Shown here: positions 1 through 41,593 of the stretch, one piece after another
Layout of the letters: the number at the start of each line of letters is the position of its first letter
Numbering within the stretch: position 1 is the stretch's first letter
NCBI GenBank assembly: GCA_024763475.1
Contig: JANTFM010000003.1
Coordinates: forward strand, 1-41,593
DNA length: 41,593 nt
Direction: 5' to 3'
Origin: Acidobacteriota bacterium
GTDB taxonomy: Bacteria > Acidobacteriota > Polarisedimenticolia > J045
Program-made: the position numbers and the translations under genes
The notes under the pieces: model-generated
Databases searched by the model: none
Told to the model about the DNA's origin: nothing
What the model saw: the letters and a program-made list of their open reading frames with translations, nothing else

Positions 1-2722
1 CATGGCTGATCCCCTGCTCAGCTCCACCCCTCCCAGGTTGATTTGACCCTCTCCCCGGCCCTCTCCCAGGTTGATGAGACTCTCTCCCAGGTTGATGAGC
101 TTCCCCTGCAAGAGGCACCGCCTGCGGAGCGTCTTTCGGGTCGGCAGACGAGAGGGGAGGAGGCGCCAGGCTGGCGGCCCGGATCACATGGGGGGGCTCC
201 GGATCCTCCCAGCCCACAACATCTTCCTCCCAGCTGCGCCAGCAGGCGGACTGGCGAAGAATGGAGAGCAGGCTTCCCGCGGCCCGCTTCCCGGAAGCCG
301 GGAAAGGGAGGATCAGGCGCTCCGCCGCGCGGGTCAGCGCGACGTAGAGCAGCCGCGCCTTCTCCGCCTGCTCCAGTTCCTTCTCGCGCGCAAGCAGCGT
401 TTCGTAACCCGGGCTCTCCAGGAAGCGAGCGAAGCGAATCTCCAGCTGCTCGCTCTCGCGATCGTGGAGGGTCACGCTGTGCCGGGAGCGGGGCTGGTGA
501 TTCACGTCAAAGAGCCCCACAATTCTCCATTCAAGGCCCTTGGCAGCGTGGATCGTCAGGAGCGTCACCCGCTCCTCGTCTTCGGCTTCGGGGCTCTCGG
601 CCTCCCGTGACAGCTCGCGCTCGGTCTTGTCCCTCAGCCAGCCGGCGAAGTCGGAGAGCCCGTAGCCGCCTCGCGCCCAGTGGTCCCGCGCCTGGTCAAG
701 CAGCTTGCGCACGTTCGCGCTCGCGCGATCCCCATGGGGCAAGCCCTCGAGGAGCAGCAGGAACTTCGTCTCATCGAGGATCTGCTCCACGAGCGCCGGC
801 GGGGCATCCTCGACCGAGCAGCGCTTCCATCGCGCGAGGGCCGTCAGCGCATCGCGCACGGCCCCTTCGCCGACATCGGGCGACGCGGACCCCAGATAGT
901 CCGCGACCAGGAAGGACCCGCCCGTCGCGCGATGCCGGGCGAGGATCTGGTCTGATATCGCGAAGAGGCGGGTCCGCAAGGCGGCGACCGCGAGCCGCTC
1001 ATCCCAGGGATCCGCCGTCGCGGCGACGACCGCTGCAATCTCACTGATCTCGGTCCGCCGGAAGAAGCGCTGGGATTTCTCTTGCCGGAAGGGGATCTTC
1101 TCCTCGTCAAAGGCCTCCTCGACAAAGTGGGCACGACTCGCCACCGCGAAGAGCACCGCGATCTCCGACCATCGAACACCTTCCAGATCGTGAGCCGCAC
1201 GAATCTCCAACGCGAGGACCCGCGCCTCCTGCCTGGCGGCGGCCTCCGCGCGAAGGTTCTCCTCGCCACCAATCGGCGCCAGGATCAGCGAGGGACCGCC
1301 ACTCTCGGCCTTGCCTGGCGCGGCCAGCAGGGTCTGCCATGCAGCCTGCCCCGCAGGATAGAGGGCCGGATCGAAGATCTCGGCAAAGAGCCTGTCGATA
1401 AGCCCCAGCATTCGGGGCGTGGAGCGGAAATTGACCGAGATGCGCTCAAGACATCCCTCCGCGTCGAGCGTTCCCACGTCTTCCTGGTAGGTCTGCACAT
1501 CGGCGTGGCGAAAGCGGTAGATCGATTGCTTGGGGTCACCTACGAGGAAGATCAGCGGACCTTCCTCTTCCGCGCGCAGCAGGCGCACGATTCGCGCCTG
1601 GATCGGGTCCGTGTCCTGGTACTCGTCGACCAGTAAGACCTTGAAGCGGCGACAAAGCGCGCGGCGCACCTCCCCCTTCGTCCGCAGGAGGCGCTCCGCG
1701 AGATAGAGCAGATCGCTCTGGGAGATCAAACTCCGCTCGAGACGCTGCTCGAGCGCCCAGGTCCGGAATCGGGCCATCGCGGCCAGCACCCTCCGGACCC
1801 GTGCCGCGAAGTGCTCCCGAATTCGGGCCGAGATCTCCTCGTCCCGGAAGACACGCAAGTCCTCACGGATCGCGGCGAGCGCTCCGCTTGCGTAGTTGCC
1901 CTTCTGCCCTTGTCTGAGTGTGATGTGAGGCAGGGAGAGAGTCTTCCCGCGGTGGAGATCGAGGAGCCAGCGCAGGCGGGCCTCGGGCGAAAGCGTCTCG
2001 AGGCGGACCAGTTCGTCTCGCAGGAGGATGAAGCTTTCCTCTAGCCGGTCTGACCCCTCGCCGACCCGGGACCCTTCGATGCGAGCAACAAGCGCCTGCA
2101 CTCCGTCGAAGAGATAGCGCCAGACGGCTTCGGCGCCCGGAGCCTCCGGAGCTTGGGCGGGCAGCCGGAGCGTCATCAGCTCCTGAACCTTCCGCGCAAG
2201 ATCCTCTAGACTCCCGAGCGCCGCGCCCCAGCCGAGCACATCGACAAACGGGGCCGCCAGGGCATCATCCTCCAACTGCACCGCGAACCACTCGGCGAAG
2301 AGCGCCACCGCCAGCTCGCGCCCTTCGGCATCTTCCGCCACGCGATAACCCGGTGCGAGACCCGCCAGAAGCGGGTACTCCGAGAGAATCGAGCCGCAGA
2401 ATGAGTGAATCGTCGAGATCTGGGCGAGTGGCAGGAGGCGCCGGGCCTCGGCCATACGTTCTGCTTCCTCGCCCTCGAGCCGGCCGATACGTTCCGAGAG
2501 CCCCCGCCGAATTCGCGCCCGAAGCTCGGCGGCCGCCTTTCGCGTGAAGGTGATCGCCGCCACCTCGCTCATGGAGTAGACACCCTGCTCGAGGCCGACA
2601 AGGATGCGCTCGACGAGCAGGGTGGTCTTGCCGGTCCCTGCACCCGCCTCGACCGCCAGGGAGAGTCCCTGTTCCTCCGCCGCACGGTCCCGCGCCGGCT
2701 GATCCTGGGGGAGGCTGCTCAA
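1..2722 (-). CDS. addA: ATP-dependent helicase/nuclease subunit A (AddA, UvrD-like), 3' end outside window
   Basis: Hand-translated from TTG at 2722 (TTGA overlap with the addB stop). Motifs: AVEAGAGTGKTT (Walker A), AITFTRKAAAEL, ISTIHSFC, LLVDEYQDTDPIQ, VGDPKQSIYRFRHAD, NFRS, LTIHAAKGLEW, RLLYVALTRA. Frame stays open to position 2, which explains its absence from the ORF track. Confidence 0.93.
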   Translation of the reverse strand, partial: MSSLPQDQPARDRAAEEQGLSLAVEAGAGTGKTTLLVERILVGLEQGVYSMSEVAAITFTRKAAAELRARIRRGLSERIGRLEGEEAERMAEARRLLPLAQISTIHSFCGSILSEYPLLAGLAPGYRVAEDAEGRELAVALFAEWFAVQLEDDALAAPFVDVLGWGAALGSLEDLARKVQELMTLRLPAQAPEAPGAEAVWRYLFDGVQALVARIEGSRVGEGSDRLEESFILLRDELVRLETLSPEARLRWLLDLHRGKTLSLPHITLRQGQKGNYASGALAAIREDLRVFRDEEISARIREHFAARVRRVLAAMARFRTWALEQRLERSLISQSDLLYLAERLLRTKGEVRRALCRRFKVLLVDEYQDTDPIQARIVRLLRAEEEGPLIFLVGDPKQSIYRFRHADVQTYQEDVGTLDAEGCLERISVNFRSTPRMLGLIDRLFAEIFDPALYPAGQAAWQTLLAAPGKAESGGPSLILAPIGGEENLRAEAAARQEARVLALEIRAAHDLEGVRWSEIAVLFAVASRAHFVEEAFDEEKIPFRQEKSQRFFRRTEISEIAAVVAATADPWDERLAVAALRTRLFAISDQILARHRATGGSFLVADYLGSASPDVGEGAVRDALTALARWKRCSVEDAPPALVEQILDETKFLLLLEGLPHGDRASANVRKLLDQARDHWARGGYGLSDFAGWLRDKTERELSREAESPEAEDEERVTLLTIHAAKGLEWRIVGLFDVNHQPRSRHSVTLHDRESEQLEIRFARFLESPGYETLLAREKELEQAEKARLLYVALTRAAERLILPFPASGKRAAGSLLSILRQSACWRSWEEDVVGWEDPEPPHVIRAASLAPPPLSSADPKDAPQAVPLAGEAHQPGRESHQPGRGPGRGSNQPGRGGAEQGISH
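32..96. repeat. Three copies of CCCAGGTTGAT inside addA, encoding (H/N)QPGR repeats
   Basis: Exact 11-mer at 32-42, 65-75 and 86-96. In the addA frame this reads EAHQPGRESHQPGRGPGRGSNQPGRGG. Confidence 0.85.
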
Positions 2723-5700
2723 GGGTGCTGCTCCACGAGCGCGGTATGGCGGCGGTAGCGCGGATCTTCGCTCTTGCGCTCCTCGATCCACGCCTGGTGC
2801 GGGCCGCAGACCACGCGGTAGTCACACGAGCTGCACTCGGCCCCGCCGTTGGGGAGCGGGAGGAACTCACCCCGCACAGCGAAATCCCGGAGTCCGCTGA
2901 CGAGTTCGCCGAGTTCCTCCCGACGAGAGAGGAGGTAGGGCCGATCGACCACGAACTCCCCTTTCCGGGGAGACGCTTTGAGGGAGACGACCCGGAACTG
3001 CTCGACGCCCTGCGCGTCGCGCTCCGCAGCCGGCAGGCGTTCCTCGAGCAGCCTCGCATAGAGAGGGACCTGCAGGGAGCGGCCCCCCTGGTAGAGTTCG
3101 CCCTTCTCGGGCCTCGGGTATTTCTCGTTCTTCGACCACTTGTAATCCACGACGCGATGCCCGCCGGCAGCATCCCGGTCGACGCGGTCGGGGCGTCCCC
3201 TGACCTGCAAGGAGCTGCCGGAGATCGTGAGTTCCCCGTCGAGCGGAACTTCCATTTGTGCCACCCGCAAGCCTTCCGTTCGCATGCGCTGCACTTCGAC
3301 GAGCACGTAGCGCTCCAGGCAGCTGCGGATCCGCATCGACTCGGCATTCCACAGGGCTCTCGAGCCGAGCGCTCCCTGGGCGATCACCTCTCGGATCCTC
3401 AACGCGACCCAGCGCGGAATGCGTTCGAGCAGCTCGGAGTCCTTCTCCGCCGCAGGGGGCAAGCCATCCTCGAAGGTACGGAAGAGATCCTCGAGGACCC
3501 GATGCGCGACCGCCCCCACGTCTCTCGGCTGGGGCGGCGTGATCGCCGCCGCGTCCTCCCAAACCCGCAACCCGAGCAGATGACGCAGGAAGAAGCGAAA
3601 GGGGCAGCGCGCAAGTTCTTCGAGTCCGGTGACCGAGAAGGCATCACTCGCCGCCAGCCCCCTCCCAACGAGACCGCAGTATTCGTTGTACTCCCTCTCG
3701 CGCAGGCGCAAGCGGTCGGCCCGCCGGCTTCTCGCCAGATCCGTGTAACTTGCAAGATGAGCGGAGAGTTCCGCATCGTCCTCGCGCACCGCGGCGATGT
3801 CGTATTCTTCGACTCGAAGCAGGGCTCGGCCGGCGTCCGTCTCGCTCAAGCCAGGAGGGGCAGAGGAGATCCGCTCCACGGCGGGAGACGCCGCGGGATT
3901 CTCCGGGTCGAGCACCTCGCCGGAACGCTCTTCGATCAGCCGGGCGAGCGGATCCACGGGCTGCCGCGTCTGGCCCTTCACGTCGTCGAGACGTGGCCAG
4001 CTGAGGACCACGCTCGACTGGCCAGCGGCCAGGCCGAGAGAGAAGAGAAGATCTCGCTCACGGAAACGGTCTCCAGCCCGTTTCAACAGACAGCCATAGC
4101 GTTTGACGAGCCGTTCCCGCGCGATGTCTCCCAGGATCGGATCGGGGTGCCCGGGAGGCGCAAAGTTGTCGTGGGAAAGCCCGGTGAGCCACACGGCGTC
4201 GAGTCTCAGGCCCCGGGCATGGTTCCAATCCAGGAGCAGCACGCCCTCGCCCCCCCGGCGCCCCTCGAGACCGCGCCCCTCGTCTCCCTCGCCGACACGG
4301 CTCTGCACCTCGAGCAAGCGCTCCAGCCACAACTCAAGTGCCAGATCGCTTCGGGGAGCAATCCCCAGCTTGTCCCACCCGCTCAACAAGCGCGCGGCGT
4401 CCCTGGCAGCTTCGAACAGCGCGCCACCCGCCGCATGCTCGAGACCGAGCTGGCAGGTCATGCCGATCAGGTCGTGGGAGATCTCGGACCAAGCTCCCTT
4501 TCGCTTTCCTTTGTGCTCCAGCGCCCTGCGGAAGGCGCCGAGCGCGTCGAAGAGCGCCGCGGCCATCTCCGCCACCCGCCCGACCTCAACCGAGCGAACG
4601 CTTCGCGAGCTCGGCGCAGGCCGGCCCTCCCCTTGTTTCGCCTCCCAGGCCTCCTCCCGCGCGAGTCCCTTCCTGAGCCGTCGCAGCAGGGCCTCCCACA
4701 CGGTCGGATCGACTCCGCCGCAGCCCGCAAGGCGCAGGATGCGGTCCACCGCCGAGGGCGACAGGGCCGGATCATCCTCCGCCTCGAGCCGTGCCCGCAG
4801 GACCGCGCTCACCTCTCCGCGACCCCCCTCACCGGCCGCCAGCGCGATCACCGCGCGGAGGGCCCGCCCGTAAGGCCGCTCGAGAAGCCGCCGGGGCGAG
4901 CGGCCGCAGACCGGAATACCCGCCCTCTCGAACTCCTCACGCAGGAGGCTCTCCTGCCGAGCAGCACGGGACATCAAGACCGCCATTCTGCCGAACTGGC
5001 CCCCTTGTCTGGCAGCCCCCAGCAGGTCTCGTGCGATCTCCCGTGCCTCGGCTCGATCTCCCGGACAGCCGAGAATCCTGATGTCACCAGCGGGCAACCC
5101 ATAGGCCGCGCCGACCGCATCGCGACCTCCCGTAAGTTCCGTCTCACGCAGCGAGAACCCTCGGCTCTCGGCCCAGACGAGGAGTTCCTCGAGGAGTTCA
5201 CAGGACGGACTGTCGGGCGGTGCTGCCGGGCAGAGCCATGTCACCTCATTGTGACGGCCAATCTCGGCAAGGAGTTCACGCTGGAGCCCGGTGAGGTCGT
5301 AGATCCCGTAGACCAGCACTTCCTTTGCGCCACCGGGGAGCGGGGCACCCTGCGCCGCCCGGTAGAGCGTGGCATCATCCGCAAGACCGTGGCGCGTGAG
5401 ATGGGCGTCATAGCGCCTGAAGATCCGGGCCAGATGCTCAAAACGGAAGCGTTCCTCGCCCCTGAGCTCACCGAGAATCTCCTTCGCCGGAAGATCCTCG
5501 AGGCCGCTCTCCCGCAGATCCCGAATCGCCCGCGCCATGGCGACGGCAACCGGAAGCTTCAGCGCAAGGTCCCCGTAGGGGCCCGCATCCTCCGCGAGGA
5601 GATCGGCCGCGATCACTCGGTCCGCGTGGGGCGGCATGATCCATGCGTCGAGCCTCGGCGAGGCCATCTGCCGCGCCAGATCGGGCAGCGTCACCATGTG

Positions 5701-5883
5701 GAGACCCACCGCGCCGGGGCTCCCCTCCGCGACTCTCTGTAGGAGATTCCGCCCCACGGCCGCCGACGCGGTGACGACCACCCGTGGTATCCCCGCTCCC
5801 CCCTCAATCCAGCCTCGGAGCAGGTTCCGGCCCATATCGGGCAGCAACCCCGGGGGAACGGTCAGGAGTGTTACGGACGACAT
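2719..5883 (-). CDS. addB: AddB-like PD-(D/E)XK nuclease subunit with Fe-S 'staple' cysteines
   Basis: 1054 aa. C-terminal SVTGLEELARCPFRFF, RGRPDRVD, VVDYK and CSSCDYRVVC. Directly coupled to addA. Confidence 0.88.
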   Translation of the reverse strand: MSSVTLLTVPPGLLPDMGRNLLRGWIEGGAGIPRVVVTASAAVGRNLLQRVAEGSPGAVGLHMVTLPDLARQMASPRLDAWIMPPHADRVIAADLLAEDAGPYGDLALKLPVAVAMARAIRDLRESGLEDLPAKEILGELRGEERFRFEHLARIFRRYDAHLTRHGLADDATLYRAAQGAPLPGGAKEVLVYGIYDLTGLQRELLAEIGRHNEVTWLCPAAPPDSPSCELLEELLVWAESRGFSLRETELTGGRDAVGAAYGLPAGDIRILGCPGDRAEAREIARDLLGAARQGGQFGRMAVLMSRAARQESLLREEFERAGIPVCGRSPRRLLERPYGRALRAVIALAAGEGGRGEVSAVLRARLEAEDDPALSPSAVDRILRLAGCGGVDPTVWEALLRRLRKGLAREEAWEAKQGEGRPAPSSRSVRSVEVGRVAEMAAALFDALGAFRRALEHKGKRKGAWSEISHDLIGMTCQLGLEHAAGGALFEAARDAARLLSGWDKLGIAPRSDLALELWLERLLEVQSRVGEGDEGRGLEGRRGGEGVLLLDWNHARGLRLDAVWLTGLSHDNFAPPGHPDPILGDIARERLVKRYGCLLKRAGDRFRERDLLFSLGLAAGQSSVVLSWPRLDDVKGQTRQPVDPLARLIEERSGEVLDPENPAASPAVERISSAPPGLSETDAGRALLRVEEYDIAAVREDDAELSAHLASYTDLARSRRADRLRLREREYNEYCGLVGRGLAASDAFSVTGLEELARCPFRFFLRHLLGLRVWEDAAAITPPQPRDVGAVAHRVLEDLFRTFEDGLPPAAEKDSELLERIPRWVALRIREVIAQGALGSRALWNAESMRIRSCLERYVLVEVQRMRTEGLRVAQMEVPLDGELTISGSSLQVRGRPDRVDRDAAGGHRVVDYKWSKNEKYPRPEKGELYQGGRSLQVPLYARLLEERLPAAERDAQGVEQFRVVSLKASPRKGEFVVDRPYLLSRREELGELVSGLRDFAVRGEFLPLPNGGAECSSCDYRVVCGPHQAWIEERKSEDPRYRRHTALVEQHP

Positions 5884-7265
5884 ACCCAGTGGCCTTCGGC
5901 AACGCGGGCCGCGAGAGCCCGGCGCTCGAGTTCGAGGAGGATCGACAGGGTCTGAGTCTCAATCAGCGGTTCCGGTGCGCGGGGCGTATCCGCGTAGGCC
6001 GCCGACGCAATCGCCGCGACAGGCTGCGGAAGCTCGCTCAGCAGGTCGAGCACCTGGCGCTCACGCGTCCTCCGGTGCCGGAGCATCCGTGCCGCCGCGC
6101 TTCCGGGCAGCGGCGGGCCGTGGGCGGGAAAGAGCAGGCGGAAAGCCCCTTCATCGACCCGGCGCAGCGAGGCGAGATAGGCCTCCATGGATCCCTCTTC
6201 GGAATCGATCACGATCGTCGAGAACGCGCTGAGGAGATCTCCTACGAGCAGGCCAGCACGCTCGAGAATCCTCAGCGCGAGGTGGCCCGGCGCATGGCCC
6301 GGCGTGTGCCAGACTTCGAGGGTCATACCGTCGAGGTCGAGCTGTTCTCCCTCCCCAATCTCCCGAGAATCCAGGCCATTGAGCCCCGGCGTTCGCGAGA
6401 GCGTCTCGGCATGGGCCAGCACCGGAAGCGAGAGCCGGGACGCCAGCAACTCGACACCCGCCACATGATCGTCGTGATGGTGCGTGAGGAAGATCGCCTC
6501 CGGGCGCTGCCCGTCCTCCTGTCGCCGCCTGATGACCGCAAGGAGGCGTTCGATCTCGCGGGGCTCGGGAGTCCCGGGATCCACGATCAAGTAGCGCGTC
6601 CCCCCGGGCATCCAGACGTTGGTATGGCTCGCCGGCGGCAGGGTCCGCGAGGCGAGCGGCAGCATCCAGACCCCAGGGATGAACTCGATCCGGTGGCAAG
6701 CCTCCTGCTGCAGGTTGGCCGCACCCAGCCTCCTGGCGAGTTCCTCGAGCGGCTCTCCTTCCGCCGCGGCCAGAACGCGCAGCTGTGGAGGGAGAATCGG
6801 CGGCACGTCGATCTCGCCTCGCTCCCATCGTTCCAGCAGCTCTGCGGGCCGCACGAAGCGCAGGACCTCGATCTCCTGCGGCTGCGGTGCTTCCGCGGGC
6901 GCCTCGCACCCGGGGGGAGCCCATGCGACGAGAAACTCGGTGTAGAAACGCAACGGGAAGAAGGGCGGCGTGACGAGGAAGCCGGCTGGCAGCCATTGAG
7001 CTACAGGAACAACGATCCCGGTCTCCTCCGCCAGTTCCCTCGCAACGCAACGACCATAGGCCCCGGGCATCTCCGGCGCATCCTGAGCCTCGAGCGAACC
7101 GCCCAGGCAGGCCCAGTGGCCCGGCAGAAAGCGCGAGCGTCGTGAACGCTGACCGACGAGGAGTTCCCAGCGGCCCACCGCGTCTTTGCGAAAGAGCATC
7201 CCAACGCCGCTCTTCCGTGGCTCCGGAGGCTCTGCGGGGGCTATAGCTAGCGGCCGCTCACTCAT
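5871..7265 (-). CDS. Nudix hydrolase + metallo-beta-lactamase-fold (LACTB2-like) fusion
   Basis: N-terminal GG...ARELAEETGI Nudix box and RFYTEF. C-terminal THHHDDHV, HTPGHAPGH, GD and PAHG MBL motifs. Stop overlaps the addB start. Confidence 0.85.
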   Translation of the reverse strand: MSERPLAIAPAEPPEPRKSGVGMLFRKDAVGRWELLVGQRSRRSRFLPGHWACLGGSLEAQDAPEMPGAYGRCVARELAEETGIVVPVAQWLPAGFLVTPPFFPLRFYTEFLVAWAPPGCEAPAEAPQPQEIEVLRFVRPAELLERWERGEIDVPPILPPQLRVLAAAEGEPLEELARRLGAANLQQEACHRIEFIPGVWMLPLASRTLPPASHTNVWMPGGTRYLIVDPGTPEPREIERLLAVIRRRQEDGQRPEAIFLTHHHDDHVAGVELLASRLSLPVLAHAETLSRTPGLNGLDSREIGEGEQLDLDGMTLEVWHTPGHAPGHLALRILERAGLLVGDLLSAFSTIVIDSEEGSMEAYLASLRRVDEGAFRLLFPAHGPPLPGSAAARMLRHRRTRERQVLDLLSELPQPVAAIASAAYADTPRAPEPLIETQTLSILLELERRALAARVAEGHWVCRP

Positions 7266-7329
7266 CTGGAACTCGCTCCTCGTCAGTGCGAAGAAAATCC
7301 GATGTCCATCAGTTCATGAGGACTTCCGG

Positions 7330-8361
7330 CTAGAGTACGCCACGCTTCTCCTGGTCGCGTTCAATCGAACGGAAAAGCGCTCCAAAGTTGCCTTCGCCGA
7401 AGGAATAGTTGTTCTTGCGCTGGATCAACTCGATGAAGATCGGCCCGATCACGTTCCGGGTGAAAATCTGCAGCAAGTAGCCGAGCTCGTTGCCATCGAC
7501 GAGAACCTTGTGGCTCTTGATACGGGCGCGATCCTCCGTAACGTTAGGAACGCGCGTGAAAACCTCTTCGTAGTACTCGTCATCGATGTCGAGAGTCTCG
7601 ATTCCTGAACCCTCCAGCTGGTCCAGGCTGGCGAGGAGGTCGTGGCTGAGAAAGGCGAGGTGCTGGACGCCGGGCCCCTTGTACTCGCGCAGATACTCGC
7701 TGATCTGCGACGCCTCCTCGGTCCCTTCGTTGATGGGAATGCAGAAGGACCCGTCGGGAGAACGCAGGGCGTAGGACGTCAATCCGGTCTTGACCCCCTT
7801 GATGTCGAAGTAGCGCACCTCGGTGAATCCGAACACGCCTTTGTAGAAATCGGCCCACTCCTGCATGGTGCCCTTCTCGACGTTGTTGGTCAGGTGGTCG
7901 ATGACGATGAAGCCCTTGTCCGCGACGAGGCTCGGATCCGGATGCTCGACGAACTCATCCATGTAATGCGTACCCTGGGCATCGATGAAGTAAATCAGCG
8001 AGTCACCGATGCCGTAGATCGCGGGCGCGTTGCCGAAGGGGTTCGAACCTTCATAGGCGCGCGCACCTCGCTCGACGGCTGTCTTCAAGGCCAGCTCGGC
8101 ATCACGGACCTGCCACCCCATCGAACAGAGGGATGGCCCATGCAGCTTGCCGAACTCCGCCGCGAAGCCCTTCGCGTCGCGATTGACGAGGAAGTGGATG
8201 GAATTCTGCTGATAGGAGTCGATCGGCCGGCTCTTGTGCTGCATCACGCGGGAAAAGCCGAACGCCGTGAACAAGGCGTCAAACTGCTCCGTGTCGGGAC
8301 CAGTGAACTCTGCGAACTCGATGCCCAGCAGGCCCACGGGATTCATTGGATTCGTGCTCAT
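7330..8361 (-). CDS. hppD: 4-hydroxyphenylpyruvate dioxygenase
   Basis: IDHLTNNV, GPGVQHLA, LLQIFT, FIELIQRK and FGEGNFGALFRSIERDQ motifs. Confidence 0.96.
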   Translation of the reverse strand: MSTNPMNPVGLLGIEFAEFTGPDTEQFDALFTAFGFSRVMQHKSRPIDSYQQNSIHFLVNRDAKGFAAEFGKLHGPSLCSMGWQVRDAELALKTAVERGARAYEGSNPFGNAPAIYGIGDSLIYFIDAQGTHYMDEFVEHPDPSLVADKGFIVIDHLTNNVEKGTMQEWADFYKGVFGFTEVRYFDIKGVKTGLTSYALRSPDGSFCIPINEGTEEASQISEYLREYKGPGVQHLAFLSHDLLASLDQLEGSGIETLDIDDEYYEEVFTRVPNVTEDRARIKSHKVLVDGNELGYLLQIFTRNVIGPIFIELIQRKNNYSFGEGNFGALFRSIERDQEKRGVL

Positions 8362-8378
8362 CCTCTACCTCGCTTTCC

Positions 8379-9479
8379 TCACTTGGTTTGCCAACTCTTC
8401 CAGTAGTCCTTCCACTCCGCGTCCGTGAACTCAGCACTCATCTGCAGCGGGAAGCGCGTATCGATCATCACGGCCTTCTCGTTGGTGCGCTCTTTCCCGC
8501 GGGCGGCCTTGATCGCTCCCTCCTGGGGCCCATGGTGAATCCCCTGGGGATGGAAGGTGATCATGCCAGGCTTGATGCCCTCGCGGGAGAAGAACTCGCC
8601 ATCGTGATAGAAGAGCACCTCGTCGTAGTCGATATTCGAATGATAGAAAGGCACCTTCAACGCGCCAGGATCCCCGGTCTCGAGGGGACGCGGCAGGAAG
8701 CTACAGATCACCACGTTGTGCGTGATGAACGTGATATGGGCTGTCGGCGGCAGGTGGTAGCGCTCGCTGTGAACCGGGCGAATGTCTCGAACATTCAGCT
8801 GCCACACGGTCAGGTCTCCCTTCCAGCCGACGGTGTTGATCGGGTTGAAGGGATAGAAGACCGAGGTGAGCGCGCCAAGACGCTTGATCTTGAGTTCCCA
8901 CTCGTCCCGCTCCTCGGCAACCGGGTCCTCCTCAGGAGTCGGCACCTTGATCATCGCCGGATCGAAGAGCGCATGCTGGCCAAGCGGACCCCGGTCGGGA
9001 ATCGCGATCTCTCCGCTGGTCTCGATAACCAGGAGCTGCGTCTCGCTCTCAGGGAACAGGCGATAGACGGTCCCCCGGGGGATGACGAGATAGTCTCCCT
9101 GCTCGTAGCTCAGCGGACCGTAGTCCGTCTCGATGCGCCCGGTGCCCGCATGAACAAAGAGGGTCTCATCCCCATCCGCGTTGCGGAAGTGATAGGGCAT
9201 CGCCGACCCGATCTTCGAGCTGCTGATGATGCAATCGTTGTTGTGAAGCAGGGGGACGCGCCCTTCGAGATAGTCGCCTCCCGCTTCGGCGAGCTTCATT
9301 GCATCTATCGCGTGGGGCTTGAGCTCGCCCTCAATGCGGCTCCAGCCAACGGGAGCCTGCCTGCGATAGAGATGGGCGTAGCGCCCGAAGAAACCCTTGC
9401 GTCCGACTTCCTCCTCCACGGTTCCCTCGGGAATATCGACGTGGGCCTGGCGGGTGATTCGGCCTCGCGTGAACAGCAT
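8379..9479 (-). CDS. hmgA: Homogentisate 1,2-dioxygenase
   Basis: FRNADGDE, GDYLVIPRG, VVICSFLPR, PFYHSNIDYDE and HPQGIHHGP motifs. Start moved to ATG 9479, behind AAGGAGAGG. Confidence 0.92.
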   Translation of the reverse strand: MLFTRGRITRQAHVDIPEGTVEEEVGRKGFFGRYAHLYRRQAPVGWSRIEGELKPHAIDAMKLAEAGGDYLEGRVPLLHNNDCIISSSKIGSAMPYHFRNADGDETLFVHAGTGRIETDYGPLSYEQGDYLVIPRGTVYRLFPESETQLLVIETSGEIAIPDRGPLGQHALFDPAMIKVPTPEEDPVAEERDEWELKIKRLGALTSVFYPFNPINTVGWKGDLTVWQLNVRDIRPVHSERYHLPPTAHITFITHNVVICSFLPRPLETGDPGALKVPFYHSNIDYDEVLFYHDGEFFSREGIKPGMITFHPQGIHHGPQEGAIKAARGKERTNEKAVMIDTRFPLQMSAEFTDAEWKDYWKSWQTK

Positions 9480-9649
9480 CGTCCCTCTCCTTACTAGTAC
9501 GTATCGACCGGTTAGCAATGCACGAGAATACGTCGGCATGCTCCGGCGAGCAAAACTCCTCAAAGCTTGCCCAAATTCGCGCGCGAAACTACCTTGCTCT
9601 TTGCTTCGTTTCGCCAAGGATAGCGGATCGGTCCGCTCATGGAGGAGAT

Positions 9650-10351
9650 ATGCGTAAGACTACGATAACACTCGCTGTATTGCTGTTTGCTTTCGTCTCG
9701 CCAGCCCTCGCGCTCGGCCCGGTCGATGTGGAGGTCGGCGCAGCCTACTGGCTGAGCGACACGAGCCTCGACTTTGCCGGAGAAAGCCTCAGTGCGGACT
9801 CTGCTGACATGAATCTCTGGGGTCAGATCTGGGTGACGAAGTGGGGAGCCAAGGCGGCGATCTACAAGACCGATCTCGATCACAAGGAGTTTGACGGCAG
9901 TTTCCAGATTGACTACACGAGCCTGGATCTGCGCTACAAGGTCCTCGAACTCACGGACAACAACTTCATCGCGGTGGGTGTCGGCTATCAGAAGGTCGAG
10001 TTTGATTCAGTAGACGCAAGCAGTCTCGACACGACGGGCTGGCGCGTGAGCACGGAAGCCCACATCGGCCTCGGGCGCATGATCAACTTCTACGGAGATG
10101 GCGCCTACTACTTCGGGCTGGACGACATCTCGCAAGAGGGGGACACCCTCGCCCGGGATCCCTCCGGCTGGGAACTCGAAGTGGGCGTCTCGTTCAAACC
10201 GGCCCCCTTCCTGAACATCCGCGCCGGGTATCGCAAGAGTTCACTCGATATGGACATCCTTGACGGCGGCCCGCGAAAAGACATGCCTTCTACGTATGGT
10301 TACTCCATCGATTCCGATGGGTTCATCCTCGGCGTGAGTGCCAACTTCTGA
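9650..10351 (+). CDS. Outer-membrane beta-barrel protein
   Basis: ATG 9650 after GGAGGAG. Signal peptide MRKTTITLAVLLFAFVSPALA, amphipathic beta-strands, and C-terminal ILGVSANF ending in Phe. Confidence 0.8.
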   Translation: MRKTTITLAVLLFAFVSPALALGPVDVEVGAAYWLSDTSLDFAGESLSADSADMNLWGQIWVTKWGAKAAIYKTDLDHKEFDGSFQIDYTSLDLRYKVLELTDNNFIAVGVGYQKVEFDSVDASSLDTTGWRVSTEAHIGLGRMINFYGDGAYYFGLDDISQEGDTLARDPSGWELEVGVSFKPAPFLNIRAGYRKSSLDMDILDGGPRKDMPSTYGYSIDSDGFILGVSANF

Positions 10352-10377
10352 GCTGAGCTGCTCTTGAAGCAGGAACG

Positions 10378-10412
10378 CGGGGCACGGAGCCAATCCGTGC
10401 CCCGATGCTTTT
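10378..10412. terminator. Hairpin between convergent genes, probable intrinsic terminator
   Basis: CGGGGCACGGA-gccaa-TCCGTGCCCCG (11-bp stem) followed by ATGCTTTT. Confidence 0.65.
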
Positions 10413-10422
10413 GCCCTACGGA

Positions 10423-11667
10423 TCAGGCCGGGATCTCACCCTTGCGCGCCGCCTCGGCGGCCTTGGCGATGATCGCGGCCACATCGTCCATCTCGTCCGG
10501 GCCGGCGAGGAGCACGTCCTGCTTGATCCAGAGAGTCGACGCGCAGAGCTCCTCGCATACCGGCAGGTCGTAGGAAGCGTATGGACGCGGCCAGACGTCG
10601 TTCCAGCAACCACCCTGGCCCGTGGCGCGCTGGCCGAACCACTCCCAGAAACCCTGCTTGTAGAGCGGCACGGTGTACCCGGGATGACCGGGAAGCCCTT
10701 CCGCCTGCACGGCGGCCGCGAAGCGTTTGCTGTCCGTCGAGATCAGCTGGCGGTCCAGGCGCACCATGTAGATATGGCACGCGTGGGAGCTAACCCGTTC
10801 GTCTCGATCCGGGGTCAGGATCCCGGGAATCCCCTGTAGCTTCTCATCGAGGGCGGCAAGGGCCGCCTGGCGCGTTTTCTGCTGGACGACAAAGCGATCC
10901 ATCGAGGAGACCAGCATCGCGGCCTGCAACTCGCTCAAGCGGTAGTTCAAACCGGGAAGGACGTGTTCGTACCACTCGCCGCCGAGCTTTCGGCCGCAGT
11001 TGTGGTAGGACCACGCTCGCTGGTAGACCGCATCGTCGTTGGTCAGGAGCAGGCCACCTTCTCCCGCTGCGAAGTTCTTGCTCGACTGGCAGGAGAAGAT
11101 CCCGGCATCGCCCAGGGCTCCAACCGGCCTCCCGTTCCAGGCCGCCATCCATGCCTGCGCCGCGTCTTCGACAACCACGAGGGAGTGCTTCTTCGCGATC
11201 TCCAGGATGCGATCCATGTTCGCAGGACGCCCGCCGATGTGGACCGGATAGATCGCCTTCGTTCGCGGCGTGATCGCGTCCTCGATCAATTCCGGGTCGA
11301 TATTGTGTGTGCCGGGCTCGACATCGACAAAGACCGGCACCGCGCCGAGGGCCAACGCGGCCATCGATGTCGCCATGAAGGTATAGGGGGTAGTGATGAC
11401 CTCGTCGCCAGCCTCGACACCCACGGCAACGAGTGCGATCTGCAGGGCGATCGTACCGTTGCAGCAGGCCACCCCGTACTTGGCCTGGTGCCGTTCGGCC
11501 CAAAGCCTCTCGATTTCGGGCACCCGGCTCCCCCCCACGCCCCACTTACCGGAACGGATCGCGGCCACGACAGCCTGCTCATTGGTCTCGTCCCAGACGG
11601 GCCAGCTCGGCCATCCCTTGCTTCGAACAGGTGTTCCACCTGACATCGCCAGCTTCTCGCTCATCAA
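10423..11667 (-). CDS. DegT/DnrJ/EryC1/StrS-family PLP aminotransferase
   Basis: NGTIAL, GDEVITTPYTF, VVEDAAQA, FSCQSSKNFAAGEGG (PLP Lys) and GLNYRLSELQAA. Confidence 0.93.
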   Translation of the reverse strand: MMSEKLAMSGGTPVRSKGWPSWPVWDETNEQAVVAAIRSGKWGVGGSRVPEIERLWAERHQAKYGVACCNGTIALQIALVAVGVEAGDEVITTPYTFMATSMAALALGAVPVFVDVEPGTHNIDPELIEDAITPRTKAIYPVHIGGRPANMDRILEIAKKHSLVVVEDAAQAWMAAWNGRPVGALGDAGIFSCQSSKNFAAGEGGLLLTNDDAVYQRAWSYHNCGRKLGGEWYEHVLPGLNYRLSELQAAMLVSSMDRFVVQQKTRQAALAALDEKLQGIPGILTPDRDERVSSHACHIYMVRLDRQLISTDSKRFAAAVQAEGLPGHPGYTVPLYKQGFWEWFGQRATGQGGCWNDVWPRPYASYDLPVCEELCASTLWIKQDVLLAGPDEMDDVAAIIAKAAEAARKGEIPA

Positions 11668-11882
11668 TCGCCTCCGGGTTTAATCAAGGTAGGGCTCGCT
11701 GTCCGGCGCACCGCCTGAAGCCTCCGGCCACCGGACTGCCGCATGATGATCGCTTTGGGTAGCCAGAGCAAACCGCTCCGCCCGCTTCGAATCGCGCTTG
11801 ACCCGGGGGCCTGCCTCTGTTGTGATCACTGTCTTTGCGCGTGGGGGTTCATCTGGCGTTTTTGCCAAGGAAGGGAGTGCTC

Positions 11883-12647
11883 ATGGGATCGATCGGATCC
11901 TCGAACGAACGCAAAGTGGCCGCGACCTGCCTGGTGGCTTTTGCCTTCTTGATCTTCGGCATGGTCCTGCTCGAGATGATCATGATCGCCTCCCTTGGAG
12001 GCCGTCCCTTCACCCTCGAAGCAGACTTCGCTCAGAAGGCCGACCTCTCCTTCATCATGCCGTACTTCCTGGCCTATCTCGTGATAGGTGGACTTGGCCT
12101 GGTCGGCATCGTGGGGCTGGCAAACGTCTACGGCTCCTCGAGCAACCGGAAGATGGGCGCCGAAATCGTCAAACTCGCAGCCCTCGGCTACTTCGCAATC
12201 AACTACTGGCTCTGGAGCGCGATGTGGCTCGTCCAGCACAAGATCGCGCGGTTGGCCGAAGTTCCCACGAACCCTCCCGAGTGGGTCCTCCGCGCGTTCA
12301 ACGCCTCGGACGCCTTCTGGTCCCTCGCGGGATGGGGCGGACTCGGTCCCTCGATCGTCATGTTCCTCGGGCTGGCGTGGCTGCTCGCACGAGGCGCCCG
12401 GCTCCTGCCCAAAGCTGCCGCCATCGCCTTTCTGGTGCTGGGGGTGACGCAGATCCTGCTGCTCGTCTACGTCGGCCTCTACGGCTTCGGCGTCCAGAAT
12501 ACGACCGGGGGCTACGCCCAGTTCTTCGACATGATCATGACCCTCGGCCGCATCGTGGCCTTCATGCTGGCTGGTGCGGCCCTCTATACGGAGAAAGGCA
12601 TCTTCGCCCGCAGCGACAGGCATCGAACACGGGTCGGACACGGCTGA
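11883..12647 (+). CDS. Polytopic membrane protein of unknown function (about 6 TM segments)
   Basis: ATG 11883 after AAGGGAG, several long hydrophobic segments, GC-biased codon usage. Confidence 0.72.
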   Translation: MGSIGSSNERKVAATCLVAFAFLIFGMVLLEMIMIASLGGRPFTLEADFAQKADLSFIMPYFLAYLVIGGLGLVGIVGLANVYGSSSNRKMGAEIVKLAALGYFAINYWLWSAMWLVQHKIARLAEVPTNPPEWVLRAFNASDAFWSLAGWGGLGPSIVMFLGLAWLLARGARLLPKAAAIAFLVLGVTQILLLVYVGLYGFGVQNTTGGYAQFFDMIMTLGRIVAFMLAGAALYTEKGIFARSDRHRTRVGHG

Positions 12648-12677
12648 TCTCCCGGCTCACGGGTTTAGAATGCTGTC

Positions 12678-13820
12678 ATGGAAGCGGACAGGCGAGTACG
12701 CGAGGCTCTTCGCGCGCTGATTGATCGCGCCCTCGACCGGGTGCAGGGGCATCCTGCGGGCCACCTGTTGTCGGGCGAAAGAGAACGGCTCGAGATCGCG
12801 CTCGACCTGCCACTGAACCTCCGCGAGGAAGAGCTCGACAAGGCCACCCACGAGGTCGACAAGAAGCTGAACGACGCCGTCCACGGGCTGCTCACCCACC
12901 GGGCCATCTTCCGCCCCGGGCGCGTGCTGTGCCTCAGGTGCCGCAGCAGCGAGTGCGAGCACGCTGTGCCCCGGGGGGCCAAGACCGTCTTCGGGGGGTA
13001 TTCCCAGTCGGGAGTGCCGCGTTTCGTGGACTACGGCGAGTATCTCCTCAAGGCCCAGGATCCGCGGGTCGGCGAACTCTTTGGGGCGGCGGACCGCCTC
13101 GTCACTCGGGTCGTCGGGGGCGAAGAAGTGATGGAACGACTGCTCCCCTCGATCAGGAAGGACATGGACGGTTACCAGATCCACGGGCAAGTTGTCGCCG
13201 GTTGGTTCCGCGCTCCCGACCGAAGCGGGCGCAGCCGCGCGATGGCGCTTTCCTTCCAGATCATCTCCTCCCAGCCAAAGCGACGGAAGCGGAGCTATGG
13301 CCTCAACGTACTCGGCGTGGGCCCCGGAGGGGAAGGCCTCGAACAGCTCCACGAGCGCCTGCGCCCGGTGCCCTGGTCAAGCCCCGTGCGCTGGGCTCAG
13401 TCGGCCCTGCGGACGATGAACAACGCCGCACCGCGGCGTCTCGAGGGCCTTCTCAGTGGCCTGGCTCGCCGCCTCGAAAGGAACGTCCGGAGCAGCAGCC
13501 GACGAACCACCCACGCCGAGATCCACCACGAAGACGGCGCGCGACCCACGCGGATGGCCCTGATGGACCTGGCACGAGCGGGTGATGCGGACCTGCTCGT
13601 CGACCGGAGGCACAACACCCGGATCGTTCTCGGCCAACGGGGACGCTGCCATGTCTTCAGCCCCGAGGGCAAGTTGGTGACCTCGGTTCGCTATCCGCAG
13701 GGATCTATCGACCGAAAACGCAGATCGGGAACCTGGAGAGTCCCCGAGGAACACGAGCTCTCCTCGCTGCGGGCCCTTGCGTCCCGGGCCTCTCCGGACA
13801 ATGCGGACGACATCGAATAA
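12678..13820 (+). CDS. Hypothetical protein with a CxxC-x3-C-x-H putative metal site
   Basis: 380 aa, fills the gap between neighbours, contains CLRCRSSECEH. No family recognised. Confidence 0.7.
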   Translation: MEADRRVREALRALIDRALDRVQGHPAGHLLSGERERLEIALDLPLNLREEELDKATHEVDKKLNDAVHGLLTHRAIFRPGRVLCLRCRSSECEHAVPRGAKTVFGGYSQSGVPRFVDYGEYLLKAQDPRVGELFGAADRLVTRVVGGEEVMERLLPSIRKDMDGYQIHGQVVAGWFRAPDRSGRSRAMALSFQIISSQPKRRKRSYGLNVLGVGPGGEGLEQLHERLRPVPWSSPVRWAQSALRTMNNAAPRRLEGLLSGLARRLERNVRSSSRRTTHAEIHHEDGARPTRMALMDLARAGDADLLVDRRHNTRIVLGQRGRCHVFSPEGKLVTSVRYPQGSIDRKRRSGTWRVPEEHELSSLRALASRASPDNADDIE

Positions 13821-13866
13821 ATAACTACCCTTTCTAGACCTCAGGATCCAAATTGTCCTCAGGCAG

Positions 13867-15243
13867 GTGGCGATAGCGACAGCGATCTGGACGACGCGTC
13901 GGCCGCCACCTCCCATCGGATGGGAGCGCGTGATGAGCTGGAAGAGCAATGACGACAAACAGAAAGCAAACCCGAGGACCGCGGGCCGGTCCAATTCCGC
14001 GCTGGGCACGATTCCCCTGGCCCCGCTCGAGGATGCCGCGGCAAACCAGTCTCTGGCGCCTGGCTTCGGCTCAGGGGGCAGCTTCATCATGGACAACCTG
14101 GGGCATATCCTCGCCTTCGACCGGGCGATGGAGAAGCTCACCGGCTGGGTCGCCTTCGAAGTCGTCGGCCAGCACAAGGACATGGGAGTCTACGAACGGC
14201 CTGACGACAGCGGACTCCGCCGTTTCCAGGCCCGCCCGCTCTTCGAGGGGACTCTGCCCTGCGTCGAGCGTAGCTCCACCACCCGTTTGAACCTCAACCG
14301 TAAGGACGGCGCACAGCTGGAAGCCGAGGTCGTCATCGCACCGCTAGGCGGTCAAGGCACACGCTACTCCGTCGAGATCAGACGGGTCGTCGCACGCATC
14401 GGAGCGCCAGTACGACCGGCAGAAAAGGAAGAGCTCGACGCGCTGACCCGGCTCCCGACCGCCGCCGCCTTCCGAGACCAGTTGCGCGAGACCTTCGGTG
14501 CCGTCCAGCGAACGGGCCACACGCTCGCGTCGCTCTTCGTGCACATCGATCATTTCGAGAAAACGCAAAGCCGCGTCGGAGAGGAACAGGTCGCAGACAT
14601 CGTTCAGCGCCTGGCCGGCATCCTGCGGGCAACGCTACGCTCCACGGACTACATCGCCCGTCTGGGTGAGGATCGCTTCGGCATCCTGCTCACCGGGGCC
14701 GGCCGTGGTGATGCCCGCCATGTCGGGGGCCGGATTCGCCAGACGATCGAGAAGTTCGCGTTCACGCGTCCGGGCGGAGCCGGAGAGCTTCGCGTCACGG
14801 TGAGCATCGGTGTGGCCTGCTATCCCGCCGATGGCGAGACCCCCTCAGAGTTGATTCGCCGTGCGGAAGAGGCCCTCGAAGAAGCGCACCGCCTCGGCCG
14901 AAACCGCGTGTGGTGCTACGTGCGTCGACCCCGGATCCATGTCGACTTCCCCGTCTACTTCGATGGACCCGCAGGCCACCTCCTGGGCAAGACCAAGGAT
15001 CTGTCGAATTCCGGGATCTTCGTCGAGACACACGAGATGCTGCCGGAAGGGATGCGCCTCGGGCTCTCCTTCCGCCTCCCCGAGTCCACATCGAAGATCC
15101 GCGTGATGGGTCGTGTTGCGCGGCAGGTATCCCCCGATCCTGGCCAAGTTGGAGCAACTCCCGGACTCGGCATCGAGTTCGAGCGCTACAACCCCGAGGA
15201 CCGGCGCCGCATCGAAGCCTTCATCCACAAGAGCCGCACCTAG
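13867..15243 (+). CDS. PAS-like + degenerate GGDEF + PilZ domain protein (start uncertain, possibly ATG 13933)
   Basis: PAS-like MEKLTGW...EVVG, then DALTRLP, RSTDYIARLGEDRF, VTVSIGVA and GRNRV, then a PilZ with DLSNSGIFV and GLGIEF. Confidence 0.87.
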   Translation: MAIATAIWTTRRPPPPIGWERVMSWKSNDDKQKANPRTAGRSNSALGTIPLAPLEDAAANQSLAPGFGSGGSFIMDNLGHILAFDRAMEKLTGWVAFEVVGQHKDMGVYERPDDSGLRRFQARPLFEGTLPCVERSSTTRLNLNRKDGAQLEAEVVIAPLGGQGTRYSVEIRRVVARIGAPVRPAEKEELDALTRLPTAAAFRDQLRETFGAVQRTGHTLASLFVHIDHFEKTQSRVGEEQVADIVQRLAGILRATLRSTDYIARLGEDRFGILLTGAGRGDARHVGGRIRQTIEKFAFTRPGGAGELRVTVSIGVACYPADGETPSELIRRAEEALEEAHRLGRNRVWCYVRRPRIHVDFPVYFDGPAGHLLGKTKDLSNSGIFVETHEMLPEGMRLGLSFRLPESTSKIRVMGRVARQVSPDPGQVGATPGLGIEFERYNPEDRRRIEAFIHKSRT

Positions 15244-15730
15244 CAGCGCTCCTGCGTCGCTTCCAGCCACGCTTCGCGGCAGCGGAGCGGCGACGGTGTT
15301 CACGCTCCTTCTCCACTAGGAAGGTCTCCGCGTAGGCCGCGATCTGCTCCGGCGTCCGGAATTCCAGGTCGTGGTTTCCATCGCGCGCGAAGTAATCGCA
15401 GAGCGGGTCCTCCGCGTGCTCGAGATTCTCGCGAAGACCATACTCACGGCAGATCGTCGGCCGCTCATCGTAGATCTGGCAAACGTTGTTCGGCCCGAGA
15501 TAGCGGCACGGATGATCCACCTGGAGAAACCAGTCGTCATCCTCGACCCAGATCCAGGTCTTGCCGTGCAGGAGGTACCAGCGCAGATCCTCGAAGTCCT
15601 CCGCATCCTTGGGAGCATCGATCTCCAGCGCAAAATACTGGCAGCAGAGAGCATCACAATCGTGACAGGGCGGCCCTCCCAACAGCTCCGGTACGACAGG
15701 AAGTGCCTGGCCACGCCGAATGAGGCTCAT
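15221..15730 (-). CDS. YkgJ-family CxxCxxxCC Zn/Fe-chelating protein
   Basis: CHDCDALCC...CRYL...CQIYDERPTICREY. ATG 15730 overlaps the upstream stop (ATGA). Confidence 0.85.
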   Translation of the reverse strand: MSLIRRGQALPVVPELLGGPPCHDCDALCCQYFALEIDAPKDAEDFEDLRWYLLHGKTWIWVEDDDWFLQVDHPCRYLGPNNVCQIYDERPTICREYGLRENLEHAEDPLCDYFARDGNHDLEFRTPEQIAAYAETFLVEKEREHRRRSAAAKRGWKRRRSAARCGSCG

Positions 15731-17439
15731 CTCGATTCCTTGAGTCGGGTACGCGTCTCGTCGCGACCGGGAAGGTAGACCCACGAGGAAATGACTGTCG
15801 CGCTGATCTTGGCATCGAGGATCCTGCTTGGCGGCCCCTCGAGGATGTCGCGGTCGAAGACGGTGAAGTCCGCGTAGCGGCCGGCCGAAATCGTGCCGAG
15901 GCGGTCGCTTGAGGAGACGGCCTCGGCGGCTCCCAGCGTGAACGCTCGCAAGGCTTCCTGGATCGATAGGCGCTGCTCCGGCAGCCAGCCCCCGGGAGGA
16001 TAGCCCTCCGCGTCCTGTCGCGTCACGGCCGCATAGAGGCCGAGGCGCGGATCGATATCCTCCACCGGGAAGTCCGAGCCAAAGGCGAGCAGCGCTCCTG
16101 AATCGAGCATGCTGCGCCAGGCATAGGCGCCGGCCAGCCGTTTCTCCCCGAGCCGAAGCTGGGCCCAGGGCATGTCCGAGCTCGCATGAGTCGGCTGCAT
16201 GGAAGCAACGACGCCAAGCGCAGCCGGACGCGGCAGATCGTCTGGATGCAGGATCTGGGCATGTTCGAGACGCAACGCCGGGCCCTGAGCGGTCGTCCCT
16301 CCGAGGCTCTCCCAGGCGTCGAGGACGGCGCGGTTCGCCGCATCGCCGATCGCGTGCACAGCCGGCTGCAGTCCGGCCCGCGAGGAACGCTCGATCTCAC
16401 GAAGCAGTTCCTCGGGCTCAGTGACCCAGAGGCCCACGCTCGCCGCGTCGTCACTGTAGGGCTCGATCAGCCGCGCGCCCCGGCTGCCCAAAGCCCCATC
16501 CGCGTAGAGTTTGACGCCGACGAGATGGAGACGGCCCTCGTGCTGTGGGCCCGTCTCGAGCAGTTCCCGGTAGAGCGCGGAGTCCGCGCTCGCATACGCA
16601 AAAACACTCAACGGGAAGCGTCCCTGGGCCGCGAGCCTCTTCATCGCCTGCCAGGTGATCGTGTCGACTCCCATGTCGTGGACCCCGGTCAGTCCCACGG
16701 CAACCAGGTCTGACGCCGCATCGGCAAGAGCTCGCTCGACATCCTCAACGCCGGGCTCCGGGATCTGTGAGAACACGAGGTCCATCGCCTGGTCCACCAG
16801 GATCCCGGTGGCCCGGCCCGAGCGGTCGCGATGAATGCTTCCACCCGGTGGGTCCGGAGTCTCATCATTGATGCCCGCCGCGTCGAGAGCCGCTCGATTG
16901 ACCCAGAGGGCATGCCCGTCGATCCGACGCATCGCCGCCGGCCGCTCGGGGAGCAGCTGATCGAGGCGATCGGCATCCGGCCACGCGGCATCCGGCCAGT
17001 CGTTCTGATCCCAGCCCCGCCCCTGGACCCAGCGTTCCTCCTGGTGCTCCTCGGCGAAGTGCTTTATCCGCTCCAGGGTCTCCTCGAGGCTCACCGCGGC
17101 GACGAGGTTCACCTGCCCCAGGGTCATGCCATATCCCCGGATATGGGCGTGGGCGTCCACAAGACCGGGAACAGCCAGTTCGCCCGGCAGGACCTCGGCG
17201 GAAGCTCCCTTGGCGATCCACTGCGGGATCTCACGCTTGGACAACAACCGAACAACCCGCGGCCCCGAGACGAGAACCGCATCAGCCCAAGGCTGCGCCG
17301 GGTCGCCGGTCCAGAATCGCGGCCCCGTGAAGATCTTCCCGGGGCCGCCGGATTCCGACACCTCCGCACGACATCCGAGCAGGACCGCAGCAAGAGCAAG
17401 ACAGGGACATAGGACACATGCCAGCAACAGCATTCTCAT
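15727..17439 (-). CDS. YtcJ-like amidohydrolase, predicted lipoprotein
   Basis: PGLVDAHAH, DGHALWVN, VKLYADGALGSRGA, HAIGDAA, RLEHAQ and GSDFPV. Start set at ATG 17439, giving a hydrophobic leader ending LLGC. Confidence 0.88.
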   Translation of the reverse strand: MRMLLLACVLCPCLALAAVLLGCRAEVSESGGPGKIFTGPRFWTGDPAQPWADAVLVSGPRVVRLLSKREIPQWIAKGASAEVLPGELAVPGLVDAHAHIRGYGMTLGQVNLVAAVSLEETLERIKHFAEEHQEERWVQGRGWDQNDWPDAAWPDADRLDQLLPERPAAMRRIDGHALWVNRAALDAAGINDETPDPPGGSIHRDRSGRATGILVDQAMDLVFSQIPEPGVEDVERALADAASDLVAVGLTGVHDMGVDTITWQAMKRLAAQGRFPLSVFAYASADSALYRELLETGPQHEGRLHLVGVKLYADGALGSRGARLIEPYSDDAASVGLWVTEPEELLREIERSSRAGLQPAVHAIGDAANRAVLDAWESLGGTTAQGPALRLEHAQILHPDDLPRPAALGVVASMQPTHASSDMPWAQLRLGEKRLAGAYAWRSMLDSGALLAFGSDFPVEDIDPRLGLYAAVTRQDAEGYPPGGWLPEQRLSIQEALRAFTLGAAEAVSSSDRLGTISAGRYADFTVFDRDILEGPPSRILDAKISATVISSWVYLPGRDETRTRLKESR

Positions 17440-17861
17440 GGGAATCGCCTCAAGGGAAAGACCGGACCCGAATCCTTCGTGAACCCATCGCCTTTGGCCG
17501 CACACGTGCATCCAGGCCGGAACTGTTCGGCGATTTTGACCTTCAACGTGCTCTAAGGGACGCCTTCGGGCAAAACCGCCAAGCAACACGGAGCTGACGG
17601 CACCTGCACGCCCTCGCTTCGGAGCTTCATGAAAGGTCCGGGGTGCCAGGACGAGCGCATTGTAGGCCGCAACCGCGACGGGCGAAACGAGACGCCCCAC
17701 AGAGGGAGCCCCGGCGGGCCAGGCTCTCTCGACGCTCCGACTCGCAACATTACTCGGACACTTTGTCTCACTTGCACCAAAAGAGGACTGAAAAAGGCCT
17801 TCATTTTTGCAAATTGACTGGAAAATAATGCCGATTATGCGAAATTCTCTTCCCGGCCGGG

Positions 17862-17890
17862 TTGACAGAGAGTCCCGCTGAGCCTAAATA
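17862..17890 (+). promoter_or_regulatory. Possible sigma70-type promoter for glnA
   Basis: TTGACA-17 nt-TAAATA, 71 nt upstream of the ATG. Confidence 0.4.
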
Positions 17891-17961
17891 TCCGCAGACC
17901 AATCCACCCACGATCAGCTTCATTCTCTTTTGCATAGCCACGACCGTACGAGGAGATCGCG

Positions 17962-19293
17962 ATGGCCAAGACCGAGGCCGAAACCAGAGCCATTTTGAGA
18001 GATGAGAGAGTCCGTTTCCTGCGCCTTGTCTTCACCGACATTCACGGCGTGATCAAGAATGTCGAGGTGCCGGATAGCCAGTTCGACAAAGCCCTCGCCG
18101 GAGAAATCATGTTCGATGGTTCCTCGATCGAGGGATTCGTGCGGATCCAGGAGTCGGACATGCTGCTGCAACCGGACTTCTCGTCCCTGCGCATCTTCCC
18201 GGCCGACGAGAGCGACCCGAACCGGCGGGCCCTGCTGATCTGCGACGTCGCGTTGCCTGATGGCGCTCCCTTCCCTGGGGATCCTCGCAACGTGCTGCGT
18301 CGGGCCGTTGACCGGGCAGCCTCGCTGGGCCTCAGCGCGATGTTCGGCCCGGAAGCGGAATTCTTCCTCTTCCACCGCAAGAACGGCTTCGCAACGACCG
18401 AGACCCACGACCAGGGCGCCTATTTCGATCTTTCTCCTGTCGACCGGGGGGAGGGTGCTCGCCGGGAGATCGTCAACGTCCTCGAGCGAATGAACTTCGA
18501 AGTGGAGGCCGCTCATCATGAGGTCGCCCCCGGACAGCACGAGATCGACTTCAAGTACGGCGACGCGCTGAGAACTGCAGACAACCTGATGGTCTTCAAA
18601 CACGTCGTGCGCAAGGTTGCGCTGCGTCATGACCTCCATGCGACCTTCATGCCCAAACCACTCTTCGGCCAGAACGGTTCGGGCATGCACGTTCACCAGT
18701 CCTTGTTCCTGGCAGATGGCAAGAACGCCTTCGCCGACCCGCAGGGCGAGTGGGGCATGTCCGAGATGGCGATCCACTACATCGGAGGCATCCTGGCCCA
18801 CGCCAAGGGCTACACCGCGGTGACCAACCCCACGGTCAACTCCTACAAGCGGCTCGTGCCGGGCTACGAAGCACCCACCAACATCACCTGGTCCGAGAAG
18901 AATCGCTCGCCCCTCGCCCGCGTTCCCGCGCGGCGCGGCACAGGGACCCGCGTCGAGGTCCGCATGCCGGACCCCTCCTGCAACCCCTACCTGGCGTTTG
19001 CGGTGATGCTCCAATCCGGCTTGGACGGAATGGAAAACACGATCCATCCCGGCCCTCCCGTCGCCAAGGACATCTTCAAGATGAGCGACCGGGAGAAACG
19101 CCGCCTGAAGATCGACTCGCTTCCCGGAAACCTCTATGAAGCCGTCCGAGCGCTGCAGAAGGACAAAGTGGTCCTCGATGCCCTGGGCGATCACACGGCG
19201 AATCACCTCATCGCCGCCAAGCTTCAGGACTGGCACGAGTACACGGCAGCCGTCCACCCGTGGGAGGTCGACCGCTACCTGCAGATGTACTGA
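17962..19293 (+). CDS. glnA: Glutamine synthetase type I
   Basis: MFDGSSIEGF, GPEAEFF, HHEVAPGQHEI, ATFMPKP, GSGMHVHQS, NSYKRLVPGYEAP and RVEVRMPDPSCNPY. RBS GAGGAG. Confidence 0.97.
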   Translation: MAKTEAETRAILRDERVRFLRLVFTDIHGVIKNVEVPDSQFDKALAGEIMFDGSSIEGFVRIQESDMLLQPDFSSLRIFPADESDPNRRALLICDVALPDGAPFPGDPRNVLRRAVDRAASLGLSAMFGPEAEFFLFHRKNGFATTETHDQGAYFDLSPVDRGEGARREIVNVLERMNFEVEAAHHEVAPGQHEIDFKYGDALRTADNLMVFKHVVRKVALRHDLHATFMPKPLFGQNGSGMHVHQSLFLADGKNAFADPQGEWGMSEMAIHYIGGILAHAKGYTAVTNPTVNSYKRLVPGYEAPTNITWSEKNRSPLARVPARRGTGTRVEVRMPDPSCNPYLAFAVMLQSGLDGMENTIHPGPPVAKDIFKMSDREKRRLKIDSLPGNLYEAVRALQKDKVVLDALGDHTANHLIAAKLQDWHEYTAAVHPWEVDRYLQMY

Positions 19294-19373
19294 TTCGTTA
19301 GCCGGCCACCCACGGCTGGGAGGCCGGCTGCTACCTGCAGTTGTGCGGGTTCGTTTGTCTCGACGGAAACGTG

Positions 19374-19400
19374 ACGGGCGGGCTTCGGCTCGCCCGTTTT
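19374..19400 (+). terminator. Intrinsic terminator downstream of glnA
   Basis: ACGGGCGGGC-ttcg-GCTCGCCCGT followed by TTT. Confidence 0.65.
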
Positions 19401-19409
19401 CCGTGCACC

Positions 19410-19540
19410 GTGGAGCGAAGACTGTTGCACTCCGGGTTTTTGTAGGAACAGTTGTCCACAAAATGCCGTATTTGTTTAGTTTAGTCCTCTGAGAAGGACC
19501 ATCCCACCGGATCGACAGGGTGCAACCTTCTTCGCTCCAC
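19410..19540. ncRNA. Candidate structured RNA or DNA element (multi-stem junction), family not recognised
   Basis: Nested pairings: 19410-21/19529-40 (12 bp perfect), 19424-30/19520-26 and 19431-35/19507-11, enclosing hairpins 19438-63 and 19484-99 (loop CTGAGA). Confidence 0.4.
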
Positions 19541-19759
19541 CGGGATTTTCTCGACATACGGCGTTTGGCTCATGGGGCTACAACATCTGGCCTATTGAAT
19601 TCCTACTCTATTGCTCGTATTTTCCCCTCAGCACAGGACCACCCCGCAGAATCTTTCTCTGCTCGTCTTTCTCCTTCGCAATGGTTGTTGGGTCTTGAGG
19701 GCTTCGCCTGAGCCACTCGAGGGTCGTTTTCTGAGCACTATTGGGAAGGGAGTCGTCAG

Positions 19760-22075
19760 ATGTTGAAAATGAAGGGTCTCGTCGTTACCTCCGTCTGCGC
19801 CGTGGTGTGTGGGCTGTCGTTATTCGTTGCCTGGGGAGCGGGGGGCTGGACTCTGATCGGCTGGAATGACCTCGGCATGCACTGCATGGATGCCGACTAC
19901 AGCGTCTTCTCGATTCTCCCGCCCTACAACACGATTCATGCACAGCTCCTGAACGAGGAGGGCGTGCTCATCACGGATCCGGACGCCCTTGGAATCAGCA
20001 TCAGCTTCGAGGCGACCGCAGACCCCTCCTCTTCCATCAACGCGAGCAGCGTGGGAAAAACCAACTTCTGGGATCACTCCGGCGACCTCTTCGGCGCCTC
20101 TCCCGCGCCCGATCACGGCCTCAAGGACGCGAGCATGCCGGGTCCGGCGAATACTCCGCAGCCGATGGTCTTCGACGCCACCCACGGCTGGTTCACAGCG
20201 GAGGCCATCCCGATCACTCCTTATGACGACAGCTTCCGCAAGAACTACTATCCCTTGATGCGCCTCGTCGCTCGCAATGCAGCCAACCAGGTTCTTGCGA
20301 GCACAGACATCGTCCTCCCCGTGTCCGATGAGATGGACTGCAGCGCCTGCCACGGCTCGGGCACCGAAGTGGCCGCCCGGCCGGACCAGGGATGGATCAA
20401 CTCTCCCAGTCCCGTTCGAGACTATCGACTCAACATCCTGCGTCTTCATGACGATCGGCATCTAGGCGACCCAAGCTACGCCGATGCGCTTGCCCAGGCC
20501 GGCCACGACCCGGAAGGACTTTACGTGACGGTAACCCAACGCGGGCGCGCCGTGCTGTGTGCGAGTTGCCACGCCTCCAACGCTCTCCCCGGCTATGGCG
20601 TCGACGGCATCCCACCCTTCACCCAGGCCCTTCACTCGCTGCATGCCAACGTCAACGACCCGACCAACGGCATGCGACTCGACGATACGAGCAATCGCTC
20701 GGCGTGCTACCGCTGCCATCCCGGCTCGACGACTCGCTGCCTCCGCGGAGCCATGGGTGCCGCGGTGAGACAGGATGGGTCACTCGACATGCAGTGCCAG
20801 AGCTGCCACGGAAACATGAGCCAGGTTGGCGCCACGACGCGCTCAGGCTGGTTCGACGAACCAAAGTGCCAGTCCTGCCACACGGGGGACGCGCAGAGTA
20901 ACAACGGGCAGATTCGCTACTCCGACGTCTTCGAATCCATGGGCGTTCCCCGGCAGGCCGTCAACCCGCGCTTCGCCACCAATCCGGATACCCCGGAGCC
21001 CGGCCTGTCCCTCTACCGCTTCTCCAAGGGGCACGGCGCGCTCCATTGCGAGGCCTGTCACGGATCCACCCACGCGATCTTCCCCTCCTCCCATGGCAAC
21101 GACAATATCCAGAACGAGGTCTTGCAGGGGCACGGCGGCACGCTCGTTGAGTGCACGGCGTGTCACGCCAGTGATCCCGACACCTGGACCGGGGGGCCGC
21201 ATGGAATGCATCCGGTCGGCCAGGTCTGGGTCGATCGGCACCCAGACGCGGTCGAGGCTGGCGGTGCGGCGCAGTGCCAAGCCTGCCACGGCATGGACTT
21301 TCGTGCGACGGTTCTCTCGGAATCCAAGGCGAATCGGATGTTGAGCACGCGCTATGGTACGAAGAACTTCTGGAACGGCTTCCGGATCAGCTGCTACTCG
21401 TGTCATAACGGCCCGAACAACGAGGACCCCAATCCGAATCACCCTGCCCTTGCTCAGAACGCTCTCTCGGCAACGGCTTTCGAAACTCCGGTGGATATCC
21501 CGCTCGCAGCCTCGGACAACGACGGCGACTCACTCGTCCTGCGCGTCGTCGACCAGCCGGGACATGGCCGCGTCGCCCTCGCCGGGACCCTGGCGACCTA
21601 CTACCCGGATCGCGGATTCGCCGGAGACGACAGCTTCAGCTGGGCAGCCTGGGATGGGGACACGGACTCGAATCTGGCCTCCGTATCGCTCTCGGTAAGC
21701 GGCCCGCTCGCGCCCTCCCCGGTCCCCGGCGGTGTCGGTGTAAGCGGGAGCCAGGTCCAGCTCTCCAAGCTCCCCGTAGACTCGCTGCGAGTGAACTGGG
21801 ACGTAAGCAGCTGTCCTTCTCCCGGGTATCACCTGGTGTGGTATGACCTGTGGTCGATTGGCGCGTATACCATCGACACCGTGGATTGCGTGCTCGGCAC
21901 CCTTGGCGACCAGGTCGTCGTTCCTCCGGGAGGCTCCGTCGCGGCGATCGTCGTTTCGAATGATGGCGCGAGCGTCGAAGGCTCCCACGGCCTCGATAGC
22001 GCCGCCACCGAGCGGCCCTCGGCTGCGGAAAGCTGCGGGATGCTCGAAAAGAATGCGGACGGCACCTGTCCTTGA
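19760..22075 (+). CDS. Secreted multiheme (9 x CxxCH) c-type cytochrome with Ig/cadherin-like domain and shared C-terminal 'CP' domain
   Basis: Signal peptide, WNDLGMHC, then CSACH, CASCH, CYRCH, CQSCH (x2), CEACH, CTACH, CQACH and CYSCH. Ig-like segment DNDGDSL...QPGHG...TYYPDRGFAGDDSF. Ends EGSHG...ERPS...C...CP. Confidence 0.92.
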   Translation: MLKMKGLVVTSVCAVVCGLSLFVAWGAGGWTLIGWNDLGMHCMDADYSVFSILPPYNTIHAQLLNEEGVLITDPDALGISISFEATADPSSSINASSVGKTNFWDHSGDLFGASPAPDHGLKDASMPGPANTPQPMVFDATHGWFTAEAIPITPYDDSFRKNYYPLMRLVARNAANQVLASTDIVLPVSDEMDCSACHGSGTEVAARPDQGWINSPSPVRDYRLNILRLHDDRHLGDPSYADALAQAGHDPEGLYVTVTQRGRAVLCASCHASNALPGYGVDGIPPFTQALHSLHANVNDPTNGMRLDDTSNRSACYRCHPGSTTRCLRGAMGAAVRQDGSLDMQCQSCHGNMSQVGATTRSGWFDEPKCQSCHTGDAQSNNGQIRYSDVFESMGVPRQAVNPRFATNPDTPEPGLSLYRFSKGHGALHCEACHGSTHAIFPSSHGNDNIQNEVLQGHGGTLVECTACHASDPDTWTGGPHGMHPVGQVWVDRHPDAVEAGGAAQCQACHGMDFRATVLSESKANRMLSTRYGTKNFWNGFRISCYSCHNGPNNEDPNPNHPALAQNALSATAFETPVDIPLAASDNDGDSLVLRVVDQPGHGRVALAGTLATYYPDRGFAGDDSFSWAAWDGDTDSNLASVSLSVSGPLAPSPVPGGVGVSGSQVQLSKLPVDSLRVNWDVSSCPSPGYHLVWYDLWSIGAYTIDTVDCVLGTLGDQVVVPPGGSVAAIVVSNDGASVEGSHGLDSAATERPSAAESCGMLEKNADGTCP

Positions 22076-22185
22076 GTGCATCGCCCTGTGATGTACCCTC
22101 TGTGTAGGGTTCGCATCGGAGGATCTCCCCGGTCCTGAGATTCGCGACCGGGGAGTCACCCCGAAGCAAGCGATCCCTAGAGGAG

Positions 22186-22581
22186 ATGTCACAAATGGGT
22201 GCTTCGGACGAGACGACAAGCGGTATCCGCGTTCAGGTGGAGAGCCGGTATAGACCTGAACGCAGCGCGCCGGGACGGGCGTTCTTCTTCGCTTACCGGA
22301 TTCGCATCTCCAACGTCGGTGAGACACCGGCCCAGCTGGTTGCGCGGCATTGGATCATCACCAACGGAAACGGGCAGGTCGAGCATGTACGCGGCCCAGG
22401 GGTTGTTGGAGAGACGCCGAGACTGACACCCGGGACCGCCTTCGAGTACGAGAGCTTCTGCCCCCTCGCCACGCCGCTCGGTGCCATGCGCGGTCAATTC
22501 CAGATGGTACGGGATGACGGAACGCAGTTCGAAGCCGAGGTCGGAGAGTTCTCGCTCGAAGTCCCGGACTCGATCAACTGA
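22186..22581 (+). CDS. apaG: ApaG protein
   Basis: FAYRIRISN, QLVARHWIIT, VRGPGVVGETP and FEYESFCPL. Confidence 0.95.
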   Translation: MSQMGASDETTSGIRVQVESRYRPERSAPGRAFFFAYRIRISNVGETPAQLVARHWIITNGNGQVEHVRGPGVVGETPRLTPGTAFEYESFCPLATPLGAMRGQFQMVRDDGTQFEAEVGEFSLEVPDSIN

Positions 22582-22601
22582 GTCCGGGAGAGGAGTCTTC
22601 C

Positions 22602-24581
22602 ATGGCTGGAGAGAGCGATCGCACCCCAGGAAGCGGAAGAACGCCTGGCGACGCTGGTCAGACGACAGCCTGGGACTGCAAGAAGGCCTTCGAGCACTAC
22701 CGCATCAAGGATTGGAGTAGCGGATACTTCACGGTCAACGAGAAGGGGCATATGGCCGTGCTGCCTCCCGGAGACGGCCCGGTCCCCGCCGACCTGCACG
22801 AGATCGTGGAAGGCCTGCGTGAACGGGGTATCAACCCTCCGGTTCTTCTGAGGTTCAACCACATCCTCGAGGACCGCCTTCGCTTCCTCCACGAGTGCTT
22901 CGAGCGAGCGATCCATGAAAACAGCTACGCGGGCGACTACATCGCTGTCTATCCCACCAAGGTCAATGAGCAGCGCCAGGTCGTCGAGAGCGTCTTCCAC
23001 ACCAGCGAGGAGTTTCATTTCGGCCTGGAGGTGGGCTCCCTGCCGGAACTGATCGCGGTGATCGCGATGAGTTCCAGCGAGAACGAGCGCCTGATCATTT
23101 GCAACGGCTTCAAGGGTGAGCGTTTCCTGCGCGCCGTGCTGATGGCGGCGCTCCTGGGACGCCGGATCATCGCGGTGATCGACTCCTACGAGGAGCTTGA
23201 CCGGATTCTCCGCCTCGCGGACGAACTCAAGGTGCGCCCGTTGCTCGGCGTTCGGATCAAGCTCTCGAGCCAAGGCACCGGCCGCTGGAGCGAGTCCGCG
23301 GGCAGCAAAGCGAAATTCGGTCTTTTCATCAGTGAACTCCTCGAGATCGTCCACCTCCTGCGCGAACGCGACATGCTCGACTGCTTCCAGTTGATCCATT
23401 GCCACATCGGCAGCCAGATCGAGGATATTCGTGCGATCAAGGCCGCGATCGATGAGTTCTCGCGCCTCTTTGTCGAGCTGTCCCGTCTCGGCGCCAGGCT
23501 GCGCTACGTGGATGTCGGCGGCGGACTCGGTGTCGATTACGATGGCAGCCAGACGGGCGCTGCGCCTTCGATCAACTACACGGCCTTCGAATACGCCTCC
23601 AGCATCGTCTATCGGCTGGCCACAGCGTGCCGGCAATCCAAGCTGCAAGCACCGACGATCATCAGCGAGTCCGGACGGGCGATGGTCGCCCACAAGAGTG
23701 TCCTCGCCTTCGAGGTCATCGGGCGGGCCTCGGTGACGCGCGCGGCTGGTGAGGTTCCCCCTCTCTCCGAGATCGAGAAGGCGTACGAGACGGTCCCCCA
23801 GTCGGTCCGTGATCTCTACGACACGATCGACTTCCTCGACAAGGAACGTGTTGCGGAGAACTTCCATGATGCAACCCACGCCTTCACGTCGGCGCTCGAG
23901 GCGTTCAACCTCGGTTACCTGCCGATCGAGATGCGTGGGCTCGCCGAGAGGCTGTACTGGATCTGCCTTGGGGGGATCAACCGGCTATTGGCCAGCCTGG
24001 ACGAGATTCCCTCAGAGCTTGCCAACCTGTCCGAGGCACTCTCCGAGATCTACTTCGGGAACTTCTCGCTCTTCCAGTCGCTGCCGGACTCGTGGGCCAT
24101 CGGGCAGGTGTACCCGATCGTTCCCTTGCAGAAGCTCGAGACCGAACCGACCGTCCGCGCCATCCTCGCCGATATCACCTGTGATAGCGACGGCAAGATT
24201 GACACCTTCATCGGCGCGGACGGGATCCAACACACTCTCGATCTTCACCCGCTGGATGATGAGACTCCCTACTACCTCGGCGTGTTCCTTGTCGGCGCGT
24301 ACCAGGAAGCACTCGGCGACCTGCACAACCTCTTCGGCGACACCAACGTTGCCCAGATCAAGGTCGAGGCCGACGGCAGCTGGTGGCTGGAAGACATCGT
24401 CGAGGGCGACACCTCCGCGGAAGTCCTGGGCTACGTCCAGTACGATGCCGAGGATCTCTACAATCGGGTCATGCGGGACTGCCAGACATCGATTCGAGCC
24501 GGTCGAATGAGCCCGACTGAAAGCCGCGACCTGCTCTCGTTCTACAAGCAGGAACTCGACGGCTACACCTACCTCGAGTAG
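22602..24581 (+). CDS. speA: Biosynthetic arginine decarboxylase
   Basis: VYPTKVN (PLP Lys), GLEVGS, CNGFK, HCHIGSQI, DVGGGLGVDYDGS, ESGRA and ADITCDSDG. Confidence 0.96.
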   Translation: MAGESDRTPGSGRTPGDAGQTTAWDCKKAFEHYRIKDWSSGYFTVNEKGHMAVLPPGDGPVPADLHEIVEGLRERGINPPVLLRFNHILEDRLRFLHECFERAIHENSYAGDYIAVYPTKVNEQRQVVESVFHTSEEFHFGLEVGSLPELIAVIAMSSSENERLIICNGFKGERFLRAVLMAALLGRRIIAVIDSYEELDRILRLADELKVRPLLGVRIKLSSQGTGRWSESAGSKAKFGLFISELLEIVHLLRERDMLDCFQLIHCHIGSQIEDIRAIKAAIDEFSRLFVELSRLGARLRYVDVGGGLGVDYDGSQTGAAPSINYTAFEYASSIVYRLATACRQSKLQAPTIISESGRAMVAHKSVLAFEVIGRASVTRAAGEVPPLSEIEKAYETVPQSVRDLYDTIDFLDKERVAENFHDATHAFTSALEAFNLGYLPIEMRGLAERLYWICLGGINRLLASLDEIPSELANLSEALSEIYFGNFSLFQSLPDSWAIGQVYPIVPLQKLETEPTVRAILADITCDSDGKIDTFIGADGIQHTLDLHPLDDETPYYLGVFLVGAYQEALGDLHNLFGDTNVAQIKVEADGSWWLEDIVEGDTSAEVLGYVQYDAEDLYNRVMRDCQTSIRAGRMSPTESRDLLSFYKQELDGYTYLE

Positions 24582-24594
24582 CTGGAGGCACGGC

Positions 24595-25452
24595 ATGAAC
24601 CCCGGAGCGTTCCTCGATCTCACGGCGGAGTTCAGCGATCCGCTGCGCTCGAAAGTCGTCATCGTGCCGGTGCCCTATGACGAGACGAGCACCTTCGCCA
24701 AGGGAGCTGACCGGGGCCCGCAGGCCTTGATCGAGGCCTCCGCTGCTCTCGAGGACTACGACATCGAGACCGGCTGGGAGCCCCATGTCGTCGGGATCAC
24801 CACGCGTCCCCCTTTGCGGCACCAGGGAAACCCCGGGGACCTCGCGGATCGCCTGGAAGCGGAGATCGCGGAGATTCTCGCGGAGGACCGGCTGCCCGTC
24901 GTCCTCGGCGGAGACCACTCGGTGAGCATTGGCGCGATGCGGGCTGCCGCAAGTCACGACCCGGGCTTGAGCTTCCTGCAGATCGATGCCCACGCGGACA
25001 CTCGCGAAACCTACGAAGGGTCGCCTTATAACCACGCCTGCGTCATGGCGCGAGCCCGCGAACTGGGCCCGATCTCCCAGGTCGGCATCCGTTCGCTCGA
25101 TCGCTCAGAACTCGACACGCTCGACCCACAGCGCGTCTGGTACGCCCACGAAATCCTGCGGGATCCTCGTCGGGGCTGGATCGACGACGTCATCGCCTCA
25201 CTCTCGAATCCGGTCTACCTGACCATCGATCTCGACGCCTTCGATCCGTCGCTGATTCCCGGTACGGGAACACCGGAGCCGGGCGGGCTCGGCTGGCACG
25301 ACGTCATCCAACTCATCGACGCGCTCGCGAGCGCGAGAGATGTCGTCGCCTTCGACGTGGTCGAACTGTGCCCGATACCCGGACACCGGACCAGCGAGTT
25401 CACCGCGGCCAAGCTCGTGCATCGAACCCTGGCCGCGGTCCTGCAGCCATAG
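24595..25452 (+). CDS. speB: Agmatinase
   Basis: LGGDHS, DAHAD and DLDAFDP...GTGTPEPGG. Directly follows speA. Confidence 0.93.
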   Translation: MNPGAFLDLTAEFSDPLRSKVVIVPVPYDETSTFAKGADRGPQALIEASAALEDYDIETGWEPHVVGITTRPPLRHQGNPGDLADRLEAEIAEILAEDRLPVVLGGDHSVSIGAMRAAASHDPGLSFLQIDAHADTRETYEGSPYNHACVMARARELGPISQVGIRSLDRSELDTLDPQRVWYAHEILRDPRRGWIDDVIASLSNPVYLTIDLDAFDPSLIPGTGTPEPGGLGWHDVIQLIDALASARDVVAFDVVELCPIPGHRTSEFTAAKLVHRTLAAVLQP

Positions 25453-25465
25453 GCATCGGAATGCA

Positions 25466-26629
25466 TCACTCGCCATCAGCGGCGGCGGACGAAGAGAGGA
25501 GGATCTCGATCTTGCTCGCGTACCTGCGCTTCAGCGCGTCGGTGGCGGCCACCTTCTTCGCGCGCTCGAGCCAGCGTTCTGCCGCCGGCTCATCCCCCTT
25601 TCTCAGGTAGCAGAGACCCAACAGCAGATAGAAGCGGTCCTCCTGCTTTCGAACACGAATGGCGTACTCGAGATGAGCGATCGCCGCGTCGTAGTCCCCG
25701 GCAACGAACGCCTCGTGGGCTCGCTGGTAGCGATAGTAGGGATTGCGCCTGCGGTGATGCAGCACGCGCTTCCGATACTCGTCCGCCTTGCGCGCATCGC
25801 CAAGGCGCTCGTAGAGGGCTGCCAGGTTGCTCATCGCCACGAAGTCCAGCCTGTCCGCCTTCAACGCCTCCAGGTAGGCGGACTCGGCGAAGAAGAAGAA
25901 GCCATTGCGCGAGTACAAGGTACCGAGGTTGGTCCAAGCGGGAGAAAAAGCCCGATCATGGCGTAGGAGCGCCTCACGGAAGCACGCGAGAGCGGCCGCC
26001 GCATCACCTTCCTGCAGGTGCTGAACGCCGACGTTGTTGTAGTAGTGCGCCAACGCCCGCGCATCGGATATGGCGCGCATGTCATAGCTCGAGCGGAACT
26101 CCGCCATGTTGAAGTCGACGACATGATCGCCCTCCCGGCCGAGATCAACGAGCACGTTCACATGACGGTTCAGGACGAAGACATCCTCCCCGAGAACCCA
26201 GTCCGGCGGAATGTCCACTTCCTGGAAACTCGCGGCGAGATCGAGATAGCGGGCCATCGCCACGAACATCGTGGAGAAGGACAGACAGTTTCCGCGCCGG
26301 GCCTCGAAGGTCTCGGCGGCCGTGCGGGTCTTGTCGTCGTACTCCAAGCCGAAAGACCCCTCGCTGATGATGGCGCGTGCAAGCTGCCGCAACCTGGCTG
26401 TGCTGCTCGCACCACGATCCACGTGAGCCTCGAGGAACGCCTGCATCTTCGGGCTCACGGCAAGCACCATGCTCCCAGCGACGGGCTCAGCTACGGCGCG
26501 GTCCCCACCCAACGGAGCGCCTGCCAGAAGATCCGCGGCCCTGATCCTCGTCGCTCGCGATAACTCCGGCCCACTCGCGCAGCCATGGGCGAGGATCATA
26601 AGAGCGATGAACGAAGCACGAACCCACAT
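25466..26629 (-). CDS. Lipoprotein with transglutaminase-like domain and TPR repeats
   Basis: Lipobox AHGC. Candidate Cys-His-Asp triad in GNCLS, RHVN and VVDFN. TPR-like YYNNVG and AWTNLG. Confidence 0.82.
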   Translation of the reverse strand: MWVRASFIALMILAHGCASGPELSRATRIRAADLLAGAPLGGDRAVAEPVAGSMVLAVSPKMQAFLEAHVDRGASSTARLRQLARAIISEGSFGLEYDDKTRTAAETFEARRGNCLSFSTMFVAMARYLDLAASFQEVDIPPDWVLGEDVFVLNRHVNVLVDLGREGDHVVDFNMAEFRSSYDMRAISDARALAHYYNNVGVQHLQEGDAAAALACFREALLRHDRAFSPAWTNLGTLYSRNGFFFFAESAYLEALKADRLDFVAMSNLAALYERLGDARKADEYRKRVLHHRRRNPYYRYQRAHEAFVAGDYDAAIAHLEYAIRVRKQEDRFYLLLGLCYLRKGDEPAAERWLERAKKVAATDALKRRYASKIEILLSSSAAADGE

Positions 26630-26688
26630 GGTCAGAATACCTGGAAGACAGCGGCCGGAGCGGCTGCGCCAGCCCTGACTATCCTACT

Positions 26689-26900
26689 CCGCATTGTTCA
26701 TGGGCCCTTCGGCCGAAACAATAGTCTGCGCTCTGGCCGCGCCCTTCGGGCCCTCTCGCCCGGACTCGGCGCTGAACACCCTGCCGTGTCCTGGTCAAGT
26801 ACATTTCGCGTGTGAAATCTCGCGTGTTCAGGCCTACGCGCGGGCGATCCAGAGGCATCTACGGCGTTTCGACTCGAAGGTTCATGAACAAACAAAGCGG
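26689..26900. repeat. ~210-nt imperfect rod-like inverted repeat (MITE/REP-like or ncRNA)
   Basis: Six nested blocks: TTGTTCATG/CATGAACAA, CCTTCG/CGAAGG, CGAAAC/GTTTCG, CTCTGG/CCAGAG, TCGCCCG/CGGGCGA and CTGAACAC/GTGTTCAG. Confidence 0.65.
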
Positions 26901-27011
26901 GCCAACCGGTTCCAGACGCGACAGGCCAGATCGCGCGAACTGCGGCCACCCTGCTGAACTCGATTCGCGCCTGGGGTGCTGCTCCTGAGAGCATGCGCCT
27001 GGGAGCACCGC

Positions 27012-28394
27012 TCAGGAAGCAGACTCCTCCTCGCCGCCGCCGCCCTCGCTGTCGAGCCGGAACCTGACCACAACCGTAATCGTTGCATCGACTGGGTCGT
27101 TGTCCTTCGTGGCCGGTCTGTAGCGCCACTGCCTGACGGCGTTCACGGCAGACTCGGAGAAGCCGGGATCCGGCTCCGGGGCGTTGAGCACTGAGATATC
27201 ACCAACCTCGCCCGTGGCTTTGACGACAATTTGCAGGATGACCTTGCCGTTCTGACGCGCTTTGCGGGCCAGTTCCGGATACATGGGAGTGACGCCGTCG
27301 ATGCGGAGCGGTTCGCTAACACCATCGATCCCCGGTATCAGGGGCACCTTCTTGGATTCTCCAGGACTGACGGTCTCCGGCGGCTGGCATGCACTGAGCA
27401 GCACAGAGAACAACACCGCCGCGACAACAGAAGCGAGAAGAAGGCGGGCGCGGGTCGATGACAAGGACGGCTTGGTTTTCATTCTGCTCATCCTCCGGAT
27501 TCTTTGGGGGAGAAGGCGGCGAGACTCCGCCATCGCGACACAGGTTGGAGCCAAGCTGCCAGACTCGACGCGAGACTCGGCCAGTAGCAAGAGCGCGGCA
27601 AGATAGGGCTGTCTTCCGCAGCGGCCGGCGACCTCATCATCGGTCGCAAGTTCTCGTTCTGTTCTCAATCGGTGATTGGCCCACCAGACCAGTGGATGGA
27701 AGAAGTAGAGCACTTGGATAATCCACTGGAGGGCATTGACGTAGTGGTCGAAACGGCGCAGGTGCGTCAACTCATGCACGAGGACCGGCTCGAGTGTCTC
27801 CTCGCTCCAGAGCTTGCTCGTCGAAGCAGGGAGCAGCAGAATCGGCCTGATCACACCGAAGAGCGCCGGTCCTGCAAGCGCCGAGTCCCGAGCCAGCACG
27901 CGGACCTTCGGCGCCCGAGAGAGGCCCAACTCCCCGGATAGCCGTTCCACTTTCCTAGTCAAGTGTGCGCTCGCGCTCTTGCTGGATTGGCTGATTACTT
28001 TCCTCAGGCGGAGGGCACGTCGAAGCGTCACTCCCCCGATGACCAGCACGCCGACAAGCCATATCAACCCGGCACTCCGGGCCGTCATGGCAGAGAGGAT
28101 CGACGAGAATTCCTCGACTCTCGCACCCGCCGCCACACGGGCTGCCTGTTCCTCGATAAGAACATCTCCCGTCTGTAGTGTGGGAAGAAAGCCCAGGGGC
28201 GACAGGAACATGACCGGCAGTGCGAGGCGAGCCAGGACAAGAACCCAGACGAGGTGGCGGAACTGCGGCCGACTCCTACCCAACAGGAGTGAGAGCCCTG
28301 CAGCGATCAGAATCAAGAGACCGGCCTGCGCACTCAGCGAGGCCAGCGAGGACCAGGTGAACCCTTGCCATGGTACGAGGGTGACCCAGTTCAT
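27012..28394 (-). CDS. BlaR1/M56 metallopeptidase fused to a TonB C-terminal domain
   Basis: GPALFG..RP, HELTHLRRFD, FFHPLVW and ERELATD, then YPELARKARQNGKV and AVNAVRQWRYRPA. Confidence 0.9.
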   Translation of the reverse strand: MNWVTLVPWQGFTWSSLASLSAQAGLLILIAAGLSLLLGRSRPQFRHLVWVLVLARLALPVMFLSPLGFLPTLQTGDVLIEEQAARVAAGARVEEFSSILSAMTARSAGLIWLVGVLVIGGVTLRRALRLRKVISQSSKSASAHLTRKVERLSGELGLSRAPKVRVLARDSALAGPALFGVIRPILLLPASTSKLWSEETLEPVLVHELTHLRRFDHYVNALQWIIQVLYFFHPLVWWANHRLRTERELATDDEVAGRCGRQPYLAALLLLAESRVESGSLAPTCVAMAESRRLLPQRIRRMSRMKTKPSLSSTRARLLLASVVAAVLFSVLLSACQPPETVSPGESKKVPLIPGIDGVSEPLRIDGVTPMYPELARKARQNGKVILQIVVKATGEVGDISVLNAPEPDPGFSESAVNAVRQWRYRPATKDNDPVDATITVVVRFRLDSEGGGGEEESAS

Positions 28395-28783
28395 GGTGTG
28401 TCCTCCTCACGCGAATCCACCAGCTTTCTAAGCGAAGCGAGGTCCTCCTCCGAGAGGCTTTCTTCCTCTGCCAGGTGAACAAGCAACGGGGAGAAGGTCT
28501 TGTCCAACACGACATCCACGAACTCGCTGATCGCCTCCGAGAGGGCTTCGCGTCGGTTGACGAGTGGAGTGTAGAGACAGAGTGGGCCGAGTTTCTCGAC
28601 CTCGAGGTATCCCTTCGCTGCCATACGGTCGAGCATGGTCTTCACGGTGCGATAGTCCCGCTCCCGCCGTTCGAGGGAGTCGTCGAAGATCTGCCGCGCG
28701 GTGGCTTGGCCCCGCCTCCAGCAAATATTCATCAGTGACCATTCACCCTTGGACAGGCGGCTGCGGGGATCACAATTCGTCAT
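28391..28783 (-). CDS. BlaI/MecI/CopY-family repressor
   Basis: LSKGEWSLMNICW and TVKTMLDRMAAKGYL. ATGA overlap with the M56 gene. Confidence 0.92.
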   Translation of the reverse strand: MTNCDPRSRLSKGEWSLMNICWRRGQATARQIFDDSLERRERDYRTVKTMLDRMAAKGYLEVEKLGPLCLYTPLVNRREALSEAISEFVDVVLDKTFSPLLVHLAEEESLSEEDLASLRKLVDSREEDTP

Positions 28784-28802
28784 GTTGGCTCTCCGGGGGG
28801 GA

Positions 28803-28844
28803 TACGTTTGTAGAAACCGTACTACATATGTAGTACCAATGCAA
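28803..28844 (-). promoter_or_regulatory. BlaI-type operators overlapping the blaI-like promoter
   Basis: Perfect 18-bp palindrome GTACTACATATGTAGTAC (28819-28836) contains TACA-NN-TGTA. A second degenerate site lies at 28803-28812. The minus strand reads TTGCAT-17-TACGGT across the operator. Confidence 0.82.
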
Positions 28845-29021
28845 GTGCCACTTCGGCAGCTCGCGCGCGCCCGCTTAAGAGGACGGGCATCCGATTCGAA
28901 GTGAAACGCTGCAAAGAAGCCCGGCTGACTCCCGAGGGAGCTGCGGAGCCATGATAGGATTTCAGCTGTTCCGCGAATCGCGCTGAACGGAAGCGCGCCG
29001 GCTCAGACCCGGAGACCTCCC

Positions 29022-31262
29022 GTGCTATTGCACCACCTCGGCCTTGATCCTCCTGGCTGCGCCAGGGTCCGGAGATGGACTTTCCTCCGACTTTCCGCTT
29101 GGCTGCCGGCACTCTCTCTCTCGCTGCTATGCTCCGCGGCCCCCCCCGCCCATGCTCCGGAACCAAGAGTCGTGGTGGCGGGGACAACCAGCGCACCGGT
29201 CCGGCTCGATGGCGTGCTCGACGAGGCCGATTGGGATCATGCGGGGACCATTCCCGATCTGGTCCAGCAGGACCCCCACCCGGGCGAGTCCACGCCGTAC
29301 AAGACCGAGATCCGCCTGCTGGTCGATGAGGGGAACCTCTATCTCGGCATCAGCTGCCGGGACCCGGACCCTGGCCGCATCGCGGTTCACACGATGGAGC
29401 GGGATGGGAACCTGCGGGGCGATGACACCGTCACCATCGTGCTCGAGACCCTCGGAGACCGGCGGCGCGGCTACCTCTTCAAGGTCAACGCCGCCGGAGC
29501 GCGCCTCGACGGGTTGATCTCCGGCCCGGAGAGCTTCAAGACCGATTGGGACGGCATCTGGGACACGAGGGTCCGGCGCGGCGCCGACGGGTGGAGCGCC
29601 GAGATACGAATCCCAGCCCAGACCCTGCGCTTCACGCCGGGTGCGGACAGCTGGGGCTTCAACGTCGAGCGCTATGTCGCGCGCGAACGGACCACACTGC
29701 GCTGGGCCGGGACAAGCCTGGACGCCCGCTTGATCGACCTCAGGCGTGCGGGACGGCTCCGCGGGTTGCGCGGACTGCGACAAGGGAAGGGGCTTTCTGC
29801 AAGCCCCTACGGCCTCTTCCGCTCGAACCGTGATTTCGAGGAGGCAAGCCGTGCGCACAAGGGAGATGGCGGCTTCGATCTGACCTGGAACCTGAGCTCA
29901 GGGTTGGCTGCGGTCTTGACGGTCAACACGGACTTCGCCGAAACCGAGGTCGACACACGCCAGGTAAACCTGACCCGCTTCCCGCTCTTCTTCCCGGAGA
30001 AACGTGGCTTCTTCCTCGAAGGCTCGAACCTGTTTTCCTTCGGCTCTGGGCTGCATGCCGACTTCATCCCCTTCTTTTCTCGCCGGATCGGCCTCTACGA
30101 CGAGCAGCAGGTCCCGATCGACCTGGGTGTCAAACTGCTCGGTCAGGCTGGACGCTGGGGCATCGCTGTCCTCGACACCAAGACCGGCGACAGCGATACG
30201 ACCCCTGGGACGAACCTCTTCGCCGGCCGTGTGACCTATGACGCGAACGAACACTTGACGCTCGGGACCATGGTCACCAACGGTGATCCCAACGGCGTCG
30301 ATGATAACGCCCTCCTGGGGTTCGACCTCCTCTGGCAGACCCCCACCTTTCGGGGAGACAAGAACCTCTCGATCGGCGCCTGGACCGCCCTCTCCCGGGG
30401 GGACAACCCCGACGGCCAGCGCTCCGGGTGGGGGCTCAAGGTCGACTACCCAAACGATCTTTGGGACGTGTTTCTCGTCCTCAAGGAACTTGGCGAGGGG
30501 CTCGATCCCGCCCTCGGCTTCATTCCACGGCCGGGAACGCGCTGGCTCCAGGGTGGTGGTTCCTACATGCCGCGCCCGAGCGGCGAGTCCTGGAGCTGGG
30601 TGCGACAGTTCTTTTTCGAGTTCTACCTAACCGCCGTCGGGGATCTCGACGGTCATACCGAGTCGTGGAGGGTCTTCACCGCGCCTTTCAATCTCCGCAC
30701 CCAGTCCGGCGAGCATCTCGAAGCGAATGTCGTACCCCAGTTCGAGCGCCTCACGGAACCCTTTGAAATTGCCCCCGGGGTCATCATCCCGCCCGGAGAC
30801 TTCACCTTTACCCGCTACCGCGCAGAGGCCCAGTCCTCCAGGCACCGCCGCTGGCAGGCCGGCGCGACGATCTGGTTCGGAGAGTTCTACAACGGGCGCC
30901 TCGAGCAGTACGAGACCTACCTACGCTACGCGAGCGAGACCGGACAGCTCCAACTCGAAGTGGCGGCAGAGAACGCCTTCGGCCACCTCCCGGCGGGTGA
31001 GTTCATACAACGCCTCTGGCAACTTAAAGCAGTCTATGCGTTTACGCCGCGCCTCCTTCTCTCGAGTTACACCCAGTACGACTCGGAGTCCCGCAACCTG
31101 GGACTAAACACCCGCCTCCGCTGGACGATGCACCCCGGCAACGACCTCTACGTCGTGTGGAACCACGACTGGGAGCGACCCATAGGCAACCCCAGCGACC
31201 CCACCCTCCGCTCCCTCAGCGATCAGGTCGTCCTCAAGCTACGCTGGACCTTCCGCCGCTAG
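29022..31262 (+). CDS. CBM9-like + DUF5916-type beta-barrel outer-membrane protein (start uncertain)
   Basis: LDGVLDEADW, WSAEIRIP, NTDFAETEVD...NLTRFPLFFPEKRGFFLEG and FFSRRIG. C-terminal VLKLRWTF. Confidence 0.82.
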   Translation: MLLHHLGLDPPGCARVRRWTFLRLSAWLPALSLSLLCSAAPPAHAPEPRVVVAGTTSAPVRLDGVLDEADWDHAGTIPDLVQQDPHPGESTPYKTEIRLLVDEGNLYLGISCRDPDPGRIAVHTMERDGNLRGDDTVTIVLETLGDRRRGYLFKVNAAGARLDGLISGPESFKTDWDGIWDTRVRRGADGWSAEIRIPAQTLRFTPGADSWGFNVERYVARERTTLRWAGTSLDARLIDLRRAGRLRGLRGLRQGKGLSASPYGLFRSNRDFEEASRAHKGDGGFDLTWNLSSGLAAVLTVNTDFAETEVDTRQVNLTRFPLFFPEKRGFFLEGSNLFSFGSGLHADFIPFFSRRIGLYDEQQVPIDLGVKLLGQAGRWGIAVLDTKTGDSDTTPGTNLFAGRVTYDANEHLTLGTMVTNGDPNGVDDNALLGFDLLWQTPTFRGDKNLSIGAWTALSRGDNPDGQRSGWGLKVDYPNDLWDVFLVLKELGEGLDPALGFIPRPGTRWLQGGGSYMPRPSGESWSWVRQFFFEFYLTAVGDLDGHTESWRVFTAPFNLRTQSGEHLEANVVPQFERLTEPFEIAPGVIIPPGDFTFTRYRAEAQSSRHRRWQAGATIWFGEFYNGRLEQYETYLRYASETGQLQLEVAAENAFGHLPAGEFIQRLWQLKAVYAFTPRLLLSSYTQYDSESRNLGLNTRLRWTMHPGNDLYVVWNHDWERPIGNPSDPTLRSLSDQVVLKLRWTFRR

Positions 31263-31299
31263 ACCCCACGATGCCCCCCCGCTCCCACCGCGCCCTCTC

Positions 31300-31504
31300 T
31301 CAGCTGACCCTGGTTGTTGGCGAGCAGCTCCGCCCTCAACTCACCCAGGTTGATTGCGGGCTCTCAACCCACCCAGGTTGATTTCGAACAGCCTGATGGC
31401 GAGCACCTAGTCTGATTGTGCATGCCTCTCAAGTCACAAGATTTGTTAGTTATTAGCTATTGACTTTCAACTCACCCAGGTTGATTGCAAATGCCCCGGG
31501 TCGA
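31300..31504. repeat. Cluster of TCAAC-N8-GTTGA (CCCAGGTTGAT) repeats around an AT-rich island
   Basis: TCAACTCACCCAGGTTGA at 31336-53 and 31467-84, TCAACCCACCCAGGTTGA at 31364-81, and degenerate copies near 31300 and 31487. AT-rich stretch at 31431-31466. Confidence 0.8.
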
Positions 31505-31563
31505 TGAAGGCCAGTTACCGGAAAGACGATTCAGGTCAGCCATTTAGCACCACGGCCAGCCGT

Positions 31564-32100
31564 TCAGTCGGGATCGTCTTCCACGCCCAGAGCGTCGGCC
31601 ACGCGGTTGATGTAGTTGAAGTAGGCCGCAACTTGGACGGCAGCGTGAATCTCCACATCTGAGGCACCGGCTGCCTTGAGAACCTCGACATCTGCCTTGC
31701 AGCACGCGGCGGGCGAGAGCGTCATTTTCCTGGCGTAGGCGAGCAAGGCGCGCTGGGTGGGGTCCAGGGCAGGGGCCGGGTCAGCGGAAACGAGCGTCTC
31801 GGTCTTGTGGGGGGGAGCCTCGGCACGGAGGTCCACGAGATGGGCCTCGAGTCAGTAGTAACACTCGTTAAGGCGCGAGACCGTGACCCCGATCAACTCG
31901 CGGAACCAGCGCGGCAGGGGTGAGGACGGATGCATCACCGACGCCTGGTAGAGACCCAGGGAAGCGTAGAGGACATGCGGCTCGGCGGACTGAGCCCGCA
32001 CGATCTCGAAGACCCGTCCACTACGGCGGATGGCCTCGTCGTAGAGTTTGCGAAGCCGCCCCTTGGCCTCGGGGGGGGAGATCGTGTGAATCCAAGTCAT
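31564..32100 (-). CDS. AhpD/carboxymuconolactone decarboxylase-like peroxidase, probable selenoprotein (CxxU)
   Basis: The two ORF-track pieces share one frame, separated only by TGA at 31854-31852: VSRLNECYY-U-LEAH...YFNYINRVADALG. This matches the N-x-C-x-Y-C-x3-H motif. ATG at 32100. Confidence 0.87.
31814..31834 (-). promoter_or_regulatory. Candidate SECIS element of the AhpD-like gene
   Basis: Minus strand GGA-CCTC-[CGTGCC]-GAGG-c-TCC. The loop starts 24 nt after the TGA, with GT at loop positions 2-3. Confidence 0.6.
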
Positions 32101-32332
32101 CGCTCGTCCTTCTCGCTCCCGGGAAGCAGTCACTTACCAAACGGGCTACAATGGTAATACAGCGATCGCGGACACCGCAAAGAGGCCAACAGCGCCAAGC
32201 CGCGTACGCTGGGGATCTAGAAGAGGTCCCGGTGTGTCGGAGGAAGGACTCCTGAGAGTTTCCGGCCGACGGTTGTGTGAGCAGTTCTCGCGCGCCTGAC
32301 CTGCGAGCGCGAGGCCCCTGGGAGATGGGAAC

Positions 32333-32896
32333 ATGCGCGGATGGAATCAATGGCTCTGGACAGTAGCGTTGGTGTTTGTGCTCGCGGGAGTCTCCGCCAC
32401 CCTGGCGGCAGAGGGCCGCACGAAGAAAGCGAAGGTTGGCATGAAAGCTCCAGACTTCACCTTGGTAGGGAGTGATGGGAAGACCTACCAACTCTCGGAC
32501 TACCTCGGCAAGCAGGCCGTGGTCATCGCCTGGTTCCCACGGGCGTTCACTGGCGGCTGAACAGCCCAGTGCAAGGCGCTCCGTGAGAGCGGCGAAGCGA
32601 TCCAGGAATTCAATGTGGCGCTGTTCGCAGCCAGCATCGATGCTCCAGAAACCAACCGGAAATTCGCAGAATCCCTGGGCTTGGGTTATCCGATCCTCAG
32701 CGACCCCGACAAGAAGACTGCCAAGGCCTACGGCGTGCTCAAGACCCTAGGCCTCTACGCAGCGCGCCACACCGTGTACATCAGCGCCACAGGCGAGATC
32801 CTGCTGATCGACAAGAATGTCAAGCCGACCACCGCCGGGGCGGACATGATCCGGCAGCTGGAGAAACTCAAGATTCCCCGCAAGACCGAGAAATGA
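32333..32896 (+). CDS. BCP/PrxQ-type peroxiredoxin with signal peptide, probable selenoprotein
   Basis: KVGMKAPDFTL...AWFPRAFTGG-U-TAQCK...YPILSD...ARHTVYI. TGA at 32558-32560 occupies the peroxidatic PxxxTxxC position, and the downstream ORF is in frame. Confidence 0.9.
32577..32591 (+). promoter_or_regulatory. Candidate SECIS element of the peroxiredoxin
   Basis: CGCTC-[CGTGA]-GAGCG. The loop starts 21 nt after the TGA, with GT at loop positions 2-3. Confidence 0.62.
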
Positions 32897-32957
32897 TCCG
32901 GGCTGAATAGGACCGCCACTGCGCTCCCGCAGCTGAAGGGCTCGTGCCTATTCCGGT

Positions 32958-34499
32958 CTAAGGGCAGCTGATCACCTCTTGCTCGAGGCAGGGAGCCACC
33001 GAGGCGGAGCGGGGACTTCCGTCGCTGGAAAAACCATAGGAACCCTCCTTCCCGGACGCTTGGGGCACGGCCAGGAAGTACACACTTCCCGCACCAGGTG
33101 TCACCGTATACGCGGTCAGTCCCATCGTGCTGCAGACACTGGGAAGGTGCGAGGCAAAATCTCCTATCGATCCCTCGTAGATGCCGAAGTCCGAGTCCTC
33201 CGCCAAGCACGAAGGGGCCCAGGATAGGTTCAGATCGCCATTCGCGGCCTTGGACACGGACAAGCCCTCCCCAAGACCCCCTACCGGAACACTCCCGGAG
33301 CCTCCCAGCGGTAAGCGATCGGTGTAAACCGCGTTGTGCCCCTTCCAGTACATGAAGGGAATCGCCGGGGCACCGGGAGGAACCTGCCGAATCGTGTTCG
33401 GTTGCCGGTTTTGTGCGTTGTCGAAGGTCAGCTGAACCAGTGGCCCCCAGCTTTCGGTCAACGGATCCCATTTCCGATGCCAGATGTTGGACTGATTTCC
33501 ATCGTTGTTCACGTCCAAGGCGACGAACATCCACACATCGTCTCCTCGATAGGCCAGCGCGCTGCGAAAGTGGAATCCGTCCTGCTCCGGATGGTCCACC
33601 ACGTCGATGTAACGCCACGCCTCCTCGCTCCCCATCACCTTGTAGGCGTGCTTAACGCTTTCTGCCGTGCAGGACCAGACGACATGCAAGGTATTGCTGG
33701 CGGTTACCGTGAAGGCGAACTCGCGGGTCAAGGCACTCGCACCGCACCCCACGGTCTCATCAGAGGAACTCCAGACGAGGCTATCCGTTGGCTTCACGAA
33801 GCCGCTGCCATCCCAGCGGTAGTACTGGATCTTGGCTCCGTCTACCCAAACGACGACAACGGGGCGTCCCTCGTTGTCCAGGCTCGATCCAACGCGCACA
33901 TTTGCATCGGGGAGGTCTTCCACCCAGCCACTCCCGATGAGCATGCCGTCGTGCGAATACCTGAAGAAACGCACGTTGCCAGCGGGGTCGTTCGTGGTGC
34001 GGGTGATGATGAATAGCTCATCCGCCGTTGCCACCACATTTGAGCGCTTGCGCAACCCGACGTCCGTGATGACCTCCTGGGGAAGCCCGATATCCGACGT
34101 GGTTCCGCCAGGGGTACCGATCCGATACCAGTAGACCCTTGTGGCGTCCGGATGAGTGACCCACATATTCGACCCGTATCCCGTCATCGAAGCATGGTAG
34201 TTGAGCCACCCGGCGACTTCTCCCCCGACGCTGCTTTCGAAAACGTTCGCGGCGGTGTCTTCGAAGGCGGTCCAACTCACGCCCGCGTCGGTCGACTTGA
34301 AGAACTGATCGTGATCGTCCGCCACCACGAGCCAGAGCTCATAGGGATTCTCGGGATTGATGTACATTTTCCACCGCGGAACGCCAATGGTCGGATTGAT
34401 GTTCGCCGTATCGATCAGATGGTTCTGCCCCCACGCCGCGGGCAAGAACAAGAGTAAGAGAACACAATTGGTTGCGATTGAACTCAGCCAACGAGTCAC
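32958..34499 (-). CDS. Secreted beta-propeller/BNR-like protein with shared C-terminal 'CP' domain
   Basis: Likely start GTG 34499 after AGGGGAG. Signal peptide ...LLFLPAAWG, Asp-box STDAGVSW, and end EGSYGFSSDGSPRS...CLEQEVISCP. Confidence 0.78.
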   Translation of the reverse strand: MTRWLSSIATNCVLLLLFLPAAWGQNHLIDTANINPTIGVPRWKMYINPENPYELWLVVADDHDQFFKSTDAGVSWTAFEDTAANVFESSVGGEVAGWLNYHASMTGYGSNMWVTHPDATRVYWYRIGTPGGTTSDIGLPQEVITDVGLRKRSNVVATADELFIITRTTNDPAGNVRFFRYSHDGMLIGSGWVEDLPDANVRVGSSLDNEGRPVVVVWVDGAKIQYYRWDGSGFVKPTDSLVWSSSDETVGCGASALTREFAFTVTASNTLHVVWSCTAESVKHAYKVMGSEEAWRYIDVVDHPEQDGFHFRSALAYRGDDVWMFVALDVNNDGNQSNIWHRKWDPLTESWGPLVQLTFDNAQNRQPNTIRQVPPGAPAIPFMYWKGHNAVYTDRLPLGGSGSVPVGGLGEGLSVSKAANGDLNLSWAPSCLAEDSDFGIYEGSIGDFASHLPSVCSTMGLTAYTVTPGAGSVYFLAVPQASGKEGSYGFSSDGSPRSASVAPCLEQEVISCP

Positions 34500-34728
34500 G
34501 ATGATTGCTCCCCTGTCCGTATACATCCCCGGCCTCATAGAATGAAGCGCTGTTGCAGTCCTTACTAACGTAGGCCCAGCGTAAGACATTGCACGTCAAG
34601 AACACGAGTTGCGCGGAACTCGAGCTGTGGAGCCTGGCTGGGAACGCTGGATGGACATCCGGTCTAGCCCGACCGGAATCTCCAGCACCTCACCAGGAGT
34701 CTCCGCCCATCCCTCGTAGCCGGGACGA

Positions 34729-36366
34729 TCAAGGGCAAGCACCCGGAGTGAGCGAGACACTCGGGTGACCGTGAGCGCTCTCTTCACCCTCAGGGCTGAC
34801 GGCCGTGACGAGGTAGAGCAGTGCCTGCTCCGGCAGGGGCAGCGTAGGGTCCCCGCCCAACCAGATAGGCGTTCCGTCCGCCGTCTGGTGGACGCACTGG
34901 AACGCGTCGACTCCCGGCCGCGGAGCACGATAGACGTGGTAGCTAGCCACGGGATGTTCGGTCTCGTAGGAAAGGTCCTCCCAGCTCCAATCCTCTCCCA
35001 GGAGGAAAGGAGCCGCCCCCGGTCCGGAGACCTGGAAGTCGGTAAATAGCGGGAGAATCTTCGAGATGACACCGTCCCGATCGACGATGAAGATCTCGCC
35101 CCTCGCGTCCTTACCGAAGCTCGTGAGATCGAAGGTCAGGGCTCCGCCGGGATCGAGCTGGGCCGTGTGATCCTGGGGATCCGTAGCGACTCCGCCTTCG
35201 AAGACGAACGAGCGGATGAATCCGGCGCAGTAGTCGCCGTAGAGGTAGCGCCCCTGAAGCGACGACATGCGGCAACCGCGATACACATAGCCGCCGGTGA
35301 CCGAACAAGCGAGACCCGCGTGGTCGTATTCCAAGACGGGAAGCAGAAGCGAAGGATCGCCACACTCTGGGGACGTCGAACAGCTCACTCCGGGGGGATC
35401 ACAGGCTGGCGTGCCCCCATCGAAGCAGTGCATGCCCTCCATCTGCCGCCAGCCATAGTTGGCACCTGGCGCGAGATCGCCCGGCGTGACGTTCACCTCT
35501 TCCCAGCAGGACTGGCCGACATCGGCAATGTAAAGATCGCCGGTCAGCGGGTCGATTTCGTTACGCCAGGGGTTGCGAAGGCCATAGGTGTAGATCTCGT
35601 CGCAAGTCCCCCCCGCCCCGTCCGCGAATGGGTTGTCCGACGGCACGCTGTAGTTTCCCGGACCTTCGAAACAGTCCGCGGGGTTTGGTGTCGGCGCCAC
35701 ACCCCGCACATCGATCCTGAGGATCTTGCCCAGCAGCGTCTCAAGCTTCTGGCCGTTGCCGCAGAGACCATGGACATCGCCACCGCCTCCGCCGTCACCG
35801 CTGCTGATGTACAGGTAGCCATCCGCGGCAAAGAAGATCTGCCCGCCATTGTGATTCGTGCTGGGCTGCGAGAAACGCAGCACGCGGCTTTCGCTGAGCG
35901 GATCGGCCACGTCCGGGTCACCTGCAGAGACGTCATAGCGCGCGACGACGCTGAAATGGGGACCCGAGGCGCTGTCACTCTCGGTGTAGTTGACGAAAAA
36001 GCGGCCGGTCGTCTCGTAGTCCGGATCGAAGGCCATGCCGAGCAGACCCTGCTCGTTCCCATGGGTGCTGACCGTGCTGCGAAGATCCAGGAAGAGCTGC
36101 AGGTCCCCTGTGCCGTCTCCACGATGATGGATCCAGACCCGACCGTCTTGGCAGACGATAAAGATTCGTGTCGCATCCCCGGGGACAGCCGTCACGAGCA
36201 GGGGATCGACCAAGAGCGGAGAGTTCGCCACGATGAGGCTCTTTAGACCGGAATGCTCGAGCGCGCTGACTCCTTCGCAGAGCTCTTGCGCGCCACTGTT
36301 CGGAAGTATCATGCTGAGACACAGGACGAGAGACCAAGGAAGATGGCGAGCAACACGCAGAGTCAT
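34729..36366 (-). CDS. GSDH (PQQ-dependent glucose/sorbosone dehydrogenase-like) secreted protein with divergent C-terminal 'CP' domain
   Basis: EQGLLGMAFDP, NHNGGQIFF, YLYISSGDGG, GKILRID, YGLRNPWR, DVGQ and NYGWR. ATG 36366. Ends YLVTAV..EGEESAHG...GACP. Confidence 0.86.
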   Translation of the reverse strand: MTLRVARHLPWSLVLCLSMILPNSGAQELCEGVSALEHSGLKSLIVANSPLLVDPLLVTAVPGDATRIFIVCQDGRVWIHHRGDGTGDLQLFLDLRSTVSTHGNEQGLLGMAFDPDYETTGRFFVNYTESDSASGPHFSVVARYDVSAGDPDVADPLSESRVLRFSQPSTNHNGGQIFFAADGYLYISSGDGGGGGDVHGLCGNGQKLETLLGKILRIDVRGVAPTPNPADCFEGPGNYSVPSDNPFADGAGGTCDEIYTYGLRNPWRNEIDPLTGDLYIADVGQSCWEEVNVTPGDLAPGANYGWRQMEGMHCFDGGTPACDPPGVSCSTSPECGDPSLLLPVLEYDHAGLACSVTGGYVYRGCRMSSLQGRYLYGDYCAGFIRSFVFEGGVATDPQDHTAQLDPGGALTFDLTSFGKDARGEIFIVDRDGVISKILPLFTDFQVSGPGAAPFLLGEDWSWEDLSYETEHPVASYHVYRAPRPGVDAFQCVHQTADGTPIWLGGDPTLPLPEQALLYLVTAVSPEGEESAHGHPSVSLTPGACP

Positions 36367-36565
36367 GAGAGTCCTTCCCTTTCGCGCCCAACCGAAAGCC
36401 CAGCGCATCTTAACTTACTCGCGCGATATTGTCAGTTATTGTATTAGATGATATCTAAAGGTATCCGTCGTCTAATTCCGACGATACACAACGAGGCAGC
36501 CCCTCTCAAGGAGCGTGGAATCAGCCCGTTCGCGCAACGCGTCGCTATTGCGCAGCAAGTCAGGC

Positions 36566-36680
36566 CTTGCGGCTGGAAGGGGTATGTAGCGGCCCTTCGG
36601 CCCCTAGCTCGGATGTCGAGCGACGCTCGAGCCCGTCAATGTGGCCTGGCTCCAATCGCACCCCTTCCCGGGCACGCAAG
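36566..36680. repeat. Imperfect intergenic inverted repeat (REP-like)
   Basis: CTTGCG/CGCAAG and GGAAGGGGT/ACCCCTTCC enclose the palindrome TCGAGCG-A-CGCTCGA (36616-36630). Shares GGCCCTTCGGCC with the element at 26703-26714. Confidence 0.45.
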
Positions 36681-36781
36681 CCGCACGAGAGGATCGTAGT
36701 CAAGCAAACGCGAAACACCGAAGTGGTCACGGCGTGGAGCTAACCCCACACCTCCTCCTTGCTGCGCGCGATCGGCAGACT

Positions 36782-38845
36782 CTAGGGGCAGGGACCGATT
36801 CGCTGCGTTACGCAGGCTTCCACAGAGGGTGGCCGTTCCGCGTCGCTGCTCGTGCGGCCGTAGGATCCCTCGGCATCTTCCACGCGGGGAACCACGATAT
36901 AGAAATGCGCGCCGGACGAGGGCGTGATGGTCGCGGAGGTGGCTCCACCGGTGCTGCACTGGATGGGAGTCTTGCCCTCCGGATCATCGAAGGCACCTTC
37001 GTAGATTTCGTAGTCCGTTCCGCCACCGCACGCCGCGGCCCACGCCAAGTCGAGACTCGGGCTATCCTGGTTCTTCGCGACCGTGAGAGGATCGCCCGGC
37101 AATCCCTGGCTCCCGTAAATGCGACCGGCGCCCGCAGCACTGCCGGACAAGATGCCGGACACATAGATGTCGACCGAATCTCCCGGAGAGCCGCTCTCGC
37201 TGCGGTTGTCGGTATAGATCGCCATCAGGTCATCCAACACGATATCGAGACCGCTGTAATCACCGAACTCGAAGACATCATCAATGTGGGCCGACGTTTC
37301 GGCTGTAACTCGTTCCTCAGCGGACCAGGTCTTTCCACCATCCGTCGAGAATGTGTAGTAGACATCCACTCCGCTGCGATCCGCGGTGTTGCGCGTGTTG
37401 TAATAAACAAGGTGAACCGCACCGTCGACCCCCGCCGCAATAGACGGTTGCCAGCGGTCAACCTCGAGGATGTCGTCACTGCGGTGGGGAGTGACGATCG
37501 ACCAGGTCGCTCCCCCATCGTGCGATCGAGCAACCTGGATGCGGGAGTGGTTCGCTTGGGAATCGCTGACAACTGGAGCCGTCGTGTCGGACCAAGCAAG
37601 GTACACACTGTCGGCATCCGGCCCATCGGAGAGATCCGCCGTCGCGGACAGATACACGCTGGCTTCACGAATCTCCTGCGACGGCAAGGGGAACGCGTAG
37701 GCTGCCTCCGTCGCTGCTACAAGAATCGACGGCTCGAAGCTGTTCCCTGCATCTGTCGATTTCCTCAGGCGAATGGAACGGCTCTGGTAGGCCGGCCAGG
37801 CAGCGTAGACAAAACCGTTTCGATCCGTCGTGACGTCACCGGCTACACCAAGCTCCTCGTCTCCTGAGGAGAGGAACCGGCCGTGCCACTCGTTGCCAAA
37901 GTCACGGGACCATGCCAAGAGAACGTCTCCGCCGACATCGTAGATCATGTAGATGCTGTCCCTCTCGGGCGAGTCGGCATGCCTGTCCACGTGCAGGAAA
38001 GGCCGGTTCCCGTTGCTGACGATGCAGCGGCGGGGATTCCCAGGGGTATCATCCTCAAGATCGTTCCAGCTCGCTCCACCATCATCCGATCGGTAGAAGC
38101 AGGCCTCGCAACCAGAGAGACCACAGTTGACGAGAGCGGATCCGTAGGCGAGGACCCCATCCGCAGACCACTCGACCGATGGGTCGCAGCACGTTCCGCC
38201 CAAGGGAAGCTCCGTCTGCGTCCAAGTCTCCCCACCATCGGTCGAGTAGTGCATATGGACTTCGTCGTTTGGACCAATCGATCCTGCGACGACATGGGAC
38301 GGACTCGACGGAGAGATGGCGACAGCCGCTTCAGCTGCGTCTTCCGGCCGCGTCACACGAACGTCTCCCGACGCAAAGTCCGTTCCCTGCTCAGGGGCAG
38401 AAGACGGCACCTCGCCTTCCTTCAGGACAATCCAGTAGCGGTCTCGGGTGCGGGTTGCCCTGCGATAGCTCCGCCCGCTGACCAAGTATCCTCCATACAT
38501 CTTCCGGAAGACATTGAGCGCGTTGAGAGGATAGCGTCGTGGGGAGTCCCGACCGAGTTCTGGCCGCGCGCGGCGCAGCGCGACACGGAAGAAGGCAGGA
38601 AGCGGCTCTCGAATCCCGGCCTCGTCACGGGCCAATGACCCGAGATCCTCTGCGGAAAGCTGGTAATTGCGGTCATCCCAAGGGCCGAGGGTCACCAGGG
38701 CCTCGTAGTCGACGCTACGATCAACGCCCCGTGCGCTGTCAATGGCGACGGTCCGCTCCTCGTCGATGAAGGTCTGCGAGTGCGCTGGCCGTGACGCGCT
38801 GCCTGCAATCAGCAGCGCCACTATCATGAATCCCGTGCGAGACAT
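36782..38845 (-). CDS. Secreted BNR/Asp-box (sialidase-like) protein with shared C-terminal 'CP' domain
   Basis: Signal peptide. Asp-boxes STDGGETW, SDDGGASW, SRDFGNEW, STDAGNSF, SHDGGATW and STDGGKTW, plus GDY. Ends EGSYGRTSSDAERPP...C...GPCP. RBS GGAGG. Confidence 0.86.
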   Translation of the reverse strand: MSRTGFMIVALLIAGSASRPAHSQTFIDEERTVAIDSARGVDRSVDYEALVTLGPWDDRNYQLSAEDLGSLARDEAGIREPLPAFFRVALRRARPELGRDSPRRYPLNALNVFRKMYGGYLVSGRSYRRATRTRDRYWIVLKEGEVPSSAPEQGTDFASGDVRVTRPEDAAEAAVAISPSSPSHVVAGSIGPNDEVHMHYSTDGGETWTQTELPLGGTCCDPSVEWSADGVLAYGSALVNCGLSGCEACFYRSDDGGASWNDLEDDTPGNPRRCIVSNGNRPFLHVDRHADSPERDSIYMIYDVGGDVLLAWSRDFGNEWHGRFLSSGDEELGVAGDVTTDRNGFVYAAWPAYQSRSIRLRKSTDAGNSFEPSILVAATEAAYAFPLPSQEIREASVYLSATADLSDGPDADSVYLAWSDTTAPVVSDSQANHSRIQVARSHDGGATWSIVTPHRSDDILEVDRWQPSIAAGVDGAVHLVYYNTRNTADRSGVDVYYTFSTDGGKTWSAEERVTAETSAHIDDVFEFGDYSGLDIVLDDLMAIYTDNRSESGSPGDSVDIYVSGILSGSAAGAGRIYGSQGLPGDPLTVAKNQDSPSLDLAWAAACGGGTDYEIYEGAFDDPEGKTPIQCSTGGATSATITPSSGAHFYIVVPRVEDAEGSYGRTSSDAERPPSVEACVTQRIGPCP

Positions 38846-39301
38846 GATTTCCGAACCTCCTCCCGGGCCTCCCGAAAGGGAAGCTGATCGACCTTGGCTC
38901 CTATGGTAGGACGCGTGGAGAGACCCGCCTATTAGGGAATGCCTGACTTATGCACGCGGGAAACCTTAGCCCGATGGATGCATGAGGCTCAGAGTCCAAT
39001 CGCCGTCGATAGACGCTCGATGGCTGGCACGTAGCTTCAAACACCTGATCTGTGCCCGAGAAGGGTACCCCGCAGGATGGCAGACGCGAGGACTGGTTAG
39101 AGGACCTACAAGGGTCCGACCAGGGTTCAGATAGGGTGATTGGACCGAGGCGCGCATGCCGATTCTCGGTAGAGGCACTGGGAGATCCTGAGGCCCGTTG
39201 GACGCAGCGATCGTGCCTCCGAAAGGAAAGAACCGCGCGAATCGCTCGAATTGTGGTTCATTGACGTATTGGACGCGGTGTCCGCTCAAAGGAGCAAGAT
39301 C

Positions 39302-39476
39302 ATGAAAGAGTTCTCGAAAGACCTTCCTTGCCACTCTGCTTGGCGCTCTTGCCGCTGCCGGCTGCCTCGTTCTGCTTGGCGTCGCGGTCGTCACCATCAC
39401 CAGCGCATCCAGAAAGATCGAGGTCGAGGATGGAAGCTGGCGATTCGGTATTGTCCTTGAACTTGACAATGTCTAA
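39302..39476 (+). pseudogene. Frameshifted 5' gene remnant resembling the N-terminus of signal peptide peptidase SppA
   Basis: RBS AAAGGAG and ATG 39302. Removing one A from the AAA at 39317-19 gives MKEFSKTFLATLLGALAAAGCLVLLGVAVVTITSASRKIEVEDGSW, with a stop at 39474. Confidence 0.4.
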
Positions 39477-39491
39477 ATTTTACCCTAGTCT
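39463..39491 (+). promoter_or_regulatory. Sigma70-type promoter giving a leaderless perR transcript
   Basis: TTGACA-17-TAGTCT-7 nt-ATG (39499), with no Shine-Dalgarno sequence. Confidence 0.68.
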
Positions 39492-39498
39492 AACACCA

Positions 39499-39894
39499 AT
39501 GAAACGCAACGAGGCAGCCCTTCTCAGGGAGCATGGCATCAACCCGTCCGCACAGCGTGTCGCGGTCGCCCAGCACGTGCTACACACCGGAGAGCACCCG
39601 TCGGCCGACGAGGTGTGGAAACGGGTGCGAGAGCGCTTTCCGCAGATCTCGCGTGCAACGGTCTACAACACGCTCAACCTGTTCGTGGACAAGGGCTTGC
39701 TGCGGCGCTTCGTGCTGGTCGAAGGCCGCGTCGTCTTCGATCCGAGGGTCGAGAATCACCACCATTTCCTCGACGAGGAAAGCGGAATGCTCCACGACCT
39801 GCCTTGGGACGCGCTGGAGGTTTCCGGGGTCACTCAACTCAAGGGCTTCGACGTGCGCGAATTCCAGGTGGTCCTGCGGGGAAAGAAAGCTTGA
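39499..39894 (+). CDS. perR: Fur-family peroxide-stress regulator (PerR/Irr-like, no CxxC)
   Basis: [24 protein letters not shown] and [10 protein letters not shown]. Directly upstream of catalase. Confidence 0.85.
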
Positions 39895-39940
39895 AGTCGG
39901 TGCCTGCTGCGGAAGAGGAAGTTTTTTTTGGCCATAAAGA

Positions 39941-39970
39941 TAGACGTTATCTACTTCTAGATCTTATCCA
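39941..39970. promoter_or_regulatory. Candidate Fur/PerR boxes upstream of catalase
   Basis: TAGAC-GTT-ATCTA (39941-53) and TAGAT-CTT-ATCCA (39958-70). Similar to TTGAC-AAT-GTCTA (39463-75) over the perR -35. Confidence 0.5.
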
Positions 39971-39986
39971 CACAGGAGCAAACGCC

Positions 39987-41444
39987 ATGTCCAAGAAAGC
40001 AAAGTTGACCACGGCCGGAGGTATCCCGGTCCCTGACAACCAGAACAGCCTGACGGCCGGCGAGAGGGGGCCCCTCCTTGCGCAGGACTGGCAGCTCTTC
40101 GAGAAGCACGCGCACTTCAACCGTGAGCGAATCCCCGAACGGGTCGTCCACGCCAAGGGCTCCGCAGCCTACGGAACGCTCACCATCACCGGAGACATCA
40201 CGACGTACAGCAAGGCGAAAATTTTCGCGGAGATCGGCAAGCAAACCGAGTGCTTCCTGCGCTTCTCCACGGTTGCAGGAGAACGGGGGGCCGCCGATGC
40301 GGAGCGGGACGTGCGCGGCTTCGCACTGAAGTTCTACACCGAGGAAGGAAACTGGGACCTTGTCGGCAACAACACTCCCGTCTTTTTCGTGCTCGACCCC
40401 TACAAGTTCCCGGACTTCATCCACACCCAGAAACGGGACCCGAAAACAAACCTGCGCAATCCAACTGCGATGTGGGACTTCTGGTCGCTCTCGCCCGAAA
40501 CTCTCCACCAAGTCACGATCCTGTTTTCGGACCGGGGTCTGCCGCGAAGCTATCGCCACATGAATGGCTACGGCTCCCACACCTTCAGCCTCATCAACGC
40601 CGAAGGCGAACGATCCTGGGTCAAGTTCCATTTCAAGACCGAGCAAGGCATCGAGTGCCTTAGCAACGAGGAGGCCGCGAAACTCGTCGGCGAGGACCGT
40701 GAGAGCCACCAGCGTGATCTCGCCGACGCCATCGAGCGTGGTGACCACCCGCGCTGGACCTTCTACGTGCAGGTGATGCCCGAGGACGATGCCGAGAAGG
40801 TGCCCTACAACCCCTTCGACCTGACGAAGGTCTGGCCTCACGGCGACTACCCGCTGATCGAGGTCGGCACCCTCGAACTCAATCGCAATCCGGAAAACTA
40901 CTTCGCAGAGGTCGAACAGTCGTGCTTCTCTCCCGCGAACGTCGTGCCAGGAATCTCGCACAGCCCCGACAAGATGCTCCAGTTCCGGATCCTCTCCTAC
41001 GGGGATGCCCACAGGCACCGCCTCGGCGTGAACTACGAGTCTCTGCCGGTGAACCGGGCTCGCTGCCCGGTCCATAATTACTATCGCGATGGCGCCATGC
41101 GTTTCGATGATAACGAGGGCGGATCCGTGAACTATGAACCCAACAGCTCAGGAGGCCCGATCGAAGTGCCGGAGGTCAAGGAGCCGCCGCTCGAAGTGCG
41201 CGGCGCGGCGGACCGCTACAATCCGCGTGAGGACAACGACCACTTCTCGCAGGCAGGTGATCTGTTCCGCCTGATGAGCGCCGAAGAACGTCAGCGCCTC
41301 GCCGCAAATATCGCTTCTGCGATGCGAGGCGTTCCCGAGCCCATACAGCAACGGCAGTTGGGTCACTTCTACAAGGCCGATCCCGAGTACGGCCAGGCGG
41401 TAGCCGAAGCCCTTGGGCTACCCGCTGCAGACGTCCGTCATTGA
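39987..41444 (+). CDS. katA: Monofunctional small-subunit heme catalase
   Basis: [35 protein letters not shown] and [23 protein letters not shown] 39987 after AGGAG. Confidence 0.97.
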
Positions 41445-41593
41445 GACCCTGGACGGTGACCGCGGCGTGGATCTTCCGCACCGTGGGCTGCTCCCTACAG
41501 ACGTCCGTCATTGAGACCCTGGACGGTGACCGCGGCGTGGATCTTCCGCACCGTGGGCTGCTCCCTACAGACGTCCGTCATTGAGACCCTGGA
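41428..41593. repeat. Exact 70-bp tandem repeat (at least 2.4 copies) including the katA stop codon, running off the window
   Basis: ACGTCCGTCATTGAGACCCTGGA recurs at 41431, 41501 and 41571, with identical intervening sequence. Confidence 0.95.

Follow-up and report, generated by a model that had tools for sequence, protein, structure and literature searches.

In mycobacterial AhpD, roles have been assigned to Cys130, Cys133 and His137. Selenocysteine (Sec)-containing proteins have been catalogued both among AhpD-like proteins and among peroxiredoxins (Prx). The AhpD-like selenoprotein family (TIGR01926 / COG2128), with its CxxU motif, is listed in Table 2 of the GOS selenoproteome (PMC2398784) and in the table of a 2026 review (PMC13188914), and Sec-containing Prx (PF00578), with a TxxU motif, are listed in the same two sources. 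The review also quotes the constraints of bacterial SECIS (bSECIS) elements: a loop of 3–9 nt, a stem of at least 4 bp (upper stem 4–16 bp), a spacing of 16–37 nt and an energy of −7.5 kcal/mol or lower, with a G among the first two loop nucleotides and then a G or U (PMC13188914). The BSepDB paper contains no passage on Acidobacteria or Prx. The literature thus already knows both families, and has even recorded them as occasional neighbours.

The window analysed here is a stretch of 41,593 nucleotides from an Acidobacteriota bacterium (contig JANTFM010000003.1). A preliminary description of this DNA had pointed to a divergent pair of "hidden" selenoprotein genes, a novelty that the listing of both families in PMC2398784 and PMC13188914 takes away. 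It is highly probable that the two genes are intact selenoprotein genes and that the hairpin located within each coding sequence, after the UGA, is a bacterial SECIS element directing Sec to that codon. Both in-frame TGAs are almost certainly Sec codons.

The AhpD-like selenoprotein gene

The AhpD-like gene (peroxidase-related, CMD fold) spans positions 31564..32100 on the minus strand and encodes 178 residues including Sec83, with its true stop, also a TGA, at 31564-31566. From the ATG at 32100, which agrees with the M-x-W-I start found in orthologs, the frame is unbroken to 31567 apart from a sole in-frame TGA at 31852-31854, around which the translation reads ...SRLNECYY-U-LEAHLVDLRAEA.... 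The product scores 105.6 bits against NCBIfam TIGR01926 (cut-off 81.8) and 47.7 bits against Pfam CMD (1.6e-12; cut-off 23). Column conservation and structure alignment place the Sec codon at the second position of C-Y-Y-U-x-x-x-H. This redox motif, C80-Y-Y-U83-L-E-A-H87, is of the CxxC type with Sec second and His at +4; C80, position 83 and H87 are invariant among 19 sequences, and U83 aligns with the second Cys of the CxxC in the solved homologues 6k40, 3c1l and 2pfx. Unlike the Prx described below, the protein has no signal-peptide-like N-terminus. It is a member of TIGR01926, presumably cytoplasmic, with a CxxU-x3-H redox centre, and a putative thiol/selenol oxidoreductase or hydroperoxidase.

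The peroxiredoxin selenoprotein gene

The second gene (32333..32896, plus strand) encodes a BCP/PrxQ-like peroxiredoxin of 187 residues including Sec76 and ends at a true TGA stop (32894-32896). Its frame, from 32333 to 32893, is unbroken but for the sole in-frame TGA at 32558-32560, and is translated there as ...AWFPRAFTGG-U-TAQCKALRESG.... Pfam AhpC-TSA (PF00578) covers residues 35-156, across the TGA, with 106.9 bits (8.8e-31; cut-off 26), and the best solved relatives are an archaeal Bcp (3drn, 8.7e-18) and M. tuberculosis AhpE. From column conservation and the AhpE alignment, in which Sec76 falls on the peroxidatic Cys, the Sec codon occupies the peroxidatic position of P-x-x-x-T-x-x-U. 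Across 16 sequences, P69, T73, position 76 and R145 do not vary, so that both the PxxxTxxC/U motif and the catalytic Arg are present; R145 is aligned to the Arg of 3drn. Another invariant residue, Cys80, lies four residues past Sec (U-x3-C). The protein scores below the cut-offs of the equivalogs Bcp (NF006960; 73.5 vs 140 bits) and PrxU (NF040737; 46.7 vs 270 bits), and by these profiles it is to be regarded as a relative, not a member, of either.

All Prx orthologues possess a hydrophobic N-terminal extension, and the alignment with solved Prx chains does not begin before residue 33. In the window, this extension reads, from the translation, as a signal-peptide-like segment (MRGWNQ / WLWTVALVFVLAGV / SATLA-AE; 32333..32410, plus strand), and the protein is probably exported. 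Mechanistically, Sec76 would replace the peroxidatic Cys (PxxxTxxU), be oxidised by peroxide and then be resolved by the invariant Cys80.

Conservation of the in-frame TGAs

The preliminary description held that one in-frame TGA splits each gene exactly at a catalytic Cys, with intact coding sequence on both sides, and the frames given above confirm it. It also anticipated Cys or TGA in this column among homologs, which is what was observed. When 20 related loci are aligned for each gene, 19 carry the TGA in this column and the twentieth has Cys (L058 in the AhpD-like case). Among 80 wider public Prx loci, 49 have TGA and 31 Cys. In a search of 60 relatives, exactly one TGA is present in 22 of the 24 strong Prx matches (E<1e-45) and in 31 of the 38 AhpD-like matches. 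The AhpD-like gene likewise has one TGA in 41/42 matches from a 401-genome sample of the phylum, with a Cys homologue in one genome (G380), and, in the relatives of a Planctomycetota genome, in all 46 matches other than the query. In both proteins, residues past the TGA are conserved among relatives.

Sequencing errors hiding a TGC or TGT codon had been named as a possible refutation. The TGAs are retained: both are found in run X1 when it is assembled independently (this run is possibly the source of the DNA, and the check so not fully independent), and that of the AhpD-like gene is found on a contig of run X2, which covers only part of the stretch. Between 31500 and 32950, the X1/X2 comparison shows a single difference, the synonymous change A>G at 31861, which turns TGT into TGC in the Cys of CxxU.

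Hairpins downstream of the UGA codons

A hairpin follows each Sec codon. In the AhpD-like gene (31814..31834, minus strand), it reads GGACCUC [CGUGCC] GAGG(C)UCC, with a loop that begins 24 nt past the UGA and an energy of −7.6 kcal/mol; in the Prx gene (32575..32593, plus strand), it reads G(G)CGCUC [CGUGA] GAGCG(G)C, with the loop beginning 21 nt past the UGA and −7.9 kcal/mol. Stem ends in CTC, loops starting with CGTG and the two spacings are as the preliminary description had them. Judged against the criteria of the bSECISearch model as quoted in PMC13188914, both hairpins conform, with a loop of 6 nt (CGUGCC) and a stem of 4+3 bp for AhpD and a loop of 5 nt (CGUGA) and a stem of 5+1 bp for Prx, at the spacings and energies just given. 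Within their families, the two hairpins found in the window belong to the weaker variants and barely reach −7.5 kcal/mol. Among 43 AhpD-like TGA loci, 24 have a type-A hairpin and 19 another one, the window's being a type-A variant with a bulged C; in that of the Prx, the sixth pair is a G-G mismatch.

Single-sequence folds of 65-nt pieces did not exceed those of shuffled sequences in stability (z +0.8 and +1.4), the AhpD hairpin being present in the minimum free energy fold and the Prx hairpin absent from that of its piece. The case for hairpins beyond chance therefore rests on comparison with relatives. The 49 TGA and 31 Cys forms of one orthologous Prx provide a natural illustration, the hairpin being kept only with UGA. 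In the TGA forms, all seven pairs are formed in 43 and six of seven in the other 6, with a loop that is always CG[U/G]G, the Arg codon in the loop being held at CGU or CGG; in the Cys forms, the mean is 4.06 pairs and only 1/31 reaches seven, a comparison whose P value is too favourable because related genomes are non-independent samples. In the Prx alignment, 97.8% of cells are paired, vs 29-67% in slid controls, and four of the seven pairs covary with both sides changed, in 14 cells. In 500 shuffles, neither this cell count nor the score for covariation was ever attained, and the pair count was attained in 5. Codon choice is also constrained here: over the 12 codons after the UGA, the frequency of the top codon averages 0.87 (9 columns) vs 0.69 elsewhere (74 columns), and the Arg codon is CGT in 95% of sequences.

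For the AhpD-like gene, the inner four pairs are 100% paired in the nine closest orthologues, a count that is not significant (43/500 shuffles reach it). In 19 further relatives, the unbulged hairpin has 133/133 cells paired and two covarying pairs (CG/GC x4, CG/UA x4); its cell count and score were reached by 0/500 shuffles, while the number of covarying pairs was not above shuffles (241/500). Collectively, these comparisons show that selection maintains the hairpins and that they go together with the UGA, the evidence being weaker for the window's bulged AhpD variant. SelB carrying Sec-tRNA(Sec) would bind the hairpin, with its C-G-U-G loop start, and the ribosome would decode that one UGA as Sec, whereas the terminal UGA of each gene, without such a hairpin, would lead to termination through RF2. 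The CUC...GAG common to both hairpins comes from the Leu-Arg (CUC CGU) that each gene encodes at this place.

The divergent gene pair

The starts of the two genes are separated by a divergent intergenic region of 232 nt (32101..32332), in which a simple scan found no sigma-70-like site. The neighbouring genes encode a DUF5916 protein and a 543-aa protein, which offer no functional link.

The preliminary description suggested that the pair may form a peroxide-detoxifying module. That the two proteins would, in addition to being selenoproteins, constitute one co-regulated module of this kind, like mycobacterial AhpC/AhpD, is unlikely. The genes diverge across 232 nt, and the same divergent Sec-AhpD-like / Sec-Prx layout, with about 120 nt between the genes, recurs in a single genome of the Planctomycetota (L083 = G429), yet an AhpD-like gene lies within 3 kb of Prx in only 1/80 Prx loci, and Prx was found within ~1.5 kb in 0/43 other AhpD-like loci and nearby in 0/29 AhpD-like loci among relatives of G429. 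In the 60 nearest genomes, co-occurring orthologues sit on different contigs, and a genome of the same genus (G001) has the AhpD-like gene and no Prx match. In addition, the Prx is BCP-like, not AhpC-like, and since it has a signal-peptide-like N-terminus that the AhpD-like protein lacks, the two are probably located in different compartments.

A broader conjecture is more doubtful still. The divergent pair might be a selenium-dependent peroxide-defence cassette that was assembled or transferred repeatedly (in this Acidobacteriota-like genome, in one Planctomycetota and in one marine read in the literature) and is served by one bidirectional stress-responsive promoter; the CUC-CGKG-GAG top would then stem from a preference of SelB that these phyla have in common, not merely from the Leu-Arg codons. 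Two selenoprotein genes, each with its own SECIS element, remain the preferred explanation of the pair.

Sec machinery and decoding of UGA in the genome

The genome (85% complete) contains all four genes whose presence had been set as a check on Sec recoding: selA (532.8 bits), selB (310 bits), selD (361.7 bits) and the tRNA-Sec gene selC (67.7 bits, anticodon TCA), each above its cut-off.

A plain codon-bias screen for TGAs flanked by coding sequence gave 921 candidates at the threshold keeping both known genes and was dropped as too noisy. When the frame was required to beat the other five frames, 68 TGAs were left genome-wide, most of which have a start codon directly after. The two known genes and 20 of the other 66, chosen by eye, were examined with Pfam; the 46 left out had a start codon close after the TGA or no hint of a redox site. 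A domain spans the TGA in five of the 20, giving seven genes with the two known ones, all from redox families, and since only part of the 68 was sent to Pfam, seven selenoprotein genes is a minimum. A candidate on C195 proved to be an ordinary stop, since its Glyoxalase domain ends before the TGA, and candidates at ~32.8-33.1 kb of C1 (ECGU/ECCU), which match no Pfam family and belong to a repeat dispersed in copies, were rejected as selenoproteins.

Among the seven genes, CUC...GAG is found in the AhpD-like and Prx genes only and a CGUG loop in three, the other loops being GGUC, AGUU, AGUUG and UCG; the feature they share is a generic early G-U in the loop. The lineage consensus proposed earlier, CTC-CGTG-N1-2-GAG, thus has to be abandoned, as only these two of at least seven selenoprotein genes fit it. 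The genome scan proposed along with it, TGA-N15-24-CTCCGTG, yields 92 matches vs 169 with TGC and 118 with TGG at the same position; being not enriched, it is not selective and cannot find selenoproteins alone. A stricter filter, for hairpins with a CG[TG]G loop, left no more than two plausible candidates, the Prx and the thioredoxin-like gene of C162, and missed the bulged AhpD hairpin.

Near-cognate tRNAs can read through stop codons in principle, and a UGA that is generally reassigned or leaky (e.g. read as Trp or Gly) would be passed without Sec. In this genome, such an explanation is very improbable, and general reassignment, already doubted in the preliminary description, finds no support: prfB is present (473.4 bits, above cut-off), so that with RF2 UGA is still a stop here, both genes themselves terminate at TGA, homologues have Cys, not Trp or Gly, in place of the TGA, and the genome-wide screen left just the 68 TGAs above with coding signal on either side, of which the seven spanned by Pfam domains all belong to redox families. 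That both genes are pseudogenes, each hit by a nonsense mutation, would fit with a standard gene caller cutting each into two ORFs but is scarcely credible, as the same TGA occupies the same column in different families of one class and in different phyla, the protein is conserved on both flanks and, in Prx, the hairpin is conserved only in TGA forms; two independent nonsense mutations, previously judged very unlikely, are excluded by this conservation across genomes. Sec recoding at the redox-active Cys, as first proposed, is instead upheld by the Sec machinery, the conservation of the TGA columns and the behaviour of the SECIS-like hairpins.

Comparison with described systems

Since both selenoprotein families were catalogued years ago, the finding is mainly an annotation correction: four ORF fragments become two selenoprotein genes, and the genome should be annotated as Sec-using, with seven selenoprotein genes or more. 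Knowledge of selenocysteine decoding and of these enzyme families is unchanged.

With mycobacterial AhpC/AhpD, the locus shares a peroxiredoxin and a CMD-fold CxxC protein encoded side by side. It differs in that its Prx is BCP-like and probably exported, its genes are divergent, not co-oriented, and their adjacency is not conserved. Both hairpins match the bSECISearch model in loop size, stem, G-U at loop positions 2-3, spacing and energy; they additionally share the top three pairs CUC...GAG, which are not general in the genome. As in the Sec-Prx family, the window's Prx has the AhpC-TSA domain, PxxxTxxU with a peroxidatic Sec and the conserved Arg145. It is nearest to the BCP/PrxQ subfamily by sequence, yet below both equivalog cut-offs, and is distinguished by its signal-peptide-like extension and its U-x3-C spacing, where E. 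coli Bcp has C-x4-C. The AhpD-like gene shares with the AhpD-like selenoprotein family, for which Cys homologues exist, the HMM family and the CxxU with Sec at the second Cys, and, apart from a hairpin that is a bulged variant of type A, it is without substantive difference from that family.

Two genes, each interrupted by a single TGA codon

The AhpD-like gene (31564–32100, minus strand) forms one continuous reading frame from the ATG at 32100 to 31567, with a single in-frame TGA at 31852–31854 (NECYY-U-LEAH) and a true stop, also TGA, at 31564–31566. The neighboring gene on the plus strand (32333–32896), encoding a BCP/PrxQ-like peroxiredoxin (Prx), has a reading frame at 32333–32893 which contains a single in-frame TGA at 32558–32560 (FPRAFTGG-U-TAQC) and is closed by a TGA at 32894–32896. 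These frames agree with the preliminary description of two TGA-split genes and, as each contains one in-frame TGA, the gene caller gives four fragments for the two genes. In a separate assembly of sequencing run X1, which may be the source sample of the window DNA, both TGAs lie on one contig covering 31500–32942, and a low-depth contig from a second run, X2, covers the AhpD-like TGA. In the compared stretch (31500–32950), these contigs differ from the window only at 31861, where the window has A and the contigs G. The change leaves the Cys of the AhpD-like CxxU motif unaltered (TGT>TGC, synonymous) and reflects either strain-level variation or a difference in consensus.

The AhpD-like product matches the Pfam CMD family (1.6e-12) and scores 105.6 bits against NCBIfam TIGR01926 ("peroxidase-related enzyme"), above that model's curated cut-off of 81.8. 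Its closest solved relatives are of AhpD type (6k40, 3c1l, 2pfx, and 2oyo), and the TGA lines up with the second Cys of the CxxC motif in these proteins. In the Prx product, a Pfam AhpC-TSA domain (8.8e-31, residues 35–156) runs over the TGA, which aligns with the peroxidatic Cys of AhpE. This product most resembles peroxiredoxins of the Bcp type (3drn, 8.7e-18) and the M. tuberculosis protein AhpE, and stays under both the Bcp and PrxU equivalog cut-offs.

Sec machinery and conservation of the TGA codons

A search of the window genome (484 contigs, 85% complete) for selA, selB, selC, and selD, as proposed in the preliminary description, detected selA (532.8 bits), selB (310 bits, exceeding its cut-off), selD (361.7 bits), and a tRNA-Sec with anticodon TCA (67.7 bits). 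The genome also contains prfB (RF2; 473.4 bits vs a cut-off of 370) and, since the AhpD-like and Prx genes both end in TGA, UGA is still a stop codon.

Among the 60 nearest genomes, 22 of 24 strong Prx matches (E<1e-45) carry exactly one TGA. The exceptions are the G030 match, which has no in-frame stop and lies outside the fetched loci, and the G049 match, which has Cys at the TGA column, its "TAA" being the gene's own stop. For the AhpD-like gene, one TGA was found in 31 of 38 matches and none in seven. Alignments of 20 fetched loci per family placed the TGA in a common column in 19, with Cys replacing it in the twentieth (L039, the G049 Prx locus, and L058 for AhpD-like), as anticipated for Sec/Cys homologs; one Prx locus (L038) comes from an unpublished genome, G034, on which no result depends. 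In 401 genomes evenly drawn from the phylum (E<=1e-30), the AhpD-like gene was matched in 43, and 41 of the 42 non-window matches have one TGA, as do all 46 non-query matches among 60 relatives of a Planctomycetota genome. Comparison with relatives gives good support to Sec recoding at both TGAs, a reading that we consider very probably correct.

The Prx hairpin

Both hairpins noted in the preliminary description are present, with loops starting 24 (AhpD-like) and 21 nt (Prx) past the UGA. They fall within the bSECIS constraints given in PMC13188914, the energy limit being only just passed (−7.6 and −7.9 kcal/mol). Folded alone, the 65-nt pieces are not more stable than shuffled sequences (z +0.8 and +1.4), and a single sequence therefore does not show these hairpins above chance.

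The Prx hairpin, G(G)CGCUC[CGUGA]GAGCG(G)C, lies at 32575–32593 (plus strand). When one genome per species was scanned, at least 575 Prx relatives were obtained, and the best 80 of them were analyzed. Most of these 80 are from Acidobacteriota (including Polarisedimenticolaceae and Vicinamibacterales), Planctomycetota, and Verrucomicrobiota, and a few are from Gammaproteobacteria. At the peroxidatic column, 49 of these 80 have TGA and 31 TGC/TGT. The TGA forms have a complete stem of seven pairs in 43 loci and six pairs in the remaining six, with a CG[U/G]G[A/C] loop throughout. In the same columns, Cys forms average 4.06 pairs and reach seven in one only, and their Arg codon is often CGC; the Mann–Whitney P overstates this contrast, related genomes not being independent. 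The public Acidobacteriota locus L133 has Cys (TGC) and yet a complete seven-pair hairpin with a CGUGA loop, and looks like a recent Sec-to-Cys conversion.

In an alignment of 50 Prx sequences (46 distinct rows), 97.8% of cells are paired, compared with 29–67% in slid controls. Changes on both sides occur in four of seven pairs (CG/GC, CG/UA, GC/AU, and GC/CG; 14 cells); none of 500 shuffles matched the cell count or score and five matched the pair count. A smaller set of 19 relatives gave the same picture. Codon fixation is 0.87 in nine columns within the 12 codons past the UGA vs 0.69 in 74 columns elsewhere, and Arg within these 12 codons is CGT in 95% of sequences. Judging from these alignments, the Prx hairpin goes together with the UGA.

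Two hairpin forms in the AhpD-like family

The AhpD-like hairpin, GGACCUC[CGUGCC]GAGG(C)UCC, lies at 31814–31834 (minus strand). This form (type A; D-L-R-A-E codons, xGAYCUC[CGKGNN]GAGRUYx) was found in 24 of 43 TGA-bearing loci (L040–L047, L050, and L160–L183). The other 19 (L048–L059, L163, L168, L170, and L174–L182) have another hairpin, ACGGGGAG-GNN-CUCCGU, which lies a few bases farther upstream. Across 19 unbulged type-A sequences, from which the window sequence and the four relatives nearest to it are excluded owing to a one-base bulge, 133 of 133 cells are paired and two pairs covary (CG/GC and CG/UA, four times each). None of 500 shuffles matched the cell count or score; 241 matched the number of covarying pairs. 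When only the nine closest sequences are considered, pairing at the four inner positions is 100% and one pair covaries; this result is not significant (43 of 500 shuffles).

In type A, the 5′ arm ends with the Leu codon CUC, and the loop starts with CGU. In the alternative form, the same CUCCGU is the 3′ arm, paired with the upstream ACGGGGAG, and a CAC/CGU to CAU/CAU double change makes the Arg a His. A few loci (L048, L049, and L163) could form either hairpin. The use of two SECIS hairpins in one orthologous family resembles turnover of the SECIS through a shift in register.

Probable further selenoprotein genes and the proposed lineage consensus

A genome-wide codon-bias screen retained 68 TGAs for which, both before and after the codon, the in-frame reading gives the strongest coding signal. 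The two known genes and 20 of the other 66 TGAs, picked by eye, were checked against Pfam, and a domain runs over the TGA in five of these 20: an AhpC-type Prx (FTFV-U; contig C115, 2117–2119, plus strand), a thioredoxin-like/TPR protein (WTTG-U-SAC; C162, 3919–3921, minus), an HdrA-like protein (CST-U-ILAP; C49, 10312–10314, plus), a DUF1573 protein (PG-U-GC; C104, 2083–2085, plus), and a Prx-like protein (FG-U-GGC; C70, 12427–12429, minus). These are probable further selenoprotein genes. A dispersed repeat of ~20–27 nt with core TCAACTCACCCAGGTTGATT was also observed, with four copies directly following the AhpD-like gene (31296–31489) and 34 copies (<=3 mismatches) on 21 contigs of the genome; those on contig C1 (about 32.77–33.06 kb) mimic TGA-containing ORFs. 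The repeat resembles intergenic repeats of the REP kind.

The best hairpins of the five genes start their loops 17–22 nt past the UGA, with the respective sequences GGUC, CGUGA, AGUU, UCG, and AGUUG. CUC...GAG is thus confined to the AhpD-like and Prx genes, two of the seven genes with a domain running over the TGA, and the lineage SECIS consensus CTC-CGTG-N1-2-GAG initially put forward does not hold. The CUC of both hairpins is simply part of an in-frame Leu-Arg (CUC CGU). The accompanying TGA-N(15-24)-CTCCGTG genome scan proved unselective (92 hits with TGA, 169 with TGC, and 118 with TGG). A CGUG loop is present in three of the seven genes and G-U at loop positions 2–3 in six, the latter being a generic bacterial pattern. 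In the E. coli SECIS, G23 and U24 have a role.

Relationship between the two genes

The preliminary description also proposed that the two genes form a peroxide-detoxifying module. Within the best 80 of at least 575 Prx relatives, an AhpD-like gene lies <=3 kb from Prx in one locus, L083, a Planctomycetota MAG with the same divergent layout, ~120 nt between the genes, and TGA in both. No Prx lies near the AhpD-like gene in 43 other AhpD-like loci or in 29 loci from relatives of this Planctomycetota genome, and nowhere among the 60 nearest genomes are both orthologs found together; a same-genus genome has the AhpD-like gene only. Neither the flanking genes (DUF5916 and an unassigned 543-aa protein) nor a promoter scan supports a module. 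Read by eye, the ~26 N-terminal residues of Prx (MRGWNQ, a hydrophobic stretch, and SATLA-AE) look like a cleavable signal peptide; a comparable hydrophobic extension occurs in every Prx ortholog, and solved peroxiredoxin chains align from residue 33 onward only. Probable export of Prx, but not of the AhpD-like protein, makes a direct redox couple unlikely. With adjacency this rare and compartments that probably differ, we regard the module as improbable.

Comparison with known selenoprotein families

Both families have long been known. PMC2398784 lists "AhpD-like 1" (COG2128, CxxU, 299 sequences), "AhpD-like 2" (pfam02627, CxxU), and "Prx" (pfam00578, TxxU, 253 sequences), and mentions Prx-like/AhpD-like genes as neighbors. 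Likewise, a 2026 review (PMC13188914) has entries for "AhpD-like protein, TIGR01926, CxxU" and "Prx, PF00578, TxxU", together with DUF1573 (UGC), HdrA, Prx-like thiol:disulfide oxidoreductase, and thioredoxin/TlpA-type (UxxC, UGC) selenoproteins. The present finding is hence an annotation fix inside long-known selenoprotein families.
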